Shown here: positions 1 to 19,056 of the stretch, piece by piece
How positions within the stretch are numbered: position 1 is the stretch's first letter
Layout: each line of letters begins with the position of its first letter
DNA from: a virus
Lineage: Duplodnaviria > Heunggongvirae > Uroviricota > Caudoviricetes
Virus record (IMG/VR): IMGVR_UViG_2695420589_000003
Length of the DNA stretch: 19,056 bases
Reading direction: 5' to 3' (one strand)
Translations under genes and position numbers: made by a program
The notes under the pieces: generated by a model
Told to the model about the DNA's origin: nothing
The model's input: the letters and a program-made list of their open reading frames with translations, nothing else
Database searches by the model: none

Positions 1-19
1 GAAGGAGTGTCCGTTAAAC

Positions 20-340
20 TCAGGCTACCTCACACCACTCAGACACGCGAATGAGGTATCCCAGCGGCTCAATGGCCCGTCGCAGGGCGCTGATGGTTCC
101 TTTGTGTCGGTGTATCAGCCATGCATCACGAATCACCTGTCGCTTTGTCTCTTCCGGCCAGTTGCGATCCCAGCGGTCAACGGAAAACGCCCAGGCGAGA
201 TAAGGCAGCAGATGCACCGGGCAGGTGTCCGGCGACCACAGCGTGTTGAGGTCTGCCGGAATGTCTGTAATGCGTGTTCCGACGGCTTCGGCACAACGCA
301 TGAAATTGCTGGCTGATGGTGGTAACAGTGAATTACTCAT
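20..340 (-). CDS. I: Baseplate assembly protein gpI-like; ends at stop 20-22, apparently shorter than P2 gpI
   Basis: Track ORF 20..373; internal ATG at 340 gives N-terminus MSNSLLPP... with motif WSPDTCPVHLLPYLAWAFSVDRWD resembling recalled P2 gpI; lies immediately downstream of J as in P2. Confidence 0.7.
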   Translation of the reverse strand: MSNSLLPPSASNFMRCAEAVGTRITDIPADLNTLWSPDTCPVHLLPYLAWAFSVDRWDRNWPEETKRQVIRDAWLIHRHKGTISALRRAIEPLGYLIRVSEWCEVA

Positions 341-1229
341 TACGCCCACCTTCGCTGATGGTGAATGACTCACAGCGCGCCGCCTGTATGTCGCTGATGG
401 CCATATTCTGTGTGGGTTCGATTATCTCCACGCGTTGCACACCGTGCACATGCAGTGCGGCAGCAATGGCGGACAACGCCACGTCCTGACCGATAAGCCC
501 CTGCTCAGCCAGCCACTTCCTGAACGACGATTCAGCCGCAGCCAGAATAGGTTCGGATTCCGGACCGGGGTAAAAGTACAGTTTTGCATTCAGCCGCCAT
601 GTCACGATTCTGGCACTCTGTACGGTCAGGCGGTCGGCCACCGGGCGGGTATCCTCTGCATTCAGAACGGCGCGAACGGTATTAAGCAACGCCTCCGTTG
701 CTGTGCCGTCGCCCTCAGTGGACAGGATGGAAACCGTCACATTTGCCGGAGACGGACTGATGGCCCGCGCATCGCGCACCAGACCGCTGGCGCTGCGGGC
801 AAAATACTCGTATGCGCCTGACGGGCCTGCAACACTCAGGCCGTCATACGCCCGCTGCGCCCGCAGTCTCAGCGAGGTGTCGTTCTCCATCACCACGTCG
901 GTGGTATCCGTTGCCGGAGTGATAACCAGGCGCTTTGTGTTCATATTGCCCGCGAGGTTGTCCAGGTCTGTTCCGGCGCTGTGGCTCAACATGCAGGCGC
1001 GTGCGGCCTCATTGACCCGCTGGCGTAACAGCATTTCACGAAACGACATGGTTTGAGCGATAACGTTCAGGGGTTCCGATTCCAGTTCCAGTGCGGCGGA
1101 GACGACTTCACGCTGTTCGGCGGGATAAGCTGCAATCATCATGGCCTTTGTGTCAGCCAGAATTGCCTCAAAGTCAGGCTCCGCGATGATGGCGGGTTCC
1201 GGTAACTGGGAAAGGTCAACGGCAGGCAT
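333..1229 (-). CDS. J: Baseplate wedge protein gpJ
   Basis: 298-aa ORF (P2 gpJ is about 302 aa) with recalled similarity along its length; GAGGGAG RBS 6 nt upstream of ATG 1229; synteny W-J-I. Confidence 0.9.
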   Translation of the reverse strand: MPAVDLSQLPEPAIIAEPDFEAILADTKAMMIAAYPAEQREVVSAALELESEPLNVIAQTMSFREMLLRQRVNEAARACMLSHSAGTDLDNLAGNMNTKRLVITPATDTTDVVMENDTSLRLRAQRAYDGLSVAGPSGAYEYFARSASGLVRDARAISPSPANVTVSILSTEGDGTATEALLNTVRAVLNAEDTRPVADRLTVQSARIVTWRLNAKLYFYPGPESEPILAAAESSFRKWLAEQGLIGQDVALSAIAAALHVHGVQRVEIIEPTQNMAISDIQAARCESFTISEGGRNE

Positions 1230-1232
1230 GAT

Positions 1233-1583
1233 TTACTCCCTCAGCGTGATGGTTAATTCAACATTCTGCATGGTCTGCATGACAGTGCCCGACAGCGTCA
1301 CCCCGGCGTGGCCTCCTGCCTTCCAGACAACGTCGATGGCGTTCAGGGCAATGCGTGGTTCCCATCGTGTCAGTGCAATCACGGTAGCACTCATGCATTG
1401 CAGACGCGTGGTGTTATTCATGGGTTCGTCAATCAAATCAGGCACAAGGCTGCCATATTCCCGTCGCATAACCCGGCTTGCCAGCGGGGTGGTCAGGATG
1501 TCCCTGACTGACTGTTTCAGGTGCGCCATATCGTTCAGGTTTCCCGTCCCGTCCGGGTTCATTCCTGTGTAGCGGGTTGTCAC
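1233..1583 (-). CDS. W: Baseplate protein gpW
   Basis: 116-aa ORF starting MTTRYTGMN (P2 gpW about 115 aa, recalled similar start); GTG start overlaps the V stop as GTGA. Confidence 0.85.
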   Translation of the reverse strand: MTTRYTGMNPDGTGNLNDMAHLKQSVRDILTTPLASRVMRREYGSLVPDLIDEPMNNTTRLQCMSATVIALTRWEPRIALNAIDVVWKAGGHAGVTLSGTVMQTMQNVELTITLRE

Positions 1584-2187
1584 TGCGGGCCTCCTGTCGA
1601 ATCGCTGCCACCTTTAACGCCACCGTGCTTATGCGTATGCACTGTGATGCCGTTTGAGGTGAAATCGCCGCCGCTGTGCGTGATATTGCCGCTCATCGTT
1701 CCCCCTTTTGTGACGTCAAGCGTCGCTGTTCTCAGAAGGTCTGTGCATTCCACGACAGGCGTGTTCAGTGTCACGCTGATGGATGCCTGCAAAGTGGCCG
1801 TTTTCATGCCGCTTGCGCTCAGTGCGCCTGCGTCCGCGTCGTAGCGGAACACCGCGCCGTCCGGCGCGCTGACCACGATTTCTTTCAGGCTTTTGCCGGG
1901 TGCCGGAATGGCATCACTCCACAGGCTGCCGATTATCATGGCGGTTTCCGGGTTGCCGCCGATGCAGGCAATTGCCACCTGTTCGCCTGGTGATGGCGGA
2001 AACCACACGTTGNNNNNNNNNNNNNNNNNNNNNNNNNNNNNNNNNNNNNNNGCGTGGTGTTCCAGCGCAGCCAGCCTGTTTCCAGTTCGCCGCTGCGAAC
2101 GCGCACGCACCAGGATTCCTCATCAACTTCAGAGATGATCCCGGTGCGGATGATATTGCTCAGCAGTCGCATGAGTTCTGCGCTCAT
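1580..2187 (-). CDS. V: Baseplate spike/hub protein gpV; interrupted by masked run 2013-2051
   Basis: N-terminal part (MSAELMRLLSNIIRTGIISEVD..., ATG 2187, GGAGG RBS 7 nt upstream) and C-terminal part (...ITVHTHKHGGVKGGSDSTGGPQ) both resemble recalled P2 gpV; the two visible halves are in different frames across the mask. Confidence 0.8.
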
Positions 2188-2779
2188 CGTACAGCCTCCG
2201 CAATCCGGNNNNNNNNNNNNNNNNNNNNNNNNNNNNNNNNNNNNNNNNNNNNNNNNNNNNNNNNNNNNNNNNNNNNNNNNNNNNNNNNNNNNNNNNNNNN
2301 NNNNNNNNNNNNNNNNNNNNNNNNNNNNNNNNNNNNNNNNNNNNNNNNNNNNNNNNNNNNNNNNNNNNNNNNNNNNNNNNNNNNNNNNNNNNNNNNNNNN
2401 NNNNNNNNNNNNNNNNNNNNNNNNNNNNNNNNNNNNNNNNNNNNNNNNNNNNNNNNNNNNNNNNNNNNNNNNNNNNNNNNNNNNNNNNNNNNNNNNNNNN
2501 NNNNNNNNNNNNNNNNNNNNNNNNNNNNNNNNNNNNNNNNNNNNNNNNNNNNNNNNNNNNNNNNNNNNNNNNNNNNNNNNNNNNNNNNNNNNNNNNNNNN
2601 NNNNNNNNNNNNNNNNNNNNNNNNNNNNNNNNNNNNNNNNNNNNNNNNNNNNNNNNNNNNNNNNNNNNNNNNNNNNNNNNNNNNNNNNNNNNNNNNNNNN
2701 NNNNNNNNNNNNNNNNNNNNNNNNNNNNNNNNNNNNNNNNNNNNNNNNNNNNNNNNNNNNNNNNNNNNNNNNNNNNNNN

Positions 2780-2850
2780 CGCGCCTGCTGGGCGCGGCGT
2801 AAATCCTGTGCCAGCTTTCTGGCGATGTTATTAATGGCCTGCTGATTCAG
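2780..2850 (-). CDS. Short visible fragment of a tail gene between masked runs (possibly gpS)
   Basis: Minus-strand frame is open across the 71 visible nt (LNQQAINNIARKLAQDLRRAQQA); P2 places S between R and V. Position only, no motif. Confidence 0.25.
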
Positions 2851-3285
2851 NNNNNNNNNNNNNNNNNNNNNNNNNNNNNNNNNNNNNNNNNNNNNNNNNN
2901 NNNNNNNNNNNNNNNNNNNNNNNNNNNNNNNNNNNNNNNNNNNNNNNNNNNNNNNNNNNNNNNNNNNNNNNNNNNNNNNNNNNNNNNNNNNNNNNNNNNN
3001 NNNNNNNNNNNNNNNNNNNNNNNNNNNNNNNNNNNNNNNNNNNNNNNNNNNNNNNNNNNNNNNNNNNNNNNNNNNNNNNNNNNNNNNNNNNNNNNNNNNN
3101 NNNNNNNNNNNNNNNNNNNNNNNNNNNNNNNNNNNNNNNNNNNNNNNNNNNNNNNNNNNNNNNNNNNNNNNNNNNNNNNNNNNNNNNNNNNNNNNNNNNN
3201 NNNNNNNNNNNNNNNNNNNNNNNNNNNNNNNNNNNNNNNNNNNNNNNNNNNNNNNNNNNNNNNNNNNNNNNNNNNNNNNNNNNNN

Positions 3286-3465
3286 CAGCTCTCCGGCGTA
3301 ATCCATGACAAACATCACTATCTGATAGCGGTAAACAAACGATGGGGTTTCTCCGGTCGTTTCAATGTTGCCGCTCTCCACGAAAATGGTGAATTTTTCC
3401 GGGTTGGCATGACACCACCGGCATGAACGGGTCATGGCTTCACGCAGGGAATCAGTTTTCAGCAT
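3286..3465 (-). CDS. R: Tail completion protein gpR, N-terminal 60 codons visible; 3' end masked
   Basis: ATG at 3465; MLKTDSLREAMTRS... resembles recalled P2 gpR N-terminus; follows the lysis genes as in P2. Confidence 0.65.
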
Positions 3466-3742
3466 GGTTGTTGTCCTCGTTGTTCAGTCGTTGCAGCCTG
3501 CGCTGTTCCAGTAATTCAATGGCCCGCTTATCGGCGTTACAGGTTTCCAGTGCGTCCATGAGGCTGTCGCTCCATATCCCGATGTTTCCCCATGATGGCG
3601 TCACCGGAAACGGCGGGGGAAGTACGGGGGCGGTCAGCCCTTCCGGGATGAAACGGAACGACGGCGGCGGCGCGGACGCGTTCTGCGTGCTGGTGCAACC
3701 GCTCAGTAAAGCGAGCGTCAGGAACAGCGCGGGCACATGCAT
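3452..3742 (-). CDS. lysC: Outer-membrane spanin (o-spanin, LysC/Rz1-like lipoprotein)
   Basis: Track ORF 3452..3772; lipobox LLSGC after a hydrophobic stretch and a Pro-rich mature region (PPPSFRFIPEGLTAPVLPPPFP); starts inside lysB in another frame and runs past its stop. Start is either GTG 3772 or ATG 3742. Confidence 0.7.
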   Translation of the reverse strand: MHVPALFLTLALLSGCTSTQNASAPPPSFRFIPEGLTAPVLPPPFPVTPSWGNIGIWSDSLMDALETCNADKRAIELLEQRRLQRLNNEDNNHAEN

Positions 3743-4010
3743 CTGTCGTGATATCGTTGCGTAGCTGTTCACGTCGGATTTCCCCTTCCTGTTGTCGGTT
3801 CTGGCGCGCTGTCATGACGTCACGCAGTACACCGGATGCGGTGCTGATGATGGTGCCGGCCTCTTTCAGGGTCCGGCTGTAATCGTCCAGTTGCGCCTGT
3901 GTATAACGGTTGTGTCCGTCTTCCTGCCCCAGTCTGAATGTCTGCCAGAGTGTTATGGTCAGCAGCGTGAGGACGGTCAGTGCCATCATCAGGATGTAAC
4001 GCACTTTCAT
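3537..4010 (-). CDS. lysB: Inner-membrane spanin (i-spanin, LysB/Rz-like)
   Basis: 157-aa ORF with one N-terminal TM segment (ILMMALTVLTLLTITLW) and a charged periplasmic part; ATG 4010 overlaps the endolysin stop as ATGA. Confidence 0.7.
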   Translation of the reverse strand: MKVRYILMMALTVLTLLTITLWQTFRLGQEDGHNRYTQAQLDDYSRTLKEAGTIISTASGVLRDVMTARQNRQQEGEIRREQLRNDITTDACARAVPDARFTERLHQHAERVRAAAVVPFHPGRADRPRTSPAVSGDAIMGKHRDMERQPHGRTGNL

Positions 4011-4544
4011 GACTGGCCTCCGGTGTCACGTAAGCACCATGCACGAAAATCAGTACGACGGTTAACCAGTCCCTGTGAGCGTTCGCCGCCGCTGTTCACG
4101 AAGTCAGTCAGTCTGTTGCACATGTCAGGCCAGTTGTGCGCCTGTGCATGTTTCCAGATAGTGGTGCGGTGGTAGTTACGGTTCTTATCCCTGAACCACA
4201 TAAGATTTCTGCATCCAAGATTAAAGGCGGCATCTGTCATTGCCTCAAACGCGGACTGTGGCATGGCGTTGCCGCTGAAGTTCTGATTTATGCAGTTTTC
4301 TGCATGTTGCATATCATTAACCCAGCGCCCGGCGACTTCCGTTTCGGTGTACAGACGATTTTCCACATGCCCGGTCGAGCCGCACCCCACGGTCATTACC
4401 CCGGCAATATCCCGGTAAGGCGTTGCGCGACAGTCCTCCCATGTGGCAATGCGGATTTGCGCTTCCGGGCTGGTCCGGAGTTTGTGAGGGGCAATGGAGA
4501 ACCCCAGCGCCACAATGGCGGCTACGGCGTAACGTTTAACGGGC
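4007..4544 (-). CDS. K: SAR-type endolysin (GH24 phage lysozyme, P1 Lyz / phage 21 R-like); start hidden in mask 4545-4562
   Basis: Visible sequence has a weakly hydrophobic Ala/Gly-rich N-terminal segment (YAVAAIVALGFSIA), an E-x8-D-x5-T catalytic arrangement (WEDCRATPYRDIAGVMT) and blocks ENCINQNFSGNAMPQSAFEAMTDAAFNLGC and FVNSGGERSQGLVNRR that match recalled P1 Lyz. Confidence 0.85.
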
Positions 4545-4562
4545 NNNNNNNNNNNNNNNNNN

Positions 4563-4855
4563 GCTTTATCATGTGTATCGTTATCCCGCAGAATGTTCAG
4601 AGCCTGACGCTCACTGTCGTGAAGTGGCCGTGCGTCTGACTGCGCCAGGATACTGGCGATGAGTTCATTGCGACGCTGCATGGCGGTTTCCATCAGGCGG
4701 CGATGTCGCCAGGCATGTAATGCAGACAGAGAACCGAGTAACAACCCGGCAAGGGCGATTTTTTCACTGATGGTCATCACGCCTATTGTGGTGGCTGTGA
4801 CTGATGCCCAGAAGGTGATCCAGTCACTCACCCGCTGAAAAAAACCTGTTACCAT
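4563..4855 (-). CDS. Y: Holin with two predicted TM segments; stop hidden in mask
   Basis: ATG at 4855 sits 2 nt after the X stop; two hydrophobic segments (WITFWASVTATTIGVMTI; IALAGLLLGSLSALHAW) then a charged tail; directly precedes the endolysin. Confidence 0.65.
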
Positions 4856-5046
4856 AGCTGTATCATCTCTCGTTGTTTTTTCTTCTCCGGCTCCGGCATT
4901 TCCACCTCCTGTCCGGCTTCCAGAAATACCTGTCGGCAGAGTCCGGGGTTGGCATCCAGCACCTTTTCGGTGACGCCCTGCGTCGTGCCGTAGTACCGGA
5001 AACAGAGCGAATCCACGGTGTCGCCTTCCAGTGTCTTCACTTTCAT
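4849..5046 (-). CDS. X: Tail protein gpX
   Basis: 65-aa ORF from internal ATG 5046 (MKVKTLEGDTVDSLCFRYYG...LDANPGL), resembling recalled P2 gpX (67 aa); ATG overlaps the L stop as TGATG. Confidence 0.8.
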   Translation of the reverse strand: MKVKTLEGDTVDSLCFRYYGTTQGVTEKVLDANPGLCRQVFLEAGQEVEMPEPEKKKQREMIQLW

Positions 5047-5312
5047 CAGCACAACTCCGCAAAGATTCGCGGGCGGCACAGAATGTCAGAGATGGCCCAG
5101 CTCACATCGCGCCACAAATCCGATGTCTGTATATCCAGTGCGTCCGCCCGGCGGTCGCCCTTGTCCGTTGTGTCCGCATCGCGGTAACGCTCCAGAATCA
5201 GGGCGCGTGTGGCGGTATAAACAGCATTGCGCCAGTGCCAGAGATTGACGCTTTCTCCGTTAATTACAGGTGCCGGAACATCGGCCAGCGTCTGATGGCC
5301 AGCCGCCTGCTG
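5046..5312 (-). CDS. L: Head completion protein gpL, C-terminal part; 5' part masked
   Basis: Open minus-strand frame ending at stop 5046-5048, located between M and X as in P2. No motif verified. Confidence 0.55.
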   Translation of the reverse strand, partial: QQAAGHQTLADVPAPVINGESVNLWHWRNAVYTATRALILERYRDADTTDKGDRRADALDIQTSDLWRDVSWAISDILCRPRIFAELC

Positions 5313-5811
5313 NNNNNNNNNNNNNNNNNNNNNNNNNNNNNNNNNNNNNNNNNNNNNNNNNNNNNNNNNNNNNNNNNNNNNNNNNNNNNNNNNNNNNNNN
5401 NNNNNNNNNNNNNNNNNNNNNNNNNNNNNNNNNNNNNNNNNNNNNNNNNNNNNNNNNNNNNNNNNNNNNNNNNNNNNNNNNNNNNNNNNNNNNNNNNNNN
5501 NNNNNNNNNNNNNNNNNNNNNNNNNNNNNNNNNNNNNNNNNNNNNNNNNNNNNNNNNNNNNNNNNNNNNNNNNNNNNNNNNNNNNNNNNNNNNNNNNNNN
5601 NNNNNNNNNNNNNNNNNNNNNNNNNNNNNNNNNNNNNNNNNNNNNNNNNNNNNNNNNNNNNNNNNNNNNNNNNNNNNNNNNNNNNNNNNNNNNNNNNNNN
5701 NNNNNNNNNNNNNNNNNNNNNNNNNNNNNNNNNNNNNNNNNNNNNNNNNNNNNNNNNNNNNNNNNNNNNNNNNNNNNGCGTCTTCTGGTGCGGCTGCGGA
5801 ATCGGCTTTTT

Positions 5812-6504
5812 TCAGGGCGCGGGAAAGGGNNNNNNNNNNNNNNNNNNNNNNNNNNNNGTTGCAATCTCGCGTTTCACACCTGCGTTCTGGTTCAGATGCA
5901 TCGCTTCGCGCAGCAGCTTCAGTGATGAGGCCATGCTGTCCGCATCGCTCAGGCCACGGCGGGCAAAGGCGCACGCCTTGCATAATTTGGCGCGCACTTC
6001 GTCCGGCATATCCTGGTTGGCGACAATTTCCCAAAGTGTGTCCAGTGGTTCGATAAAGACGGACAAATCCGCGTCGGCATCCGTCCCGGCCTGCGTCAGT
6101 ACCGGATTGCAGATTTCTTCGGTCAGCACTGTGGCAGCAGTACGGCCAAAGTTATCCGGCATGATGAGGTTGTGACGGACCGCATACGCACCAATACGCA
6201 GCGCAAGCGGAAGATCGCCGCAGTCAATCGCCCACACCATCAGCGTGGCAATCACTTCGTCCTGTTGCCCGCCGTCAGCCTCCAGCGTTCCCTCAATCCA
6301 GCCGGAAAAGTCCGGCAACAACGCTTTTTTGATGTCGGCTTTCGCGCTTCTGGCCTGTACGCCCTTAAGCCGGGCCTGTGCCAGACGCAGACGATACAGC
6401 ACCTCTTCATGCGCGGTACGCGCGGCGTGGTCCACACCTTCATTCGCCCGGCCTGCGCGCTGTGCCATCACGTTCTGCCAGTGTTGCTGTGCAGGAGTAA
6501 TCAT
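5812..6504 (-). CDS. M: Terminase small (endonuclease) subunit gpM; 3' end uncertain because it crosses mask 5830-5857
   Basis: ATG 6504 with GGAGAG RBS; the block MPDEVRAKL and overall profile resemble recalled P2 gpM; synteny N-M-L. Confidence 0.8.
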   Translation of the reverse strand: MITPAQQHWQNVMAQRAGRANEGVDHAARTAHEEVLYRLRLAQARLKGVQARSAKADIKKALLPDFSGWIEGTLEADGGQQDEVIATLMVWAIDCGDLPLALRIGAYAVRHNLIMPDNFGRTAATVLTEEICNPVLTQAGTDADADLSVFIEPLDTLWEIVANQDMPDEVRAKLCKACAFARRGLSDADSMASSLKLLREAMHLNQNAGVKREIAXXXXXXXXXXPFPAP

Positions 6505-6521
6505 TTTTTCTCTCCGTTACA

Positions 6522-6540
6522 GGCGGGCATGATGCCCGCC
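6522..6540 (-). promoter_or_regulatory. GC-rich inverted repeat (GGCGGGCAT-G-ATGCCCGCC) in the N-M intergenic spacer
   Basis: Read directly; lies between the N stop (6550) and the M RBS/start (6504); not followed by a U-tract on the coding strand. Confidence 0.4.
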
Positions 6541-6549
6541 GTGAGTTGA

Positions 6550-7602
6550 TTAGCTGTCGGCGAACTTCAGGCCAGTGACCATCGCGCACTTGCCATAGTC
6601 TTCAACGACATAAGCGTCATTGATGGACTGGTAGGTGGCGATGCGGTTGTATTCCGGTTCGTCTTTCATCAGACGACGCATTGAACCTTTCTGCCAGTAA
6701 ATCGACAGGTTGTTGAATGAGGTGATCAGCATCGTTGCATCCGGGAAGAACGGTGCAAGGAACACACCCAGCCCGCCAATGGTGCGCGATGACAGGATGA
6801 GCTGCCCGGCAAGTAATTCCGCATTGGGATTCTGGCCGCTGATGCTGTTCAGCACTGGCAGACGCAGCGAGTTAAACAGGTTGCGCCCCATAATCACCAC
6901 GAGGTCGTCAGCTTCCTTGTGCCATTCATCCAGCAGAGATGAGCGCGCGTCCTGTACCAGTGCATCAGGGTTCGCGTATTTACCCGCGTGCGCCACGGTG
7001 TTGTCCATGTTGCGGGAAGTCAGCGTCACGTCATTCATTACGCGCTCGCTGGCATTGGTTCTGATGTGCTCCAGCCACCCCACGTTAACGTCCTGAAGCA
7101 GCTTGTTGGTGCTGAAGTTGGACTCATCCGCGTGAGATGTGCCGTTGAAACCGATCATGATGCGGTCAAGTGCCACCTGTCGGGCAATCTGTGCGCTGAT
7201 GCGGGACTGAAAATCGCTGTGTGCCGACCAGGCATCAAGCTGCGGATACGAAATAAACGTGTCGTAGTTCACCTGTTCGCACTGGTATTTGCGGTTTTTC
7301 AGATCAACCACGTTATTCGGGTTACGGCGTTTTGTTCCGTCATAACTGGTATTTGTGCGTGCAATCGGTCCTGTGGTGTCCAGGAGGATTTTTTCGCCTT
7401 TCTGGTCGGTCACGCCGATCACGTTAATTTTTTTTGTAAGTTCGGTGCTATCCTTTGAGGCGTTTTCAAAACGTTGCTGCACCGCAGGTTCCACGGTAAA
7501 TCGCGATACCAGTGCAGAAACCGGGATATTGTTAAGCGACGCCTGCTGCGCCATATAGCAACCCAGCTTGTTGCGGGTAATATCTGACATCACCAGATTC
7601 AT
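6550..7602 (-). CDS. N: Major capsid protein gpN
   Basis: 350-aa ORF (P2 gpN 357 aa) with recalled similarity (FTVEPAVQQ..., GKYANPDALVQDA..., LSIYWQKGSMRR...); AGGAG 10 nt upstream of ATG 7602 (alternative ATG at 7590). Confidence 0.9.
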   Translation of the reverse strand: MNLVMSDITRNKLGCYMAQQASLNNIPVSALVSRFTVEPAVQQRFENASKDSTELTKKINVIGVTDQKGEKILLDTTGPIARTNTSYDGTKRRNPNNVVDLKNRKYQCEQVNYDTFISYPQLDAWSAHSDFQSRISAQIARQVALDRIMIGFNGTSHADESNFSTNKLLQDVNVGWLEHIRTNASERVMNDVTLTSRNMDNTVAHAGKYANPDALVQDARSSLLDEWHKEADDLVVIMGRNLFNSLRLPVLNSISGQNPNAELLAGQLILSSRTIGGLGVFLAPFFPDATMLITSFNNLSIYWQKGSMRRLMKDEPEYNRIATYQSINDAYVVEDYGKCAMVTGLKFADS

Positions 7603-7625
7603 AAAAAATTTGCTCCTTTGTCTTA

Positions 7626-8462
7626 TCAGAAGTCAGCCAGCTGGTCGGAGGCTGCGCCCGTTGCGGTGAACCGGTTCTGCGGATCGCCGTCCTGCGTGCG
7701 CAGTTTTTCCTTCAGTGCTGTCAGCTCCGTGGTCAGTAAAGTGATTTTCTGGCTGTCCTGCTGATGGCGTGTTTCCAGCGCATTAAAACGGTCGATAATG
7801 TCGGCCTGTGACGTTGCGACGCTTTCCACCGCTTCCTGAATACGGGAGAAACTGGCGTCATCCGCTTTGCGGCCACGACCAATAATCCCCATTACGCGGT
7901 TAAACCACTGGGTGCCTTCTTCCTGGCGTTGTTCTGCCATTTCGATGATTTCAGACTCGATGGCTTCGGAGATAAGCGGTGCTTCACCCTGGATACTGTT
8001 GAACGTCATCACCGCCTGACGTTGCTGTGCCGTGAATTTCAGGCGCTCAGTGCCCAGGCTTGCCGGGGTGTCGGTCATCGCCAGCCCGACCAGATAGGCG
8101 CGCCCGTTAACGGAGAACTGCGGGTGCAGTTCGATACTGGAATAGATTTTCTTGCCGTCCGCGACAAGCTGCTTCATGCGCTCGGTCGGTTCGATTTCTG
8201 CATACAGCGCAGTACGTCCGGCCAGCGGACCTTCCGTAATGTCTTCCGTACTCAGTGCGGTGACATCGCCCATTGCGGAAAATTCGCTTGACGGGCATGG
8301 CGAGAGATAGTGCTCAACGTTCACGCGGGCAGCGTAAACATCCGGGTTGAAGTTCTCGGCGGCTTCACGCAGATGCACCGGACTGATTTCACGGCCATCA
8401 ACAGTTGATCCGGAGACAGCCACGCGAAACTTTTTGCGGGATGTCTTTTTTTCATTAGCCAT
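7626..8462 (-). CDS. O: Capsid scaffolding protein gpO
   Basis: Internal ATG 8462 (MANEKKTSRKKFRV...) with GAGGGG RBS; 278 aa versus P2 gpO 284 aa; block YLVGLAMTDTPASLGTE matches recalled gpO; divergent from P as in P2. Confidence 0.85.
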   Translation of the reverse strand: MANEKKTSRKKFRVAVSGSTVDGREISPVHLREAAENFNPDVYAARVNVEHYLSPCPSSEFSAMGDVTALSTEDITEGPLAGRTALYAEIEPTERMKQLVADGKKIYSSIELHPQFSVNGRAYLVGLAMTDTPASLGTERLKFTAQQRQAVMTFNSIQGEAPLISEAIESEIIEMAEQRQEEGTQWFNRVMGIIGRGRKADDASFSRIQEAVESVATSQADIIDRFNALETRHQQDSQKITLLTTELTALKEKLRTQDGDPQNRFTATGAASDQLADF

Positions 8463-8858
8463 AGTTTTTGCCCCTCTGACTGGTTCTTCAGTCATGATGG
8501 CAAAGCGTAACAGGCTGATACAAAGGGCTTTTGTTGTAAGAAAACGGCCAGAACAGGGGGNNNNNNNNNNNNNNNNNNNNNNNNNNNNNNNNNNNNNNNN
8601 NNNNNNNNNNNNNNNNNNNNNNNNNNNNNNNNNNNNNNNNNNNNNNNNNNNNNNNNNNNNNNNNNNNNNNNNNNNNNNNNNNNNNNNNNNNNNNNNNNNN
8701 NNNNNNNNNNNNNNNNNNNNNNNNNNNNNNNNNNNNNNNNNNNNNNNNNNNNNNNNNNNNNNNNNNNNNNNNNNNNNNNNNNNNNNNNNNNNNNNNNNNN
8801 NNNNNNNNNNNNNNNNNNNNNNNNNNNNNNNNNNNNNNNNNNNNNNNNNNNNNNNNNN

Positions 8859-10399
8859 CAGGTGGTGACTTTAAGGAAATAGACCTGCTGACCCGGCAGC
8901 TTAAAAAACTGCATGATGGCCAGCCGGATGCGACGGCCACAGGAAAGAAAGGCCGGGCGAAAAAACTCAAAAATCATTTCACGCCGGAACAGATTGCCGC
9001 ACTGCGGGAAAAAATCATCAGCAGGCTGGAGTGGCATCAGCGGGGCTGGTTTGACTCCCTGACGCTTTGCAGGGAAGCCGGGATACGTAACAGGATGATC
9101 CTGAAATCCCGACAGATTGGGGCGACCTGGTATTTTGCACAGGAAGCACTGCTGATGGCGCTGCGTGACGATGTGGCACAACCTTACCAGCGTAACCAGA
9201 TTTTTTTGTCTGCGTCGCGTCGTCAGGCGTTCCAGTTTAAAAGCATTATTCAGAAGGCCGCGGCTGAAGTCGATGTGGAGCTGAAAGGGGGCGATAAAAT
9301 CATCCTCTCCAACGGCGCAGAGATGCATTTTCTCGGCACTTCTGCTGCGACGGCGCAATCTTACACGGGCAATTTTTATTTTGATGAATTTTTCTGGGTC
9401 AGTCGCTTTGCTGAACTGCGCAAGGTGGCTGGCGCTATGGCAACCCTCAGCGGACTGCGGCGCACCTGCTTCTCCACGCCATCCACCGAAACGCACGAGG
9501 CATACGCCTACTGGAACGGCGACCGCTGGAACGAGAAAAAGGCCGCGCATAAACGCCAGCGTTTTTCTGTGGACTGGAAAACGCTGCATAACGGGCTTAT
9601 CTGCCCTGACCGGACGTGGCGGCAAATTGTCACGCTGGAAGATGTGGTTAATCACGGCTGGAAACACACCGATATTGATGAAATTCGTGATGAAAACACC
9701 GAAGACGAGTTCCGCAATCTCTATATGTGTGAGTTTGTCCGCGAAGGGGAATCGGCATTTAACCTGAATATCCTGATTGGCTGCGGTGTTGACGGATACG
9801 ACGACTGGAAAGACTGGAAACCCTTTGCCCCCCGCCCGATGGGGAATCGTCCGGTATGGATTGGGTATGACGCAAACGGCAGCAGTGGTAACGGCGACAG
9901 CGGCGCTGTGTCCGTGGTGGTTCCTCCGGCTGTTCCTGGTGGTCGTTTCAGAACGGTGGAGACGCGACGCGTTCAGGGGCTGGAATTTGAAGAGCAGGCC
10001 AGAGTTATTGAAGAGTTCACGTATCGCTACAACGTGGAACACATCGGCATTGATGCGACGGGCGGGCACGGGGATGCCGTCTATCAGATAGTGAAACGGT
10101 TTTTTCCCGCCGCCATCCCTTACACCTTCACGCTGTCATCAAAACGGTCGCTGGTACTGAAAATGCTGCAAATAATGCGTGCCGGGCGGTGGGAATACGA
10201 TCGCGCCGAACGCGAGCTGGTTGCGGCCTTTAACGCCGTGCGTAAGGTGAAAACACCGGGCGGTTTTATCACTTACGAAACGGACCGCGCGAGGGGGATC
10301 AGCCACGGCGACCTTGCGTGGGCAACCATGCTTGCTGTCATTAACGAACCGATTGGCGGCGAAGGAGAAAACGAGCGTTTCACGGTTATGGAGTTCTGA
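8859..10399 (+). CDS. P: Terminase large (ATPase) subunit gpP; N-terminal part masked (8561-8858)
   Basis: Long plus-strand frame ending at TGA 10397-10399 that overlaps the Q start (TGATG); Walker-B-like FYFDEFFW present; position divergent from O and upstream of Q matches P2. Confidence 0.85.
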
Positions 10400-11445
10400 T
10401 GAGCAGAAAAAATAAAAAAGTGCGCATGAGTTCACGCATTGATCTCGCTGATGCGCTCAGGAAAGAATCGTCGCTCAGTGCATTCACATTTGATGGTCCT
10501 TACCGCCTGACCGGGCATGACCTGCTGGACAATATGTACTGTGCTGATAACGGGCGGTGGTATGAAACCCCGGTGGACTGGTACGGTCTGGCAAGAGCTG
10601 CCCGGCAAACGTCCTGGCATCAGTCTGCGCTTTACTTTAAGCGCAATGTATTGCTCGGCTGCTATATTCCGCACCCGCTGCTTTCCCGGCAGGATTTCTC
10701 GGCGCTGGCGCTGGACTGGTTTGTGTTCGGTAACGCATTCCTTGAGCTTCGGAGCAATATGCTCGGCGAACCGCTTAAATTACGGCACGCCCTGGCGAAA
10801 TACATGCGACGCGGAAGCGATCTTGAATCATGGTGGTATGTGCAGGATGGCAAGGATGCGTTTCAGTTTCGTCCTGGCAAAGTGTGCCACCTGATGAATC
10901 CGGATATTAACCAGGAAATCTACGGCATGCCGGAATATCTTGGCGCATTACTCTCGGCCAGCCTTTCTCATTCGGCGGACATGTTCAGAAAACTGTACTA
11001 CGACAACGGATCCCACGCCGGGTGCATCATCTACATCGGTGCAGCGCAGGTAAACCGCGAAAGCATGGACTCCCTGAAAGAAACGCTACAGGGGGCACGT
11101 GGTGGTGGTGCGTTTAAAAACGTGCTCATTCATGCGCCCAACGGGGGCAAAGAGGGGGTGCAAATTTTGCCGTTCCAGCAGATCACCGCAAAGGATGAGT
11201 TCATGAATGTTAAGGCGGCATCCCGTGATGATGTGCTGGCTGCGCACCGCGTTCCGCCGCAACTGATGGGGGCGATGCCGGGCGAAAAAAGTGCGTTTGG
11301 TGATGTGGAGAAGGCCGCGCGGGTTTACGCAATTAACGAGCTGATGCCCGTCATGGAGGCCATGAAGCACATCAATGACTGGCTTGGCGAAGAGGTGATC
11401 CGCTTTAACCCTTACGCACTGTTAGACACCCAGCCCACATCCTGA
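10399..11445 (+). CDS. Q: Portal protein gpQ
   Basis: 348-aa ORF (P2 gpQ about 344 aa) starting MSRKNKKVRMSSR; GGAG RBS; last late gene before the presumed cos region, as in P2. Confidence 0.9.
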   Translation: MSRKNKKVRMSSRIDLADALRKESSLSAFTFDGPYRLTGHDLLDNMYCADNGRWYETPVDWYGLARAARQTSWHQSALYFKRNVLLGCYIPHPLLSRQDFSALALDWFVFGNAFLELRSNMLGEPLKLRHALAKYMRRGSDLESWWYVQDGKDAFQFRPGKVCHLMNPDINQEIYGMPEYLGALLSASLSHSADMFRKLYYDNGSHAGCIIYIGAAQVNRESMDSLKETLQGARGGGAFKNVLIHAPNGGKEGVQILPFQQITAKDEFMNVKAASRDDVLAAHRVPPQLMGAMPGEKSAFGDVEKAARVYAINELMPVMEAMKHINDWLGEEVIRFNPYALLDTQPTS

Positions 11446-11471
11446 CGCGCTTCGCTTGTCTGCTGCTTCGC

Positions 11472-11496
11472 CGGGGCATAAAAAATTTATGCCCCG
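11472..11496 (+). terminator. Perfect 11-bp stem / 3-nt loop hairpin (CGGGGCATAAA-AAA-TTTATGCCCCG) 27 nt after the Q stop
   Basis: Read directly; no U-tract follows on either strand, so not a canonical intrinsic terminator. Confidence 0.35.
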
Positions 11497-11782
11497 ACTC
11501 TCCAGCTCCTGTATCAGTCAGATAATTTCACGACGCTTTCCTGCTGATTGCCATCATCGACAGTCAGACTCTTACGCAATCCCACCTCGTTGACTGCATA
11601 TTCTCGCCGTCTCAGTGCGATTTTGACGGCCTTACCTTTCACCCCATCAAATCAAAAGCCCTCACGTCTTTTTCACGCTCAGCGTGAGAAATACAGCCAT
11701 TCTGTTGTATCTCTGCGACATCGTTCAGGGAATGCTATTTACCCCCTGAAACGCGGGCTGTTCCCCCGTCACCTGCGCGCAG

Positions 11783-11826
11783 AAAAAACGCGTTTTTTTG
11801 TGCATGCACGGATCCTTGACGGATCC
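11783..11826. repeat. Cluster of palindromes: AAAAAACGCGTTTTTT (11783-11798), GTGCATGCAC (11800-11809), GGATCC-N5-GGATCC (11810-11826)
   Basis: Read directly from the sequence. Confidence 0.6.
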
Positions 11827-11870
11827 AGCCGCCACGCGGGCCGGAAGGGCAAAAAGTCGTTCAAAAAAAT

Positions 11871-11896
11871 TGTGCAAATTTGTGCACTATTGTGCA
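11871..11896. repeat. Three TGTGCA hexamers at exactly 10-bp spacing (11871, 11881, 11891); a fourth copy at 11799
   Basis: Read directly; helical phasing suggests a protein-binding array. Confidence 0.6.
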
Positions 11897-11936
11897 TTTA
11901 TAAAATCAACTAAAAAACACCTAGTGTGACTTACCT

Positions 11937-12122
11937 CTACCACTCGATCGGCACGTAGTCATTAAGTTCCGGAGACCAATTGCACTTTTCACATCTGTGT
12001 TTTCCATTCTGGCAGATACATAAACGATAACGGCCACAATGCGGGCACCCATTTTCACCATTATCATAATCACCGAGCGACCATTCCTGCATAAGCAGCT
12101 CTTCTTCATCATCATTTAGCAT
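11937..12122 (-). CDS. Small Cys-rich (zinc-ribbon-like) protein with an acidic N-terminus; island gene 5
   Basis: 61-aa ORF with ATG 12122, AGGGGGA RBS and a Cys cluster (C-x2-C-x5-C-x-C-x6-C-x2-C); last gene of the minus-strand island. Confidence 0.55.
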   Translation of the reverse strand: MLNDDEEELLMQEWSLGDYDNGENGCPHCGRYRLCICQNGKHRCEKCNWSPELNDYVPIEW

Positions 12123-12136
12123 TAATCCCCCTTGAG

Positions 12137-12376
12137 CTATTTACTCTTCTCGGCCCTCAAAATCATACGAGAACCATCATCCAGCTCCCAATTAATTTCA
12201 CCGCCTTCTGCCATGACTAGATGCCAAACGAGTTGAGCGGCCTCGTTGGTTACATCGCGACCGCGATCATTTCCTACGCGGCGTTTTGTTCCGTCTCCTA
12301 AGTCACGCATTTTTGCCAATACGATGGTTTTTGATAGCGGTGAAAAACCAAGCTGTAGTCGTGCTGAATTACTCAC
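12137..12376 (-). CDS. Hypothetical protein (79 aa from GTG, or 57 aa from the internal ATG); island gene 4
   Basis: ORF whose GTG start overlaps the stop of the upstream 174-aa ORF (GTGA); no recognisable motif. Confidence 0.4.
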   Translation of the reverse strand: MSNSARLQLGFSPLSKTIVLAKMRDLGDGTKRRVGNDRGRDVTNEAAQLVWHLVMAEGGEINWELDDGSRMILRAEKSK

Positions 12377-12897
12377 TGGCTGCCCCCTTTGTACTGTGTT
12401 AACTCTTCCTGCTCCTGCATCATGCGATTGACCTGAACGCGTGTGCGTCGAACGGCAAAATTAAATTGAAACATGAGCCGGAACATTTCTGATGCTTCCG
12501 TGTGAGCATCACGGATAGGTGACAGGCGGTACAGTTCTGCCTCCGTAGCTTGTTGAATCAATGACAGATCAAATTGAAGTGCGGGTCTGGTACATTTTGC
12601 ACATCTGGCAGCAAGCTCCGGTATTAGTCTCTTAACGAAGGTGTTTTGCACCGCTTTGTTGATTTGTGTCTGCATCCAAATCGCAAATTTCAGCGAACGC
12701 ATAAGTTTGATAGCCTCGGGCAGCGGCAGATAGATCATGCTGGTAGATTTGGGTGGTTGGTGAACCATCTTCACGGATACGCGATTTCGCAGCGTTCGGA
12801 AAATCGTGTTCCCAACAACAGCTTCTACGGATACAGGACAGGGAGCCAGACCAGCCCGCAGTGCTTCTTTCATTAGCATGTATTCGTATTTTTTCAT
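12373..12897 (-). CDS. Hypothetical basic protein (174 aa); island gene 3
   Basis: ATG 12897 with GAGGA RBS 6 nt upstream; no recognisable domain. Confidence 0.55.
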   Translation of the reverse strand: MKKYEYMLMKEALRAGLAPCPVSVEAVVGNTIFRTLRNRVSVKMVHQPPKSTSMIYLPLPEAIKLMRSLKFAIWMQTQINKAVQNTFVKRLIPELAARCAKCTRPALQFDLSLIQQATEAELYRLSPIRDAHTEASEMFRLMFQFNFAVRRTRVQVNRMMQEQEELTQYKGGSQ

Positions 12898-12957
12898 CGT
12901 GTTTTCCTCGTGCGGGGCGACAGTGCACCCCGATAAAATTAAAAGCCGTCAAATTCG

Positions 12958-13121
12958 TCATTCAGGAAATAATGCCCGGATATTCCCTGCTATCTGACTG
13001 GTTATCTGTGCGGTTGGTACTGGCTGTGGCACGGGGCGTTCTGTCCTGGTTTGTGTCACCGATAACGCCTCATCGTCAGCCCATGCAGCCAGTCGGTAAG
13101 CCTCTGCTGGATTCATTTTCA
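12958..13121 (-). CDS. C-terminal 53 codons of an ORF starting in mask 13122-13387; candidate ParR-like adaptor by position only
   Basis: Open minus-strand frame ending at stop 12958, immediately downstream of the ParM-like gene, which is where parR sits in parMRC loci. No motif verified. Confidence 0.3.
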
Positions 13122-13387
13122 NNNNNNNNNNNNNNNNNNNNNNNNNNNNNNNNNNNNNNNNNNNNNNNNNNNNNNNNNNNNNNNNNNNNNNNNNNNNNNN
13201 NNNNNNNNNNNNNNNNNNNNNNNNNNNNNNNNNNNNNNNNNNNNNNNNNNNNNNNNNNNNNNNNNNNNNNNNNNNNNNNNNNNNNNNNNNNNNNNNNNNN
13301 NNNNNNNNNNNNNNNNNNNNNNNNNNNNNNNNNNNNNNNNNNNNNNNNNNNNNNNNNNNNNNNNNNNNNNNNNNNNNNNNNNNNNNN

Positions 13388-14299
13388 CACCCCGTCCGCG
13401 ATGAAAGTCGCATTAACTCCGCAGGCTTCGCGGATAGCGGGTGCCACAATCTCCGCCCCTCCACCGACAACCATCACCCGCCCGTAACCCGAAAAACCCG
13501 CCAGCGCGCGGATCACGCGTTGTTTCAGTGTTTCTTCCTTTTCACGAATAACCGCCATCAGGCTGGCGTAATGCGCGTCATTGTGGATGTGCTGGCGCAG
13601 CCAGGCTTCATCATGGCGATGTTCGATAATGGTATTGGCGATGTGGTGACTGGTGCGCATACCGTTAGTGGCCATCACCGACAGTACGGCATCGGCCATC
13701 AGAGAAACGCCTACGTGTGGATCGCAAAACACCTGGCTGATACCTGCCAGTTGCCCCTGAACCTTTGCCACATCCAGCGTGGTTCCGCCCAAATCCACAA
13801 TCAGCAGGGATTCAAACGGACTCATGTCAGCCAGTGCCTTAAAGCCAGCCGGAATGGATTCAGGCATAACCCGCACGTTACGGATAGTGAATGCTTCGCC
13901 GTTCTGGTACTCCACCGGGCGCATAACGTTCGCTTTTTTGCGGTTGATGTTGGCCATGTCCGGCTGTGCGTTTGTGTCGAAATACTCGCTCAGTGGCAGG
14001 GTGACAACCACATCCACCTCCTGTGGCGTGATGCCTGATTTGACCAGCGCGTGATGAATGGCAATGACATTTACATCGCTGTACTGGTATTGCGTGTCGG
14101 TTGTCTGGACAAAGCGATCGCTGACCGGATCAAAACCATAGCGCACGCCATCAAGCATGTAGTTCGCGGGCTGCATGCCACCGAACGGCGCAGACCATTC
14201 CGACTTGAAGCTGTTCGGGCTGATGGCGTTGCGGCGTTCGCCGTTCTCAGTCCATGCCAGCTTGATGTTGGTGGAGCCGTCGTCGATACAAATTTTCAT
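13388..14299 (-). CDS. ParM/StbA-like actin-fold ATPase (304 codons visible; C-terminus masked)
   Basis: N-terminus MKICIDDGSTNIKLAW closely matches recalled R1 ParM; all three ASKHA nucleotide-binding motifs present: DDGSTNIK (14261-14284), LIVDLGGTTLD (about 13778-13795), VMVVGGGAE (13451-13477); AAGGA RBS before ATG 14299. Confidence 0.85.
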
Positions 14300-14330
14300 G
14301 TCGCTTTTCCTTATGTTGATTAATTAATCG

Positions 14331-14442
14331 TTTACGGGATTCTGAAATCCCGTTTTTGCCTGTTTTGTGCGCGCTTCATATATCGCTGCGCGTTTTTTGC
14401 TCATTTACGGGATTCGTGAGTCCCGTTTCTGTCTGTTTTTTG
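14331..14442. repeat. Two copies, 73 bp apart, of a ~36-bp element TTTACGGGATTC-(loop)-TCCCGTTT-T-rich; each forms a hairpin followed by a T-run on the plus strand
   Basis: Copy 1 at 14331-14366 (hairpin 14335-14352) in the A/ParM spacer; copy 2 at 14404-14442 inside the last codons of A; loop differences are compensatory. Confidence 0.6.
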
Positions 14443-16785
14443 TTTCCACTGGTCAGGCCACCCCGCAGCAGGTCTGCTTTGCGGCGGGCGCGTTCAGTGG
14501 TTTCACTGATTCTCTGTGCGTGCTCTGCGTCGCGGATGGCGCGCAGCATGTCAGAAAGCACGGTAACGGGTGTTTTCATGGTGTTCTGGTCCTGCTGAAG
14601 TGTGGATGCCAGGCGTGCGGCGGCTTCAGGGTCTGATGCCCCCAGCTGTGTCAGATAGCTGGCGACCGGGTTATGGCGGATCTCCGTGCTGCTTACGCCA
14701 TGATTACGGCTCAGGCGCTGCCAGAGCTGCGTGATTCGGCTGTCCGGGCGGGTATCCGGTTTGCGTACAATTTCAAATCCCTGCGGTGCAATGATGCTGC
14801 CGTCAACGTACAGACTGCCGCCCCGTAACAGGTGCTGCATCTGTTGTTCACCGATATGCAGGCCGAGAGATTCAGCAGACTCCCGCCATTCTTTAGCGAG
14901 TAATTCGTGGTTATCAGGCAAAGGCCGCTGCTGTTTGCGGCTCTGTGTCCAGCTCTGCATTTCATCACTGCTGTTTTTTGCCTGTTTGTCACGAAGCGAA
15001 CGCATCAGCGCCCGGCGTTCGTGCCGTTTCAGTGAGCGCATCCATTCATCCACATCAACGCCGTCAGGGAGCTGCGGCCACGGTGCTGGCCGTTCTTCCG
15101 GCTGTTCTGTCCCGTTGTTGTCCGTTTCCTGTACACGGGGACAGTTATTGCCACGAGTCCAAGGGGCGGCAGGGCCGCCCTGAAGGTCAAAACCATTTTC
15201 GCGGGCGCTGTCTTCCGCTTCCGGTTTGCGTCTTACCAGCTTCCAGTTATCCGGATGCGTGCACACACGGGAGGATTCCCCGATGAGTGGTGACCAGATC
15301 CCGTAAATCTGTACGCTCTGTTCGCCGTAATCGTTCAGCTCATCGGCGAGGTCGTAGGCGGTGCGAATCAGGTAGTCTTTGCGTGGAACAAGTACGCCGC
15401 CCTGTTTCTCTATGTAGGTGGCAAAACATCCGGCATCAGCGGCGGCAAGAACCGCATCCATTGCGTCATCCTTCAGCCGTTGCGGGCCTTCCGGGTTGCG
15501 TGCCATCTGGCTGGCAAGGCGGCGCAGTTCACGCCATACCTGGCGGGAGGGGATGCCAAAGAACTGGAACTGGCGGACCCGGTGAAGGCGCGCCCAGCCG
15601 ATGGCGCGTTCCACGCTCTCGGCCATTGATTTTCCGGTTTCGTGGTCAACGCGTGGCTTGCCCGTTTTCGGGTCGATGCCATCCACGGCGCGGCTGTCCA
15701 GGTTTTTCCCGATGTAGGTGGCGATGTAGCTGGTTGGCGTGCCTTTTGAGCCGTCTACATACTCCGCCTTAAAGCGCGGAGTTATGTCATCGCCCAGCTC
15801 GTGACGATCTTCCTGAATGGCAATATCGCGGGTGTGGGACACAATGGTGTCGATTTCTTCCGGATGAGCAAAGACCATCATATGCCAGTGCACGGTGCCG
15901 TCATGGTGAGGCTCCGCCGTGCGGATGCCATACCAGCGCAGGCCGTCGCGGTTCAGTTTTTTGCGGACCGTCGCAAAAAACGTGTTAACCAGGTAATCGC
16001 TGGAGTCGCGCATTGTGGCCCCGTTCCATTTGGGATTCGGATGACCGTTCTCCGTTGTGGCGTGGTATTTTGACGGGCAGGTGACAGTCAGAAACACCGC
16101 TTTGTCGCCACGGGCTTCGGCCAGAAGTTCCAGCCCCTTCATGGTGGCCATCATTTCTGCCTTACGGTGAACCGGGTTACTTACTCCCGCGTAATACACC
16201 GTCTCGAGATCAATCGTGAACCCGTCTTCATTTTCCAGCATGAAACTTTTCAGGAAATCGCGTGTTTTCTCGCGCTGTGCGCGAAACTCGCTTAACGCGT
16301 CCTGGCTCAGATAGGGCGATGTTTTTCTGGAAACCAGACAGGCGGCGCGAAGTTGTTCTTCTCTCCACTCGCAACGTAACAGCCACAGTTTGCGTTTCCA
16401 CCATTCCGCACAGGTCAGGCGAAGGATTGCGCCCGGCAGCAGTTCTGTGTCCGGTTCGTGCCTCCGGTCTTTGTCTGTTGTCAGTGCGTCATAATGCGGA
16501 GGCATGGCGTGTAAGTGTAACGCCATGCGGGCCAGCATCTGATACGCCTTCAGCGTTACATCCATGGTCAGCTCGCCATCAGTCGCGCCAAAACCATCGC
16601 AGAGTTTTTCGAAGGTGCTGCTGAACATCGCCGCCGTCATGGTGGCCAGCGTCTGTATCTGGTGTTTGTTGAGTTGCGGCAGGTAAAGCAAATCGTCCAG
16701 GCGTTCACGTCCGGCAAGGGAGCGATAACCCGGTGTCAGCCAGTGTCCGTCAGTGCGATCCAGACGTTCGAATATTTTGCGCAGG
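14376..16785 (-). CDS. A: Rolling-circle replication initiator gpA (HUH endonuclease); 5' end in mask 16786-17312
   Basis: Contains EPHHDGTVHWHMMVF (HUH motif) and YIATYIGKNLD (paired catalytic Tyr), matching recalled P2 gpA; about 803 codons visible. Confidence 0.9.
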
Positions 16786-17391
16786 NNNNNNNNNNNNNNN
16801 NNNNNNNNNNNNNNNNNNNNNNNNNNNNNNNNNNNNNNNNNNNNNNNNNNNNNNNNNNNNNNNNNNNNNNNNNNNNNNNNNNNNNNNNNNNNNNNNNNNN
16901 NNNNNNNNNNNNNNNNNNNNNNNNNNNNNNNNNNNNNNNNNNNNNNNNNNNNNNNNNNNNNNNNNNNNNNNNNNNNNNNNNNNNNNNNNNNNNNNNNNNN
17001 NNNNNNNNNNNNNNNNNNNNNNNNNNNNNNNNNNNNNNNNNNNNNNNNNNNNNNNNNNNNNNNNNNNNNNNNNNNNNNNNNNNNNNNNNNNNNNNNNNNN
17101 NNNNNNNNNNNNNNNNNNNNNNNNNNNNNNNNNNNNNNNNNNNNNNNNNNNNNNNNNNNNNNNNNNNNNNNNNNNNNNNNNNNNNNNNNNNNNNNNNNNN
17201 NNNNNNNNNNNNNNNNNNNNNNNNNNNNNNNNNNNNNNNNNNNNNNNNNNNNNNNNNNNNNNNNNNNNNNNNNNNNNNNNNNNNNNNNNNNNNNNNNNNN
17301 NNNNNNNNNNNNCGGGGATCCCCGTTCCTTCACGCCCCACTGCGTGGCGCGGTTGTTGCCAGTCCCTGATGTACTCTGCCGTCATAGTGAT

Positions 17392-17757
17392 TTACTTCGT
17401 CATGCCATTCAGGGTGTCGCGGCAGACTGTAGCCAGCCGCTGAATTTCCAGCACGGTGTCTTCTGTGTCGGCATGGCGATGTGTGATGCGGATGCTGTCG
17501 GCAATCACATCGACGATTGCAGAGGATGGGCGCTGGTAAATGCCAATAACGGACGGGGTGCCACCTTCAATGCGGTAAAGCCTGTAATTTCCCTCGTGGC
17601 TGTCAATCATGTAGCGACCATCAATAACAATCTTTCCGTCAGCGAGCTGCGGTACAGGCAGGGATTTCAGGTACATGTCATAACGATCACGCACGCGAGC
17701 GGCAAGATCACGCTCTGTGTTGAGCAGGTATTCAAGAAAGTCGTTGGCGAGAATCAT
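17392..17757 (-). CDS. Hypothetical early-operon protein (121 aa)
   Basis: ATG 17757 with AGGA about 9 nt upstream; same orientation as A and immediately upstream of it; no motif recognised. Confidence 0.5.
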   Translation of the reverse strand: MILANDFLEYLLNTERDLAARVRDRYDMYLKSLPVPQLADGKIVIDGRYMIDSHEGNYRLYRIEGGTPSVIGIYQRPSSAIVDVIADSIRITHRHADTEDTVLEIQRLATVCRDTLNGMTK

Positions 17758-17898
17758 TGCGGCAATCCTCTTGTTACAGATGTGCGAAGGCCTCCCGCCG
17801 CAAGGTGCAGGAAAGGCCCGGAACAGGAATTAATGGAGTTTGTTTTGCTGCCGGATGAGCTGCTGAAGCCCGACGTGGTTTCCGGCAGTTGGAGGTGC

Positions 17899-18144
17899 TC
17901 ATGCTCTGATTTCCCTCAGTAGCTGGTTGAACATCTGGGTTAGTGGGTTGCTACACCCAAACGGCATCAGGTTTACCTGATAAGAAAAGCGACCGCCTGT
18001 TTTGCGCTCTTTTCTTGTGACTAAACCGCTGCGCCAGAGACGGCGTAGCTCCGCATTAATGGTTGTGGTTGGTGTATTCAGTGCTGCGGCGATTTCTCCA
18101 CTGCTACAACCCGGATTGGCAGCGATGTAGTCCAGAATGGTCAT
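17899..18144 (-). CDS. Small winged-helix DNA-binding protein, PapI/FaeA-like (81 aa)
   Basis: ILDYIAANPGCSSGEIAAALNTPTTTINAELRRLWRSGLV follows the PapI pattern as recalled; ATG overlaps the upstream ORF stop as ATGA. Confidence 0.6.
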   Translation of the reverse strand: MTILDYIAANPGCSSGEIAAALNTPTTTINAELRRLWRSGLVTRKERKTGGRFSYQVNLMPFGCSNPLTQMFNQLLREIRA

Positions 18145-18344
18145 CTGCGTGACTCCTGTACCTGTCTGATAAGATTCACCTGCACCACGTTGGTGGCGCA
18201 GAAGTAAGTGCCGTCAGTGAGATAGATATGATGTGCATCCTTTTCTGAACGGTGTTTGTCGATTGTGGTAATCAGGCGTTCGTCAACTTCGTATTCACGT
18301 CCTCTGGAGGTGAAACGAACGACAGGAAAATGCTTAATTGCCAT
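18141..18344 (-). CDS. Hypothetical early protein (67 aa from ATG 18344)
   Basis: Strong AAGGAGG 4 nt upstream of ATG 18344; the track's longer GTG start at 18395 lacks an RBS. Confidence 0.5.
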   Translation of the reverse strand: MAIKHFPVVRFTSRGREYEVDERLITTIDKHRSEKDAHHIYLTDGTYFCATNVVQVNLIRQVQESRR

Positions 18345-18430
18345 TACGCCTCCTTGGCGTGTGCGAATACCTCCGCGAATGCGGATTGTTTTCACATTTT
18401 CTTATTTAACCTAGGGTCTTATTTGCGCGG

Positions 18431-18544
18431 TTATTCTTCAGTGAAAAAGCGTTCAATCTTTTTTACTGAATTAATAATTCGCATAATCCCAATGGCGCAG
18501 ACCACCGAAATAATCAGAACAAGCCATGAAATAAATATACTCAT
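18431..18544 (-). CDS. Unlisted 37-aa small membrane peptide (MSIFISWLVLIISVVCAIGIMRIINSVKKIERFFTEE)
   Basis: Translated by hand from the minus strand; ATG 18544 overlaps the stop of the upstream 80-aa ORF (ATGA), GGGAAA 7 nt upstream; one hydrophobic helix plus a charged tail. Below the size cutoff of the ORF track. Confidence 0.4.
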   Translation of the reverse strand: MSIFISWLVLIISVVCAIGIMRIINSVKKIERFFTEE

Positions 18545-18783
18545 GCGATATTTCCCAGCTTATACGGTTCAATATGTTCCCCGCATTCTGCGGCACAGAT
18601 CAGCTCGGAAAGTTCGTTAAGTGCATCCAGATCATCAGCGTAAAAAGCCACGTCATACAGACTTCGGATTGCTCTGGTCAATGAGTCACGGGCCGCACGT
18701 TCAGCATGAGCGCCTGATGCACTTAAGCGAAAATAAAAACGCTCAAGTGCTTTGTTAATGAGAGTTTTATATTCTTTGCCCAT
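18541..18783 (-). CDS. Hypothetical early protein (80 aa)
   Basis: ATG 18783 (second codon of track ORF 18541..18786); acidic, helical-looking; no motif recognised. Confidence 0.45.
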   Translation of the reverse strand: MGKEYKTLINKALERFYFRLSASGAHAERAARDSLTRAIRSLYDVAFYADDLDALNELSELICAAECGEHIEPYKLGNIA

Positions 18784-18794
18784 CACAACGCCCT

Positions 18795-18995
18795 TTAATC
18801 TGCTTTCTGTATTTCAGCTTCTGAATCCATACAAATAATTTCGATATAGGGTTCATCGCCATTAACCTGGCGTGCCTTTTCATCTTCGCTGATGATTTCT
18901 CGTACGGTCTGGTACGGAAGTTCCACAAGCAGTCGCGTGCCGTTCAGATAAACGTAAGTGGCTTCGTCGGCTCCGTTTTTACCCGCCGGAGTCAC
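18795..18995 (-). CDS. Possible small ORF (66 aa, GTG start)
   Basis: Track ORF only; GTG start without a convincing RBS. Confidence 0.25.
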   Translation of the reverse strand: MTPAGKNGADEATYVYLNGTRLLVELPYQTVREIISEDEKARQVNGDEPYIEIICMDSEAEIQKAD

Positions 18996-19056
18996 TCCGT
19001 CAATAGCGGATGCACGTAATAACAGTTAGACTGGCCCCCTGAATCTCCAGACAACC

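Follow-up and report, generated by a model that had tools for sequence, protein, structure and literature searches.

The window, by which we mean the whole 19,056-nucleotide stretch of virus record IMGVR_UViG_2695420589_000003 analysed here, carries four overlapping lysis genes at 4855..3452 on the minus strand, between the tail gene X and the tail-completion gene R. We put at roughly 80% the probability that they are the lysis genes of a prophage of the P2 family (Peduoviridae), akin to P88, and work as outlined below. The first-pass annotation had placed a lysis cassette at 3452-4855, and the profile matches agree, bringing together a holin-like gene, a GH24 endolysin, lysB and lysC. This is an ordinary lysis module, of a type already known in Peduoviridae, and the main value of the analysis lies in a correction: holin and endolysin are most likely not fused, and continuity of reading frames across the N masks of the window is not to be trusted. 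The features on which the argument draws are these:

4849..5046, minus strand: tail protein X, 65 aa, upstream neighbour of the holin gene (PF05489, E 7e-21)
4536..4855, minus strand: holin-like gene (phrog_1350, holin, E 5.9e-21), with the stop codon TAA at 4538-4536
4545..4562, no strand: 18-N mask, for which all near-identical relatives have a single T; neither a start nor a stop codon is covered
4007..4572, minus strand: GH24 (T4-lysozyme-type) muramidase, read as a SAR endolysin (PF00959, E 4.5e-23), 182 aa in relatives
3537..4010, minus strand: lysB, i-spanin, 157 aa (phrog_214, Rz-like spanin, E 1.3e-22; hydropathy; alignment to P88)
3452..3742, minus strand: lysC, o-spanin lipoprotein, 96 aa (PF23793, LysC, E 4.2e-12; phrog_3001, E 9.2e-23)

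In the working that we propose, the cassette would be transcribed with the head and tail genes in one long late operon, and the overlaps between its genes (ATGGTAA, a 20-nt overlap and ATGA) would couple their translation. The 182-aa GH24 muramidase would be exported by Sec and tethered, inactive, to the inner membrane through its SAR segment (Y9-P23), which is weakly hydrophobic and unusually short. The 100-aa two-TMD holin, predicted to lie N-in/C-in with a basic C-terminal tail, would accumulate and, at a critical level, form holes and collapse the proton-motive force. Depolarisation would then free the SAR segment from the membrane to become part of the globular domain, the arrangement of active P1 Lyz, after which murein would be degraded; the structure model supports this final state, and the trigger is proposed by homology. 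Control would be non-covalent as in R21, since Tyr and Asp replace the SAR and catalytic Cys residues, and LysB, anchored in the inner membrane, together with LysC, an outer-membrane lipoprotein, would finally fuse both membranes.

Gene boundaries, the masked junction and the spanins

At its upstream end the cassette abuts gene X, the stop codon of which is overlapped by the holin start (ATGGTAA). The product of this gene is 47% identical to P2 X, and its homologue in FDAARGOS_943 is annotated as tail protein X. A scan for promoters and terminators inside the cassette found none, as expected within a long operon, and an NCBIfam search with all four cassette proteins returned no family at its cut-off.

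The junction between holin and endolysin had been described at first pass as hiding both the holin stop and the endolysin start in the mask, with the two genes in the same frame, so that a fusion was left as a caveat. Neither statement survives: the mask leaves both the endolysin ATG (4572-4570) and the holin TAA (4538-4536) in view, and in the near-identical loci the genes lie in different frames and overlap by 20 nt. In these 12 loci (L002, L004-L009 and L013-L017) the junction reads ...CATGATAAAGC-T-GCCCGTTAAACG..., with flanks identical to those of the window, and because a single T is found there, the 18 N very probably stand for one base. The other masks behave likewise, as all nine are 17 to 187 nt longer than what corresponds to them in the closest genome; since mask lengths in the window are thus unfaithful, frame continuity across the mask is uninformative. 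That continuity, the two frames running on through 18 N in the window as given, is what would favour a single fused polypeptide with the mask covering a genuine in-frame 18 nt. We consider this extremely unlikely and reject it on the junction sequence of the 12 near-identical loci and the audit of mask lengths, to which may be added the visible start and stop codons and the presence of separate holin and endolysin genes in 89 related loci. Judged from these sequences, the holin and the endolysin are very probably separate genes, and their apparent fusion would be an artefact of the mask.

Downstream of the endolysin, LysB has an N-terminal TM helix by hydropathy (residues 5-22) and is chimeric: codons 1 to ~73 belong to a swapped-in module discussed below, and the remainder is P88-like, with a C-terminal extension of 22 aa relative to P88 LysB. 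LysC, which aligns over its full length to a P88 reading frame, carries the lipobox LLSG-C16 with Thr at +2. The spanin genes had been called embedded/overlapping, and it is the second term that applies, as the lysC start lies within lysB, in a different frame, and its stop 85 nt past that of lysB, an overlapped rather than embedded architecture; the lysC stop in turn overlaps the start of the tail-completion gene R (3465). In the closest genome, PGAP leaves lysB unannotated and flags lysC as partial. Decay of the two genes, which these flags might suggest, was rejected because both frames are intact relative to P88, with lysB reading 22 codons further.

The endolysin and its control

The endolysin matches PF00959 at 82.4 bits, against a cut-off of 22.3, and is related to both P1 Lyz (1XJT; phmmer E 4e-31) and R21 (3HDE; E 3.5e-5), two SAR endolysins established by experiment. 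The similarity to P1 Lyz noted at first pass is thereby confirmed, as is the GH24 catalytic triad, since E40-8aa-D49-5aa-T55 aligns with E42/C51/T57 of P1 Lyz and E35/D44/T50 of R21. An AF2 model computed from a 98% identical sequence (P0012) has a pLDDT of 88.7, with ~95 for the SAR helix (11-21). Foldseek aligns this model to active P1 Lyz (1XJT) over 178 columns that include the SAR helix, with a TM score of 0.87 and an rmsd of 2.2, compared with 0.57 and 7.9 for inactive P1 Lyz (1XJU). The predicted fold thus includes the N-terminal helix, just as the structure of active P1 Lyz does.

The N-terminus reads MIKLPVKR-YAVAAIVALGFSIAP-HK, in which the basic residues K3, K7 and R8 are followed by 15 uncharged residues, 47% of them Gly, Ala, Ser or Thr, in line with the weakly hydrophobic Ala/Gly-rich segment initially described. 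The SAR segment spans residues 9-23 (Y9-P23) and contains no Cys, and its uncharged core of 15 residues compares with ~20 in R21 and P1 Lyz. Such a length is also typical of the h-region of a signal peptide, and a possible signal-peptidase site lies between A16-L-G18 and F19, so the segment might instead be a cleavable Sec signal peptide that leaves the enzyme soluble in the periplasm. There is a precedent in T4 RI, which was first taken for a SAR protein, mistakenly, its N-terminal segment being a cleavable signal (PMC8385771). Several observations nonetheless make cleavage very unlikely here. Twenty-six relatives combine a Cys at the n/h boundary of their N-terminal segment with a catalytic Cys, as P1 Lyz does, and such a pair has a rationale only where the segment is retained and enters the periplasm. 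Furthermore, AF2 confidently places the helix in the fold, matching active full-length P1 Lyz, and an active muramidase secreted constitutively would kill the host before assembly is complete. The only AXA-like site, S-I-A, is directly followed by Pro23, which is invariant in 43 homologues, and Pro at +1 blocks cleavage by signal peptidase I.

The SAR reading of the first-pass annotation is thus upheld by the homology to P1 Lyz, by the AF2 fold with its SAR helix and by the comparative data. That annotation had named a cleavable signal peptide or a fully soluble N-terminus as what would overturn it; with the start now established, neither is indicated: the N-terminus is hydrophobic and Pro23 is invariant. 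We regard the protein as a well-supported SAR endolysin, on sequence, structure-model and comparative evidence, with tethering and release as predicted properties.

How such an enzyme would be held inactive depends on its cysteines, which lie at positions 42 and 58, Cys42 being the equivalent of P1 Cys44. The regulatory cysteines of the P1 type are missing: Tyr9 occupies the site of the SAR Cys (P1 C13) and Asp49 that of the catalytic Cys (P1 C51), and P1-type thiol-disulfide isomerisation is therefore impossible in this enzyme. Of the features that define the P1 Lyz subclass, a SAR Cys and a disulfide-caged catalytic Cys, neither is present, and Cys42 alone is retained. Kuty et al. are said to have described in 2010 a further type, Lyz103, with disulfide caging of the catalytic Glu, a Cys on either side of this Glu (C-E-x-C) and a SAR Cys; the window endolysin has W39-E40-D41-C42 at this place and no SAR Cys, and so lies outside that subclass as well. 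Its Cys-less SAR domain and the Asp in its triad are those of the R21 subclass, and to judge by these residues the control of the endolysin must be non-covalent, as in R21. Our account of the P1 Lyz, R21 and Lyz103 mechanisms draws on general background, PDB titles and the summaries in PMC3556154 and PMC9239132.

The 43 aligned endolysins include a subgroup of 16, found in E. coli, Citrobacter and Edwardsiella, to which the window sequence belongs. Within this clade of P1-Lyz-like SAR endolysins, the subgroup has changed at three positions together while keeping Cys42: Tyr replaces the SAR Cys, Asp the catalytic Cys, and Cys the Ile/Met/Leu at position 58. In the close family these three changes amount to one event, and the combination of Cys42, Cys58 and a Cys-less SAR domain recurs in only three distant representatives (P0079, P0084 and P0141). 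The Cα distance between Cys42 and Cys58, extrapolated from the DSSP hairpin register on the assumption of regular strands, would be ~8 Å, a value that speaks neither for nor against a disulfide. One tentative and rather unlikely scenario is that Cys58 replaced the SAR Cys as the partner of Cys42, which would have turned a redox switch into a fixed structural disulfide and left control to topology, with the holin as an independent pinholin. If true, the regulatory types of P1 and R21 would be naturally bridged by the Cys42-Cys58 enzyme, and pinholins would have a second, independent lineage in this holin family, which is unrelated to S21. Some close homologues carry the P1-type regulatory cysteines and others lack them, a natural pair in which the evolution of SAR endolysin control could be studied.

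The holin and its class

The holin is 100 aa long in all near-identical relatives, the window coordinates including the 18-N mask that very probably stands for 1 nt. That it has two TM segments, as originally proposed, is borne out by hydropathy, with hydrophobic helices at ~12-27 and ~33-49 separated by a short turn and followed by a basic cytoplasmic tail of ~50 aa, and by the helices of the AF2 model (2-26, 29-74 and 80-98). Against PF16080 (HP1 holin) it scores 18.8 bits, under the 28.8-bit cut-off, and such sub-cut-off matches are found in all nine holin family members, at best with E 1.2e-4. The motif G37xxxG41 in TMD2 is invariant. TMD1 consists to 53% of G, A, S and T, and its hydropathy sum is 3.0, versus 6.4 for TMD1 of S21; by this crude sum, which does not discriminate SAR-like from ordinary TMDs, it is at least as hydrophobic as the TMDs of the P88 holin. 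An hhalign comparison found no homology to S21 (probability 0.8%), the S21 sequence having been checked against phage 21, and the gene has no dual-start motif, with one Met ahead of TMD1.

The genomic context is uniform. A homologue of the window endolysin lies directly downstream of the holin family in 80 of 80 IMG/VR loci, in all nine species genomes and in each of three annotated phages, and among 89 loci the family is never found beside a soluble endolysin. NCBI records list its members as 'phage tail protein' or 'hypothetical protein'; it would be helpful to correct the annotation of this uncharacterised holin family.

To which class the protein belongs is less easily said, as holins and pinholins are indistinguishable by sequence and SAR endolysins work with canonical holins too (PMC9025707; bioRxiv 10.1101/2025.11.12.688109). 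A canonical large-hole holin that releases any endolysin, comparable to those of the LydA/P1 Lyz and gp62/N4 gp61 pairs, is for this reason a serious contender, to which we give somewhat less than even odds; it would agree with the lack of S21 homology and of a dual start, with a cytoplasmic tail of ~50 aa against ~13 aa in S21 and with a TMD1 of undistinctive hydropathy. However, a large-hole holin has no cause to avoid soluble endolysins, as this family does in all 89 loci. The holin was also exchanged in the P88 backbone together with the SAR endolysin, and the two-TMD class II architecture and the GxxxG of TMD2 resemble S21. An accessory factor, either an antiholin or a releasin that aids SAR exit as Mu gp25 does, deserves scant credence: size and a long charged cytoplasmic domain loosely recall Mu gp25, a protein of 99 aa with a 73-aa cytoplasmic domain (PMC9239132), but the window protein has two TMDs rather than one, is the sole candidate membrane protein of the cassette, occupies the usual holin position upstream of the endolysin and matches a PHROG holin family (phrog_1350). 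A releasin (DUF2730) identity was rejected, as there is no match at E up to 1 and the protein has two TMDs. We take the 100-aa holin to be probably, though not demonstrably, a pinholin.

Probable module exchange and comparison with known systems

The region has the backbone of Escherichia phage P88 (Xuanwuvirus): over L, X, lysB (3' half), lysC and R, its DNA shares 86-94% identity with that phage. This homology ends at window position 4852 and resumes at 3791, and the segment between forms one further feature:

3792..4852, minus strand: swapped-in module of holin, endolysin and the 5' half of lysB, without nucleotide similarity to P88-type phages

One of 5,426 complete E. coli genomes contains the module. 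P88-type phages have in its stead a 107-aa holin with three hydrophobic segments and an M15 peptidase or GH108 endolysin without SAR domain. The best explanation for this pattern is that recombination brought in the holin and the endolysin along with the 5' half of lysB, displacing the P88-type holin and the M15/GH108 endolysin. As the joint lies inside lysB, the part of LysB that overlaps lysC stayed with its LysC partner. The cassette would thus illustrate cleanly how P2-family prophages exchange lysis modules, holin and endolysin having moved jointly.

Phage P2 itself also has its lysis genes between X and R in the late operon, with lysB and lysC overlapped. Its Y and K, to which the first-pass annotation had pointed for comparison, show no similarity to the window holin and endolysin; P2 has lysA, for which the window has no counterpart, and its LysB and LysC have no similarity to those of the window that BLASTP can detect.

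Phage 21 offers a parallel in organization. Here, too, a two-TMD class II holin adjoins a GH24 SAR endolysin with a Cys-less SAR domain and an E-8-D-5-T triad, and a two-component spanin follows the endolysin. The window holin, however, is not homologous to S21, lacks a dual-start antiholin and has a C-terminal tail far longer than that of S21, and R21 is a far more distant relative of the window endolysin than P1 Lyz is (E 3.5e-5 versus 4e-31). Furthermore, lambdoid phages such as 21 have embedded spanin genes, whereas those of the window are overlapped. P1 Lyz is the closest solved relative of the endolysin, at 36% identity and a full-length TM score of 0.87, and differs by C13, which corresponds to Tyr9, and C51, which corresponds to Asp49; the window enzyme has the additional Cys58 and a shorter SAR core.

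Among P2-like phages, Enterobacter phiT5282H and Klebsiella ST16-OXA48phi5.4 and 3LV2017 share the order X, holin, GH24 SAR endolysin, lysB and lysC. All three have a holin of the window's family (47-50% identical in phiT5282H and ST16-OXA48phi5.4) and endolysins 55-68% identical to that of the window, but these endolysins bear the full P1-type set of cysteines (SAR Cys, C42 and catalytic Cys) that the window's lacks, and their DNA is only 64-70% identical to the window. For Escherichia phage Midge, likewise P2-like, the annotation names a holin of class II, an endolysin of the signal-arrest-release type, an i-spanin and an o-spanin (PMC12697156). The likeness is one of annotation. Midge is related to Erwinia phage EtG rather than to P88, and it is this annotation by which the type of cassette seen in the window was already recognised in Peduoviridae.

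Gene order and prophage setting

The cassette is an ordinary SAR-endolysin lysis system, made up of several genes and carried by a P2-family prophage. The main interpretation of the first-pass annotation is largely right in the light of family searches, matches to P1 Lyz and R21, and a structure model, and the ORFs were found where that annotation had placed them:

Upstream neighbour of the holin, minus strand: tail gene X (PF05489)
4536..4855, minus strand: holin (phrog_1350, E 5.9e-21)
4007..4572, minus strand: endolysin (PF00959, E 4.5e-23)
4010..3537, minus strand: LysB (phrog_214, E 1.3e-22)
3537-3602: LysB extension, by comparison with P88
3742..3452, minus strand: LysC (PF23793, E 4.2e-12)

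Megablast placed the region among P88-like (Xuanwuvirus, Peduoviridae) prophages of E. coli, and the whole 2-kb stretch was matched by one complete genome, E. coli FDAARGOS_943, whose annotated order is head completion L, tail X, a 100-aa 'hypothetical protein', a 182-aa 'lysozyme', an unannotated gap, a 'partial' LysC, and tail R and S. All genes from L to S are on the window's minus strand. Neither promoter-like nor terminator-like sites were found in window 3286-5312, which fits a site within a long late operon, as in P2. SAR-type cassettes have previously been annotated in Peduoviridae, in phage Midge (PMC12697156), and P2 Y, K and lysA, the first two named for comparison at first pass, are unrelated to the cassette genes.

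The overlapped spanin architecture is like that of P2: lysC starts inside lysB in another frame and ends 85 nt beyond it, so that of the 'embedded/overlapping' arrangement first described, the overlap stands and the embedding does not. LysB runs 22 codons past the P88 stop position, a longer form seen in all contigs examined. In the closest RefSeq genome, PGAP gives no lysB and calls lysC partial; both frames are intact (window 3537-3602; 4789-5331 in L002, one of 12 near-identical loci).

Similarity to P88 covers the left flank up to window 4852, which is exactly where the holin starts, and picks up again at 3791, within lysB and a short way upstream of where lysC begins. This indicates that holin, endolysin and the first ~73 lysB codons were exchanged as one block. 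Judged from these sequence comparisons, window 3792-4852 (minus strand) is a recombined block in a P88-like backbone; at this site P88-type phages instead have a 107-aa holin, hydrophobic in three segments, together with an endolysin of M15 or GH108 type. One joint falls inside lysB and gives a chimeric i-spanin, in which the part encoded by the lysC-overlapping stretch keeps the original sequence. The block is present in 1 of 5,426 complete E. coli genomes, and the nearest phage DNA, in Klebsiella P2-like phages, is 64-70% identical.

Elsewhere in the window, the structural genes are 99.7-100% identical to FDAARGOS_943, whereas part of the early region (17894-19027) is only ~90% identical with many indels, making the prophage mosaic relative to that genome. 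Window 12398-12956 is unaligned, so FDAARGOS_943 has different sequence there. Into this unaligned part falls a 174-aa ORF (12373-12897, minus strand) that matched nothing in Pfam, PHROG or PADLOC and that could be accessory cargo of a variable kind; it sits in a lower-GC stretch (0.47-0.48) that comes after the portal gene, a 61-aa Cys-rich zinc-ribbon-like ORF (11937-12122, minus strand; phrog_24897, E 2.6e-46, function unknown) and a DUF7446 gene, and it precedes a ParM-like gene. At 13076-14299 (minus strand) and its neighbours, the annotation of the closest genome gives this ParM-like segregation gene and a small partition/stability gene, two genes that an integrated P2-like element does not usually have and that may point to an option of plasmid-like maintenance.

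The masked junction and the holin

In the window as given, the holin and endolysin frames run on through 18 N, and the first-pass annotation had regarded the holin stop and endolysin start as hidden there and a fusion as conceivable. Both claims are very likely wrong. The endolysin ATG (window 4572-4570) and the holin TAA (4538-4536) are readable outside the mask, and in FDAARGOS_943 a single T stands between AAAGC and GCCCG, as it does in six further independent contigs with the same holin and five IMG/VR contigs with identical proteins. In these relatives the holin ends ...DKAAR-TAA, the endolysin starts ATG ATA AAG CTG CCC GTT AAA (MIKLPVK...), and the two genes overlap by 20 nt in different frames. 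We also aligned the entire window to FDAARGOS_943 to audit its masks:

Nine masks (N-runs): 2013-2051, 2209-2779, 2851-3285, 4545-4562, 5313-5777, 5830-5857, 8561-8858, 13122-13387, 16786-17312

All nine are longer than the sequence they replace (by 26, 85, 101, 17, 33, ~29, 31, 66 and 187 nt); at one of them 28 N stand in place of ~0 nt, and at the junction 18 N stand in place of 1 nt. Mask length is thus not frame-preserving, frames and distances across masks are unreliable, and the apparent continuity is very probably an artefact. Given this and the single T, it is barely credible that holin and endolysin form one polypeptide in the window genome.

The 100-aa holin has two hydrophobic helices by hydropathy (AF2 helices 2-26 and 29-74, pLDDT 70), a very short turn between them and a basic tail of ~50 residues. 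Its family is small, with 11 clusters among 5.8 billion proteins; all nine aligned members match the HP1 holin model PF16080, each below the cut-off, and share invariant R8, T22, G25, M27, T28, A34, G37, G41, R52, N63 and L65. NCBI, UniRef and a single phage record list family members (proteins P0001, P0006, P0008, P0010 and P0011; locus L012, 1983-2267) as 'phage tail protein' or 'hypothetical protein', a naming that is probably an annotation error spread from the neighbouring tail gene X.

According to the literature, sequence does not separate holins from pinholins; what does is a complementation test that sets soluble against SAR endolysins (PMC9025707; bioRxiv 10.1101/2025.11.12.688109). 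The 100-aa protein does not resemble S21, the pinholin of phage 21 (hhalign probability 0.8%, with the S21 sequence verified against phage 21 itself), there is no dual start in the gene, and TMD1 is not clearly weaker in hydropathy than ordinary holin TMDs. As a genomic proxy for pinholin dependence, we asked whether the family ever adjoins another endolysin kind. A homologue of the window's SAR endolysin lies directly downstream in 80 of 80 IMG/VR loci, in all nine species-representative genomes (Edwardsiella, Enterobacter, two Erwinia, Pantoea, Kosakonia, Citrobacter and two Klebsiella) and in three annotated phages. This exclusive pairing favours pinholin-like dependence, short of proof, and we give the provisional pinholin label roughly even odds or a little better; that the protein is a canonical holin is possible, if on the doubtful side.

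The endolysin and its cysteines

The GH24 catalytic triad and the P1 Lyz resemblance proposed at first pass both hold: P1 Lyz (1XJT, E 4e-31) and R21 (3HDE, E 3.5e-5), the two SAR endolysins that have been studied structurally, both match the endolysin (PF00959), whose E40, D49 and T55 align on their known triad. With the start now known, the N-terminus reads MIKLPVKR, YAVAAIVALGFSIAP, HKLR, in which three basic residues precede an uncharged stretch with 47% Gly/Ala/Ser/Thr. This stretch has 15 residues, against ~20 in R21 and P1 Lyz, a length that would also suit a signal peptide. Pro at +1, however, blocks signal peptidase I cleavage, and Pro23, directly after the sole AXA-like site (S-I-A), is invariant in 43 homologues. 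Furthermore, in 26 of these 43 a Cys opening the hydrophobic segment co-occurs with a Cys at the catalytic Asp position and Cys42, the C13/C44/C51 pattern of P1 Lyz, an enzyme whose catalytic Cys is freed only once the SAR thiol enters the periplasm. PMC3556154 is consistent with this release mechanism. An AF2 model built on P0012, a protein 98% identical to that of the window, has pLDDT 88.7 and pTM 0.85 (~95 for helix 11-21); at full length it fits active P1 Lyz well (178 columns, TM 0.87, rmsd 2.2 Å) and the inactive form poorly (TM 0.57, rmsd 7.9 Å), so that the prediction places the N-terminal helix within the soluble fold. Taken together, Pro23, the Cys covariation and the model make a cleaved signal peptide quite unlikely.

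The window endolysin itself has Tyr9 for its relatives' SAR Cys and Asp49 for their catalytic Cys, which makes P1-type disulfide isomerisation unavailable to it; it retains Cys42 and gains Cys58. Across residues 9, 42, 49 and 58 of the homologue alignment, the close family splits cleanly into 26 sequences with the P1 pattern (SAR Cys, C42, catalytic Cys) and 16 with the window pattern (Tyr9, C42, Asp49, Cys58), the latter a single clade and hence one evolutionary event. Cys42, Asp49 and Cys58 with a Cys-less SAR segment recur in three distant sequences (P0079, P0084 and P0141) among 1.84 billion representatives, and Cys58 never occurs together with a SAR Cys, either there or in the close family. 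These small numbers hint at a possible role for Cys58 in pairing with Cys42 in place of the SAR Cys.

The window endolysin also has no Lyz103-type C-E-x-C motif. R21 likewise lacks a SAR cysteine and is under non-covalent control, and on residue identities the window endolysin would group, by exclusion, with the R21 regulatory type. The endolysin's departure from the cysteine pattern of close P1-type homologues is all that is mildly unusual about the cassette.

Follow-up and report, generated by a model that had tools for sequence, protein, structure and literature searches.

The cos (DNA-packaging) site of P2-family phages is an already known kind of site, and 19-nt 5′ cohesive ends have been mapped for P2, 186, and P4. 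In the present comparison, cos regions are oriented from the portal gene to the island, and offsets are anchored on the CCCCG inside the mapped 19-nt cohesive end of these three, whose records carry the annotated ends. In P2, 186, and P4, the site lies 3′ of the portal gene and beside an exchangeable hotspot; its C-rich core is flanked by GCGNGC-type motifs, a T-run and a TGCA stand at +37, three more TGCA boxes follow at +109, +119, and +129-132, the whole signal is shared with satellites, and gpM and gpP or their homologs are present. The locus described here has all of these properties. A 55-bp core of the P2/P4 cos has been described (Ziermann and Calendar, 1990, as quoted in PMC5694545 and PMC2231350), and because the core, as quoted there, leaves out the distal boxes, these may be accessory and not essential. 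Ungapped identity between P2 and P4, which have only cos in common, extends from −14 to +40, a span equal to the published core, and returns at +108..+113 and +117..+124, i.e., at the distal boxes. The window, by which we denote the whole stretch of 19,056 nt that was analysed (IMG/VR record IMGVR_UViG_2695420589_000003), has the layout of the P2/P4 core, namely the core itself, a 19-nt slot, a T-run, and a TGCA at +37. Several differences were found. The P2 core GTGCTTTCCCCGCCTCGCC and the window core GTTCCCCCGTCACC are divergent (13/19 at best), the latter apparently being 2-3 nt shorter; a GC hairpin stands beside the P2 cohesive end, whereas the window has an A6CGCGT7 stretch instead; the spacer of the window contains an extra conserved element, GGGCCGGAAGGGCAAAAAG, unlike that of P2, 186, and P4; and the cohesive ends are mapped in those three, whereas the ends of the window are predicted.

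Another described system is cosB of phage lambda, which spans ~120 bp and comprises the small-terminase sites R3, R2, and R1, with the IHF site I1 between R3 and R2 (PMC4669245). The window and lambda cosB both have a multipartite short-repeat array of ~120 bp to one side of the nick, with a proximal repeat, a bendable spacer, and distal repeats. By contrast, R2 is inverted in lambda whereas the boxes of the window are all direct repeats, A-tracts take the place of the IHF site in the window, the gpNu1-type small terminase of lambda and the PF05944 protein of the window belong to unrelated Pfam families, and the P2 array occupies the end remote from the head genes, while lambda cosB adjoins Nu1. 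IHF had been proposed as one possible binder of the present site when only its sequence was read, and this proposal is not borne out, as there is no consensus at a conserved position. The IHF consensus WATCAANNNNTTR has no match in the window segment at ≤2 mismatches, and among 46 non-redundant cos segments, obtained from 80 IMG/VR loci (portal profile, 56-100% identity) and reference phages, no match at ≤1 mismatch recurs at any spacer offset; the only recurrent match (4/46, minus strand, +19) precedes the proximal box.

Furthermore, 'sticky ends' ggcgaggcgggggaacgag have been reported for the Salmonella phages SEN4 and SEN5 (PMC5261728), an assignment that appears to rest on similarity to P2. 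These ends map to the anchored offsets −7..+11, as does the core of the window, and the SEN4/SEN5 core CGTTCCCCCG is intermediate between those of P2 and the window. TTTTTTGTGCA is found at +37 and boxes are found at +109 and +119, as in the window, although SEN4 and SEN5 keep the P2-type right half CCTCGCC, unlike the window, and are without its GGGCCGGAAGGG element. In the literature searched, we found no footprinting or binding data on how the P2-type terminase reads its site and no papers on P2-type cosB or Xuanwuvirus termini, and the papers on P88 and Citrobacter phiSM yielded no cos information. Here, positions 11783-11896 of the window are interpreted, at a probability of roughly 0.7, as the recognition arm of cos in a P88-like prophage of the P2 family. 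The base-exact geometry of the boxes across the family and its satellites is new here, and it adds modestly to a known type of site.

Genomic setting of the site

Megablast identifies the window as a P88-like prophage of Escherichia coli, of the genus Xuanwuvirus and the family Peduoviridae (P2 family), the shared parts being 94-96% identical to those of P88, Citrobacter phiSM, P88_4B11, and others. The gene order is that of the P2 head module, read backwards. The small terminase subunit, a gpM homolog with 35% identity to P2 gpM, is encoded at 5812-6504 on the minus strand (Pfam PF05944, Phage_term_smal, E = 1e-36) and is the presumed reader of the TGCA boxes. It is separated by the capsid and scaffold genes from the large terminase subunit, a gpP homolog at 8859-10399 on the plus strand, which has Terminase_6N and Terminase_6C domains, is colinear with P88 TerL, and is the presumed nicking enzyme. 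The portal protein, a gpQ homolog with 45-47% identity to the portals of P2 and 186, follows at 10399-11445 on the plus strand. A non-coding stretch of 450 bp, which contains 11783-11896, is located 3′ of the portal gene, and past it lie minus-strand genes for small ORFs, a DUF7446 protein, ParM, and the replication protein gpA. The site as a whole (11737-11896) is situated between the portal gene and a variable island, which is the slot of cos in P2. The earlier assignment of the segment to a presumed P2-family cos region is supported by this position, by the gpM and gpP homologs, and by the box offsets described below.

Masked N runs are present in the window at 2013-2051, 2209-2779, 2851-3285, 4545-4562, 5313-5777, 5830-5857, 8561-8858, 13122-13387, and 16786-17312, and they distort ORF calls, for example that of a 407-aa 'ParM' ORF. 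The run at 8561-8858 hides the N-terminal part of the large terminase; a truncated or pseudogenized terL was rejected on this ground, the apparent shortening being the masked run. Directly 3′ of the portal stop, a GC-rich hairpin, GCCGGGGCATAAAAAATTTATGCCCCGAC (11471-11497), is found at the position that matches the annotated tQ terminator of P2, although a simple terminator scan does not list it. Between this hairpin and cos, the conserved non-coding stretch carries a 15-bp palindrome, TCACGCTCAGCGTGA (11673-11687), which is also found in relatives; TTTTTTCAGCGTCTCAGCGCG, which resembles it loosely, lies on that side of cos in P2 too, but at another distance.

TGCA boxes, spacers, and satellites

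The segment 11783-11896 contains a perfect 16-bp palindrome, AAAAAACGCGTTTTTT (11783-11798), a perfect 10-bp palindrome, GTGCATGCAC (11800-11809), a GGATCC pair 5 nt apart (11810-11815 and 11821-11826), a GC-rich block (11827-11850), and three TGTGCA hexamers at an exact spacing of 10 bp (11871, 11881, and 11891), so that every element listed in the sequence-only reading is indeed present in its place. A fourth copy, TTGTGCA at 11798-11804, had been overlooked. It lies in a proximal TGCA box on the plus strand (11798-11809, with TGCA at 11801, offset +37), and the three others constitute a distal array of TTGTGCA boxes on the same strand (11870-11896, with TGCA at 11873, 11883, and 11893, offsets +109, +119, and +129). 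TTGTGCA occurs four times on both strands of the 19-kb window, all within the 99 bp of 11798-11896, and the chance expectation of a triple at 10-bp spacing is 0.04 even with three mismatches tolerated. The distance from the last box to the nearest stop of an island ORF, at 11921, is 25 bp and not about 40 bp as had been given.

The boxes hold their offsets across the family. TGCA is found at +37, +109, +119, and +131 in P2, at +37, +43, +109, +119, +128, and +132 in 186, at +37, +43, +83, +109, +119, and +132 in P4, and at +37, +41, +109, +119, and +129 in the window. P88, phiT5282H (Novemvirus), and an E. coli satellite have +37, +109, +119, and +129, whereas 3LV2017 (Reginaelenavirus) has +46, +109, +119, and +129 and ST16-OXA48phi5.4 (Reipivirus) has +37, +57, +108, and +118; the sequence between the boxes is unrelated among these groups of phages and satellites. 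In the 46 non-redundant segments, TGCA stands at exactly +37, +109, +119, and +129 in 39, 34, 26, and 21 cases, respectively, against a background of 0.9 per offset, and extra copies are found one base off these main offsets. A proximal TGCA at +37 or +36 is present in 42 of the 46 as well as in P2, 186, and P4. The distance between the proximal and the distal boxes is 72 bp in 33/39, the first and second distal boxes are 10 bp apart in 32/32, and the second and third in 20/23. Distal TGCA boxes at about +109/+119/+130, a feature derived in this analysis and not from the literature, are thus a trait of P2-family cos that the window has. On account of these shared offsets in P2, 186, P4, the satellites, and the 46 relatives, the boxes are regarded as family-wide cos elements, and the array as a conserved packaging element. 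The repeats are accordingly present in related phages, and the phased array, for which a protein-binding role had been suggested, is real, conserved, and probably bound by protein. The boxes are most likely binding sites of gpM, the small terminase. The P88-like clade has boxes of the form G-TGCA, whereas P2, 186, and P4 have A-TGCA, a split which, together with the 35% identity of the two gpM proteins, is compatible with gpM as the putative reader.

The remaining motifs are conserved to a different extent. Of 23 distinct P88-like sequences, 100% have the three GTGCA spaced by 10 bp, 96% have GGATCC-N5-GGATCC, and 48% have the exact A6CGCGT6, whereas GTGCATGCAC is present in 17% and most have the non-palindromic GTGCACGCAC. 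A palindrome cluster acting as a functional unit, as had been suggested, is not supported by this pattern; most close relatives have imperfect versions of the A/T palindrome and of GTGCATGCAC, and GGATCC-N5-GGATCC is confined to the genus and missing from satellites that share the site. These three motifs are lineage-specific filler of the scaffold. The A6-CGCG-T7 stretch (11782-11799) fills the 19-nt slot that holds the GC hairpin in P2, 186, and P4, and across genera only the T-run adjoining the proximal box is kept. Likewise, the spacer formed by the GGATCC pair and the left part of the GC block (11810-11835) is conserved in length; outside the genus its sequence is unconserved, and satellites and other genera have unrelated sequence of the same length. 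Two A-tracts, A5 (11851-11855) and A7 (11863-11869), lie ~12 bp apart on the plus strand directly upstream of the distal boxes (11851-11869); their consensus in the non-redundant relatives is GnAAAAAnnnnnTCAAAAAAATTGTGCA, the same element occurs in the 3LV2017 class, and it is possibly an intrinsic bend. Folding of the region is no better than that of shuffled sequences (z = −1.3). A Dam-regulated pac site of the P1 type was also considered and rejected, since GATC in clustered repeats is not conserved: the site has two GATC, both within the GGATCC pair, and GATC at +47 is found in only 11/46 non-redundant relatives and is absent from satellites, P2, 186, and P4.

One weaker E. coli match is a small integrated element that is not a prophage and carries a P88-type cos, found in ~57 complete genomes. 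Its genes encode a MazEF toxin-antitoxin pair, a 423-aa 'P2 family major capsid protein', an Ogr/Delta zinc-finger protein, an integrase, a toprim primase, and an Icd-like protein, and it is inserted next to hpt/can or elsewhere; in E. coli OkiPb01677, for example, it occupies locus positions 2156-9572. The element looks like a P4-like satellite which encodes its own capsid-protein homolog. It is identical to the phage at −27..+17, +30..+47, and +74..+132, whereas +18..+29 and +48..+73 are swapped for unrelated sequence of the same length, the latter replacement covering the GGATCC pair and most of the GC block, and the third box is likewise where its homology to other copies stops. This pattern indicates that elements which depend on the helper terminase for packaging retain core and boxes, whereas the palindromes on which attention had first been focused are lost.

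The data accord with a multipartite recognition signal for the terminase, and the likeliest model is the following. The functional elements would be the proximal box (11798-11804), the three distal boxes (11870-11896), and the A-tracts before the latter, all four boxes standing at fixed distances from the conserved C-rich core at 11753-11781 and the proximal box 25 bp from the nick region. A gpM oligomer would bind the boxes on one face of the helix, and the 72-bp spacer, fixed in length and free in sequence, would be bent or wrapped; such bending may position gpP for the staggered nicks that would produce 5′ cohesive ends.

Position of the cut

The most conserved block of the cos region, at 11737-11781 on the plus strand, contains the probable homolog of the P2/186/P4 cohesive end, GCGGGCT^GTTCCCCCGTCACC^TGCGCGC. 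This probable colinear homolog is placed at 11753-11781, directly left of 11783-11896. The block is invariant across the 23 P88-like sequences, and −27..+17 is identical between P88-like phages and satellites. By homology, the cut is predicted at 11755-11773, give or take 3 nt, a placement to which we give slightly better than even odds. This position lies between two nick contexts that resemble those of P2 and are inverted relative to each other, GCGGGCT^ (plus strand) and GCGCGCA^ (minus strand). The best match of the intergenic region to the P2 19-mer GGCGAGGCGGGGAAAGCAC coincides with it (13/19, 11755-11773, minus strand), although the same score is reached by chance elsewhere, and similarity to the 19-mer was rejected as a sole locator of the cut since 13/19 arises by chance in the window. 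The homology of the core is instead argued from its colinearity with the boxes and from the intermediates SEN5 and 3LV2017, which bridge this core to that of P2, their right half being identical to P2 at 12/12 positions. The GC block, whose likeness to the P2/186 cohesive end the sequence-only reading had pointed out, matches that end at chance level (10-11/19, with 13/19 attained several times elsewhere in the window).

Another placement, to which we assign somewhat less than an even chance, puts the P88-like cut inside 11783-11896, at about 11843-11861 (GCGGGCC^GGAAGGGCAAAAAGTCGTT^C), i.e., at the right edge of the GC block and A5. The cut site would then be shifted by ~86 bp relative to P2, into the spacer, with a layout resembling cosQ-cosN-cosB in which the proximal box and the old core would face the portal gene, and the three distal boxes would lie 12 bp away towards the island. 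This placement derives from the only P88-like record with ends in the region, NC_049391/LR595891 (P88_4B11), which is opened seamlessly at 11851|11852 and which gives candidate cohesive ends GCGGGCC^GGAAGGGCA|AAAAGTCGTT^C (11836-11862, plus strand). Contig ends in the project of P88_4B11 seem physical, because two P2-type records open inside true cos: LR595869 (P2_2H4, same project) is opened at 9|10 in the true P2 cohesive end with Nextera remnants at both ends, and NC_049389 (same project) starts at base 1 of the cohesive end with adapter junk inside. The P88_4B11 break lies 9 nt 3′ of GCGGGCY^GG (cf. the P2 nick context GCGGGCG^GG), which is the 9|10 geometry of LR595869, and phages and satellites share the conserved element from +74 onward. 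However, it resembles known cohesive ends no better than chance (10-11/19), a P2-like nick context is present on one strand only, and 6/19 positions are polymorphic among near-identical P88-like phages, compared with none in the homologous core. Moreover, its left half is missing from the related 3LV2017/SEN5 class, which keeps all box offsets, and some other explanation would be needed for core and boxes being colinear to the base with P2, 186, and P4. The linearisation of P88_4B11 is undocumented, and an annotator could have opened the record by the same loose resemblance; scans of IMG/VR for the Nextera adapter found no adapter-flanked P88-like ends at either position. Unless it forms cohesive ends, 11836-11862 would otherwise be a conserved accessory or bend element. 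With the cut at either position, in the homologous core or in the spacer, 11783-11896 lies in cos.

Sequence databases were also inspected for physical termini. No pile-up of IMG/VR locus ends was seen, and circular copies labelled as plasmids have arbitrary starts. Metagenome contig starts at −11, −2, +18, +19, and +100 were rejected as evidence for a cut, being suspected assembly artefacts; the start at −2 is attributed to a branch point of the k=55 assembly graph at a strain variant, and the same is suspected for the others. Nextera transposase adapter remnants (AGATGTGTATAAGAGACAG / CTGTCTCTTA) occupy bases 1-30 and the last 10 bases of LR595869.1 and bases 11-16 of NC_049389.1, at or inside the cos cohesive end. 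In an unrelated P2-like contig, IMGVR_UViG_2558860220_000001, an adapter remnant is found within 12869-12891 directly after GCGGGCCG / ...GCATTAAAACAAAAAACCCCGGCGCGGGCCG, where the P2-type nick context stands, so that such remnants may also flag cos ends in other assemblies.

The island edge and alternative functions

A stretch of 171 bp around the site is present in 1150 of 5426 complete E. coli genomes (about a fifth), and most of these ~1150 matches end at query base 157, which is position 11896, the last base of the third box. Among the 23 distinct P88-like sequences, conservation is continuous over ~11719-11896 and nil at 11897, the junction with the variable island, where homology among P88-like phages and satellites stops; beyond +132, the sequence differs even among near-identical phages. 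The site therefore abuts the start of the exchangeable island, with the third box as the outer limit of the packaging signal and the island beginning at the next base. A cos-adjacent hotspot of P2-like phages has been published, and its position (PMC9122126) matches that of the island here. The island beside cos (11921-12897, minus strand) comprises a 64-aa ORF, the DUF7446 protein (79 aa), and a 174-aa ORF; none of them gave a match in Pfam or PADLOC, and the content differs from that of P88 at the same position. In PhiR44_2, vB_EcoM-569R5, 705R2, and further loci, an insertion of ~600 bp, annotated in one record as 'putative exported protein', separates the portal gene from the cos core, and a second, smaller variable spot is therefore placed on the portal side of cos.

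In a transcriptional interpretation, the TGTGCA array would be the operator of an island regulator or a terminator that keeps island transcription out of cos. Boxes 2 and 1 with the A7 run do form a weak terminator pattern on the minus strand, with a 5-bp stem (GTGCA/TGCAC) followed by AATTTTTTTG, and this is the strand of the island genes ending at 11921; in P2, the third box is just upstream of the old-tin transcript starts. The array is nevertheless constant between otherwise identical phages whose adjoining island differs in content, P4 and another satellite family retain it at unchanged offsets next to unrelated neighbours, the stem measures no more than 5 bp, and the boxes of P2, 186, and P4 are without a T-run. 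These considerations make an operator or terminator improbable. Transcription would explain neither the 10-bp phasing nor the constant 72 bp that separate the array from the proximal box, and the one promoter-like site in 11400-12200 (12191-12162, minus strand) scores at the level of shuffled sequence and lies outside the array, in which there is none. The earlier suggestion of a site for a regulator of the adjacent island is likewise unlikely, given the variable island and constant array and island genes that are transcribed towards the array. As for motif density being a functionless product of chance or composition of the intergenic region, the variability of the short palindromes (GGATCC, GTGCATGCAC) among relatives and the non-significant fold would accord with this very improbable view, but chance is excluded by the anchored statistics, with all four TTGTGCA of the window clustered at the site, a phased triple far above expectation, and box positions base-exact across phages of 45-100% portal identity and satellites despite replaced spacers.

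The preferred reading of 11783-11896 is that of a cos recognition arm. A joint proposal, which we consider tentative and on the whole unlikely, goes further: the boxes and the 72-bp spacer would constitute a cosB-like signal of Peduoviridae and their satellites beyond the 55-bp core, the edge of which would set the start of the island to the base, while the P88-like nick would be shifted by ~86 bp and the old core otherwise used.

The bases of the packaging signal define what a satellite or an engineered cosmid needs for mobilisation by P88-like helpers. Furthermore, the precise edge of the signal explains the one-base start of the variable, often defence-carrying island beside P2-like cos, and the combination of fixed boxes with freely replaceable spacers provides a testable model of how the P2-type terminase reads its site.

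Follow-up and report, generated by a model that had tools for sequence, protein, structure and literature searches.

A plasmid-type ParM-ParR pair with candidate parC repeats adjoins a variable cargo hotspot in P88-like P2-family phages

The stretch of DNA analysed here (19,056 nucleotides, hereafter the window) belongs to a P2-family phage of the P88-like type (Xuanwuvirus). Between the replication endonuclease gene A and the cos/portal region, five ORFs were found on the minus strand, encoding ParM, a half-masked ParR, and proteins of 174, 79, and 61 aa. The original prediction had described five same-strand ORFs in an island between conserved flanks; each ORF was recovered at the coordinates listed below, and both flanks were present, with the stop codon of A at 14376 on one side and the end of the portal gene Q at 11445, together with cos-proximal DNA, on the other. 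The island lies between gpA and gpQ/cos. The non-coding region that follows the end of Q was taken as cos-proximal on the basis of its position. The features of the locus are:

14401..14442, minus strand: candidate parC block A, a 42-nt repeat with palindromic core ACGGGACTCACGAATCCCGT, within the last codons of gene A
14376: stop of gene A (replication endonuclease), flank of the island
14328..14369, minus strand: candidate parC block B, a 42-nt repeat with core ACGGGATTTCAGAATCCCGT, in the 76-nt spacer between A and parM
13388..14299, minus strand: parM, predicted actin-fold segregation ATPase (residues 1-304 visible, start at 14299)
13122..13387, no strand: masked stretch of 266 N, covering the 3' end of parM, a 4-nt spacer, and the first 50 parR codons
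12958..13121, minus strand: parR, putative centromere-binding adaptor (C-terminal 53 codons and stop visible)
11899..12957, minus strand: variable hotspot, from the parR stop to conserved cos-proximal sequence
12373..12897, minus strand: cargo gene 1, 174-aa orphan
12137..12376, minus strand: cargo gene 2, 79-aa DUF7446 protein, whose GTG start overlaps the TGA of the 174-aa gene
11937..12122, minus strand: cargo gene 3, 61-aa Cys-rich, zinc-ribbon-like protein
11862..11887, minus strand: terminator-like hairpin and U-run, GTGCACAAATTTGCAC AATTTTTTTG, from a consensus scan, in conserved cos-proximal DNA
11446-11936: non-coding region after the end of Q
11445: end of portal gene Q, opposite flank of the island

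The ParM protein (319 aa, with its last 15 codons and stop inside the mask) matched PF06406 (E 2.4e-82), PF21523 (E 1e-61), and, over its full length, the R1 ParM structure 1mwk (E 8.5e-93), in agreement with the ParM-like ATPase originally proposed. The motifs DDGSTNIK, DLGGTTLD, and GGGAE align with R1 ParM (1mwk), and the nucleotide-binding motif positions are invariant across the ParM alignment (A2). The protein is a close homologue of R1 ParM and belongs to the ParM/StbA family of actin-fold ATPases, its nucleotide-binding motifs being intact. ParM was intact in all 87 related loci, with a pN/pS of 0.055, and is under strong purifying selection.

The masked second gene was recovered from two IMG/VR loci (L013 and L016), which are 100% identical to every unmasked segment compared, from the 3' end of A to Q. 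Both encode a 103-aa protein whose final 53 residues are the visible parR residues, and unmasking the 13122-13387 stretch in this manner identified the gene, at its full 103 aa, as parR. Because the interval measures 200 nt in these two loci and in every other relative, versus 266 N here, the length of the mask is probably not faithful. A near-identical relative of this ParR matched PF10784 (Plasmid_stab_B; E 1.6e-24, model positions 1-71 of 72) and phrog_2515 ("partition protein"; E 1.3e-58), and the N-terminal 56 residues are 32% identical to residues 5-60 of R1 ParR. ParR gave no match in NCBIfam, nor against solved structures even at E 10, and a ribbon-helix-helix fold is assumed on the basis of the family to which it belongs. 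The gene directly downstream of parM encodes a small ParR adaptor that retains the DNA-binding N-terminus, the latter being taken from relatives.

The putative DNA-contacting residues RRISFYLKP are nearly invariant among ParR alleles. At the other end of the protein, after a hypervariable linker, the motif K-x-N-[IA]-x-x-[LF]-F-P is kept across otherwise divergent alleles and can be aligned with the very end of R1 ParR (KKNAMKLIN), whose C-terminal tail binds ParM. Values of pN/pS were 0.21 for the N-terminus, 0.74 for the linker, and 0.19 for the C-terminus.

Upstream of parM, blocks A and B form a direct repeat (D1) combined with an inverted repeat; they are 81% identical, are spaced 73 bp apart, and each contains a 20-bp palindrome; 34 nt separate block B from the parM ATG downstream of it. 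Their core pattern occurs twice in the whole window, versus 0.01 occurrences expected. Block B was kept in all P88-like loci, with variation mostly within the loop. Two blocks were likewise observed upstream of parM in a P2-like phage of Plesiomonas (72-bp spacing), at the parMR loci of two plasmids (spacings of 72 and 73 bp), and in an R1-type plasmid (94 bp). By their arrangement, the two repeat blocks resemble plasmid parC and represent a candidate centromere. They nevertheless differ from the R1 site: parC of R1 consists of ten 11-bp iterons, whereas the candidate described here consists of two palindrome-containing blocks; the R1-type blocks are 46-nt iteron blocks; and the repeats are of the AAACCCA type in R1 and of the AAACGGGA type in P88-like phages. 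No co-variation of ParR allele type with block sequence was seen among the related loci. A count of AAACRGR half-sites was also made; this pattern was derived post hoc from the repeats themselves and provides no independent evidence.

The blocks also score as terminator-like hairpins on the plus (antisense) strand, and the few substitutions in their stems are G:U-compatible on the sense RNA; they may therefore have a role at the RNA level. A search of Rfam with E-value thresholds returned no RNA family in 11300-14700.

A crude consensus scan detected neither a sense-strand terminator nor a sigma-70 promoter between A and parM, and recognised no promoter between the two 42-nt blocks. Because parMR follows A on the same strand with no such signal in between, we infer co-transcription with A and expression as part of the early/replication operon; the module would therefore act during the extrachromosomal, replicating phase. 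In R1 parMRC, an autoregulated promoter lies between the repeat blocks, and if the same arrangement applied here, the module could be expressed in the lysogen. Downstream, the hairpin at 11862..11887 lies within a segment conserved in all loci, irrespective of cargo; its fold is weak (z -0.5), and it is likely to be the common end of the A-parMR-cargo transcript.

The parM-parR pair was present in P88 and in phiSM, and was intact in all 87 related loci. In E. coli, parM was found in 1279 genomes and this type of A gene in 1355 (about 94%, the two being counted separately and not per locus), which suggests that parM is nearly fixed with the A-gene type. The order gpA..parM-parR..portal was also found in four further genera (Plesiomonas, Hafnia, Serratia, and Enterobacter), whose P2-like phages encode a ParM of just 54-63% identity, and homologues at 52% identity or below were found on Rep3/ParA plasmids. 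A P2-like phage sharing the cos region but lacking parM was also found in the comparison. A profile search of viral contigs with the ParM alignment yielded 80 loci, every one at 99-100% identity, which inform on cargo diversity and not on divergence; a search of genome contigs with a single ParM sequence likewise returned near-identical loci only. Overall, parMR is a vertically inherited, fixed part of the replication end of P88-like phages and belongs to the core of this lineage.

This parM allele was observed in 1303 of 5426 complete E. coli genomes, at 1441 chromosomal and 2 plasmid places. In PLSDB, 7 of the 72,556 plasmids matched parM, five of them being records of 228 kb to 1.4 Mb; in the one large record inspected (pS2122_1), the match lay inside an integrated prophage. 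Two circular "plasmid" records were of phage size, namely E. coli pZ1323PEC0009-2 (34,461 bp) and a Shigella boydii record (26.8 kb). The former carries an integrase, and its record start coincides with the break position of integrated copies, as expected for an excised phage circle. The locus is thus neither typically carried by a low-copy plasmid nor part of an autonomous replicon of the phage-plasmid kind, with 2 of 1443 places on plasmids and an integrase in the complete element. In many genomes, the integration junction adjoins pdxB. The E. coli genomes were also examined for an intact attP; the sole circular record begins at the junction itself, and a match running across a record start is counted as two places.

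Homology breakpoints mapped by blastn against 92 loci showed a different pattern beyond the parR stop. Near-identical phages did not differ in parMR; they differed within 11899-12957 only, for which 28 architectures (538-2006 nt) were observed among 57 loci. The true cargo-swapping hotspot is therefore a segment of ~1 kb that runs from the ParR stop to the conserved terminator. The proposal that the P2 A-cos segment serves here as such a hotspot stands for the three distal genes and falls for parM-parR, which was kept in 87 of 87 loci. The region accordingly consists of two separate things, a partition module at 12958-14442 and a hotspot at 11899-12957, whose three accessory genes have no relation to partition.

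These small genes are all present as initially described, including the GTGA overlap between the first two (tcac on the plus strand at 12373-12376, GTGA on the coding strand). None of the three proteins matched NCBIfam. The 174-aa protein also had no match in Pfam, PHROG, or PADLOC; it is represented by just 8 clusters among 5.8 billion proteins, and an exhaustive HMMER search of 1.84 billion returned 4 representatives, three close relatives and one marginal match. Its gene travels as a cassette with a 60-nt leader (L039, L072, and L075). The 79-aa protein matched PF24233 (DUF7446; E 9.7e-17) and phrog_1578 (E 2.1e-32), with 372 homologues across Enterobacteriaceae prophages, and at the DNA level its gene shares 80-92% identity with lambdoid phages and with plasmids of ~48 and 90 kb. 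The AlphaFold models of these two proteins were too poor for a fold search (pLDDT of 49.5, hence unreliable, for the 174-aa protein, and 57.7 for DUF7446). The 61-aa protein matched phrog_24897 (labelled "unknown function"; E 2.6e-46) and, below threshold, PF12760 (Zn_ribbon_IS1595; E 0.0053). In relatives, the cargo near ParMR includes toxin-antitoxin pairs and a KAP NTPase.

Among named phages, P88 (gp17/gp18, annotated as ParM and "partition protein") and Citrobacter phage phiSM (Xuanwuvirus) exhibited the same genes, order, and flanks, and from A through the spacer and parM to parR the DNA identity is 97-99%. Both differ solely distal to parR: P88 has two other small genes there, one of which is annotated as a carboxylate-amine ligase/ClpX zinc-finger protein, and phiSM has another insert. 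Rousset et al. 2022 (PMC9122126) reported that, in about one quarter of E. coli P2-like phages, this locus encodes a putative plasmid partitioning system. A plasmid-type module in an integrating P2-like phage had initially been considered unexpected; since RefSeq annotates ParM and the latter study notes the partition system, the ParM/ParR pair of P88-like prophages is in fact ordinary and already annotated. Compared with the P2 tin/old hotspot cargo (PMC9122126), the slot between gpA and gpQ/cos is the same, but ParMR belongs by its behaviour to the core of the lineage. Searches of the literature returned no paper in which the function of ParMR was studied in a P2-like phage.

The R1/R100 ParMRC system shares with the P88-like locus the gene order parC-parM-parR (parC being a candidate in the latter) and the two blocks upstream of parM, and its ParR belongs to the same Pfam family, with an alignable C-terminal motif. 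It differs in the length of ParR (117 aa in R1 versus 103 aa, the middle segment of R1 ParR being absent from the P88-like protein) and in its location on a plasmid and not in an integrated phage. By analogy, the closest functional counterpart would be srpMRC of SXT/R391, a ParM-type partition system in a normally integrated element that uses a rolling-circle initiator once excised, although that element is conjugative and the host of P88-like parMR is a phage. The srpMRC system reduces loss of the integrating element R391, which replicates through a rolling-circle relaxase (Carraro et al. 2015, PMC4489591), and SrpM/SrpR are described as only distantly related to R1 ParMR (PMC4489591). In prophage CGP3 of C. 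glutamicum, AlpAC comprises an actin-like protein (AlpC) and a DNA-binding adaptor that binds upstream of its own operon; the genes are early, and the system has been likened to ParMR-type systems (Donovan et al. 2015, PMC4446434). Its likeness to the P88-like ParM is one of description, and its demonstrated role is in efficient replication and not in inheritance.

Taken as a whole, we give about an even chance to the reading in which 12958-14442 is a complete type II (ParMRC-type) DNA-segregation module that segregates the extrachromosomal phage genome, with 11899-12957 as a separate hotspot. ParR dimers would bind the two 42-nt blocks upstream of parM, and the conserved C-terminal peptide of ParR would capture the ends of ParM-ATP filaments, so that the growing filament would push sister circular phage genomes apart. 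The module would act in the interval that opens with infection or excision and closes with integration or lysis; it would distribute circles to both daughter cells and make loss of the element rarer, in the manner of srpMRC in R391. P2-type repression would shut off A, so a repressed free circle would not replicate, which limits the benefit of partition. We more tentatively propose, with somewhat less than even confidence, that a plasmid-derived actin spindle handles the phage's own rolling-circle genome during its short extrachromosomal phase, and does not serve a plasmid lifestyle; the spindle would either raise lysogen yield and prevent curing, or spatially organise replication and packaging. 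If so, ParMRC would be a component of a phage replication cycle rather than a plasmid trait. A "plasmid segregation" system occurs in about one quarter of sequenced E. coli chromosomes, within a prophage and under strong purifying selection, and knowledge of its role would reveal how integrating elements persist while they are extrachromosomal, or how DNA is organised in the cell by small phages. For annotation and the mining of defence islands, parMR should be treated as lineage core, with the hotspot boundary placed after parR.

It is also possible, though rather unlikely, that ParMR is an organiser of the lytic cycle, which positions or spreads replicating circles for efficient replication and packaging and not for inheritance. 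P2-type phages package from monomeric circles. The molecular evidence (ParM, ParR, and the C-terminal motif matches) is common to this account and to segregation of the phage genome; the module follows replication gene A immediately and in the same orientation, its strong purifying selection fits a role in every productive cycle, and the early genes AlpC/AlpA are needed for efficient replication of CGP3 (PMC4446434). The proteins and the two-block layout are, however, of the plasmid partition type, which is known to separate pairs in a bipolar manner, and the P2-like phage with the shared cos region does without parM. Nor are P2 and 186 known to carry ParMR. That partition instead lets these phages persist as stable plasmids in place of integrating, a possibility raised by Rousset et al. 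2022 (PMC9122126) and consistent with the two phage-sized circular records, appears improbable: as the main lifestyle it is largely refuted by the chromosomal location of parM (1441 places versus 2), five of the seven PLSDB matches are in records of 228 kb or more, and the 34-kb record carries an integrase and starts at the integration break point.

The documented defence hotspot (PMC9122126), and the toxin-antitoxin pairs and KAP NTPase in the neighbouring cargo of relatives, would suit a conflict module, acting in defence or abortive infection or as an incompatibility weapon against ParMRC plasmids such as IncFII; we consider this very unlikely. None of the five proteins matched PADLOC-DB at E <= 0.01, so the defence/abortive-infection reading of the original prediction found no backing there; ParM is paired with ParR and parC-like repeats, and ParMR lacks the between-phage variation typical of defence cargo. 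Cross-binding to R1 repeats is unlikely, because the DNA-binding part of ParR shares just 32% identity with R1 ParR and the repeats differ in type (AAACGGGA versus AAACCCA). Least probable of all, to the point of being barely credible, is a plasmid par module captured once by hitch-hiking and now functionless. Nothing speaks positively for such a relic beyond the absence of a reported phenotype, and it is contradicted by the selection data: ParM has a pN/pS of 0.055 and is full-length in 87 of 87 loci, and the synteny persists across genera down to 54% ParM identity.

Relative to the P2 map, the window runs in reverse-complement orientation. The five genes lying between the cos-proximal region and the replication endonuclease gene A were close-packed and all on the minus strand, at the places given in the original prediction, whose description of the five ORFs was accurate.

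Features of the region between the terminase and replication genes
9095-10399, plus strand, large terminase gene, running towards the non-coding region
10399-11445, plus strand, portal gene, running towards the non-coding region
11446-11936, non-coding region, taken as cos-proximal from its position
11872-11887, conserved terminator-like hairpin
about 11899-12957, hotspot proper, ending just before the conserved terminator-like hairpin
12122-11937, minus strand, 61-aa Cys-rich ORF
12376-12137, minus strand, 79-aa ORF, whose GTG start overlaps the TGA of the 174-aa ORF
12897-12373, minus strand, 174-aa ORF
stop at 12958, minus strand, half-masked second gene (mask of 266 N at 13122-13387)
start at 14299, minus strand, ParM gene, first of the five in the direction of transcription
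14328-14369, block B of the candidate parC, in the 76-nt spacer between A and parM
14401-14442, block A of the candidate parC, overlapping the last codons of A
14376-17333, replication endonuclease gene A, with its stop at 14376, beyond the five minus-strand genes

Megablast placed the region in Xuanwuvirus phages (Peduoviridae), among them Escherichia phage P88 and Citrobacter phage phiSM, with 95-99% identity across A, parM, and the side towards cos, at a query coverage of only 50-55%. Annotated relatives shared a common order: replication endonuclease, 'plasmid segregation protein ParM', a 103-aa partition protein (annotated 'partition / plasmid partitioning-stability protein' in their records), differing small genes, and portal. 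The replication endonuclease was about 940 aa long in P88-like phages (2823-nt CDS in P88) and 785-907 aa long in other parMR-bearing phages; gpA of P2 has about 761 aa.

The cargo set of the window, i.e., the three ORFs distal to parR, was also present in three IMG/VR contigs (L013, L015, and L016), so that the masked sequence could be read from these. L013 and L016 were 100% identical to the window in every unmasked segment compared, and L015 was slightly different near A. Where the window has 266 N, L013, L016, and all other relatives had 200 nt, and the length of the mask is probably not faithful; at 66 nt, the excess is divisible by three and leaves the relative reading frames undisturbed. 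According to these relatives, the mask covers the 3' end of parM, a 4-nt spacer, and the first 50 codons of parR.

The ParM call was right, as the window encodes a genuine R1-type ParM. Profile matches were obtained with PF06406 (2.4e-82) and PF21523 (1e-61), and the protein matched crystallised R1 ParM over residues 2-316 (8.5e-93). Its phosphate-binding and adenosine motifs aligned with those of R1 ParM and were invariant among relatives. parM was intact, with 319 codons, in all 87 of the 87 related loci (pN/pS of 0.055). In one locus (L046, IMGVR_UViG_3300029071_000010, 4001-5380), where parM was also an intact 319-codon gene, the tblastn match of ParM spanned 1380 nt instead of 957; the extra length may correspond to a duplication or a neighbouring paralogue.

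The masked second gene encodes ParR. The product of the gene located 3' of parM in L013 and L016 is MTTPTRRISFYLKPAAVKNESEACAWLGSLTPEARKSGQRVAFLAGLALLKMNPAEAYRLAAWADDEALSVTQTRTERPVPQPVPTAQITSQIAGNIRALFPE, and its 53 C-terminal residues coincide exactly with the ones left unmasked in the window. A near-identical relative matched the whole PF10784 model (Plasmid_stab_B; 1.6e-24), a family including StbB/ParR of the R1-type plasmid examined, as well as PHROG 2515 'partition protein' (1.3e-58). Among the 87 related loci, 49 distinct ParR translations were counted, including one contig-truncated copy and with two loci giving no call; the full-length proteins formed at least two allele families. All of these kept an N-terminal RRISFYLKP...AFLAGLAL segment (with a single substitution in one allele), followed by a hypervariable, Pro/Gln/Thr-rich linker and a terminal K-x-N-[IA]-x-x-[LF]-F-P motif, also kept in all full-length copies, with pN/pS values of 0.21, 0.74, and 0.19 for the N-terminus, linker, and C-terminus, respectively. 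The N-terminus shared 32% identity with residues 5-60 of R1 ParR. In a multiple alignment including divergent P2-like phage ParRs and R1 ParR, the terminal motif aligned with KKNAMKLIN at the extreme C-terminus of R1 ParR, the tail through which that protein binds ParM; a middle segment kept by R1 and the other phage ParRs has been lost from the E. coli phage version. This conservation pattern is as expected of a working adaptor, for which we infer binding from the sequences.

A candidate parC, made up of two direct repeats of 42 nt at a spacing of 73 bp, was identified upstream of parM. Each contains a 20-bp palindrome (ACGGGAyTy..rArTCCCGT), the core of which had just these two occurrences in the window, versus 0.01 expected. 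All P88-like loci kept both blocks, and most of the changes seen in them fell in the loop of the palindrome. At the same position, a Plesiomonas P2-like phage (ParM 63% identical) had two 26-nt repeats, 72 bp apart; plasmid parMR loci of Pantoea and Cronobacter had two iteron blocks, 72 and 73 bp apart, respectively, and the R1-type plasmid two 46-nt blocks, 94 bp apart. The layout in two blocks is thus that of plasmid parC, the sequence being the phage's own. Protein binding would be the best reading of these blocks, but not the sole one, because Serratia and Enterobacter phages have an inverted-block layout instead; a simple scan found no sigma-70 promoter near the blocks on the sense strand; the palindromes (14334-14353 and 14407-14426) score as intrinsic-terminator-like on the plus strand, antisense to A and parM; and the few stem changes, in block B (A/G in the left arm and C/T in the right arm, in all combinations among 53 haplotypes) can all still pair as G:U on the sense RNA.

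The ParM module, originally considered unexpected cargo, is instead already known, is very common in P88-like prophages, and is fixed in their lineage, to the core of which parMR belongs. RefSeq already names both products, and a partition system has been reported at this locus in about a fourth of E. coli P2-like phages (Rousset et al. 2022, PMC9122126); the phiSM paper merely lists the gene as a 'fitness' factor (PMC6456863). A term search of the P88 paper gave no occurrence of 'ParM', and we found no functional study of ParMR in P2-like phages in the literature. ParM homologues 54-63% identical were present in P2-like phages of Plesiomonas, Hafnia, Serratia, and Enterobacter, each time located between Phage_GPA and portal genes and followed by a Plasmid_stab_B gene; those at 52% (Pantoea) and 50% (Cronobacter) were on plasmids with Rep3 and ParA. 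With a length coverage of at least 80%, the parM allele was found in 1279 complete E. coli genomes and the adjacent A-gene segment in 1355, these counts being unpaired per locus.

Between the parR stop and the conserved cos-proximal sequence that forms the distal border, 57 loci with near-identical parM differed in gene content, with 28 sets of 538-2006 nt. In E. coli genomes, these included ClpX-type zinc-finger and ead/Ea22-like genes, YafO and Doc/Phd toxin-antitoxin pairs, and others. The same slot contained a KAP-family NTPase gene in an Enterobacter P2-like phage (L094, 6411-7757) and a HicA/HicB pair in a Serratia one (L012, 7450-8084), making the post-parR position a conflict-gene slot in other genera too.

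None of the three cargo proteins of the window matched a defence model. The 174-aa protein is an orphan, with no family match in four libraries, 8 clusters in a set of 5.8 billion proteins, 4 representatives in 1.84 billion, and an unreliable predicted model. A 60-nt leader (12898-12957) with the hairpin CGGGGTGCACTGTCGCCCCG travels with its gene (12373-12897) and reappears behind another inserted gene in three loci (L039, L072, and L075), which suggests cassette-wise assembly of the hotspot. The 79-aa protein corresponds to DUF7446 (PHROG 1578), common in enterobacterial prophages. Its gene alone (12146-12391) was 80-92% identical at the nucleotide level to DNA of lambdoid phages, of a Yersinia phage, and of many plasmids about 48 and 90 kb in size, where it usually adjoins ead/Ea22-like genes; such sharing indicates that unrelated temperate elements have exchanged cassettes. 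The 61-aa protein is a member of PHROG 24897 (unknown function) and resembles a zinc ribbon.

The parMR-bearing P88-like phages are integrating prophages. The parM allele was detected in 1303 of the 5426 complete E. coli genomes, at 1441 chromosomal and 2 plasmid places; a complete element carried a tyrosine integrase, and pdxB adjoined the break in many integrated copies. A stable plasmid lifestyle as the normal state is unsupported.

Most likely, ParR would bind both blocks upstream of parM, and ParM filaments, their ends capped by the ParR tail, would push sister phage circles apart, the module being co-produced with replication protein A. Of the tested analogues, the closest is srpMRC, a ParM-type system that lowers the loss of R391, an integrating element with rolling-circle relaxase replication once excised (PMC4489591). 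The main rival is that parMR would organise lytic replication, a role shown for AlpAC of prophage CGP3 (PMC4446434), which the present data cannot separate from segregation.

Phage-sized 'plasmid' records in PLSDB numbered only two. A 34,461-bp circular record (NZ_CP148288.1, pZ1323PEC0009-2) was a whole P88-like phage with an integrase, Hok/Gef, and a Com/methyltransferase pair; it starts exactly at the break of the integrated copies (query position 463), and thus resembles a phage circle that had been excised and was assembled as a replicon. The 272-kb IncHI2A Salmonella plasmid pS2122_1 (NZ_CP110658.1) carried an integrated P88-like prophage stretch, from head and terminase genes through A and early genes, including parMR and the 174-aa gene. 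The plasmid, typed as non-mobilizable, yet with an MPF_F mating-pair system, could offer the prophage a route between hosts. Finally, a 226-kb contig labelled as the Firmicute Vagococcus sp. WN89Y (NZ_JBQPOM010000071.1) had this enterobacterial prophage region with a 98% identical ParM, probably owing to assembly contamination or mislabelling.

Follow-up and report, generated by a model that had tools for sequence, protein, structure and literature searches.

An autonomous one-gene cassette for a small predicted zinc-ribbon protein at the cos edge of a P88-like phage cargo hotspot

The DNA analysed here, a stretch of 19,056 nucleotides that is called the window throughout, belongs to a P88-like peduovirus (Xuanwuvirus, Peduoviridae) that carries ParM and ParR between its replication gene and cos. 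The element is distinct from P2 proper, and the original prediction made from this DNA was therefore mistaken in taking P2 as the reference phage. The P2 cos sequence is absent from the window within 3 mismatches, so cos is placed by homology and position only. The gene order is gpA, ParM, ParR, p174, DUF7446, ZR61, cos region and portal, where ZR61 is the name used here for the 61-aa protein encoded on the minus strand at 11937..12122. The features to which the text refers are as follows.

9095-10399, plus strand: terminase.
10399-11445, plus strand: portal, with the cos region next to it.
11743..12152, minus strand: mobile ZR61/cos-proximal cassette, 410 bp (blastn of the window against loci L018 and L021).
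11862..11887, minus strand: terminator-like hairpin GTGCACAAATTTGCAC followed by AATTTTTTTG, a T-run (consensus scan).
11937..12122, minus strand: ZR61 coding sequence, a 61-aa predicted C4 zinc-ribbon protein (ORF list, phrog_24897, alignments, selection, AF2).
12123..12136, minus strand: 14-nt intercistronic spacer with ribosome-binding site (direct sequence reading).
12137-12376, minus strand: DUF7446 gene, 79 aa (PF24233, phrog_1578), given as context only and not as a functional partner.
12373-12897, minus strand: p174, a 174-aa orphan, context only; its stop and the DUF7446 start share 4 nt.
Masked, minus strand: ParR-like gene.
13076-14299, partly N-masked, minus strand: ParM.
14376-17333, minus strand: replication endonuclease (gpA).

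ZR61 occupies the cos edge of the gpA-gpQ hotspot, in the interval that runs from the replication gene to cos/portal. This cos-proximal hotspot is known from P2-family phages, with tin and old of P2 as examples of its content (Rousset et al. 2022, PMC9122126). P88 and phiSM have different genes in that interval, and homology to P88 resumes at window position 11898, which is 39 nt beyond the ZR61 stop; relative to P88, the gene had thus been correctly described as the last of its island. The GC content of ZR61 is about 43%, compared to about 55% for the backbone. Of the two genes that precede it, p174 has no Pfam, PHROG, NCBIfam or PADLOC match and only 8 homologues, and no papers on DUF7446 were found in the literature. 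No RNA family is matched in the window (Rfam).

The ZR61 protein as given in the ORF list is MLNDDEEELLMQEWSLGDYDNGENGCPHCGRYRLCICQNGKHRCEKCNWSPELNDYVPIEW. Its cysteines lie at positions 26, 29, 35, 37, 44 and 47, which is exactly the C-x2-C-x5-C-x-C-x6-C-x2-C spacing that had been read from the 61-aa ORF. The charge is distributed very unevenly along the chain, with a net charge of about -9.5 in residues 1-23, about +3.9 in the ribbon core (residues 24-50) and about -3 in the tail (residues 51-61), and the pI of the whole protein is 4.4. On the minus strand the spacer between the DUF7446 gene and ZR61 reads TAG-CTCAAGGGGGATTA-ATG, with a G-run at 12127-12131, and the Shine-Dalgarno sequence AAGGGGGA stands 3 nt ahead of the ZR61 ATG and is rated a good ribosome-binding site. 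Since only this 14-nt spacer with its ribosome-binding site follows the DUF7446 stop, ZR61 and the DUF7446 gene belong to one operon, in which ZR61 comes last. The terminator-like hairpin lies 50 nt past the ZR61 stop, where it overlaps with TTGTGCA repeats that belong to the cos-proximal backbone; it is a consensus match only and not proof of terminator function. An identical hairpin is also found 3' of the ZR61 gene in a Salmonella-type phage (L078). The consensus scan found no convincing sigma-70 promoter upstream of ZR61, either in the window or in the L078-L080 context. The promoter and terminator calls around the gene are consensus matches only, so the timing of ZR61 expression is something we infer.

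The ORF is a genuine, strongly conserved phage gene. It matches phrog_24897 at E=2.6e-46 (156.6 bits), with residues 1-60 aligned to profile positions 1-60 of 60. A word-index search returned 36 homologues, with identities that range from 95% in Salmonella down to about 60% in metagenomes. An exhaustive profile search of 1.84 billion representatives placed the relatives in 201 clusters at 50% identity (E<=1e-3), and 46 clusters remain at E<=1e-10, all of them proteins of small size (50-170 aa). Most of the family comes from prophages of Gamma- and Betaproteobacteria, while Lactococcus phages have a distant relative, and the identifiable hosts of ZR61 loci are Enterobacterales, Xanthomonadales, Pseudomonas, Neisseriales and Methylophaga. 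ZR61 is confined to phages, and no homologue was found on plasmids in PLSDB (tblastn). Among seven ZR61 loci that were compared, pS is 0.5-1.3, meaning that synonymous sites are saturated, while pN is 0.05-0.36, and dN/dS is 0.058 against the 90%-identical copy of L005. The exact protein occurs on 643 contigs and has been deposited as an uncharacterised or hypothetical protein of Shigella sonnei and E. coli; near-identical variants are found in Salmonella enterica (at least 1000 contigs) and in Klebsiella pneumoniae. The gene is nevertheless dispensable, as it is carried by only 1 of 5,426 complete E. coli genomes.

The sequence of ZR61 can be divided into an acidic helix (about residues 4-13), a W14-x-L-G-D-Y19 clasp, a first knuckle (C26-P-H-C29-G), a beta-hairpin at 34-44 with its turn at N39-G40-K41, and a second knuckle (C44-E-K-C47), followed by the conserved W49, P51, E52 and Y56. 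An AF2 model built from the family alignment (pLDDT 92.5, pTM 0.74), which is a model and not an experimental structure, has a helix at 4-13, strands at 34-36 and 42-44 between the knuckles, and bridges at 49-50 and 55-56. In the close family (n=31), the invariant residues are W14, L16, G17, Y19, C26, C29, R31, R33, C35, N39, G40, C44, E45, K46, C47, W49 and E52. In the wider family, C29, C44 and C47 are each present in 147/147 representatives and C26 in 146/147, whereas C35 is found in only 30/147 and C37 in 82/147. R31, R33, E45 and K46 are conserved in at least 90% of the 147, and Y19, W49 and Y56 are strongly conserved. Because C26, C29, C44 and C47 are the only cysteines that are invariant or nearly so across the wider family, ZR61 is predicted to be a classical one-zinc C4 ribbon with these four residues as putative ligands, and C35 and C37 are, as judged from the alignments, subgroup-specific strand residues.

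The original prediction of a six-cysteine zinc ribbon was therefore right about the fold, which is borne out by the invariant CxxC knuckles and the confident model, and wrong about the metal site. A six-cysteine or two-metal site was considered and rejected on account of C35 and C37, which are not conserved in the wider family, and of H42, a position that is H in 66, R in 35 and T in 10 of the relatives. The strongly acidic N-terminus that had been noted is kept throughout the family. Among the 31 close members, almost all have a net charge between -2 and -6 in the 14 residues ahead of W14, so the acidic helix is conserved as a property and not as a sequence. No catalytic motifs were found in ZR61.

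Profile and structure searches had been proposed as a check on the zinc-ribbon assignment, and they returned no confident match to any known family unrelated to zinc binding. Only one structural match is significant (E=3.9e-4, TM 0.67): Lactococcus phage CHPC971 has an uncharacterised protein of 84 aa that is a true distant homologue of ZR61. The remaining matches are weak, and every one of those from the PDB profile, Foldseek and Pfam scans is a zinc ribbon. The PDB profile search gave L37ae/eL43, RpoM/TFS4, TFIIB and S27a, all sub-threshold (E>=0.08), and Foldseek gave eL43 and TFIIB, also sub-threshold (E>=0.2). A TFIIS ribbon is likewise among the weak matches. When the members of the family were scanned one by one against Pfam, Zn_Ribbon_TF was matched in 55/147 relatives (sub-threshold, best E=2e-5) and L37ae in 16; further ribbons came from the IS91 and IS1595 transposases, Rrn7 and the Cas12f TNB domain. 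No NCBIfam model matches ZR61. A few relatives are longer: one has an N-terminal SLOG/YAcAr domain, two have RMF-like N-termini (sub-threshold, E=0.05) and several have coiled coils. Fusion partners were considered as a functional clue and rejected, as no partner recurs.

The genomic contexts of ZR61 were drawn from 50 viral loci, 9 genome loci and several metagenome contigs, which came to 43 after dereplication. In BLAST clustering of the ORFs within 3.5 kb on either side, no ORF families recur near ZR61 except those of the P2-family backbone (portal, terminase and replication), which do so in 7 context groups. Across the 43 non-redundant contexts, compared at the protein level, ZR61 has no co-varying neighbour, and PHROG scans assign its immediate neighbours to unrelated functions. 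In P2-family phages ZR61 lies 34 to about 1,200 nt from the portal gene. Most of these phages have no other gene closer to the portal gene; in one locus (L030) an RHH gene separates the two. What lies upstream changes from phage to phage. For example, the ParM/ParR, p174 and DUF7446 genes of the window are replaced in E. coli FDAARGOS_943 by a ClpX-type zinc-finger protein, a 75-aa protein and DUF7446; by a DNA methyltransferase with DUF7415 in L005, L025 and L036; by ParA in L030 and L069; by HicAB in L028; and by a 452-aa protein of no known function in L018. In three Salmonella phages (L078-L080), ZR61 is the sole gene between a 136-aa backbone gene and cos, with an upstream spacer of 188 nt.

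The gene also moves. Salmonella-type P2-like phages share with the window a 410-bp block, made up of the ribosome-binding site, ZR61 and about 190 bp of cos-side sequence, at 88% identity. Their portal gene is only 72% identical, which indicates recent exchange of the cassette, and since the shared homology starts at 12152, the ribosome-binding site travels with the gene. In Erwinia psidii (L036/L064), the portal gene ends 34 nt from ZR61, which here stands on the portal side of the segment homologous to window 11896-11752 and so across it from its usual place, an arrangement which indicates that the cassette inserts at more than one cos-proximal position. The idea that proximity to cos makes ZR61 the first gene to enter the cell was dropped, as the gene of L036 is on the opposite side of the cos-homologous segment. 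Phages outside the P2 family carry ZR61 in several other settings. It is found in a NinG/NinX region, and a phage whose portal is of the P22 type has it just upstream of the gene for a small terminase subunit. Elsewhere it opens an early operon next to a DUF3987 primase/helicase gene that it follows and that is divergent, comes after a ParB-like gene or overlaps an HNH endonuclease gene. With no co-varying neighbour in 43 contexts and with ZR61 as the only cargo of the Salmonella P2-like phages, the gene is an autonomous, mobile one-gene accessory cassette and not a subunit of something built with its neighbours. It is a clean example of P2-family cos-proximal cargo that comes as independently mobile single genes and not as systems.

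What such a gene might do can be approached from its size, charge and location, which make the predicted role as a regulator or inhibitor plausible. The explanation favoured here, to which as a whole we would give a probability of roughly 40%, is that ZR61 is an autonomous C4 ribbon that binds a conserved target stoichiometrically and serves as a host-takeover or counter-defence factor. The protein would be made from the last cistron of the early operon that holds the replication, par and cargo genes, presumably early in the cycle, and would fold around one Zn2+. It would then act stoichiometrically and without catalysis, with a putative ribbon face of the near-invariant R31, R33, K46, W49 and Y56 clamping a conserved macromolecular target. 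The contrast between the acidic helix region (-9.5) and the basic core (+3.9) suggests that the helix may supply charge complementarity or mimicry. The target would most likely be a conserved host or defence protein, and its inhibition would make ZR61 a host-takeover or counter-defence factor.

A protein target of this kind is ranked as most likely, above the main rival of a nucleic-acid-binding regulator, because ZR61 is a small acidic protein in accessory or early positions of unrelated phages, with no associated nucleic-acid element or partner gene. In the rival explanation, which we consider unlikely, the basic face formed by R31, R33, K41, R43 and K46 would bind DNA or RNA in the manner of the L37ae/eL43, primase and Mu Com ribbons and tune translation, transcription or a cos-proximal DNA transaction. 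The net positive charge of the ribbon core speaks for it, and the basic ribbon face would suit nucleic-acid binding equally as well as protein binding. The closest weak matches are, moreover, rRNA- or RNA-polymerase-associated ribbons, and genes of DNA transactions are frequent neighbours (ParA, ParB-like, methyltransferase, HNH, TerS, cos). However, the whole protein is strongly acidic, and where the com/mom arrangement of Mu has a downstream target gene, ZR61 is a last cistron, followed by the hairpin and the cos region. Nor was any DNA or RNA element found that is common to all contexts, in which neighbours were compared at the protein level only. In P2-like phages, though, some 190 bp of DNA on the cos side do go with ZR61. 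Finally, P88 and most of its relatives do without ZR61, so neither packaging nor replication depends on it.

Another explanation, which seems somewhat less probable again, is that ZR61 would be a single-gene exclusion or defence factor expressed from the prophage, by analogy with tin and old of P2, and that, small as it is, it would act as a poison to some component of competing phages. Its place in the cos-proximal gpA-gpQ hotspot, a site at which defence genes gather (PMC9122126), speaks for such a factor. The Salmonella phages L078-L080, in which it is the sole cargo, fit as well, and their upstream spacer could hold a promoter of its own. Yet no convincing sigma-70 promoter is seen there or in the window, no PADLOC model is matched, and the early regions of quite different phages in which the gene also occurs are more naturally explained by a role in the phage's own cycle.

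In contrast to these single-gene explanations, p174, DUF7446 and ZR61 could be read as a three-gene system in which the ribbon protein is a sensor, adaptor or antitoxin. The genes are tightly packed, with a 4-nt overlap and a 14-nt gap, and the island with the identical trio is present in three IMG/VR prophages. The distribution of the genes, however, essentially excludes such a system and leaves it very improbable. A fourth IMG/VR prophage (L016) has p174 interrupted by an IS3-family element and has kept ZR61 intact, and FDAARGOS_943 has DUF7446 and ZR61 with different genes in place of p174. A 70%-identical p174 homologue lies in another P88-like hotspot that has neither DUF7446 nor ZR61. 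DUF7446 is found without ZR61 in hundreds of replicons, including more than 230 E. coli genomes and phage-plasmids or plasmid-prophages, while ZR61 is without DUF7446 in almost all other contexts and without either p174 or DUF7446 in more than 40.

That the ORF is spurious or decaying and has no function is hardly credible and is already refuted at the level of evolutionary constraint: PGAP leaves an identical ORF unannotated in RefSeq NZ_CP065615.1 and frameshifted or truncated copies are known from Shigella and E. coli (P0034-P0036), but dN/dS is about 0.06 with saturated synonymous sites, nearly all core residues are conserved over about 200 clusters, the fold is confidently predicted and the ribosome-binding site is good. 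The omission by PGAP does mean that surveys of hotspot content will miss ZR61.

The reading of ZR61 as a stoichiometric binder in host takeover or counter-defence has to be held against what is known of its surroundings. Defence genes that the prophage expresses, and not anti-defence genes, are what the gpA-gpQ hotspot is mainly known for (PMC9122126), and anti-defence genes are rare in P2-like prophages (PMC13586616), both of which count against a counter-defence role. If the binder or inhibitor role is true, the known means of anti-defence and host takeover would gain a compact, metal-stabilised module of about 7 kDa, and the role would explain why so tiny a gene is so strongly constrained in Shigella, Salmonella, Klebsiella and many prophages of environmental origin. 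A bolder version is doubtful: that the ZR61 family is a widespread, self-sufficient counter-defence or host-takeover factor, spread on a cassette of about 0.4 kb into the cos-proximal and early regions of unrelated phages, and represents a new class of zinc-ribbon inhibitor that docks with its TFIIB/TFIIS-like ribbon and acidic helix on a conserved target in the bacterium, for example RNA polymerase or a common defence effector.

ZR61 can be compared to known systems at several levels. At the level of the family there is no difference to report, since ZR61 belongs to PHROG 24897, a widespread phage family annotated as "unknown function," and has the same standing as deposited entries such as A0A376P7E3_ECOLX ("hypothetical protein" in NCBI/UniRef). 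The family is without a name, and no Pfam or NCBIfam model matches it. At the level of the fold, ZR61 resembles the N-terminal ribbon of TFIIB (PF08271), the C-terminal ribbon of TFIIS/RPB9/TFS and L37ae/eL43, with which it shares two CxxC knuckles, a beta-hairpin between them and the same order of elements.

At the level of location, the comparison is with the hotspot cargo of P2. ZR61 shares with this cargo, of which tin and old are examples, the niche, the variability between otherwise similar prophages and a GC content below that of the backbone. It has, however, no similarity to tin, to old or to any PADLOC model, and it additionally occurs outside P2-family phages. The defence models of PADLOC-DB 2.0 gave no match at E<=1 for ZR61, DUF7446, p174 or a 109-aa overlapping ORF.

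The small zinc-binding proteins of phages are the closest comparison in kind. Ogr/Delta, Mu Com, Lar, Ral of lambda (restriction alleviation) and the TraR/DksA-like Orf73 of lambda are proteins of about 60-75 aa with four cysteines, and Ogr/Delta, Com, Lar, Ral and Orf73 all bind a host or phage macromolecule and carry out no catalysis. By analogy, ZR61 most plausibly works like these regulators and modulators. Membership in any of their families was considered and set aside, as no Pfam match was found for ZR61 at E<=1 to Ogr/Delta (PF04606), Com, Lar (PF14354), Ral or zf-dskA_traR. The Ogr/Delta late activators of P2 and P4 have the spacing C-x2-C-x22-C-x4-C, compared to C-x2-C-x14-C-x2-C in ZR61, and on this point the original prediction, which had set ZR61 apart from Ogr/Delta by its spacing, was correct. 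Lar is matched below threshold in 6/147 distant relatives (best E=8.8e-4), fewer than are matched by the generic ribbon families.

ZR61 has no match to a characterised anti-defence protein. The precedent for a tiny ribbon-like counter-defence factor in phages is Enki, a small "zinc ribbon" anti-defence protein (bioRxiv 10.1101/2024.06.14.598830) and the sole one of its kind that was found in the literature. The two are not homologous, as Enki contains only one CxxC and aligns to the ZR61 family with an hhalign probability of 5%. For now, ZR61 counts as one more small, uncharacterised protein of the familiar zinc-ribbon type, in a known hotspot.

The DNA between the replication gene and cos holds a plasmid-type partition locus, on a carrier that looks like an integrating P2-family prophage. 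The genes, sites and masked stretches considered here, in window coordinates, are as follows.

13076-14299, minus strand: ParM, an actin-like segregation ATPase (StbA_N, E=4.9e-82)
about 12958-13270, minus strand: ParR-like partner of ParM
12373-12897, minus strand: p174, a 174-aa orphan protein
12137-12376, minus strand: DUF7446 (PF24233, phrog_1578)
11921-12115, minus strand: 64-aa ORF overlapping the zinc-ribbon gene ZR61 in a different frame
11870-11896, plus strand: three TTGTGCA repeats with an exact 10-nt spacing
11798: a fourth copy of TTGTGCA
2013-2051, 2209-2779, 2851-3285, 4545-4562, 5313-5777, 5830-5857, 8561-8858, 13122-13387 and 16786-17312: masked runs of N

The ParM and ParR-like pair has the same location in P88 and in Citrobacter phage phiSM. 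In two other P2-like phages (L030 and L069), the equivalent position is occupied by ParA and a ribbon-helix-helix (RHH) protein. In the first of these, a high-GC phage, ZR61 is flanked (within 4288-5488) by the ParA gene and a ParG-like RHH ORF, so there it lies inside a par operon. ParM/ParR, the terminase, and the replication gene are among several genes of the window that the runs of N break up. The apparent “407-aa ParM” and “985-aa” replication protein are length artefacts of ORFs that read through these runs.

Next to the partition genes, p174 has no match in Pfam, PHROG, NCBIfam, or PADLOC, and only eight homologues were found (in Shigella sonnei, E. coli, and metagenomes). A homologue with 70% identity lies in the hotspot (the variable segment near cos) of a different P88-like phage, where it adjoins SSB, a ClpX-type zinc-finger protein, and Ead/Ea22. 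In an IMG/VR prophage (L016), p174 is split by an IS3-family insertion of about 1.25 kb (about 3142-4388) with OrfA/OrfB transposase frames; apart from this insertion, the prophage is identical to the window, and both DUF7446 and ZR61 are intact.

Small hotspot genes such as ZR61 are under-called. For example, locus L003 has an ORF 100% identical to ZR61 (9038-9223 of the locus; NZ_CP065615.1 21555-21740) that RefSeq/PGAP left unannotated; the DUF7446 gene beside it does carry annotation. The overlapping 64-aa ORF was rejected as a gene, since its apparent conservation in other loci follows that of ZR61, making it a shadow ORF.

Variant forms of ZR61 also occur. Three proteins deposited from S. 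sonnei and E. coli (P0034, P0035, and P0036) are frameshifted or truncated, matching ZR61 to about residue 26-30 and running out of frame beyond; either the copies are decaying or their sequences are in error. The ribbon also occurs in rare fusions (P0060, P0081, and P0113), each a single case, that carry an N-terminal SLOG/YAcAr (DprA-like) domain or an N-terminus whose resemblance to ribosome modulation factor is sub-threshold (E=0.05). In Erwinia psidii (L036 and L064, 4690-5217), ZR61 and the portal gene end 34 nt apart, and a homologue of the window’s cos-side DNA (11896-11752) lies upstream of ZR61; therefore, the cassette sits on the other side of that segment.

The TTGTGCA repeats are located between the ZR61 stop codon and the presumed cos and overlap a terminator-like hairpin. 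They are kept in P88 and take a variant form in Salmonella-type phages (L078 and L018), and could be a binding array for terminase or another protein.

No mention of DUF7446 was found in the literature. Its gene is frequent in E. coli lambdoid prophages and in phage-plasmids of ~48 kb and ~90 kb, where its neighbours are DUF2737, Eae/Ead-Ea22, or ASCH genes. The small early-region genes in circulation among lambdoid phages therefore also stock the P88 hotspot.

Follow-up and report, generated by a model that had tools for sequence, protein, structure and literature searches.

Short conserved boundary (linker) sequences have been described at the junctions of lambdoid phage modules (the modular theory of Susskind & Botstein, and Clark et al. 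2001, both as cited in PMC3029335). The exo-xis or 'ea' region of lambda and the Stx phages is an array of overlapping small early accessory genes (ea22, ea8.5, orf60a, orf61, orf63 and orf73), and those members of this pool which have been characterised influence the choice between lysis and lysogeny or the physiology of the host (PMC7093339 and related papers). In P2-like phages the interval from the replication gene A to the portal gene Q is a variable or defence hotspot in which P2 itself carries old and tin (Rousset et al. 2022, PMC9122126; PMC13586616), and about a quarter of the P2-like prophages of E. coli carry a partition system there (PMC9122126, PMC13586616). Table S5 of PMC9122126 lists 'StbA + Plasmid_stab_B + hypothetical (WP_000759755) + Ead_Ea22'. 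In type II toxin-antitoxin operons two small genes stand side by side on a mobile element, the start of the second overlapping the stop of the first by 4 nt.

The stretch of viral DNA analysed here (the window, 19,056 nucleotides) carries two small genes, orf174 and orf79, the second belonging to the DUF7446 family, which can be compared with each of these systems. WP_000759755 is a homologue of orf174 (~94% identical). With the cargo of P2 the pair has in common the locus between genes A and Q and its variable content, but neither protein is similar to Old, Tin or any PADLOC model. As in the exo-xis region the genes are small, overlapping and accessory, DUF7446 lies directly upstream of Ead/Ea22 in lambdoid and P22-like phages, and the usual partner of orf174 is Ead/Ea22-like; unlike that region, the genes of the window stand beside parMR in a P2-family prophage, not between exo and xis, and neither orf174 nor DUF7446 has homology to characterised exo-xis proteins or is known to act on lysis or lysogeny. 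The pair has the outward form of a type II toxin-antitoxin operon but differs in that its genes do not regularly co-occur, neither of them has homology to toxins or antitoxins, and a consensus scan detected no promoter belonging to it. With the lambdoid boundary sequences the junction of the pair has in common a short conserved sequence at a gene border, unrelated flanks, coincident breakpoints and, presumably, in-register exchange. Unlike these, the linker of the window is a unit of translation as well, made up of Shine-Dalgarno, GTG and overlapping TGA, encodes common terminal residues (...KGGNQ* and VS...), and is common to lambdoid ea regions and an unrelated P2-like hotspot.

The locus in its prophage

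Judged by its sequence, the window is a P2-like prophage which resembles P88 (Xuanwuvirus, Peduoviridae) and is of the type of Shigella sonnei and E. coli. Contig L008 of Shigella sonnei matches its DNA at 99.9-100% identity, and the exact proteins are present on 820, 908 and 643 public contigs of S. sonnei and E. coli. The features of the locus, with orf174 and orf79 taken from the ORF listing of the window, are as follows.

Ends at 11445, convergent: portal gene
11872..11887, minus strand: terminator-like hairpin and T run, downstream of orf61, in conserved backbone
11897..12368, minus strand: lineage-specific block of DUF7446 and orf61 (blastn of the window against loci L001-L010)
11937..12122, minus strand: orf61, acidic Cys-rich zinc-ribbon-like protein of 61 aa
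12137..12376, minus strand: orf79, DUF7446 family protein of 79 aa, GTG start, small accessory protein
12372..12391, minus strand: junction linker CAAAGGGGGCAGCCAGTGAG, with Shine-Dalgarno, orf79 GTG and orf174 TGA
12373..12897, minus strand: orf174, basic orphan protein of 174 aa, ATG start, accessory gene of the P2-like gpA-portal hotspot
12898..12957, minus strand: orf174 leader, conserved, ~60 nt, with GC hairpin (CGGGGTG...CGCCCCG) and GAGGA Shine-Dalgarno before the ATG
Ends at 12958, minus strand: parR (annotation of P88/E. coli prophages; unmasked Shigella sonnei contig L008)
13340-14299, minus strand: parM (Pfam StbA_N and ParM_N; annotation of P88 and E. coli prophages)
14376-17333, minus strand: gpA replication endonuclease

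Along the minus strand the order is gpA, parM, parR, orf174, orf79, orf61 and the terminator-like hairpin, which places orf174 and orf79 between gpA and gpQ (portal), in the variable hotspot of a P2-like prophage. A run of Ns (13122-13387) hides the border between parM and parR; an adjacent 407-aa ORF, considered as a novel long ParM, was rejected as an artefact of this masking. Because the two genes come after gpA, parM and parR on one strand, with orf61 and the hairpin behind them, one polycistronic mRNA is most likely. It is likely that parM and parR belong to the same operon as orf174 and orf79, and that the hairpin at 11872..11887 is the end of that operon. The backbone downstream of orf61, which holds the hairpin, is conserved in P88 and the E. 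coli prophages, and similarity between the window and related prophages resumes just before it. The product of orf61 matches phrog_24897 (E 3e-46) and, weakly, a Zn-ribbon in Pfam. Its gene travels as one block with the DUF7446 allele of the window, and this block replaces the Ead/Ea22-like gene that follows orf174 in the P88-like prophages of E. coli.

A scan for the sigma-70 consensus, which may miss a weak promoter, revealed no site between parR and orf174, and the leader of orf174 possesses no clear -35/-10 and folds no more stably than its shuffles. These 60 nt are the same behind parR and behind a ClpX-type zinc-finger gene. An Rfam scan of 11400-13100 gave no match. We might suggest that orf174 and orf79 are cargo without a promoter of its own, carried at the end of the parMR/early transcript.

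Both are real genes, orf174 because it is under purifying selection (dN/dS 0.20-0.42 against its homologues, with dS up to 2.3) and orf79 because it matches Pfam DUF7446 and phrog_1578. The preliminary description had called the larger protein basic, and it is (pI 10.0; 26 K+R against 14 D+E); it may bind nucleic acid, as was suggested there. It had also held that neither protein could be named, which is true of orf174 but not of orf79.

The orf174 protein has no match in Pfam, PHROG, PADLOC or NCBIfam, none by tblastn in 50,697 phage records, and no relatives in a scan of one genome per species across 185,579 species. Clustered at 90% identity, 5.8 billion proteins yield only 8 clusters of its family, and a profile search with the orf174 alignment retrieved only 3 representatives, all close family, among 1.84 billion representative proteins. 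The AlphaFold2 model is of low confidence (pLDDT 50); in it a small sheet at the N-terminus precedes a C-terminal half made of helices. Searches of PDB sequences returned no matches for orf174 or orf79, and Foldseek comparison with PDB and BFVD nothing significant for either outside the DUF7446 family. The 'LAPC' motif raised the question of a lipoprotein or signal peptide, which was rejected on reading the sequence, the N-terminus being charged and non-hydrophobic. The gene is restricted to the gpA-portal hotspot, with or without parMR. On these searches and models orf174 represents an orphan family, a basic and apparently helical protein restricted to P2-like hotspots.

The smaller protein belongs to DUF7446 (PF24233), a family which is named though uncharacterised. 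It scores 61 bits on the Pfam profile against a gathering cut-off of 24.1 (E 1e-16), residues 7-77 aligning to profile positions 2-67 of 70, and it matches phrog_1578 with an E value of 2e-32. It has 372 homologous clusters, and 28 invariant columns are common to orf79 and 47 homologues; DUF7446 is a tight family of Enterobacterales phages. The GTG start is supported since the homologues begin at the identical residue (M/V-S-N-S/T-A-R/K-L-Q-L-G-F) and GTG is the start codon in 56/80 DUF7446 loci. Its AlphaFold2 model, again of low confidence (pLDDT 58), shows a beta-beta-beta-alpha-beta-beta arrangement. A search of the literature found no paper mentioning DUF7446, phrog_1578 or the RefSeq protein accessions. 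The gene lies between bet or erf and xis in lambdoid and P22-like phages, and by this context DUF7446 would number among the small accessory genes found in the lambdoid exo-xis/ea region. By analogy with other proteins of that region it is probably a small factor which binds a host or phage protein.

At the junction of the two genes the minus strand reads ...CAG TGA. The GTG of orf79 occupies 12376-12374 and the TGA of orf174 12375-12373, an overlap of 4 nt (GTGA, 12373-12376), and in this the preliminary description, which had the stop of the one overlapping the start of the other, was accurate. A Shine-Dalgarno sequence (AAGGGGG) is found 6 nt 5' of the GTG, within the 3' end of orf174, and together with the overlap it makes coupled or polycistronic expression plausible. 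To this extent the coupling first proposed can be retained; the step from coupling to a two-component module is not supported. Such a dedicated module, either a type II toxin-antitoxin system or a sensor with its effector, its stoichiometry set by translational coupling, would be in keeping with the GTGA overlap and internal Shine-Dalgarno, with the small size of both proteins and with a hotspot known for defence and addiction systems. The overlap is nevertheless weak evidence of a functional pair, because several other co-directional pairs of long ORFs in the window share a 4-nt overlap (for example 3537-4010/4007-5062 and 17899-18144/18141-18395). In the accessory arrays of related phages nearly all genes overlap their neighbour.

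The junction RNA is less structured than its shuffles (z +1.95), which argues against sequestration of the start site. With a strong and unstructured Shine-Dalgarno orf79 could initiate independently, and coupling therefore need not be obligatory. It is probable that orf79 is translated efficiently, and its translation may depend on orf174 only in part.

Partners of orf174 and DUF7446

The two genes assort independently. Among 5,426 complete E. coli genomes orf174 is present in 29 and DUF7446 in 170, the latter including 47 places on plasmids, and nowhere in these genomes does orf174 adjoin DUF7446. That each gene is present separately and the pair in none argues against a dedicated two-component module. 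In the P88-like prophages of E. coli the gene after orf174 (96-97% nucleotide identity) is Ead/Ea22-like and overlaps it by the same 4 nt, and an Ead/Ea22-like gene, of one of three C-terminal types, is also what follows it in 17 of the 24 IMG/VR loci which contain orf174. DUF7446 and then orf61 follow in four, all of one lineage and with orf174 98-100% identical; a 161-aa gene and then Ead in one (L140); and a 28-aa Ead remnant, a 197-aa ORF and a YafO-family toxin in the remaining two (L144 and L155). The start of the next gene overlaps the orf174 stop in 22/24. Diverged homologues of orf174 (51-72% identity) are likewise followed by Ead/Ea22, and one homologue is found in a P2-like prophage without parMR. 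The association with Ead/Ea22 in most loci, the diverged ones included, again speaks against a module made up of orf174 and DUF7446. The YafO-family toxin is a point on the other side, being a genuine toxin gene at this place in relatives of the window; it is absent from the window itself.

The 80 IMG/VR loci of DUF7446 show 11 upstream and 11 downstream families. Upstream of it are the C-termini of Ead/Ea22 proteins in 39 loci, DUF2737 in 18 and orf174 in 4, and in 69/80 the start of DUF7446 overlaps the upstream stop by 4 nt. Many temperate phages carry the gene. The contexts are lambdoid, P22-like, plasmid-borne or those of other phage genomes, and the gene occurs without orf174 in records of other phage types (Escherichia phage Bas82, Salmonella phage STGO-35-1 and Enterobacter phage EcP1). 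So many upstream families, and the presence of DUF7446 in phage types without orf174, also tell against a fixed partnership. In the P88-like prophage of E. coli FDAARGOS_943 the DUF7446-orf61 block, 99% identical, stands behind an unrelated gene of 75 aa (orf75).

The co-occurrence to be expected of a toxin-antitoxin pair is thus not seen: orf174 and DUF7446 stand together in 4/24 orf174 loci and 4/80 DUF7446 loci, all of one lineage. Within that lineage the arrangement is abundant, the exact orf174 and DUF7446 proteins occurring on 820 and 908 contigs, and for this reason a lineage-specific functional interaction is possible.

The linker at the stop/start overlap

Alignment of the window with E. 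coli prophages and lambdoid/P22-like phages revealed a conserved junction linker of ~20 nt, CAAAGGRGGCARCCAGTGAG, which comprises the Shine-Dalgarno, the GTG start and the TGA stop. The copy in the window, CAAAGGGGGCAGCCAGTGAG, codes for the last residues of orf174 (...KGGSQ*) and the first of orf79 (V-S), and is the single match in the window, with 0.01 expected. The linker is situated at the end of orf174, before DUF7446 in lambdoid phages, and on the 3' side of DUF7446 at the start of Ead/Ea22.

A scan of IMG/VR contigs for exact matches to the 18-nt core AAGGRGGCARCCAGTGAG found it on at least 120 contigs, and in all the matches listed it lies at a stop/start overlap. Five upstream and ten downstream protein families flank it among the matches listed, in many combinations; the upstream families all end ...(R/H/Y)KGG(N/S)Q* and the downstream families all start V-S-. 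Much of this recurrence is due to homologous Ead/Ea22 genes in tandem, which make up 69/129 upstream and 103/129 downstream flanks among the matches listed. A remote relationship of orf174 to the other cassette families ending ...KGGNQ was rejected, the hhalign probability being <1% against every other linker-flanking family.

A second sample, anchored on DUF7446 (80 loci with 50 distinct upstream contexts), was chosen independently of the linker motif. Thirty-two of the 50 distinct contexts have at most 2 mismatches over the 13 nt before the start, and 18/50 differ at 3 or more of the 13 positions and keep the Shine-Dalgarno and the NTGA overlap. The most conserved positions of the linker are the AAAGGAG Shine-Dalgarno and the start codon, and conservation reaches past the Shine-Dalgarno into the spacer. 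The linker is found on both sides of cassettes, namely DUF7446 in P22-like phages and the 161-aa gene in L140.

Similarity breaks at the linker in three comparisons. Against FDAARGOS_943 the window passes from unrelated to 99% identical within the linker; against E. coli PEC41/ES4 similarity ends at 12369; and against the lambdoid DUF7446 genes it extends from 12146 to 12388-12391.

Readings of the pair and their meaning

With a probability of about 0.75 we consider the orf174/orf79 pair to be a mosaic joint, at which two accessory-gene cassettes meet that move independently of each other. The parents would be a prophage with the order orf174, Ead/Ea22 and one with the order orf75, DUF7446, orf61; two crossovers, one within the linker and the other within the backbone that they share, would yield orf174, DUF7446, orf61. 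The linker would provide the short homology for in-register exchange of cassettes, a role suggested by its being common to many unrelated cassettes, to the lambdoid 'ea / exo-xis' regions and to P2-like hotspots. It would also supply a strong Shine-Dalgarno and a start overlapping the upstream stop, and a gene placed downstream would therefore be translated without a promoter of its own, either by coupling or by re-initiation. The orf174 and DUF7446 proteins are most likely small accessory factors of the moron type, each acting by itself. On this reading the pair is an ordinary mosaic joint, and its architecture agrees with what is known of phage mosaicism at boundary sequences and of the P2 hotspot.

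Alternatively, one or both genes may be single-gene anti-phage factors (superinfection exclusion or defence) or counter-defence factors to which the neighbour is irrelevant. The P2-like gpA-gpQ locus is enriched in defence systems, old, tin and retrons among them (PMC9122126, PMC13586616), orf174 is confined to it with or without parMR, and DUF7446 is found in the small-gene arrays of many unrelated phage types, as expected of a modulator of host or defence functions. On the other hand none of orf174, orf79 and orf61 has a match (E up to 1) among 5,027 PADLOC models, neither an enzymatic nor a sensor domain is apparent, our search of the literature found no experimental report, and many genes of the hotspot serve otherwise, partition systems being present in a quarter of the loci. 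As a whole this assignment seems to us unlikely. It concerns function and is compatible with the cassette and linker architecture.

A further possibility is that the shared junction reflects convergent selection for a ribosome-binding site with overlapping stop and start, the joints having been made by illegitimate recombination with no role for the linker. The most conserved positions are indeed those of the Shine-Dalgarno and start codon, the 18 divergent DUF7446 contexts keep just these elements and the overlap, and conserved sequences are absent from most mosaic boundaries (PMC3029335). Similar patterns would be expected if joints arose by illegitimate recombination and those that work were then selected. 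We find this account doubtful: the spacer GCAACCA and the first codons GTG AGY are kept between unrelated flanks although translation alone does not require them, inserted cassettes bear the linker on both sides, and three independent similarity breakpoints lie inside it.

The dedicated two-component module of the preliminary description is very improbable, for the two genes do not co-occur outside one prophage lineage, each has many other partners joined through the same linker, there is no toxin, antitoxin or defence match in Pfam, NCBIfam, PADLOC or PDB sequences, and the sigma-70 consensus scan found no promoter-like site belonging to the pair.

A bolder extension of the mosaic-joint reading, which we offer as speculation and rate as rather unlikely, would make the linker a 'plug-and-play' socket across lambdoid ea regions, phage-plasmids and P2-like hotspots, at which promoter-less genes are exchanged in register for immediate translation, and would make orf174 a hotspot-restricted orphan with a new activity such as the exclusion of competing phages.

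Three points are of interest: the linker common to different phage families, the orphan status of orf174, and an account of conserved C-terminal peptides as by-products. With regard to the last, an 'R/K-G-E' end has been reported for the Ea22 proteins, its significance being given as unknown (PMC7093339). From the sequences at hand such peptides on unrelated proteins (...KGGNQ and the 'R/K-G-E' of Ea22) seem to be the imprint which the ribosome-binding site of the following gene leaves on the protein encoded before it.

Two genes of a prophage hotspot whose stop and start overlap by 4 nt are not, on that ground alone, to be taken for a two-gene system. A check of co-occurrence is needed first, and this matters for screens for toxin-antitoxin and defence systems that are built on gene pairs. 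The linker is a concrete and testable example, common to lambdoid and P2-like phages, of a site at which accessory genes may be swapped.

The region between gpA and orf174

The following features, all on the minus strand except where no strand is given, lie at the 3' end of the replication gene gpA or between it and orf174.
13340-14299 (-): parM
Ending at 12958 (-): parR
13122-13387: run of N, 266 nt
14328-14369 and 14401-14442: two copies of a 42-nt direct repeat, 81% identical and 73 nt apart

A 407-aa ORF that can be drawn at 13076-14299 (-) was rejected as an artefact of the N-masking; it is really parM together with the start of parR. The run of N measures 266 nt, 66 nt more than the homologous interval of phage P88 and of a Shigella sonnei contig (L008), which is 200 nt in both.

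The direct repeat extends across the 3' end of gpA into the stretch ahead of parM, and in each copy a palindrome (ACGGGATTC..GAATCCCGT) is followed by a T-rich run. The two copies may be parC-like sites to which ParR binds; alternatively, they may be terminators.

orf61, the portal interval and DUF7446 on plasmids

11937-12122 (-): orf61, matching phrog_24897
11872-11887: terminator-like hairpin of the minus-strand operon

The DUF7446 allele of the window, orf79, is accompanied by orf61, and the two travel together. The orf61 product is acidic (pI 4.4), Cys-rich and zinc-ribbon-like (CxxC...CxC...CxxC). Its cluster has members on over 1,000 contigs of Salmonella and also in Klebsiella; E. coli FDAARGOS_943 carries the gene too, unannotated in its RefSeq record. 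The hairpin lies within the interval between the portal gene and orf61 (11446-11936). This interval belongs to the conserved backbone and shares 95.8-97.7% identity with P88 and with prophages of E. coli. The corresponding interval of P2-like phages contains the cos site.

E. coli plasmids, NZ_AP018804.1 (L132) among them, carry DUF7446 as well, at 47 places; some of these plasmids are about 90 kb long and resemble phage-plasmids. There it again stands within chains of small genes overlapping by 4 nt, in the company of DUF4752, a metallophosphoesterase and DUF968.

The leader of orf174 and insertions downstream of the gene

12898-12957 (-): conserved orf174 leader with a GC hairpin
2794-3280 of viral contig L140: 161-aa gene between orf174 and the Ead/Ea22-like gene

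Where a ClpX-type zinc-finger gene precedes orf174 (viral contigs L145, L147, L148 and L160), the 3' arm of the leader hairpin includes a poly-C run, 6-9 C long. Its length differs from contig to contig, and the run may be prone to slippage.

In two viral contigs (L144 and L155) the stretch downstream of orf174, from about position 3523, is built differently: the Ead/Ea22 gene is reduced to 28 codons, and after this remnant come a 197-aa ORF and a gene for a toxin of the YafO family (Pfam, E 2e-27). Here the same position holds a genuine insertion of TA type. The 161-aa gene of L140 is flanked on both sides by the linker, the junction of about 20 nt seen between orf174 and orf79. Its product had no match in Pfam; it possesses a DPPH motif that may be reminiscent of DNA methyltransferases.

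The linker and the C-termini of the upstream proteins

Unrelated proteins encoded upstream of the linker (window 12372-12391; comparison loci L011-L130) share the ending ...KGG(N/S)Q*, because the Shine-Dalgarno sequence of the next gene (AAA GGA GGC AAC CAG TGA) is read as codons. Ea22 proteins have a conserved 'R/K-G-E' C-terminus, the significance of which was reported as unknown (PMC7093339). This C-terminus is probably accounted for in the same manner, that is, by the Shine-Dalgarno sequence of the following gene being read as codons.

Follow-up and report, generated by a model that had tools for sequence, protein, structure and literature searches.

The gene following parM in the 19,056-nt stretch of viral DNA analysed here (hereafter the window), whose 5′ half is masked, is by homology an ordinary ParR-type centromere-binding adaptor of ParM. 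Together with parM and two dyad repeats upstream of it, this gene makes up what is, on balance, probably a complete R1-type (type II, actin-like) ParMRC partition cassette. The source element of the window is a P2-like (P88/Xuanwuvirus-type) prophage of an enterobacterium, in which the cassette forms an accessory module just downstream of gpA. As read from its sequence, it would be a ParMRC of the R1 type whose ParR is shortened and whose parC is minimal, neither adaptor-less nor centromere-less, and it departs from the textbook locus in three respects: the missing iteron array, the shortened ParR and the integrating phage host. Public annotation already gives names to the genes themselves, and published work has mentioned the partition genes of P88. 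The features are listed in Table 1.

Table 1. Features of the partition cassette, its neighbouring cargo genes and the masked runs of the window.
Feature	Coordinates	Strand	Description
parM	13388..14299	-	start 14299; codons 1-304 visible (319 in all); actin-like ATPase, R1 ParM/StbA family
parM leader	14300..14333	-	ribosome-binding site AAGGAAAAG and AT-rich element ATTAATTAATCAA, conserved across lineages
Proximal dyad	14334..14353		ACGGGATT-TCAG-AATCCCGT; GGG-N10-CCC, first G at -52 from the parM ATG; candidate parC half/operator
Distal dyad	14407..14426		ACGGGACT-CACG-AATCCCGT; first G at -125; candidate second ParR site
Whole candidate parC	14328..14442		two 42-nt direct repeats flanking a core of about 31 nt
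Masked stretch	13122..13387	-	266 N; by homology parM codons 305-319 and stop, spacer ACCA, parR codons 1-50
Visible 3′ part of parR	12958..13121	-	2 nt of codon 50, codons 51-103 and stop 12960-12958
Cargo gene, 174 aa	12373-12897	-	no Pfam, PHROG or PADLOC match
Cargo gene, 79 aa	12137-12376	-	DUF7446
Cargo gene, 61 aa	11937-12122	-	four-cysteine motif, sub-threshold zinc-ribbon match
N-run	2013-2051		39 N vs 13 in EA2 prophage
N-run	2209-2779		571 N vs 486 in EA2 prophage
N-run	2851-3285		435 N vs 334 in EA2 prophage
N-run	5313-5777		465 N vs 433 in EA2 prophage
N-run	5830-5857		28 N vs 0 in EA2 prophage
N-run	8561-8858		298 N vs 267 in EA2 prophage
N-run	13122-13387		266 N vs 200 in EA2 prophage

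A near-identical prophage of E. coli EA2 (96-98% identical to the window) served as the reference for comparison. Its annotated minus strand runs from early genes through the replication endonuclease gpA and ParM to a 'plasmid partitioning/stability family protein' and cargo genes, while the portal and terminase genes converge from the opposite side. By this gene order, the cassette belongs to the variable cargo that separates gene A from the portal gene. In the window, the minus strand from 13121 to 12958 reads (C)TG AAA ATG AAT ... GAA TGA and translates as K-MNPAEAYRLAAWADDEALSVTQTRTERPVPQPVPTAQITSQIAGNIRALFPE* (i.e. K-MNPAEAYRL...NIRALFPE), in a frame that stays open into the N-run. This amounts to 53 codons and a stop, the C-terminal portion that a preliminary description of the sequence had reported as alone visible. 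The same description had estimated that an ORF of roughly 100-110 codons would fit the space; the homologues show 103 aa, and the visible codons match residues 51-103 of the ParR of homologous prophages. They comprise the end of helix 3, a hypervariable Pro/Gln/Thr-rich linker and a conserved C-terminal helix ending ...SQ(I/M)AGNIRALFPE.

Since the 5′ half of parR is masked in the window, its identity rests on homologues whose flanks are 97-99% identical. By this comparison, the masked part of parR encodes the ribbon-helix-helix strand RRISFYLKP and helices 1-2, and in the homologues a Shine-Dalgarno sequence (AAGGAG) precedes the ACCA spacer ahead of the gene. In EA2, ParM has 319 aa and a 103-aa gene begins 4 nt past its stop, behind AAGGAG. 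The interval corresponding to the mask is 200 nt long in 118/118 loci that have both flanking anchors, and exists in 43 distinct versions. All 118 encode the end of ParM (PQFALVNGLYAMDKE*), the spacer and the start of ParR (MTTPTRRISFYLKP...), free of stops. The true length of the masked stretch, as judged from these homologues, is thus almost certainly 200 nt. A 66-nt insertion, as the 266 N against 200 nt would imply, was considered and rejected because the comparable masks are inflated even within conserved structural genes. There are nine N-runs in the window, and each of the seven that are comparable with the EA2 prophage exceeds the homologous stretch; those at 4545-4562 and 16786-17312 fall outside the comparison. 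As all seven masks are inflated, mask length and frames read across masks are uninformative.

The 103-aa homologue matches Pfam PF10784 (Plasmid_stab_B; E 1.6e-24, 85.9 bits against the curated gathering cutoff of 25) over positions 1-71 of the 72 in the model, and this domain is present in every homologue found. The protein also matches PHROG 2515 'partition protein' (1.3e-58). For pairwise comparison the R1 parMR locus was fetched; prophage and R1 ParR share 34% identity across residues 5-60, the N-terminal domain. A profile of the prophage ParRs finds as its best PDB match the ParR of pB171 (2JD3, 'StbB'), with an E-value of 5.5e-7 when R1 ParR is included in the profile and 5.6e-3 when it is left out, and the match spans the ribbon-helix-helix strand and helices 1-3. 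This structure was reached by profile only, as a phmmer search with a single ParR sequence against the PDB sequences gave no match. The suggestion of the preliminary description that the gene downstream of ParM could be a ParR-like adaptor is therefore upheld by PF10784, by homology to R1 ParR and by the pB171 profile match; the ribbon-helix-helix N-terminus for which it proposed to look is found on the mask-filling homologues, through PF10784 and 2JD3.

Only 40 relatives came out of an exhaustive profile search across 1.84 billion representatives; they gave a more diverse family alignment, which was then used for AlphaFold. The resulting model (mean pLDDT 80) has an extended N-terminus that includes the strand RRISFYLKP, unpaired in the monomer. 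Three helices follow (18-29, 32-52 and 54-61), then disorder over residues 62-85 and a last helix at 86-100. The family alignment reveals that plasmid-type ParRs carry some 30 extra residues after helix 3 (TTxxxIxxxxxSVLP, helices 4-5) which the prophage ParR lacks. A C-terminal tail of the form N(A/I)xxLF(P/G) is common to the family, and ...NIRALFPE of the prophage protein aligns with the R1 tail ...KKNAMKLIN. The tail of ParR is the element that binds a hydrophobic pocket of ParM (reviewed in PMC5016525). A first alignment had set NIRALFPE against the internal R1 sequence NILRSLFPKE; this was overturned by the broader family alignment, which places it at the true C-terminal tail.

Selection across loci follows the same division. 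Pairwise pN/pS is 0.08 in ParM; within ParR it is 0.10 over codons 1-64, rises to 0.59 in the linker and drops to 0.05 over the final 15 codons. At the sequence level, this is the pattern expected of a working adaptor, with two constrained ends and a free tether. Between loci L009-L166, ParM is 98-100% identical and ParR identity falls to as little as 53%. The divergence peaks in the linker (parR codons 65-88, about 13003-13077 in the window) and continues into the downstream cargo; the variable region seems to have one of its recombination boundaries within parR. Enterobacterial prophage parR genes, 90-93% identical, were also met in two assemblies labelled as Firmicutes (a contig of Vagococcus sp. 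WN89Y, L005, and a 229-nt contig of Fredinandcohnia humi, L007), where they probably represent contamination.

Like the adaptor, its partner is a member of the R1/pB171 families. ParM matches the Pfam domains StbA_N (1.8e-82) and ParM C-terminal domain (1.3e-68) and is 47% identical to R1 ParM over its full length; the motifs DDGSTNIK, MPESIPAG, DLGGTTLD and GGGAE are identical or nearly so in the alignment of the two. Upstream of the gene, the AT-rich element ATTAATTAATCAA may contain the -10 of a ParR-controlled promoter, and elements resembling (T)ATTAA(T/C)CAA occupy the same place in two divergent P2-like phages (L168 and L169). A promoter scan of the parM upstream region found no consensus sigma-70 promoter. 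Autoregulation of parMR by ParR we infer only.

Two hairpin repeats upstream of ParM had been pointed out in the preliminary description. They are real, and a closer inspection shows them to be direct repeats of 42 nt, at 14328-14369 and 14401-14442, which lie 73 nt apart and share 81% identity. One dyad of the form ACGGGAyT-N4-rAnTCCCGT is held by each of them (14334-14353 and 14407-14426). This pattern occurs twice in the window against an expectation of 0.04. The distal dyad falls within the last 22 codons of the upstream gpA, whose stop is at 14378-14376. No tandem array of short direct iterons is present upstream of parM in the window, which offers four half-sites only and not the 8-10 tandem 10-11-bp direct iterons of a textbook parC. 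A-tract phasing near 10.3 nt, which would point to curvature, is weak and marginal there, being reached by 190 of 5000 shuffles. What was found instead are cis repeats upstream of parM that are bound to the cassette and co-vary with it, as seen in the boundary of the cassette, in the association of the motif with parM and in the lineage-specific sites described below.

The boundary is visible in two loci in which a different gene precedes parM (L083 and L065). Their homology to the window begins about 17 nt before the distal dyad, which coincides with the start of the distal 42-nt repeat and marks it as the left edge of a mobile par cassette. The motif is also closely associated with parM. An exact-pattern scan of viral contigs recovered 119 new loci, and in 109 of the 112 that could be evaluated it lay directly upstream of parM, the exceptions being unrelated single palindromes. 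Scans of viral contigs with P0087 and P0086 returned zero loci. In one viral contig (L074) the two repeats give way to one hybrid copy, some 60 nt ahead of parM; it looks like a natural one-dyad variant produced by a deletion through recombination between the 42-nt direct repeats. In every case the ORF that precedes parM runs across the distal repeat and stops at the same TGA (14376-14445 in the window, minus strand), ending in the tail peptide KKQTETG(L/F)TNPVNEQKTRxDI. This peptide, which may matter or may come from a frame open by chance, is carried by the 946-aa gpA in the window, by a separate 155-aa ORF after a 783-aa gpA in L083 (2493-2960), and by a free-standing 31-aa ORF with its own Shine-Dalgarno sequence in L065 (2866-2961).

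Within the P88 lineage the ParR DNA-binding domain and the sites are both nearly invariant, so that the comparison of ParR type with site sequence draws on divergent lineages. In L168 and L169, where ParM is 62% and ParR about 40% identical, two GGG-N10-CCC sites of different sequence lie at -59/-131 and -55/-128 from the ATG, a spacing of 72-73 nt; in the background, so loose a motif turns up about once every 5-9 kb. Another relative, L170, has about ten tandem 11-bp iterons (AAATGGGxxxG) before parM with the same GGG core, and inverted units of 22 bp, with ACGGGAACGA as their core, are found in L171, L175, L176 and L177. The half-site core shared by these relatives identifies AAACGGGAyT of the window as an iteron of this family, arranged in inverted pairs. 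A further relative (L172; GCA_013373955.1 contig, parM at 2043) is in a plasmid context, with PIN toxins and NikA-like genes nearby. Its ParR strand is nearly the same (RKISFYLKP) and its upstream region is AT-rich and free of GGG-core repeats, a mismatch of strand and site which means that the site specificity of the family is not readable from the strand sequence alone. A third GGG-N10-CCC dyad (CGGGGCGACAGTGCACCCCG) was noticed in the window at 12913-12932, 25 nt after the parR stop, where it immediately precedes the ribosome-binding site of the gene that follows. It may be one more ParR site or simply a stem-loop, and L168 and L169 have no equivalent of it.

On this sequence evidence, the two upstream repeats are most likely a small centromere/operator of ParR, and they are put forward as a candidate for it. 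The earlier statement that no parC-like iteron array is visible thus holds as far as a tandem array is concerned but misleads, in that the dyads behave as a reduced centromere; the absence of a centromere that it implied is probably wrong. With an adaptor and a plausible cis site in place, the premise is lost on which the ATPase had been considered more likely repurposed, and ParM is here neither orphaned nor obviously repurposed.

The locus resembles the ParMRC system of R1/NR1 (stbA/stbB/parC) in the order of cis site, parM and parR, in the full-length identity of ParM (47%), in the alignment of the C-terminal tail motif of ParR, and in a cis site split into two repeat blocks around a core, of which the prophage has a version in miniature. 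In R1, parC consists of 2 x 5 iterons around the promoter (PMC2241845). These are direct 11-bp iterons, whereas the prophage has two dyads, or four half-sites, of another sequence. Moreover, R1 ParR has 116 aa against the 103 aa of the prophage protein, which is without the helix 4-5 segment, and the host of the R1 system is a low-copy plasmid whereas that of the cassette is an integrating P2-like phage. The ParR of pB171 (StbB, PDB 2JD3) is longer still at 130 aa, with about 20% identity to the prophage ParR. Its domain is built as beta1-alpha1-alpha2-alpha3-alpha4-alpha5 (PMC5016525), and the segment of helices 4-5 belongs to the domain that builds the helical array. In the prophage ParR a disordered, fast-evolving linker replaces the segment aligned to these plasmid helices.

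The closest functional precedent for the prophage cassette is srpMRC of the SXT/R391 ICEs, a working type II actin-like partition locus of a normally integrated element (Carraro et al. 2015, PMC4489591). As a centromere, only four short repeats, direct and inverted, precede its motor gene, and a stabilising effect of the locus on the transient excised form has been demonstrated (PMC4489591). According to the same paper, homology to ParR cannot be recognised in SrpR, and SrpM is no more than a distant relative of R1 ParM, whereas both prophage proteins are clear members of the R1 family; the prophage system is known here from sequence. Furthermore, the element carrying srpMRC is an ICE replicating from oriT and not a phage.

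In the mechanism that we propose, ParR dimers would dock on the two dyads (at -52 and -125), with the N-terminal ribbon-helix-helix inserted in the GGG/CCC half-sites, and this binding would repress or tune parMR expression and build a small segrosome. By way of the flexible linker, the conserved amphipathic helix at the C-terminus (...NIRALFPE) would then be offered to ParM-ATP filaments at their growing ends. Filament growth would push circular copies of the phage genome apart while they are extrachromosomal, be it after injection, after excision or in gpA-driven replication, and loss or clumping of the episome would be prevented. This role of the cassette in an integrating phage is one that we infer; the four half-sites, as opposed to ten iterons in R1, and the absence of the approximately 30-residue segment of helices 4-5 count against it. 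No experiments on the prophage ParMRC were found in the literature searched. The cassette places a plasmid partition machine in a very common integrating prophage. The shortened ParR and two-dyad parC amount to a naturally minimised ParMRC, which could serve to ask how many adaptor sites a ParM filament end needs.

The distribution of the cassette was assessed with a 2.2-kb query (gpA end, parM, parR and the next gene) against 5426 complete E. coli genomes. At least a partial match was found in 1445 of these, and the query also matches phages P88, PhiSM and their relatives. The location was chromosomal in 1598 of the 1644 matched places. The element is therefore not the predominantly autonomous replicon that the term phage-plasmid denotes, and with nearly all copies chromosomal a long-term or permanent plasmid lifestyle is not supported. 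P88 was flagged as a possible phage-plasmid by Pfeifer et al. on gene content alone (PMC7969092). A further reading, which we regard as unlikely but worth stating, is that P88/Xuanwuvirus-type phages are facultative phage-plasmids, in which gpA/ori and a streamlined ParMRC would maintain a low-copy episome for generations, for example where attB is occupied or absent, or in a carrier state. Were this true of a mini-ParR and a four-half-site parC, a type II segrosome would need far fewer adaptor sites than the R1 paradigm holds. A single phage-sized circular record was encountered (NZ_CP148288.1, L167; 34.5 kb). Deposited as an E. coli plasmid of 34,461 bp, it is a complete P88-like phage genome that carries integrase, cox, gpA, parM and parR, and it is either an excised replicating form captured by assembly or a true episomal state.

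The same parts might also do another job, with filament and adaptor moving or organising phage DNA during the lytic cycle for efficient replication or packaging, and not securing the inheritance of an episome when the cell divides. Such a system exists in the Corynebacterium glutamicum prophage CGP3, where AlpC forms an actin-like filament and the adaptor AlpA links it to the phage DNA; AlpA binds repeats (alpS) upstream of its operon, and the role shown is in efficient viral DNA replication (PMC4446434, PMC5539076). Both cases thus involve an integrated prophage with an actin-like filament former and a repeat-binding adaptor, but CGP3 has a Gram-positive host and the role there is replication and not partition. 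AlpC belongs to another actin-like family than ParM, and to our knowledge AlpA is unrelated to ParR. Besides this precedent (PMC4446434, PMC5539076), a lytic role draws on the nearly constant integration of the prophage and on the position of parMR directly after gpA, with no minus-strand terminator between them and no promoter of its own detected, which suggests co-expression with the replication gene in the early operon. Against it stands the close homology of the proteins to a true partition pair of plasmids; nor is it obvious why a short lytic cycle, rich in genome copies, should need a device for low-copy segregation. We consider a lytic role doubtful as the explanation of the cassette; it and partition are not mutually exclusive.

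The two hairpin repeats might also be no centromere but RNA structures (for processing or stability, or plus-strand terminators) or sites of gpA/ori, with ParM and ParR repurposed and devoid of a cis site. The sites of the window do fold well (-10.7 and -9.0 kcal/mol; z -3.8 and -2.7), the plus-strand sites scored as terminator-like, and the distal site overlaps the 3′ end of gpA. However, L168 and L169 keep the GGG-N10-CCC pattern with its number, spacing and position, and three of their four sites show no significant folding (z -2.5, +0.3, -0.7 and +0.25). Moreover, no U-tract follows the stems on the coding strand, no plus-strand gene enters the repeats and an Rfam search returned zero matches. 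A gpA/ori site is at odds with the repeats travelling with parM and not with gpA. Taken together, these data render RNA structures or gpA/ori sites quite improbable, and a ParR-binding site remains the preferred interpretation of the repeats.

The surroundings of the cassette raise the idea of competition, that is, incompatibility with or exclusion of plasmids or phages bearing related par sites, or an unrecognised defence module. The cassette sits between gpA and the portal gene, and the adjoining cargo genes are variable. This gap presumably corresponds to the tin/old cargo region of P2. Competition is nevertheless very improbable: PADLOC-DB gave no match at E <= 0.01 for four proteins (ParM, ParR and neighbours), the sequence of the sites is unlike that of the R1 iterons, and wherever a lineage was examined, the cassette had retained cis sites of its own. 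Least credible of all is the idea of a plasmid par locus in decay, left behind and now functionless, to which a ParR shorter than plasmid ParRs, a lost iteron array and a parC down to two sites might point, since this is largely refuted by the strong purifying selection on ParM and both functional ends of ParR, and is opposed by ORFs intact in 118/118 loci, by the match in 1445 of 5426 complete E. coli genomes and by the maintenance of the reduced architecture in lineages at only about 40% ParR identity.

Downstream of the partition cassette, the three small genes at 11937-12897 are replaced in the EA2 prophage by an ead/Ea22-like gene, which identifies this cargo as a variable region. Beyond them, a perfect 11-bp inverted repeat (CGGGGCATAAA-N3-TTTATGCCCCG) lies at 11472-11496, just past the stop of the portal gene (11445). 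Situated between the late and the early/cargo transcription units, which converge, it probably terminates the late terminase-portal operon.

Follow-up and report, generated by a model that had tools for sequence, protein, structure and literature searches.

The question raised by this locus is why a virus that is normally found integrated should carry what looks like the segregation machine of a low-copy plasmid such as R1. The window (the whole stretch of viral DNA analyzed here, 19,056 nucleotides in length) contains an open reading frame (ORF) that a preliminary description, made from the sequence alone, had taken for an actin-like ParM/StbA protein. Our preferred reading, to which we assign a probability of about 0.6, is that it encodes a bona fide R1-type ParM, part of a complete type II cassette (a parC-like pair of sites, parM and parR) in a P2-like phage, where it would separate extrachromosomal circles of the phage genome.

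The gene is visible over most of its length and is preceded by a ribosome-binding sequence:

13388..14299, minus strand: parM, visible part, codons 1–304 of 319 (translation, Pfam, PDB match, residue check, PHROG 691 "partition protein")
14308..14312, minus strand: Shine-Dalgarno sequence AAGGA, 8 nt 5′ of the parM ATG (read directly off the sequence)

The ATG is at 14299–14297 on the minus strand, and the frame is open for 304 codons to the edge of a masked stretch at 13388. The three actin-fold motifs that the preliminary description had called intact were all found: phosphate-1 (DDGSTNIK) at residues 6–13 (nt 14284–14261), phosphate-2 (LIVDLGGTTLD) at residues 166–176 (nt 13804–13772) and adenosine (VMVVGGGAE) at residues 275–283 (nt 13477–13451). 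The R1 ParM reference sequence was verified against PDB 1MWK and locus L037, and alignment gave 46.7% identity over 304 residues. Residues D6, D7, G8, S9, T10, N11 and K13 of R1 ParM are unchanged in the phage protein, as are E148, D170 and E284 (phage E147, D169 and E283) and G172/G173, T174/T175 and D177 (phage G171, G172, T173, T174 and D176); no catalytic residue is lost relative to R1, and all are retained across ParM relatives that are 57–99% identical. The N-terminal 16 residues, described previously as close to R1 ParM, are identical at 12 of 16 positions (MKICIDDGSTNIKLAW in the phage versus MLVFIDDGSTNIKLQW in R1).

The assignment to the ParM/StbA family likewise held up. The Pfam StbA_N domain matched with E = 2.4e-82 (275 bits, cut-off 24.6) and the ParM C-terminal domain with E = 1e-61 (208 bits, cut-off 27.4), while the PDB match to R1 ParM had E = 4e-90. 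This family match is far beyond chance. Among rival ASKHA families none scored above cut-off: the Pfam search gave no MreB, FtsA, Hsp70 or sugar-kinase profile at E < 0.01, and ALP_N, at 25.9 bits, fell under its own cut-off of 26.3. A structure comparison with ParM, proposed in the preliminary description as a check, was made with an AF2 model of a full-length relative that is 99% identical to the window protein (pLDDT 91.3). Its top Foldseek match was 4A62_A, R1 ParM with a ParR peptide (TM 0.97, rmsd 1.2 Å), and the next family after ParM was Ta0583 (TM 0.69). The ORF is a genuine R1-type actin-like ParM with its nucleotide-binding residues all intact, and from its sequence the protein would be expected to hydrolyze ATP and to polymerize.

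The end of parM and the beginning of the following gene, parR, lie in the masked stretch:

13122..13387: run of N; by homology, parM codons 305–319 and stop, a 4-nt gap and approximately the first 49 codons of parR
12958..13121, minus strand: parR, visible C-terminal 53 codons and stop, ending ...QIAGNIRALFPE (translation, alignment, PHROG 2515)

In relatives that are 99% identical, the masked ParM C-terminus comprises 15 residues (PQFALVNGLYAMDKE), near the 16–20 estimated previously. The 266-nt mask takes the place of 200 nt of homologous sequence in relatives; all seven comparable masks in the window exceed the homologous sequence by 26–101 nt, and one 28-nt mask replaces nothing. The apparent 66-nt insertion in parM/parR relative to the relatives is an artefact of these generally overlong masks. 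Because the N-run lengths differ from the sequence they replaced, the 407-aa ORF at 13076..14299 produced by the ORF lister is also artefactual: it reads across the 266 N, parM of the relatives ends after a further 15 codons of masked sequence, and a different frame encodes parR. Since the mask covers the end of parM (15 codons and the stop) and the half of parR that would bind DNA, both are assumed from the relatives to be complete in the window.

The full-length ParR relative (103 aa, the orthologue in prophage L001) matches Plasmid_stab_B (StbB/ParR; PF10784) with E = 1.7e-24, and parM and parR are separated by 4 nt in the relatives. An N-terminal strand (RRISFYLKP) and a C-terminal N-x-x-x-L-F-P tail are conserved in four genera; the tail reads ...NIRALFPE in the phage protein, and R1 ParR ends in KNAMKLIN. 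By analogy with R1 and pSK41 ParR, we take the phage protein to be a ribbon-helix-helix adaptor.

The cassette is carried not by a plasmid but by a temperate P2-like phage (Peduoviridae, P88/Xuanwuvirus type). The window aligns at 86–99% with prophage L001, with a 34.5-kb circle (L002) and with phage P88, and its P2-type gene A, portal Q, terminase P and the genes for capsid, tail and lysis follow the order known from P2. The parM-parR cassette lies immediately 3′ of gene A, within the variable Q–A hotspot, and is followed by variable cargo:

14376..16785, minus strand: gene A (replication endonuclease, Phage_GPA), visible part (Pfam PF05840, 4.5e-131; annotation in relatives)
12373..12897, minus strand: 174-aa ORF with no function assigned, directly 3′ of parR; variable hotspot cargo, different from the gene in L001 and L002
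12137..12376, minus strand: DUF7446 cargo ORF (phrog_1578)
11937..12122, minus strand: 61-aa Cys-rich cargo ORF (phrog_24897, unknown function)
11872..11887, minus strand: terminator-like hairpin and T-run, the first convincing one on the sense strand after gene A, parM, parR and cargo
10399..11445, plus strand: portal gene Q, at the opposite border of the P2 Q–A variable hotspot

The 174-aa ORF had no Pfam, PADLOC or PHROG match, and the match of the 61-aa ORF to Zn_ribbon_IS1595 was below threshold (E = 0.0053, 17.1 bits, cut-off 25.4). Gene A and parM have the same orientation with a gap of 76 nt. There is no sense-strand terminator between them, which makes co-transcription with the early replication operon plausible.

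The cassette is already known, because Rousset et al. 2022 (Cell Host Microbe; PMC9122126) reported a putative plasmid partitioning system in about a quarter of P2-like phages. Their Table S5 (PMC9122126) places StbA and Plasmid_stab_B between Q and A and includes ParR WP_000211275, an accession that occurs in L001; the system in the P2 hotspot is the same as ours, with no difference in kind. Near-identical proteins are, moreover, annotated as "plasmid segregation protein ParM" in RefSeq, phage P88 and PHROGs. As a gene call, parM is real, looks functional by its sequence, and is routine. The present analysis contributes a candidate cis site, locates the junction within gene A, examines selection and describes a phage clade that spans several genera. 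The phage setting, as opposed to a plasmid one, did not figure in the preliminary description and is the sole non-routine aspect of the finding.

Upstream of parM are two 42-nt repeats, each with a palindrome:

14328..14369: proximal repeat, with the 20-bp palindrome ACGGGATT-N4-AATCCCGT (14334–14353), centred ~43 bp upstream of the parM ATG
14401..14442: distal repeat, with the second palindrome (14407–14426), 73 bp from the first and within the last 30 codons of gene A

The proximal repeat is a candidate for the ParR operator and one half of parC, and the distal repeat for the other half; ParR would bind the palindromes and a promoter would lie there, although the site gave no match to a sigma-70 consensus promoter, and the pair may be only an operator. 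Across the whole 34.5-kb phage genome, the 20-bp palindromes occur solely upstream of parM, and they are at fixed positions in essentially all of the 80 best viral contigs. A GGG-N10-CCC pair at approximately −128 and −55, with a spacing of 72–73 bp, is also present in Plesiomonas and Hafnia phages, in which ParM is 61–63% identical; palindromes of this form were not seen in the Serratia relatives. Within the E. coli clade there are two ParR types (103 and 104 aa) with divergent C-terminal halves, which have RRISFYLKP and the palindromic sites in common. Co-variation of ParR and the candidate parC is uninformative there.

Two other explanations of the palindromes were considered and rejected. 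A consensus scan calls them as intrinsic terminators on the antisense (plus) strand only, and the sense side is followed by AAA with no T-run. In Plesiomonas, the arms are down to 4 bp, yet the GGG-N10-CCC spacing and the 72-bp distance are retained; a protein-binding site would fit these features better than a terminator. Nor are the palindromes a part of gene A or ori: in prophages that have a 94–97% identical gene A and no parMR, homology is lost at ~14465, upstream of both repeats. The palindromes are missing, along with parMR, from these P2-like prophages, and their gene A protein is 921 aa long, versus 946 aa in phages with parMR. According to the junction alignment, the 3′ tail of gene A (from ~14465 to 14376) was contributed by the par cassette.

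The same DNA was found in 1304 of 5426 complete E. coli genomes (~24%). The low-copy plasmid that typically carries a ParMRC system was not the carrier here: 1442 of the 1444 copies were chromosomal and two were on plasmids, so any extrachromosomal substrate would be transient. Among the 80 best viral-contig copies, the ParM ORF is intact (319 aa) in all 80 and ParR in 77; the codon variants of ParM comprise 161 synonymous and 48 nonsynonymous ones. Pairwise dN/dS is 0–0.30. parM is clearly under purifying selection. The preliminary description had seen a functional protein rather than a decayed remnant, and the residues, the fold, the intact ORFs, the excess of synonymous variants and the accompanying parR all agree with that view, at the level of predicted activity.

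ParM relatives that are 57–63% identical, in Plesiomonas, Hafnia and Serratia, are likewise located beside gene A. All eight ParMs with at least 57% identity adjoin gene A, whereas all those with 53% or less lack gene A and portal within 6 kb. The tree excludes L049, a partial copy from a 44-kb Apirhabdus plasmid that seems to be disrupted, has no gene A and is 62–63% identical over an incomplete match. By neighbor joining (NJ, implemented in numpy), the phage-linked ParMs formed one clade, with a bootstrap of 402 out of 500 replicates, apart from the non-phage (plasmid-type) ParMs. The clade spans Escherichia, Salmonella, Hafnia, Plesiomonas and Serratia.

Compared to ParMRC (StbA/StbB) of R1/NR1, the phage system has a ParM of the same family and fold, the same order of cis site (a candidate one in the phage), parM and parR, and a Plasmid_stab_B adaptor with a similar C-terminal tail. 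It differs in being carried by a P2-like phage that integrates, where R1 is a low-copy plasmid, and its ParMs form a separate clade. R1 parC consists of two blocks of five A/C-rich 11-bp iterons around the promoter, whereas the phage element consists of two 20-bp palindromes that are 73 bp apart and overlap the end of gene A; the candidate centromere would therefore have two sites (four half-sites) versus ten iterons in R1.

There are two precedents on integrated elements. SrpMRC (Carraro et al. 2015; PMC4489591) stabilizes excised, rolling-circle-replicating SXT/R391 ICEs and reduces loss of the element; it, too, is a type II partition system on a normally integrated element, and its adaptor binds repeats that precede the gene for the ATPase. 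However, SrpM is distant from R1 ParM, SrpR is without a recognisable ParR domain, and the carrier is a conjugative element, not a virus, in which expression is tied to the int operon and SetCD (PMC4489591). In the Corynebacterium glutamicum prophage CGP3, AlpA and AlpC provide a link between actin-like filaments and the circular phage DNA (Donovan et al. 2015; PMC4446434). This is also a filament former of an integrated prophage, with an adaptor that binds its own upstream region and with early induction, but AlpC, which comes from a Gram-positive host, is divergent among the Alps, and what has been shown for it is that efficient replication requires it, not that it partitions DNA (PMC4446434). 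AlpC has no close sequence relationship to the phage ParM, which is near-canonical R1-type.

Our search of the literature found no experiment on a P2-phage ParMRC, and the following mechanism is proposed from the features described above. ParR would bind both 20-bp palindromes of the pair that precedes parM with a spacing of 73 bp, and would probably also repress a promoter overlapping the proximal palindrome. Its C-terminal tail (...NIRALFPE) would dock into ATP-bound ParM and cap the growing filament ends, and bipolar growth of the filament would drive sister circular phage genomes apart. Since this prophage family is almost always integrated, the substrate of ParM would be an extrachromosomal circle. 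We infer that ParMRC would act when such circles exist during the phage life cycle: after infection and prior to integration, after excision or induction, or in rare episomal carriage. The expected gain would be delivery of a copy to both daughter cells, or to well-separated replication or packaging sites.

It is possible, as a tentative extension of this reading, that the cassette is not a borrowed plasmid-maintenance device but an old, phage-adapted cytoskeletal module that moves or separates phage circles derived from rolling-circle replication; its features would be a monophyletic ParM clade, a minimal centromere of two sites fused to the 3′ end of gene A, and co-transcription with the early operon. 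Such a module might act at the lysis-lysogeny decision, so that both daughters become lysogens, or at induction.

A purely lytic function, in which ParM filaments would serve efficient replication and packaging by placing or spreading the replicating circular monomers, and not inheritance at division, appears unlikely to us. The orientation of parM, its 76-nt distance from gene A and the lack of a sense terminator make an early lytic transcript likely, the position beside gene A is conserved in four genera, and P2-type phages package from circular monomers, all of which would suit such an organizer. AlpAC in CGP3 provides a precedent (PMC4446434). On the other hand, about three quarters of P2-like phages are without the cassette (PMC9122126), and closely related gene A alleles exist without parMR, which indicates that parMR is dispensable for replication as such. 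Furthermore, ParM is R1-type, its adaptor is of the plasmid type, and the fold of ParM shows nothing phage-specific.

We consider it quite improbable that the cassette allows P2-like phages to persist for many generations as low-copy plasmids without integration, even though this is the canonical function of ParMRC and was put forward explicitly by Rousset et al. 2022 (PMC9122126). A 34,461-bp circular "plasmid" record does comprise the entire phage, there is a 26.8-kb Shigella record, some GenBank phage accessions fall in the range of complete-genome projects (which may hint at separately assembled circles), and the Plesiomonas relative is on a 32-kb, phage-sized contig. However, the record of the circle starts ~18 nt from the att crossover point of the integrated copies, which an excised circle or an assembly-graph bubble would fit equally; a search of complete genomes for intact attP as a sign of episomes was uninformative, as a match that runs over the start of a circular record comes out split; integrated copies break at query position 432. 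All examined elements retain the integrase and were found integrated, and the two plasmid-borne places among 1444 are few. P2-like records in PLSDB were too few for an enrichment analysis (n = 7, six with ParM) and are mostly very large replicons; the large "plasmids" (0.2–1.4 Mb) look like prophages within other replicons or misassigned chromosome pieces. Because the P2 gene A protein initiates replication in rolling-circle mode, the phage would not be expected to settle into a stable low-copy theta plasmid state, and repressor-controlled, gene A-driven rolling-circle replication offers no obvious plasmid replicon.

The Q–A hotspot is home to many validated defence systems (PMC9122126), and the genes downstream of parR are variable, as would be expected if the cassette were competition or defence cargo that excludes related phages, satellites or plasmids, for example through shared parC/ParR incompatibility. 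This is most improbable: neither ParM, ParR nor the three downstream ORFs had a PADLOC match, StbA is absent from the tested systems in Table S2 of Rousset et al., who classed the cassette under "other functions" (PMC9122126), and, unlike swappable cargo, the cassette never leaves the edge next to gene A and shows vertical conservation. That parMR is an inert passenger, a captured plasmid module now doing nothing for the phage, is hardly credible: most P2-like phages do lack it (PMC9122126) and shorter ParM clusters of 188–261 aa, with several hundred members each and some on long contigs, exist in the protein database, but the 80 intact ORFs with their ~3:1 synonymous excess, the retained catalytic residues, the co-conservation of ParR and palindromes and the age of a clade spanning five genera all argue against it.

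The preferred reading of an R1-type ParM that separates phage circles thus places a plasmid-like segregation machine on an integrating virus, in ~24% of complete E. coli genomes and under purifying selection. If the cassette is indeed a phage-adapted module, it would correspond to AlpAC in a Gram-negative host that is amenable to genetics. Phage P88 in E. coli K-12 or C would be a suitable setting in which to ask what partition gives an integrating phage.

The parM reading frame opens with an ATG at 14299-14297 on the minus strand, with AAGGA just upstream at 14312-14308, and reading of the sequence showed it to be free of stops down to 13388, where a 266-nt run of N (13122-13387) begins. The 304 visible residues include all three nucleotide-binding motifs that the preliminary description had reported as intact: DDGSTNIK (residues 6-13), LIVDLGGTTLD (166-176) and VMVVGGGAE (275-283). 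ParM has 319 aa in 99%-identical relatives, with the C-terminal end PQFALVNGLYAMDKE, so that 15 codons and the stop are masked in the window, near the 16-20 residues estimated earlier. A 407-aa ORF from 13076 to 14299, proposed by an ORF tool, was rejected as an artefact of translated N. The 266-nt mask stands for 200 nt of homologous DNA in two close relatives. This run and six others (2013-2051, 2209-2779, 2851-3285, 5313-5777, 5830-5857 and 8561-8858) are too long by 26-101 nt compared to the homologous sequence of close relatives, and the 28-nt run at 5830-5857 stands for no sequence in them at all. Frames and lengths across the masks of the window are therefore meaningless. One private change, T42M (nt 14176-14174), gives GGMQPANY where the compared E. 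coli-clade relatives have GGTQPANY; residue 42 lies in a loop that varies between ParM lineages.

In Pfam searches, ParM matched StbA_N (E=2.4e-82, 275 bits) and the ParM C-terminal domain (E=1e-61), far ahead of ALP_N, the only other actin-like model to match, which scored below its cut-off. None of the MreB, FtsA, Hsp70 or sugar-kinase Pfam models matched at E<0.01, and no NCBIfam equivalog was found. Among PDB sequences, R1 ParM entries came top (E=4e-90, residues 2-292). A MAFFT alignment gave 46.7% identity to R1 ParM, and the R1 residues D6, D7, G8, S9, T10, N11, K13, E148, D170, G172, G173, T174, T175, D177 and E284 are kept; R1 D223 is replaced by N in the window and the other phage copies, those from Serratia excepted. 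The R1 reference was verified twice, being the same as in the PDB alignment and identical at 320/320 residues to the ParM of one relative's locus (L037). An AlphaFold2 model was built from an alignment of 33 sequences for P0001, the full-length representative of its cluster and 99% identical to the protein of the window (mean pLDDT 91.3, pTM 0.89). The first Foldseek match of this model in the PDB was 4A62_A, R1 ParM with the ParR C-terminal peptide (TM 0.97, rmsd 1.2 Å), followed by other R1 ParM states; Ta0583, pCBH ParM, AlfA, MreB and DnaK had TM scores of at most 0.7. By every measure of sequence and fold the gene is a member of the ParM/StbA family, and neither a better match to another ASKHA family nor a loss of catalytic residues, which had been named as grounds for rejecting the assignment, was found.

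The carrier is a P2-like phage and not a plasmid, the carrier called for by the usual definition of a ParMRC system. A 1.07-kb stretch of parM and its upstream DNA is present at 95-99% identity in 1304 of 5426 complete E. coli genomes, where 1442 of its 1444 places are chromosomal, and only seven PLSDB records contain it. In E. coli O26:H11 11368 (L001), parM lies within a prophage adjoining btuC with a P2-type gene set comprising tail, baseplate, lysis, capsid, terminase, portal Q, gene A and early genes, as well as cox/apl-type and CI-type regulators and an integrase. A 34,461-bp circular "plasmid" record (L002) is a complete phage of the same kind. The gene also occurs in 14 GenBank phage records at 96.7-98.8% identity, including Escherichia phage P88 (Peduoviridae, Xuanwuvirus) and Citrobacter phage phiSM, and in PHROGs both ParM (phrog_691) and ParR (phrog_2515) are labelled "partition protein". 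The window aligned with these phages from the tail genes through the early region, without host flank, and parM sits in the variable region that P2-like phages have between Q and A, the "tin/old" hotspot.

Features around parM in the window, in minus-strand order
Stop at 14376, minus strand: gene A, P2-type replication endonuclease (Phage_GPA, E=4.5e-131)
76 nt: spacer between gene A and parM
14299-13388 (visible part), minus strand: parM, between the spacer and the mask
End at 12958, minus strand: parR, after the mask
12373-12897, 12137-12376 and 11937-12122, minus strand: three small ORFs beyond parR
11887-11872, minus strand: terminator-like hairpin beyond the small ORFs
Between the hairpin and gene Q: cos/intergenic region
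10399-11445, opposite orientation to parM: portal gene Q

A perfect 11-bp inverted repeat (CGGGGCATAAA/TTTATGCCCCG) at 11472-11496, just past the portal gene stop, probably terminates the Q-P late operon, pointing at the hotspot. The lysis module (3776-4851) is unlike that of L001 and L002, the M15 metallopeptidase endolysin being replaced by a minus-strand ORF within 4007-5062 that, judged by eye, resembles a lysozyme-type endolysin in its C-terminal part; if this likeness holds, the difference would be typical mosaicism. Among the relatives, a phage-sized Plesiomonas shigelloides contig (L005, WEKF01000002.1, 32,167 bp) has its integrase 141 nt from one end; it may represent a P2-like phage in episomal form or an assembly break at att. 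Contigs with Gram-positive labels, from Vagococcus sp. (L012), Streptomyces morookaense (L039) and Clostridiales/Lachnospiraceae MAGs (L040 and L046), contain P2 prophage DNA of the E. coli type or a parMR locus identical to that of R1, and almost certainly reflect assembly contamination or mis-binning.

Among the best 80 of 254 IMG/VR relatives, the 319-aa ParM ORF was intact in all 80 and ParR was full-length in 77. The 65 distinct parM DNA sequences contained 161 synonymous and 48 nonsynonymous codon variants, and pairwise dN/dS among five copies ranged from 0 to 0.30. Shorter ParM clusters, of 188-261 aa and hundreds of members, are also in the protein database, in part from long contigs, and ParM may be truncated in part of the population. 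The closest ParM relatives outside E. coli are from Plesiomonas (63%), Hafnia (61%) and Serratia (58%), where parM lies directly behind Phage_GPA and ahead of Plasmid_stab_B in integrase-bearing P2-like prophages. In a neighbourhood scan of one genome per species, gene A adjoined parM in 8/8 cases with ParM at least 57% identical to that of the window, while no gene A or portal was found within 6 kb in any scanned case at 53% or below. A partial ParM from an Apirhabdus plasmid (62-63%, incomplete match) also lacked both neighbours; it fell under the length cut-off and was left out of the tree. In a neighbour-joining tree, the gene A-linked ParMs formed one clade, split from the rest with a bootstrap of 402/500, and the cassette always lies at the hotspot edge nearest gene A. 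This phage-only clade and its constant linkage to gene A indicate that the cassette is a long-standing component of a subset of Peduoviridae, kept both vertically and laterally.

Upstream of parM are two 42-nt elements (14328-14369 and 14401-14442), 81% identical and 73 nt apart, each centred on a 20-bp palindrome, ACGGGAyT-N4-ArTCCCGT, that occurs nowhere else in the window or in the complete 34.5-kb phage genome. The distal copy falls within the last 30 or so codons of gene A (14376-14466, ending in TSGNKKQTETGLTNPVNEQKTRSDI and the stop), all of which come from par-cassette DNA. In P2-like prophages that lack parMR and have a 94-97% identical gene A, homology ends at about 14465, upstream of both repeats, and the A protein has 921 aa and a different tail, compared to 946 aa with parMR. 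The repeats are thus part of the par cassette, which supplies the gene A tail and places the left recombination junction of the hotspot inside gene A. Both palindromes keep fixed positions in essentially all of the best 80 E. coli-clade viral contigs; they vary mostly in the four central nt and at the outermost base, and now and then by one change within the conserved arms. A GGG-N10-CCC pair lies at -125/-52 from the ATG in the window, at -131/-59 in Plesiomonas and at -128/-55 in Hafnia (spacing 72 and 73 bp), in phages whose ParM is only 61-63% identical to that of the window, so that the layout is deeply conserved. The Plesiomonas sites have almost lost their hairpin potential (4-bp arms) and kept the half-site spacing, a pattern better explained by protein binding than by an RNA hairpin. 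In the Serratia relatives, AAAC(G/C)G motifs remain at -124 and -52, but the repeats are different. The palindrome pair differs from the classical A/C-rich iteron blocks of an R1-type locus and from the 11-bp iterons around a TATAAT promoter on the 44-kb Apirhabdus plasmid. No consensus promoter was detected at the palindrome region. We consider the pair a candidate operator/centromere, two sites being few for a centromere.

The ParR orthologue in L001 has 103 aa (Plasmid_stab_B, 1.7e-24); in the window, 53 residues are visible, the C-terminal half, ending in QIAGNIRALFPE. ParRs of the E. coli, Plesiomonas, Hafnia and Serratia phages share an N-terminal strand, (T/N)R(R/K)(I/V)SFYL(K/N)P, and an extreme C-terminus, N-x-x-x-L-F-P; R1 ParR ends in KKNAMKLIN. 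R1 ParR binds ParM through its C-terminal helix, as seen in 4A62, the structure that also best matched our model. The gene is part of a ParMRC-type locus, with the adaptor present and a plausible but atypical candidate centromere. Two ParR types, of 103 and 104 aa, are about 54% identical overall and have the N-terminal strand and a final LFP/FFP motif in common; the variation is seen in L011 (Escherichia albertii) and about 19 of the best 80 IMG/VR loci (e.g., L100 and L114). Both types are paired with 99-100% identical ParM and the same palindromes, suggesting recombination within parR. The cargo past parR is swappable, with HicAB in Serratia and different hypotheticals in E. coli. That of the window (11899-12956) differs from those of the O26 prophage and phage P88, and encodes a 174-aa protein without a family match, a DUF7446 protein (phrog_1578) and a Cys-rich, weakly zinc-ribbon-like 61-aa protein (phrog_24897, function unannotated; sub-threshold zinc-ribbon Pfam match). 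Only the 174-aa ORF and parR were matched (97%) in complete E. coli genomes, where an ead/Ea22-like gene comes next.

In R1, ATP-bound ParM builds dynamically unstable double filaments, whose ends are captured and stabilised by parC-bound ParR through its C-terminal tail, and paired filaments drive two parC-bearing DNA molecules apart. The sequence-level needs for such a mechanism are all there: active site, fold, ParR tail and a candidate upstream cis site. By analogy, ATP-bound phage ParM would form similar unstable double filaments, ParR on the candidate parC would capture and stabilise their ends through its tail, and paired filaments would separate two phage DNAs. With a carrier that is almost always integrated, what matters is which DNA the system acts on. 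We propose that this would be the extrachromosomal circular phage genome whenever present: once infection and limited early replication have taken place, ahead of integration; after excision or induction; or in rare episomal carriage. We give this reading, with all of these stages included, a probability of about 0.6. No sense-strand terminator was found between gene A and parM, which fits expression with the early replication operon, and the proximal palindrome may contain a promoter that ParR represses. Like this phage, the carriers of two experimental precedents are integrating elements: in SXT/R391 ICEs, SrpMRC stabilises the element in its excised state, in which it replicates by rolling circle (PMC4489591), and in prophage CGP3, efficient replication needs AlpAC, which links circular phage DNA to actin-like filaments (PMC4446434).

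A purely lytic organiser seems unlikely, since most P2-like phages manage without the cassette, as do close gene A alleles. The stable plasmid lifestyle suggested by Rousset et al. 2022 (PMC9122126) is somewhat less likely still, as only 2/1444 copies were plasmid-borne and integrases are ubiquitous. A role in defence or incompatibility is very improbable, with no PADLOC match for the cassette, and an inert passenger, contradicted by the selection data, even more so.

Rousset et al. analysed exactly the Q-A hotspot of P2-like phages, and their Table S5 gives "StbA + Plasmid_stab_B (+ hypotheticals)" arrangements that include the L001 ParR accession; StbA is absent from their table of defence-tested systems (PMC9122126). 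The window cassette is the same entity, and the finding is therefore already known; no functional study of it was found in the open-access literature. The present analysis adds to it in small steps: a palindromic site in two parts, a cassette junction that lies in gene A, purifying selection and a phage clade that spans genera. None of this would surprise a specialist, and what such an actin-like machine for DNA partition does for a phage that integrates could readily be addressed experimentally.

Follow-up and report, generated by a model that had tools for sequence, protein, structure and literature searches.

Two imperfect direct repeats lie at the junction of the phage replication gene A and a parM-parR gene pair in the 19,056-nt stretch of viral DNA analysed here (the window). 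These repeats are likely to be the two halves of a split, R1-like parC, a centromere and operator site that would be bound by ParR. An earlier note on this DNA had described them as tandem hairpin and T-run elements. As in type II parC sites of plasmids, a repeated motif is arranged in two blocks around a spacer, the DNA is helically phased, the blocks are situated immediately upstream of parM-parR, and a ribbon-helix-helix ParR is encoded in the same cassette. From these sequence features we infer ParR binding, centromere activity and a biological role in the phage, and the split parC is probably also the operator of the ParM/ParR cassette.

Judged by similarity, the window is a P88-like prophage (Xuanwuvirus, Peduoviridae, P2 family). 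The 1 kb around the repeats matches Escherichia phage P88 and other Xuanwuvirus phages at 96.7-99.4% identity, and 1373 of the 5426 complete E. coli genomes contain this region. The repeat region itself was found at 1443 places in 1304 of the 5426 genomes (~24%), at most three per genome. Among the 40 matches listed, all except one 35-nt fragment overlap a replication endonuclease gene, and the repeat region is not a dispersed element. Because the window is partly N-masked (nine stretches, including 13122-13387, with the 3' end of parM and most of parR, and 16786-17312, with the 5' end of A), P88 (L001) was used as the unmasked reference; near the repeats, the window coordinate equals the L001 coordinate plus 7999. 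The part of parR readable in the window is its 3' part, 12958-13121 (the last ~165 nt), and we infer from P88 and other relatives that the par cassette of the window is intact. The gene order on the - strand is A, a 76-nt gap, parM and parR, followed by cargo that differs between the window and P88, then cos, then the portal gene on the + strand. The cargo difference from P88 starts past parR, at ~11899-12956. No defence system was recognised when ParM, ParR and three cargo ORFs were screened with PADLOC.

The identities given to A and ParM in the earlier note agree with the domain matches (Table 1), with A matching the Pfam family Phage_GPA. ParR of P88 matches Plasmid_stab_B (1.6e-24), and a profile of these ParR proteins matches the solved structure of pB171 ParR (2JD3) at E = 1.7e-14; P88 and 12 related loci all encode a ribbon-helix-helix ParR in the same cassette. 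Because of these gene domains and the ParR profile match to 2JD3, parM-parR qualifies as a genuine type II partition operon of the R1/pB171 family, and the repeats occupy its leader, which is the place of parC in plasmids. The description of the locus as an A/island junction is not supported, as parMR is a conserved block in ~94% of E. coli P88-like prophages.

Table 1. Features of the A-parM-parR region, in coordinates of the window.
Feature	Position	Strand	Remarks
Distal 42-bp block, putative parC half (copy 2 of the earlier note)	14401..14442	-	Direct repeat; within the 3' end of gene A
Distal palindrome, ACGGGAC TCACG AATCCCGT (sense strand)	14407..14426		GGG-N10-CCC core starts at -125 from the parM ATG
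Spacer between the blocks, 31 bp	14370..14400	-	Holds the A stop codon, 14376-14378
Proximal 42-bp block, putative parC half (copy 1 of the earlier note)	14328..14369	-	Direct repeat; A-parM intergenic region
Proximal palindrome, ACGGGATT TCAG AATCCCGT	14334..14353		GGG-N10-CCC core starts at -52 from the parM ATG
Conserved TTAATCAA motif (sense strand)	14316..14323	-	Between the proximal site and the parM ribosome-binding site
A-tract array (AAAC motifs, parM sense strand), ~10.5-bp phase	14316..14441	-	Equals the T-runs of the + strand
Upstream edge of the par module	14443..14467		Homology to the P88-like prophage with other cargo stops at 14467
parM, actin-like ATPase	13340..14299	-	Full-length StbA_N (4.9e-82) and ParM C-terminal domain; end coordinate from P88
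parR, Plasmid_stab_B ribbon-helix-helix centromere-binding protein	12958..13335	-	Start approximate, by homology to P88 gp18
Gene A, replication endonuclease	14376..17198	-	Phage_GPA (7.9e-131); stop codon TGA; start from P88

A repeat search of the window recovered the two copies at the distance that had been noted, 73 bp from start to start, as direct repeats of 42 nt each with 34 of 42 positions identical (81%). On the + strand the proximal copy reads TCGTTTACGGGATTCTGAAATCCCGTTTTTGCCTGTTTTGTG and the distal copy TCATTTACGGGATTCGTGAGTCCCGTTTCTGTCTGTTTTTTG. When 14200-14600 was shuffled 1000 times with its dinucleotides preserved, no shuffle came up to 34/42, the best giving 29. Each copy holds an ACGGGA-N8-TCCCGT palindrome, and the two exact matches to this pattern in the 19-kb window are those in the repeat copies. 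With the 31-bp spacer, in which a small CGCGC...GCGCG inverted repeat surrounds GATATAT, the two blocks make up a putative parC of 115 bp, and they end 29 nt and 102 nt upstream of the parM ATG (14299).

The helical phasing extends over the whole of this region. AAAC-type motifs are situated at leader offsets 32, 42, 64, 75, 105, 115 and 137, at multiples of ~10.5 bp, and in a scan for 10-11 bp AAA/TTT periodicity the stretch 14316-14441 ranks first among 3056 sliding windows, with the top 15 all overlapping it. In the same scan, an R1-type parC used as positive control ranks first of 766 in its own locus, and the parM leaders of an IncL/M plasmid (L007), of a Hafnia relative (L012) and of L020 also rank first, while phasing is weak in Plesiomonas L019 and in a second Hafnia lineage, L022. 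The phased A-tracts imply, as far as sequence predicts it, that 14316-14441 is curved. A sub-structure of 10-11 bp iterons is hinted at by the AAAC phasing and is not clear-cut.

The distribution of the repeats in related loci follows parM. The ParM-based search for related loci gave near-identical loci only, and distant relatives were reached via protein searches. The GGG-N10-CCC sites start at -124 and -51 from the parM ATG in Hafnia L012 and L013 (ParR 74% identical), at -131 and -59 in L019 (ParM 63%) and at -128 and -55 in L022 (ParM 62%), and the distance within the pair is 72-73 bp in all of these and in the window. The TTAATCAA motif is present in the window, L019 and L022. The gene upstream of the sites in L022 is a 167-aa ORF, not A, and in Enterobacter L021, A is separated by a methyltransferase gene and a small ORF from the repeat-bearing parM leader, whose repeats form a large inverted repeat. 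From 15000 down to 14467 the window shares 94% identity with the P88-like prophage of E. coli SCU-387 (L002), which has other cargo, and past that point the two are unrelated; L002 has neither parMR, nor the repeats, nor the A tail of the window. This type of junction was found in 8-9 genomes. The 3' segment of A occurs at 1529 places compared with 1443 for the repeat region, so that ~6% of the copies have A without the repeats. The repeats are thus missing beside A in L002 and separated from A in L021 and L022, so that they do not follow the inheritance of gene A, and on this comparison they belong to the par cassette rather than to A. The plasmid relatives, with ParM 47-52% identical, lack GGG-N10-CCC sites but have iteron arrays of their own, rich in T or A; they therefore support the architecture, not the sequence.

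The same comparison bears on a role of the repeats as part of the phage replication origin, or as a single-strand initiation signal for the A nickase. In P2 and 186 the ori is situated within the 3' part of gene A, rolling-circle origins often contain hairpin palindromes and bent DNA, and it is at the 3' end of A that the repeats are found. However, L002-type prophages have an adjacent A 3' segment that is 94% identical and wholly lack the repeats, other genes separate A from the repeat-bearing leader in L021 and L022, and the sites follow parM at a fixed distance from its ATG, all of which makes an origin function extremely unlikely.

Likewise, the suggestion that the copies are passive recombination or duplication scars marking a cargo-exchange boundary, the duplication having extended A, takes some force from the module boundary at 14467, which is only 25 bp from copy 2, and from the variation of the A tail with cargo type. 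Yet both copies are inside the par module, on the same side of that boundary, and the pair is fixed in its spacing and its distance from parM across lineages in which ParM is 62-63% identical and the upstream gene is not A. Both the distal and the proximal block are kept in all P88-type relatives examined; the palindrome arms are nearly invariant in 15 P88-type alleles, while the centres, spacer and flanks vary. The element is also absent from the other junction type examined (L002). Since the copies are kept as a pair in every parM-bearing clade relative examined, scars are a very improbable explanation.

How gene A comes to overlap one of the two copies can be read from its 3' end. The distal copy encodes ~14 residues of A (NKKQTETGLTNPVNE), followed by seven codons before the TGA. 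The earlier note had taken copy 2 to encode the last ~13 residues of A, but the residues that it encodes are not the final ones. The last 24-30 codons of A (14376 to ~14466) lie in DNA of the par module. The C-terminus of A is ...RRKADLLRGGLTSGNKKQTETGLTNPVNEQKTRSDI in the window and ...RRKADLLQSWLNNRNKE in L002, each directly before the stop; the stop of the L002 type comes 20 codons earlier, and its residues are unrelated to the tail in the window. In Hafnia L013 the stop codon of A, a TGA, is within the distal palindrome, and the 789-aa A of Plesiomonas likewise overlaps the distal site. L002, the sole relative without nearby repeats examined, therefore does not have the same tail. The proposal that A carries a C-terminal extension is upheld in that the tail is tied to repeat-bearing DNA, with L002 losing tail and repeats together. 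That the duplication created this extension is not supported: the pair is also found downstream of a non-A ORF in L022, and therefore predates the junction with A. In the simplest reading of these sequences, the A tail is an upstream ORF running into the par cassette until the first stop, which would be the only reason why A overlaps the distal block, and the DNA of this block would be constrained as a putative binding site rather than as coding sequence.

ParR is 52-100% identical among the P88-like E. coli alleles, with the divergence in the middle of the protein. The conserved parts are the N-terminal ribbon-helix-helix half (MTTPTRRISFYLKPAAVK...RAAFLAGLAL; TRRISFYLKP...) and a C-terminal tail, NI(R/Q)A(L/F)FPE. 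The ParM clusters listed are at least 92% identical. Because the DNA-binding half and the sites are both conserved, the divergence of ParR alleles is uninformative on covariation with the sites. Between lineages, a TRR(I/V)SFYL strand in ParR goes with GGGA...CCC sites in four, and an NRKISFYL strand goes with a different repeat layout in two (L020 and L021); the corresponding strand of R1 ParR is RRTIAFKL. This pairing of strand and site, in a small number of lineages, is consistent with ParR reading the GGGA...CCC sites.

The earlier note had taken each copy to be terminator-like on the + strand and to block rightward read-through into A. The resemblance itself is confirmed: in a terminator scan, both copies are the best matches in 11000-15500, with 8-bp stems containing 4 G-C pairs, loops of 4 and T-rich tails (TTTTTGCCTGTTTT and TTTCTGTCTGTTTTTT), and the pattern is kept at both sites of the closely related Hafnia L012. 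The portal operon is transcribed toward the repeat region, and working Rho-independent terminators could halt antisense or late-operon read-through from the portal, cos and cargo side before it enters A. The folding energies, however, are modest (-11.4 and -10.2 kcal/mol; z-scores of ~-2 on the + strand). The hairpins fold about equally on the - strand, with z-scores of -3.5 and -3.1. The nearest gene end on the + strand, that of portal at 11445, is ~2.9 kb off, 11900-14299 is wholly - strand, and terminators placed here would shield A but not parMR. In L019 and L022 the sites keep the same spacing, but the GGG(C)/CCC stems are only 3-4 bp long, the loops measure 10 nt and T-runs are lacking, the sequences past the stems being CUAACUUGCG, AGCGCGUG, AUAGAAGG and GAAAAGGC, and the terminator scan made no call in either leader. 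In the window the T-runs are part of the 115-bp helically phased array, beyond the tails of the stems. The distal site of L012 is a perfect 16-bp palindrome (GGGATTCATGAATCCC) that has lost the outer AC/GT pairs and gained inner pairs, a change to be expected where a protein site has dyad symmetry and not where a stem must keep its length. Because Plesiomonas L019 and Hafnia L022 retain both sites but neither the stem strength nor the T-run, a terminator function is unlikely, whether on its own or as a second role beside parC. The best reading is that the terminator appearance is a by-product of the putative split parC: the hairpin and T-run look would arise because the + strand is complementary to a palindromic protein site and the A-tracts that come after it.

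Alternatively, the palindromes might act in the sense A-parM RNA, as a processing or stability hairpin or in translational control of parM, or they might be an operator for a protein other than ParR. Their folding on the - strand, their position between co-oriented genes with no recognisable promoter, and the two variable arm positions of copy 1 (A1>G and C18>T), which stay G.U-compatible on the sense strand, are in line with this. On the other hand, none of the relatives (16 alleles and 3 distant lineages) has a compensatory, double change; the changes are single transitions and arm shortening only, and therefore no RNA covariation is seen. A T>C change in copy 2 breaks a sense-strand pair, and complementarity in L019 is left only in GGG/CCC. 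Within the window, copy 2 has T.G where copy 1 has T-A. It had been stated that the loops differ with pairing preserved; the six-base arms are indeed conserved, but this is plain conservation with zero compensatory changes. No Rfam match was found in 13900-14900 at E <= 1. An RNA element would also leave the fixed 72-73 bp spacing of the two copies and the phased A-tracts unexplained, and such roles are decidedly unlikely.

In the split parC that we favour, ParR dimers of the ribbon-helix-helix type would bind the GGGATT-N4-AATCCC palindromes, perhaps also contacting the flanking AAAAC-type turns in each 42-bp block. The phased A-tracts would bend the 115-bp region such that both blocks form one segrosome, and the spacer would loop out when the ParR-bound blocks assemble. 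The conserved C-terminal tail of ParR may then capture the ends of ParM filaments, which could move copies of the phage DNA, excised or replicating, or hold them in position, and ParR binding may autoregulate parMR. Promoter scans, which weak promoters may escape, gave no sigma-70 consensus match in the leaders of the window, L012, L019 and L022. Because the genes are co-oriented and no promoter is recognisable, A and parMR are probably co-transcribed. Inspection of the region by eye revealed neither an IHF consensus nor the Ogr/delta late-promoter dyad (TGT-N12-ACA).

A bolder version, to which we give rather little credence, is that P88-like prophages have a working centromere with its distal half inside the initiator gene, at which ParR, parC and ParM position or segregate rolling-circle DNA, in the manner of AlpAC in CGP3 or srpMRC in SXT, and that the palindromes double as antisense terminators or roadblocks shielding A. 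In that version the system would act either once the prophage has been induced or during a transient, plasmid-like carrier state. Incompatibility due to a chromosomal parC might, in addition, keep out plasmids or phages that carry the same centromere.

The parM and parR genes of such prophages have already been named by automatic pipelines, and their architecture is of a well-known type; the literature searched yielded no account of the cis site for P88-like phages. A parC at 14328-14442 would account for the conspicuous "terminator pair". It would make the last 24-30 codons of A an incidental read-through into a mobile cassette and would set the left edge of this cassette at 14467. It would also define precise target sites, two GGGATT-N4-AATCCC palindromes 73 bp apart, for the plasmid-type partition machine of an integrating, rolling-circle phage of the P2 family, which ~24% of the complete E. 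coli genomes carry. An active site would be a widespread enterobacterial addition to the few cytoskeletal partition systems on integrated elements.

The finding is most likely explained, for the larger part, by a known kind of system. Like an intrinsic terminator, each prophage site shows on the + strand a stem containing G+C, closed by a short loop, and then a T-rich tail; unlike a terminator, the sites do not end a + strand transcription unit, and tail and stem are unconserved in relatives that retain the sites. The closest parallel is with plasmid R1, in which parC consists of two sets of five 11-bp iterons with a 39-bp promoter region between them, is 159 bp in total and strongly curved, and binds about one ParR dimer per iteron (Dam & Gerdes 1994; Hoischen et al. 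2008, PMC2241845; PMC5016525). In both, the cis site is directly upstream of parM-parR and split into blocks (2 x 55 bp + 39 bp in R1, 2 x 42 bp + 31 bp in the prophage), the parM sense strand is A-rich with 10-11 bp phasing, and the cognate ParR is of the same Pfam family. The R1 site has ten tandem 11-bp iterons, whereas each prophage block, of 42 bp or four helical turns, has one palindrome of 16-20 bp. Since the unit is thus a palindrome in a 42-bp block and not a clear 11-bp iteron, the stoichiometry may differ from that of R1. A defined promoter is located in the R1 spacer and no consensus promoter is seen in the prophage; the proteins are ~47% (ParM) and ~25-27% (ParR) identical to those of the R1 type; and the host replicon is a plasmid in one case and an integrating P2-like prophage, whose distal block overlaps coding sequence, in the other.

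ParR of pB171 par1 (2JD3) and of pSK41 belongs to the same ribbon-helix-helix family as prophage ParR, as the profile match to 2JD3 also indicates. ParR dimers of this family bind a centromere built of repeats and assemble a helical segrosome (PMC5016525). The sequence and layout of the repeats differ, and the pSK41 array is continuous whereas that of the prophage is split. The srpMRC system of SXT/R391 is an actin-type partition system on an integrating element that undergoes rolling-circle replication once excised, and its centromere, upstream of the M gene, contains a small number of 13-bp repeats, direct and inverted, to which the R protein binds (PMC4489591). SrpR is not recognisably similar to ParR, and the relation of SrpM to ParM is distant, whereas the prophage proteins are of the R1/pB171 family. 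In the Corynebacterium prophage CGP3, AlpAC/alpS pairs an actin-like filament with an adaptor that binds repeats in the operon leader, and AlpAC is needed for efficient replication of the excised CGP3 DNA (PMC4446434). It differs in that the adaptor gene comes first, the repeats are 24 short TTAAnnG elements, the proteins are unrelated and the host is Gram-positive; by analogy, it is nevertheless a plausible functional counterpart of the par locus in P88-like prophages.

The window is interrupted by nine runs of N (table), by which the 3' end of parM, the 5' end of gene A and most of parR are hidden. Because these runs mask coding sequence, the ORF listing of the window contains fused artificial ORFs (e.g., 13076-14299, 407 aa). 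Measured between the flanking alignments, the masked parM-parR stretch spans 267 nt in the window versus 201 nt in the reference phage P88. This stretch is 66 nt longer, and therefore either the parR allele of the window or the length of the mask may differ from P88. The cargo that begins after parR also differs from that of P88, and none of its ORFs matched a known defence system.

Coordinates of features in the window and in related loci
Feature	Locus	Coordinates	Remarks
N runs (nine)	Window	2013-2051, 2209-2779, 2851-3285, 4545-4562, 5313-5777, 5830-5857, 8561-8858, 13122-13387, 16786-17312
Cargo	Window	11899-12956
Cys-rich ORF	Window	11937-12122	61 aa
DUF7446 protein	Window	12137-12376
Cargo ORF	Window		174 aa; no Pfam or PADLOC match
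TTAATCAA (sense)	Window	14316-14323
Inter-block spacer	Window	14370-14400	31 bp; CGCGC-N15-GCGCG around GATATAT
Second Plasmid_stab_B gene	E. coli GCA_029502935.1 (L010)	5102-5410
Decayed prophage	E. coli EC7518, NZ_CP085183.1 (L028)	2501-2545
Inverted repeat in parMR leader	Serratia (L020); Enterobacter (L021)	3387-3440; 3383-3450	Arms 14-20 nt, GAAATAGAAAAATG / TGGGAACAATATAGAAAAAT, separated by 26-28 nt

In P88-like prophages, the middle third of ParR is hypervariable, with overall identity as low as 52% (alleles P0019-P0061; loci L010-L017), while the N-terminal DNA-binding half, the C-terminal ParM-binding tail, ParM (at least 92%) and the repeats are kept. The middle third could be a fast-evolving linker, or its variability could result from selection for distinct segrosome compatibility groups. 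One of these prophages (L010) carries, besides the parMR copy after A, a second ParR-like gene in its cargo region, adjoining an SSB gene and a HigB/HigA-like pair.

Only two of the ~1500 places in the E. coli set are plasmid-borne, to which a PLSDB match is added. This match is a P88-like prophage with a 100% identical ParM, inside the 272-kb IncHI2 plasmid pS2122_1 of Salmonella enterica; the portions seen comprise early genes and the segment that runs from A, via parMR, as far as the capsid genes. In the decayed P88-like prophage of E. coli EC7518, a deletion that took out several early genes also eliminated A and the two repeat blocks, and parM retains just 35 nt of its leader, fused beside a DUF4761 gene.

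TTAATCAA, located after the proximal site and before the ribosome-binding site of parM, is kept in the window and in the Plesiomonas (L019) and Hafnia (L022) prophages despite diverged flanking sequence; when compared with a -10 hexamer and an IHF site, it fitted neither well. A small inverted repeat of its own lies within the spacer that separates the two repeat blocks, and it overlaps the stop codon of A. Across alleles its GC arms are mostly retained and its centre is variable (e.g., CCATAAAACATG in L015).

The parMR leaders of the Serratia and Enterobacter P2-like prophages possess one large inverted repeat, not two direct blocks, and share the ACAGGCAAAAACGGGA motif with the window. This arrangement looks like a different centromere layout within the same cassette family.

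Follow-up and report, generated by a model that had tools for sequence, protein, structure and literature searches.

The gene for an 81-aa winged-helix protein at 17899..18144 (minus strand, ATG start) encodes, as judged by profile comparison, a member of an unnamed family of early proteins of temperate phages (PHROG 19053/1687). The defining signature of this family is a C-terminal motif, which is better conserved than the DNA-binding domain. According to our best reading, which we hold with middling confidence and by analogy to phage lambda, the product would be a Ren-related early accessory protein built from a minimal winged helix and a conserved C-terminal helix. Membership in the PapI/FaeA family, as suggested by the original prediction, was rejected, as the Pfam test with its positive control, the residue signatures, the ranking of structures and the genomic context all spoke against it.

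The window, i.e. the whole stretch of 19,056 nucleotides analysed here, corresponds by sequence identity to a P88-type prophage (genus Xuanwuvirus, Peduoviridae, P2-like) of E. coli. The 1.7 kb surrounding the winged-helix gene show 96.5% identity to Xuanwuvirus P88_4B11 and 92-94% identity to P88 and the Citrobacter phage phiSM. The early region including the winged-helix gene was matched in 1435 of 5426 complete E. coli genomes, which is about a quarter. Elsewhere the window harbours P2-type genes for baseplate, tail completion, lysozyme, small terminase, capsid, scaffold and portal proteins, as well as a ParM gene and a replication endonuclease of the P2 gene A type. Neither ncRNAs nor tRNAs were found in the window.

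The 81-aa open reading frame is contained in the ORF list exactly at the predicted place, and its product reads MTILDYIAANPGCSSGEIAAALNTPTTTINAELRRLWRSGLVTRKERKTGGRFSYQVNLMPFGCSNPLTQMFNQLLREIRA. A Shine-Dalgarno sequence (AGGAG, 18153..18157, minus strand) can be read directly 8 nt upstream of the ATG and falls within the 3' end of the preceding 67-aa gene. With its ATG the winged-helix gene overlaps the TGA of this neighbour in an ATGA. This suggests translational coupling, so that the winged-helix gene is probably translated together with its upstream neighbour. Among the copies in P88-like phages and E. coli prophages the differences are mostly synonymous, and pairwise dN/dS values of diverged pairs range from 0.08 to 0.38. 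Hence 17899..18144 is a real gene under purifying selection. The computed pI of the protein is 10.0 at a net charge of +5 (10 K+R vs 5 D+E). Equivalents of the gene are P88 gp09 and phiSM ORF42, and RefSeq names it either 'MarR family transcriptional regulator' or 'winged helix-turn-helix domain-containing protein'. Our literature search did not find experimental work on the 81-aa protein; the phiSM paper (PMC6456863) gives ORF42 the same MarR/wHTH label and counts it, without an experiment, among the putative 'fitness' genes.

That the gene is part of a phage early operon had been proposed before and agrees with the gene order in P88-like relatives. The intact relative in E. coli O26 RM8426 starts with a divergent C-type repressor and a 92-aa gene in Cox position, followed by DUF4761, a 95-aa gene, DUF4754, a 37-aa gene, the 67-aa gene, the winged-helix gene, an ash remnant, a 121-aa gene, the replication endonuclease and ParM. 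Other P88-like relatives are similar. In the window the corresponding genes are encoded on the minus strand. A 5'-truncated early gene (18795..18995; 95 aa in intact relatives) is followed by the genes for the DUF4754 protein (18541-18786) and for a predicted membrane peptide of 37 aa (18431-18544), which lies upstream of the 67-aa early gene (18141..18344, PHROG 3459). The latter measures 204 nt in annotated relatives, and the mechanical ORF reaches back to a GTG at 18395. On the other side of the winged-helix gene the remnant of an 'ash family' gene (17758..17898) is located, and then the 121-aa early gene (17392..17757, PHROG 3237), directly upstream of replication gene A and with a weak resemblance to DUF5405, the family of P2 Orf83. 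The winged-helix gene thus stands two genes ahead of gene A. The slot of the ash remnant holds variable cargo in other P88-like phages, namely an Ead/Ea22-like gene, a 205-aa regulator or a serine-protease lipoprotein. The replication endonuclease itself spans 14376..17333 (2823 nt in relatives); its 5' part is N-masked (16786-17312) and the start is uncertain.

Promoter-like sites, terminator-like sites and nearby operator repeats were not found above chance level in the region 17300-19056. The right edge of the window is formed by the end of an IS3-family element (about 19028-19056). Since this end truncates the 95-aa gene and severs the operon from the promoter region, the winged-helix gene may in this particular prophage not normally be expressed at all. 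An insertion similar to this one is found in strain ETEC1703.

The fold was evaluated in silico using Pfam and AlphaFold2, and both agree with a small stand-alone winged helix, as had been expected. The Pfam models MarR_2 (35.8 bits, cut-off 27) and HTH_24 (34.1 bits, cut-off 21.9) matched above their thresholds, whereas MarR (PF01047) stayed just under its cut-off (23.8 vs 24.6 bits). Generic winged-helix models cover residues 2-52. Two AlphaFold2 runs, based on 15 and 24 aligned sequences, resulted in the same topology both times with a mean pLDDT of 83-84. The modelled winged helix-turn-helix domain (residues 1-57; 17974..18144, minus strand) consists of three helices (3-9, 15-22 and 26-38) and a beta-hairpin wing (42-46/53-57). 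The recognition helix (26-38) and the wing are both basic. After a less confident linker a fourth helix (67-80) is predicted. According to the models, the protein is hence a minimal winged helix with one additional C-terminal helix.

In the structure ranking MarR, ArsR and Zalpha folds were better matches than PefI. Relatives by fold from the MarR/ArsR group are 3BJ6, MepR, SlyA and CzrA. The MarR structures align to the model over just about 60 residues. MarR proteins are about 140-150 aa long and have helices for dimerisation at both termini as well as a ligand pocket, whereas the 81-aa protein is half the size, lacks the N-terminal dimerisation helix and the pocket, and has one extra helix after the wing in the models. 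A single helix after the wing is also seen in ArsR/SmtB repressors and in the centromere-binding protein AspA. The automatic label 'MarR family regulator' is probably misleading. A search of a viral structure library returned uncharacterised phage proteins throughout. As a functional analogy, and not as a relative, T7 Gp5.7 may be named, a stand-alone winged-helix-like protein of 7 kDa which is produced in the course of infection and is described to act on host-RNAP-dependent promoters (PMC5569994); it shows that so small a protein can work on its own. Gp5.7 stems from a virulent phage and a different family, and is likened here by description only.

The 81-aa protein matches PHROG 19053 at 3.7e-41 and PHROG 1687 at 1.5e-30. 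Both features of this family, a full-length profile match and the C-terminal motif, are present. A profile search against 1.84 billion representative proteins yielded about 35 full-length relatives bearing the motif, 24 of which were aligned. The most conserved segment is the C-terminal signature at residues 61-80 (17905..17964, minus strand), which reads PFGCSNPLTQMFNQLLREIR in the 81-aa protein and PFGCxNPLTxMFNxLLxExR in the family consensus. In the alignment of these 24 sequences the commonest residue reaches a mean frequency of 0.71 in this motif, as compared to 0.41 in the winged helix-turn-helix and 0.34 in the recognition helix. The signature is predicted to form a turn that leads into an amphipathic helix (67-80), and as read from the sequence L68, M71, F72, L75, L76 and I79 would share one face of it. 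There are longer relatives as well: those of 150-160 aa contain two winged helices, and in one of 222 aa up to three winged-helix-like segments can be made out. These multi-domain proteins carry PFGCxNPLTxMFNxLLxExR solely at their extreme C-terminal end. Searches with the motif gave no match in the PDB at E<=10, and no Pfam or NCBIfam model matched it. A distant family member (P0062) was matched by no Pfam model either.

Across nine genomic contexts the family members have no constant gene neighbour. Some are found in lambdoid PL operons, after bet/recT or outside phages, and a link to replication is hence not universal in the family.

When the motif alone was searched by tblastn, the known homologues were retrieved, and with weak scores (E 0.5, 60% over 20 aa) also genes of lambdoid phages that carry the annotation 'Ren-like exclusion protein'. 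Carriers of the motif in the ren slot are gp48 of phage mEpX1 (YP_007111685) and proteins of N7, Louie and CurroJimenez. The C-terminus of mEpX1 gp48 reads WGCANPMTAFINRALMEVRQ. Over its full length including the motif, this protein aligns to the family with an hhalign probability of 98.4% (E 8e-15, 83 columns), and the family HMM scores it with 47.8 bits. At the same time it shows 43% identity to lambda Ren over 58 aa of the winged helix (E 3e-15). Like the 81-aa protein, mEpX1 gp48 has just one winged helix and, behind it, the shared C-terminal motif, and both match PHROG 1687 as well as PHROG 19053. Both mEpX1 gp48 and the P88-like gene are moreover small, belong to the early operon and overlap the preceding gene. 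They differ in position, as mEpX1 gp48 directly follows O and a DnaC-like loader whereas the gene of the window is located upstream of the P2-type gene A. They share just about 28% identity. Their winged helices also differ in subtype: mEpX1 gp48 has the lambda-Ren type, the 81-aa protein a second type (PHROG 1687 positions 69-149).

The connection to lambda Ren itself (NP_040633; PHROG 142) is less direct. Family and Ren align in hhalign with 90.2% (E 1.5e-6, 84 columns). Lambda Ren matches PHROG 1687 at 1.5e-10 over positions 1-65, whereas the 81-aa protein covers positions 69-149. Two proteins with two domains (P0087, P0104) span the whole of PHROG 1687, and their first domains match the Ren PHROG 142 at about 3e-11. 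Two-domain members thereby combine one winged helix of Ren type with one of the type found in the 81-aa protein. The 81-aa protein alone reaches E 0.022 and 15.8 bits against PHROG 142, a Stx-phage homologue with 45% identity to it E 1.1e-4. Moreover the family HMM scores lambda Ren with 22.7 bits and PapI with 25.0 bits. As far as these scores tell, lambda Ren is not nearer to the winged helix of the 81-aa protein than PapI is, and the link to Ren is hence a transitive one, via the C-terminal motif, the mEpX1-type proteins and the two-domain proteins. Like the 81-aa protein, lambda Ren is small with its 96 aa, is made early and has a winged helix by prediction; its gene is accessory, non-essential and tied to the replication module. 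It lacks PFGCxNPLT, but a degenerate N...E.R remnant of the C-terminal helix remains.

Genomic position points in the same direction for part of the family. The ren slot, directly after O and the helicase/loader gene with overlapping stop and start codons, is held by family members in the loci L014, L016 and L017; mEpX1 gp48, P0106 and P0104 are members in this position. In another locus (L010) the family member lies one gene beyond the O/helicase-loader position. The gene of the window is not in the strict ren slot; it stands upstream of gene A and overlaps the 67-aa ORF instead. For lambda, two sources (bioRxiv 10.1101/2021.04.19.439022 supplement; PMC3224144) describe that the ren gene overlaps P and is translated jointly with O and P, that heteroimmune lambda without ren grows poorly on Rex+ lysogens, that suppressors of this growth defect map in O and P, and that RexB-Ren and RexA-Ren contacts are seen in two-hybrid assays. 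The growth on Rex+ lysogens and the contacts to RexA and RexB are known for lambda Ren only. As the role of Ren is defined genetically, to work like Ren would say little about mechanism.

The original prediction assigned the protein to the PapI/FaeA type. Following this, it would be a co-regulator which binds Lrp at Dam/GATC fimbrial switches, by which the prophage could cross-regulate fimbrial phase variation of its host. The resemblance behind this proposal does exist. PapI, FaeA and PefI (PDB 2HTJ, 2JT1) are winged-helix proteins of 70-80 aa, so that size and fold class agree. BLASTP aligns the 81-aa protein to PapI with 31% identity over 42 aa of the helix-turn-helix, hhalign relates the family to an alignment of the PapI family with 95.6% (E 1.2e-8, 54 columns), and the family profile finds PapI 2HTJ at E 2.5e-4 and 24.6 bits. 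The same profile, however, finds the Zalpha domains of PKZ better than PapI (E 3e-6) and IclR about equally well. The resemblance is therefore, on the level of sequence profiles, remote and generic to compact winged helices, and does not amount to family membership.

The proposed profile search against PapI/FaeA was run and did not place FaeA above threshold. As a positive control, PapI (PDB 2HTJ) scored 110.1 bits on Pfam FaeA (PF04703), for which the gathering score is 20.7 bits. In the case of the 81-aa protein FaeA was absent among the best 25 of 26 Pfam matches (E<=1). Three of 15 close homologues matched FaeA, all sub-threshold with a best E of 0.014, whereas MarR_2 and HTH_24 matched all 15. 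Within a collection of 5.8 billion proteins, precomputed PF04703 matches exist for none of about 130 homologues as opposed to 71 of 71 PapI homologues. In the hhalign register the 81-aa protein keeps 2 of 11 invariant and 7 of 17 near-invariant residues of the PapI family, as counted on an alignment which samples close PapI/Sfa relatives only. The recognition-helix signature of PapI, TDYQARYYLLLLEK (T-D-Y-Q-A-R-Y-Y-L-L-L-L-E-K), is lost and reads PTTTINAELRRLWR. Conversely, PapI lacks the conserved extra C-terminal helix with its motif. The genomic context differs likewise. Genes of the papI type are found beside fimbrial operons, with transcription divergent from that of papB, and work together with Lrp on GATC sites (PMC12388093), whereas no fimbrial operon or papB-like gene adjoins the gene in question, which sits inside a P2-type phage early operon. 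Given a repressor-controlled operon and no own promoter-like site above chance, expression in the lysogen is not to be expected, which makes fimbrial cross-regulation during lysogeny unlikely. In all, we consider a PapI-type co-regulator very improbable. A profile assignment to an unrelated helix-turn-helix family with an established phage role had been named as the result that would speak against this type. This came about by half: phage Ren-like proteins match better, while the role of Ren is known genetically and not mechanistically.

Apart from this, the protein could be an ordinary sequence-specific transcription factor, namely a miniature MarR/ArsR-type dimer repressing or activating phage or host promoters in early lytic development, with the C-terminal helix as a mere dimer interface. 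We regard this as possible, if doubtful. The Pfam matches to MarR_2 and HTH_24 above cut-off, the basic nature of the protein, the recognition helix being variable in the family, as differing DNA specificities would predict, and the public annotation as a 'regulator' throughout (including PMC6456863) are in line with it. What argues against an ordinary regulator is the length of 81 aa instead of about 140-150 aa without the N-/C-terminal dimerisation helices of the MarR type, and moreover a conservation which peaks in the C-terminal motif and not in the DNA-reading helix. In addition, the gene moves among unrelated phage regulatory circuits with neither a constant neighbour nor a nearby repeated operator.

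A recombination directionality factor or a Cox/Apl-like excisionase-repressor on a winged helix, the alternative function in the original prediction, is very improbable. Many excisionases reportedly are small winged-helix proteins, e.g. P2 Cox, and in P2-like phages the gene shares an operon with Cox. BLASTP, however, gave no alignment to P2 Cox, and the operon of P88-like phages opens with a distinct Cox or Cox-position gene, beside C and int. Lambdoid carriers of the family have a Xis of their own, and family members are often distant from int, in the nin/ren region. This identity was hence rejected. The same applies to Zalpha domains, the top PDB profile matches, which would imply binding of left-handed (Z-form) nucleic acid. 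Zalpha domains are defined by a triad of Asn, Tyr and Trp (N173, Y177 and W195 in ADAR1). In the 81-aa protein only Asn30 is present, while Tyr and Trp are replaced by Arg34 and Tyr55, and the family shows no conservation in the respective columns. The z-alpha model of Pfam is moreover absent from the best 25 of 26 Pfam matches. A Zalpha-like function is thus hardly credible and the least probable of the readings considered. A protein of a defence system was rejected as well, as PADLOC gave generic winged-helix tails of CARF/CasR/Csa3 models only.

Returning to the Ren-related accessory protein, its action may be pictured as follows. The gene would be transcribed with the P88-like early operon after derepression, i.e. 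upon infection or induction, and not in the lysogen. Translation would probably be coupled to the upstream 67-aa gene. The winged helix, for which DNA binding is predicted, would contact nucleic acid, while the conserved C-terminal helix would either contact a conserved partner or mediate dimerisation. Since the protein is related to Ren-slot proteins, an accessory role is the most likely one by analogy to lambda Ren: the protein would help the phage to develop early on or to replicate when resident exclusion systems interfere, RexAB being the system that Ren counters. A bolder version of this, which we think unlikely, takes the C-terminal helix as a docking peptide for one conserved host or prophage partner and the variable winged helix as a tether to nucleic acid. 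Proteins from lambda Ren to the P88-like one would then form a widespread class of factors for anti-exclusion, in the sense of anti-abortive infection, or for replication protection in P2-like and lambdoid phages.

The gene as such is already known, as it is annotated in thousands of records and has an ordinary fold. Mildly new are the relationship to Ren-type proteins, which is hidden by the 'MarR' label, the definition of the family by a C-terminal motif not described before, and the occurrence of such a gene in P2-like phages, where it accompanies a rolling-circle initiator rather than an O/P module. A fimbrial cross-regulator would have been of interest, but that reading fails. Instead, a prophage gene that is very common, at about one in four complete E. 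coli genomes, is to be grouped with the early proteins of the Ren type. If the link to Ren is not functional, it would be an ordinary small winged-helix protein of phages. If it is functional, the inducible and plaque-forming phages P88 and phiSM would represent simple genetic systems for Ren-type function. The C-terminal motif is a precise target for mutagenesis and for the search of a partner. Should the docking-peptide reading be true, the 45-year-old ren/Rex puzzle would gain a defined motif and a partner to seek.

The winged-helix protein (81 aa; window 17899-18144, minus strand) ends in the motif PFGCxNPLTxMFNxLLxExR, which spans residues 61-80 and is encoded at 17905-17964. This C-terminal motif is better conserved than the DNA-binding domain. 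It closes one-domain as well as two-domain winged-helix proteins and one form of 222 aa, and its carriers are encoded in early operons of both lambdoid and P2-like phages, including three loci in which the family member directly follows O and helicase/loader genes (L014, L016 and L017). No match to the motif was found in PDB, Pfam or NCBIfam.

The family profile was compared with PDB sequences. The best matches were the Z-DNA-binding Zalpha domains of fish PKZ (E 3e-6), ahead of PapI, the fimbrial regulator named as a relative in the original prediction. Since the family does not preserve the tyrosine that is key to Zalpha domains, Zalpha identity was rejected, and the likeness to PKZ was judged to be a resemblance at the level of the fold.

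Just downstream of the winged-helix gene lies a pseudogene remnant of the 'ash family' (17758-17898). Other P88-like phages carry an Ead/Ea22-like gene, a 205-aa regulator, a derepression protein or a serine-protease lipoprotein in this slot, which looks like a variable insertion point. The stop codon of the winged-helix gene lies within a 42-aa ORF (17774-17902), into which a frameshift leads in one fused database protein, P0058.

The last ~29 bp of the window (19028-19056) are one end of an IS3-family (IS2-like) element, whose insertion shortens an early gene (18795-18995) from 95 aa to 66 aa and cuts the early genes downstream off from the early promoter as well as from Cox, C and int. An IS3-family element together with IS100 is present at a similar site in strain ETEC1703. 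In strain O26 RM8426 the operon is intact and the winged-helix gene identical.

Upstream of the winged-helix gene, a hydrophobic ORF of 37 aa (18431-18544, minus strand) lies between the DUF4754 gene and a 67-aa gene. It is conserved, begins before the DUF4754 gene has ended, and is annotated as 'membrane protein' in P88. Just downstream of replication gene A a plasmid-type segregation ATPase, ParM, is encoded (about 13340-14299, minus strand), followed in relatives by a small 'partition/stability' gene. A ParM gene is unusual in an integrating P2-like phage; it is kept across P88-like phages.

Part of ParM and the 5' part of gene A fall into the nine N runs of the window (2013-2051, 2209-2779, 2851-3285, 4545-4562, 5313-5777, 5830-5857, 8561-8858, 13122-13387 and 16786-17312), where starts and stops are unreadable and mechanically called ORFs are consequently artificially long.

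A distant family member, P0118 (86 aa), was found on 23 contigs. Its gene (4001-4261 in loci L018/L019) has an Omp85/POTRA gene on one side and GGDEF/histidine-kinase genes on the other, surroundings that do not look phage-like. P0118 may represent a domesticated or stranded copy.

Follow-up and report, generated by a model that had tools for sequence, protein, structure and literature searches.

Small proteins that phages place in the inner membrane of their host are known in more than one form. T4 Imm and Sp, HK97 gp15 and P22 SieA are small phage inner-membrane exclusion proteins that act at the envelope, and some of them are made early; at about 80-160 aa or more they exceed the peptide described here in length, and for most of them expression comes from the prophage or is driven by dedicated promoters. 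The peptides of type I toxin systems (Hok, Ldr, Fst, TisB) have 20-50 residues: a single N-terminal transmembrane (TM) helix, then a short C-terminal tail that carries charge. Systems of this type are often found on plasmids and prophages (PMC12648545). As for the P2 family, phage 186 (Peduoviridae, Eganvirus) closes the first block of its early operon with two overlapping small genes, fil and dhr, of 75 and 66 aa; its record states that fil "overexpression blocks cell division" and that dhr "inhibits host DNA replication". The terminator tR1 follows, and then a set of non-essential variable genes before gene A. In P2, the equivalent place is held by orf78/B and then a terminator.

The gene discussed here lies near one end of IMG/VR record IMGVR_UViG_2695420589_000003, a stretch of 19,056 nucleotides that is called the window below. 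Its product is of a known kind, the small phage-encoded membrane peptides, and it is already in public annotation with its function uncharacterised. A preliminary description of the window, made from the letters alone, had called the ORF unlisted and of a type commonly missed by annotation. It was indeed absent from the ORF track used for that description, which had a length cut-off, but RefSeq, GenBank phage records and UniRef annotate the gene, and the more general statement fails for the main Escherichia lineages, where PGAP and the phage records call it. The RefSeq entry is WP_000021668.1, "hypothetical protein"; in phage P88 the gene is gp07, "membrane protein" (YP_009113050.1), and its product is called "putative membrane protein" in phage vB_EcoM-569R5 and "Prophage membrane protein" in UniRef. 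Only the most divergent copy (47 aa, Hafnia/Citrobacter type) is without a called homologue in the protein collection. A literature search with DUF4754 (the family of the upstream gene), the accession numbers and the peptide sequence retrieved no paper, and the peptide gene is not discussed in the P88 and phiSM papers. Since the ORF is already publicly annotated, the question is now what the peptide does, and not whether it exists. The features of the locus are collected in Table 1.

Table 1. Positions of the peptide gene and of its neighbouring features in the window
Feature	Position	Strand	Remarks
CDS of 37-aa membrane peptide	18431..18544, stop included	-	product MSIFISWLVLIISVVCAIGIMRIINSVKKIERFFTEE
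ATGA stop/start overlap, DUF4754 gene / peptide gene	18541..18544	-	translational coupling junction, GC-ATGA-GT
Weak Shine-Dalgarno-like GGGA	18553..18556	-	8 nt 5' of peptide ATG, inside last DUF4754 codons
DUF4754 gene	18541..18783	-	80 aa from ATG; 81-aa reading from GTG 18786; PF15946, phrog_2549
Two homopolymer runs in tail-coding part	within 18444..18464	-	coding-strand T5 18448..18444; A6 18464..18459
Conserved 46-nt element	18356..18401	-	3' border of conserved gene block; variable cargo begins beyond
5-bp hairpin TCCGC-attc-GCGGA	18372..18385	-	inside 46-nt element
End of IS3-family insertion sequence	19028..19056	.	window's last 29 bases; alignments to intact prophages stop at 19027

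To judge from its conservation among relatives, the ORF is almost certainly a real protein-coding gene. Its 37 codons run on the minus strand from an ATG at 18544..18542 to a TAA at 18433..18431, so that the ORF and its ATGA overlap with the upstream ORF had been placed exactly in the preliminary description (18431..18544). We sampled 110 loci with a DUF4754 gene from IMG/VR, NCBI, ENA, Logan assemblies and phage records, and the overlapped peptide ORF is kept in 109 of them; conservation at the same position in related prophages, proposed earlier as a check, is thus the rule. The sole locus without the ORF has an early 1-nt deletion. The peptide is 37 aa long in 83 copies, 41 aa in 16, 45 aa in eight and 47 aa in one, and the remaining copy stems from a frameshift-ridden record.

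The substitutions tell the same story. Within the window's lineage, 27 intact nucleotide alleles hold 20 synonymous and 25 non-synonymous changes, where the neutral expectation is about 1:3.4; omega is about 0.36 in the peptide frame (P = 9e-4, 27 alleles), and the two remaining sense frames score 0.87 and 1.44. When all lineages are pooled (37 alleles), the peptide frame has an omega of 0.35 (P = 4e-8), and the other frames, sense and antisense, range from 0.51 to 2.42. The best of these, at 0.51, is an antisense frame whose wobble positions coincide with those of the sense frame, and a low omega in such a frame is a known artefact. Synonymous-site variation in relatives, named beforehand as the place where the coding claim could break down, therefore fits coding in the peptide frame and in that frame only. 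Between lineages, codons 1-24 show pS of 0.5-0.8 and pN of 0.08-0.25, and the TM substitutions are hydrophobic-for-hydrophobic, with I, L, V, M, F and A swapped among themselves. M1, W7, I20 and R22 are invariant in all lineages; in the peptide group that begins MS(I/V)F... (90 variants, selected for W7 and G19), M1, F4 and W7 are invariant, and S6, L10, I11, S13, V14 and I18 nearly so. Directly 3' of the stop codon, sequence conservation drops sharply. Selection on the peptide is weaker than on its neighbour, with omega 0.35 versus 0.21 for DUF4754.

At the junction, the peptide ATG shares bases with the TGA stop of the DUF4754 gene (18543..18541), and the sequence GCATGA recurs in all lineages examined, including those with a DUF4754 protein just 32-42% identical to the window's. 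The ribosome-binding site that had been called plausible is weak in the window itself, where GGGA scores -4.6 kcal/mol against the anti-Shine-Dalgarno (anti-SD) sequence, but across the family the signal is clear: the mean at the junction is -6.0 kcal/mol versus -1.65 +/- 1.94 in background windows within DUF4754 genes, 2% of which match it. Most alleles of the window's lineage have GGGG in place of GGGA, and in other lineages the motif is AGGAG, AGGAGG or AGGTGG (-7 to -10.3 kcal/mol). It is kept though differing DUF4754 codons spell it, as AGGAGG at locus L108, AGGAG at L099 and AGGTGG at L093. The start codon can pair into a weak 6-bp hairpin. A consensus-based scan revealed no sigma-70-like promoter above chance for the peptide gene alone.

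As for the product, its composition and a structural model indicate that it is very probably a membrane-inserted single helix. Residues 3-21 have a Kyte-Doolittle mean of 2.81, and the hydrophobic segment has a summed Hessa-scale value of -3.35 kcal/mol, which is not position-weighted. No charge precedes this segment, and four K/R (R22, K28, K29 and R32) and three D/E follow it in the tail, residues 22-37. The AlphaFold2 model is a single continuous helix over residues 2-36 (pLDDT 94). The hydrophobic helix with a charged tail that had been noticed at first sight is thereby borne out, and sequence and model agree with a bitopic membrane peptide, having one bilayer-length hydrophobic helix and charge on one flank. 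The TM helix is predicted to span approximately residues 1-21 and to lie in the inner membrane with the N-terminus out, because no positive charge stands ahead of the hydrophobic segment and K/R residues stand behind it (positive-inside rule). The 16-residue tail is predicted to be amphipathic and to lie on the cytoplasmic side; its hydrophobic moment is 1.84 versus 0.85 +/- 0.42 in shuffled sequences, 1.6% of which reach 1.84.

Where does the gene occur? The 1.2 kb around it match 1742 of the 5426 complete E. coli genomes, and the only phage records that match the region are P88-like (genus Xuanwuvirus; Peduoviridae, P2 family), plus Citrobacter phage phiSM. By gene content and order, the region is the early lytic operon of a P88-like prophage. 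P88 is a functional phage that can be induced with mitomycin C (PMC5285337; PMC6456863). In intact relatives, the integrase and C-type repressor genes are on one strand and the early operon on the other, in the order cox, DUF4761, phrog_3800, DUF4754, peptide, hairpin element, variable cargo and replication gene A; some relatives have a 68-aa two-TM ORF after cox, ahead of DUF4761, and many have a MarR-type winged-helix gene before the replication endonuclease gene A. The synteny around the peptide gene is rigid: it lies on the cox strand, between cox/C and gene A, and in relatives it is followed by a gap of about 90 nt and then by the variable gene block. Its position makes it the gene that ends the conserved first block of the early operon in P88-like prophages.

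The copy in the window has undergone a further event. Its phrog_3800 gene is truncated by an IS3-family element, the ORF at 18795..18995 matching only positions 31-95 of 95, and in strain ETEC1703 an IS3-family transposase gene is found at the same place, oriented as the operon. As the alignments place it, the element cuts the DUF4754 and peptide genes of the window off from cox, from the early promoter Pe and from the repressor, and this copy may be silent, or else transcribed from the IS. The preliminary description had attached the peptide to an early-operon gene, which is right for the intact phage; the operon of this copy is parted from its early promoter by the insertion.

Beyond the peptide gene, some 30-75 nt past its stop, lies the conserved 46-nt element, which is present in 101 of the 109 loci, the most divergent included, though the DNA on either side varies. 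The stem of its hairpin, compared in 20 variants, is 97% paired; one pair covaries (C-G<->U-A), there is one G-U, and the loop sequence varies freely. There is no U-tract on the operon strand; TTGTTTTCAC follows on the opposite strand, and the hairpin is terminator-like on the plus strand only. A mini-ORF within the element was considered and rejected, as its putative start varies (GTG, GTA, ATG, CTG, ATT, CAG). At the equivalent place, P2 and 186 carry terminators whose sequences, that of tR1 from 186 included, are unrelated to the element. The link of the element to the peptide is positional only.

The upstream partner of the peptide gene is invariably DUF4754, which is full-length in the window (PF15946, E = 2.9e-54; phrog_2549). 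The predicted structure of the protein is a hairpin of two helices (4-48 and 52-66; pLDDT 87.7) with a disordered C-terminus. Against the PDB, the model has no fold match of significance (best E = 2.1), so that the partner offers no functional clue. The family is tiny: a profile search of 1.84 billion cluster representatives gave 27 at E <= 1e-3, almost all of them of Escherichia origin and the outliers coming from Hafnia and Citrobacter freundii. A scan of genome contigs with DUF4754 gave one locus only, and one single-protein DUF4754 scan for related loci gave no match. In the distant branches whose DNA was examined, each DUF4754 gene closes with ...GCA TGA, whose ATG opens a small hydrophobic ORF. 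On this pattern, DUF4754 and the peptide form a fixed two-gene module of one prophage group. Across distant lineages the peptide is better conserved (54-78% identity) than DUF4754 (32-42%), and an identical 41-aa peptide stands behind two DUF4754 proteins whose identity to the window's is 82% in one case and 40% in the other (L095 versus L098), which implies that the peptide needs no co-evolved DUF4754 surface. One identical DUF4754 protein sequence precedes 23 different peptide variants. Recombination is evident at both ends of the peptide ORF, and the two genes can recombine apart.

The peptide varies at positions 5, 8, 9, 15 and 16 of the helix and at 25-27, 29, 32 and 35-37 of the tail. 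The spacing of the variable TM positions (5, 8/9, 12, 15/16) is suggestive of a helical periodicity, although it is not significant (permutation P = 0.13). Variation of another type arises in the tail-coding part, where the A6 and T5 runs are, from the alignments, indel hot spots that give rise to recurrent 45-aa and 30-aa variants; the alignment gaps among relatives fall at 18448/18449 and 18464. The frameshifted tails read ...ERFSLMNNDTNKTSN (45-aa form), ...SVKRLNAFSL... and ...SVKKD. These variant forms persist in many genomes, which implies either that the last residues are dispensable or that the gene is partly decaying or drifting in lysogens. Together with 18458, the A6 run forms an in-frame A_AAA_AAG heptamer. 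It was rejected as a programmed frameshift site, since the heptamer is missing from other lineages and an indel hot spot is the better explanation. The copy of phage 503458, which at 57% identity could have been taken for a divergent allele, was excluded because its record has frameshifts in both genes.

Searches for known families gave little. The peptide and three variants matched no family in Pfam or PHROGs (best E 0.58 in the latter), and NCBIfam returned chance-level TM matches only. With PADLOC, the three variants had no match, and DUF4754 had a match at chance level only (E = 0.012, 11 bits). A homology search with the natural 41-aa read-through variant found relatives in the Escherichia group only, and one with the most divergent 47-aa form found nothing. 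TatA/TatE was rejected as an identity, both by NCBIfam PRK04561 (E = 0.11; 12.4 bits, where the cut-off is 104) and by hhalign of the peptide family with TatA/TatE sequences, which gave a probability of 0.7% over 9 columns. A lipoprotein was rejected as well: there is no lipobox and no K/R n-region, Cys16 is preceded by V, A, L, I or F, and many members have M, Y or I instead of the cysteine.

How, then, might the peptide act? In an intact phage it would be made solely after derepression or infection, from the Pe transcript, and ribosomes that reach the end of DUF4754 would start anew at the ATGA junction, aided by the G-rich SD-like motif. Expression early in the lytic cycle of intact phages is probable on the evidence of gene order. 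In the membrane, the peptide would act by sequence-specific helix-helix packing, either with a host inner-membrane protein or with itself. Such a specific contact, rather than a generic anchor, is suggested because the TM residues are near-invariant despite near-saturated synonymous change. The peptide would be a non-structural early accessory factor, of the host-takeover or exclusion type, the part taken by fil and dhr at the matching position in phage 186. That it acts on a host membrane protein, as an early host-directed accessory, is a tentative proposal, drawn from the anatomy of the peptide and from this positional analogy, that we regard as possible but doubtful; our confidence in the chain as a whole, from coding through mode of action, is a little below the halfway mark.

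A more specific version of this proposal would make the DUF4754-peptide pair an unrecognised early module, in which the peptide inhibits or modulates a machine of the host inner membrane (for division, a transporter or receptor, or a membrane protease) and the fast-changing positions 15, 16, 25-27, 29, 32 and 35-37 record an arms race with the target or with rival phages; put so precisely, it is on the unlikely side. The same few positions distinguish many peptide variants among near-identical prophages, an outcome that phage-versus-phage specificity could yield, and a small bitopic membrane protein in a temperate phage could be a superinfection-exclusion or immunity peptide that blocks DNA entry or early steps of related phages and is made early, or at a low level from the prophage. 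We infer that the co-oriented IS3-family element just upstream could permit expression outside repressor control. However, the gene lies inside a repressed early operon and has no promoter of its own above chance, the PADLOC searches count against this function too, and the P2-family exclusion genes old, tin and fun, together with defence cargo, sit in separate hot spots (PMC9122126). In addition, the variable positions cluster by the recombining border with the cargo region, and mosaic recombination explains them equally well; exclusion is therefore unlikely. Or does the peptide work for its neighbour, as an obligate membrane anchor whose tail tethers the DUF4754 hairpin to the inner membrane as one complex? 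In every lineage the two genes adjoin and overlap stop to start, which would favour equimolar co-production, the two families share the same narrow distribution, and DUF4754, a small predicted helical hairpin, has a disordered C-terminus and lacks a catalytic fold. The pairing, however, is loose: identical peptides are joined with DUF4754 proteins whose mutual identity is only about 40%, the one DUF4754 protein goes with its 23 peptide variants, frameshifted tails included, and no co-variation is seen between tail type and DUF4754 type. Any contact must consequently use few conserved residues, and a tether of this kind is quite unlikely.

The size of the peptide, its N-terminal TM helix and its short charged tail also recall the Fst/Ldr and Hok classes, and its start codon can be sequestered in the hairpin mentioned above; as a membrane-damaging toxin, type I-toxin-like or holin-like, it would depolarise or permeabilise the inner membrane, for host shut-off, abortive infection or post-segregational killing. 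What speaks against a type I toxin-antitoxin system is that consensus-based scans of 18400-18620, which may miss a weak or atypical promoter, found no promoter-like site on the plus strand, where an antisense RNA would start, and no terminator-like sites above chance, that no Rfam family, and hence no antitoxin RNA, is present in the window, and that the DNA just downstream, a possible antitoxin site, is hypervariable. Nor is the gene an independent transcription unit: in every lineage it is ATGA-coupled to a conserved folded protein, DUF4754, within the cox-to-A operon. A holin is disfavoured by the same setting, an early block beside regulatory and replication genes and not a lysis cassette, and by the lack of a PHROG holin match; depolarisation before replication would, moreover, hurt the phage. 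A toxin is thus distinctly improbable. The remaining alternative denies the peptide any function: its translation would protect the transcript from Rho-dependent polarity or place ribosomes, or its DNA would be a recombination linker at the cargo border. The ORF does end where conserved DNA meets hypervariable DNA, recombination occurs at both of its ends, frameshifts in the tail are tolerated, and, by the record of phage 186, A is translated only if translation reaches the end of orf84, so that translation-dependent expression effects exist in the family. Yet purifying selection acts at the amino-acid level and specifically in the peptide frame, the TM sequence is nearly constant against near-saturated synonymous change, with conservative hydrophobic replacements that a spacer or linker would lack, and the 37-aa length and stop are kept in 83 of 109 copies, with the 41-aa form in 16 more. 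A functionless peptide is a very faint prospect.

The prophage region is found in about a third of complete E. coli genomes, and this places the peptide among the commoner uncharacterised small membrane proteins of E. coli. P88 is inducible and engineerable, the peptide is short, its helix is strongly conserved and it has one partner gene, all of which make it an easy candidate for a new inner-membrane contact between phage and host. If the peptide does act on a host machine, it would add a small-protein effector to those of phages, with a target that is new as well; if it is inert or merely toxic, its gene stays an ordinary accessory gene.

Set beside the systems described at the outset, the peptide has a likeness to several of them. 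From the type I toxins it is separated by its gene, for which no antisense RNA gene, promoter of its own or long structured 5' UTR was detected, and with the phage exclusion proteins it has no homology in the PHROGs and PADLOC searches. The comparison with fil and dhr of phage 186 is positional only, there being no sequence similarity: in both cases, overlapping small genes of a similar size class close the first block of the early operon, and where 186 continues with tR1 and its variable genes, P88-like phages continue with a structured element and then cargo. Records of the Xuanwuvirus type are the only ones with DUF4754 and the peptide, and, unlike the peptide, Dhr lacks hydrophobic character and Fil is hydrophobic only in a short C-terminal stretch. 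In size, single TM helix and short soluble tail, the peptide is like MgrB, AcrZ, MgtS and SafA. These are chromosomal genes of stress regulons with known partners, whereas the peptide is encoded by one group of prophages and has no sequence relation to them; as in the MgrB class, however, its conserved TM residues would suit the binding of a larger membrane protein (reviewed in PMC12648545).

The tail-coding part of the peptide gene carries two homopolymer runs (T5 and A6), and recurrent frameshifted 45-aa and truncated 30-aa variants of the peptide are found in many genomes. The A6 run also gives rise to an in-frame A_AAA_AAG heptamer, for which programmed frameshifting was considered; as other lineages do not preserve this motif, such a mechanism is unlikely. 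In the RefSeq record of phage 503458 (NC_049341.1, 125..470), where the peptide is left unannotated, both the DUF4754 gene and the peptide gene contain frameshifts, which are probably a sequence error and not a divergent allele.

The early operon of the window is itself interrupted. An IS3-family insertion disrupts the phrog_3800 gene, whose truncated ORF occupies 18795..18995, and cuts the remainder of the operon off from cox, Pe and the repressor. In strain ETEC1703, an IS3-family transposase occurs at the identical site, in the orientation of the operon.

Features of the window and of related loci (window coordinates unless a locus is named)
Feature	Position	Strand	Location or remark
Conserved 46-nt element	18356..18401; hairpin 18372..18385	minus	between peptide gene and variable cargo genes
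Terminus of IS3-family insertion sequence	19028..19056		window end
T5 and A6 runs	18444..18448 and 18458..18464		tail-coding part of peptide gene; indel hot spots
ParM-type plasmid segregation and partitioning genes	~12100..14300 (approximate)	minus	past gene A, in gpA-gpQ hot spot
31-aa hydrophobic ORF	e.g. L099 2378..2473		~137 nt past DUF4754 stop; loci L099-L106
68-aa ORF, two hydrophobic segments	L087 1908..2114; L108 1666..1872		directly 3' of cox; several lineages

Given the 68-aa ORF that follows cox, the early operon of these lineages is predicted to encode more than one small membrane protein. As a separate observation, one prophage lineage (L099-L106, related loci with the DUF4754 gene) has, immediately 3' of the peptide gene, another short hydrophobic ORF of 31 aa (MKNVKAIHTIATVWVIFQVSALIWLALKIWE), whose single annotation is the hypothetical protein KGM81220.1.

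Nine N runs of 18 to 571 bases each mask parts of the window between 2013 and 17312, one of them (16786..17312) within gene A, and the length of ORFs crossing these stretches is artefactually inflated. The ParM-type genes beyond gene A agree with the remark that a putative partitioning system is present in some P2-like prophages (PMC9122126); among the matching places found in E. coli assemblies, 52-88 are plasmid-borne.

The 46-nt element downstream of the peptide gene reads GAAAAT-GTG-AAAACAA-[TCCGC-attc-GCGGA]-GGTATTCGCACAC on the minus strand, and it is present in 101 of the 109 related loci, the most divergent ones included. Its hairpin keeps 97% stem pairing, with one covarying pair, while the loop sequence is free, and its terminator-like appearance is confined to the plus strand. 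In P2 and 186, the equivalent position is occupied by terminators that are unrelated to this element.
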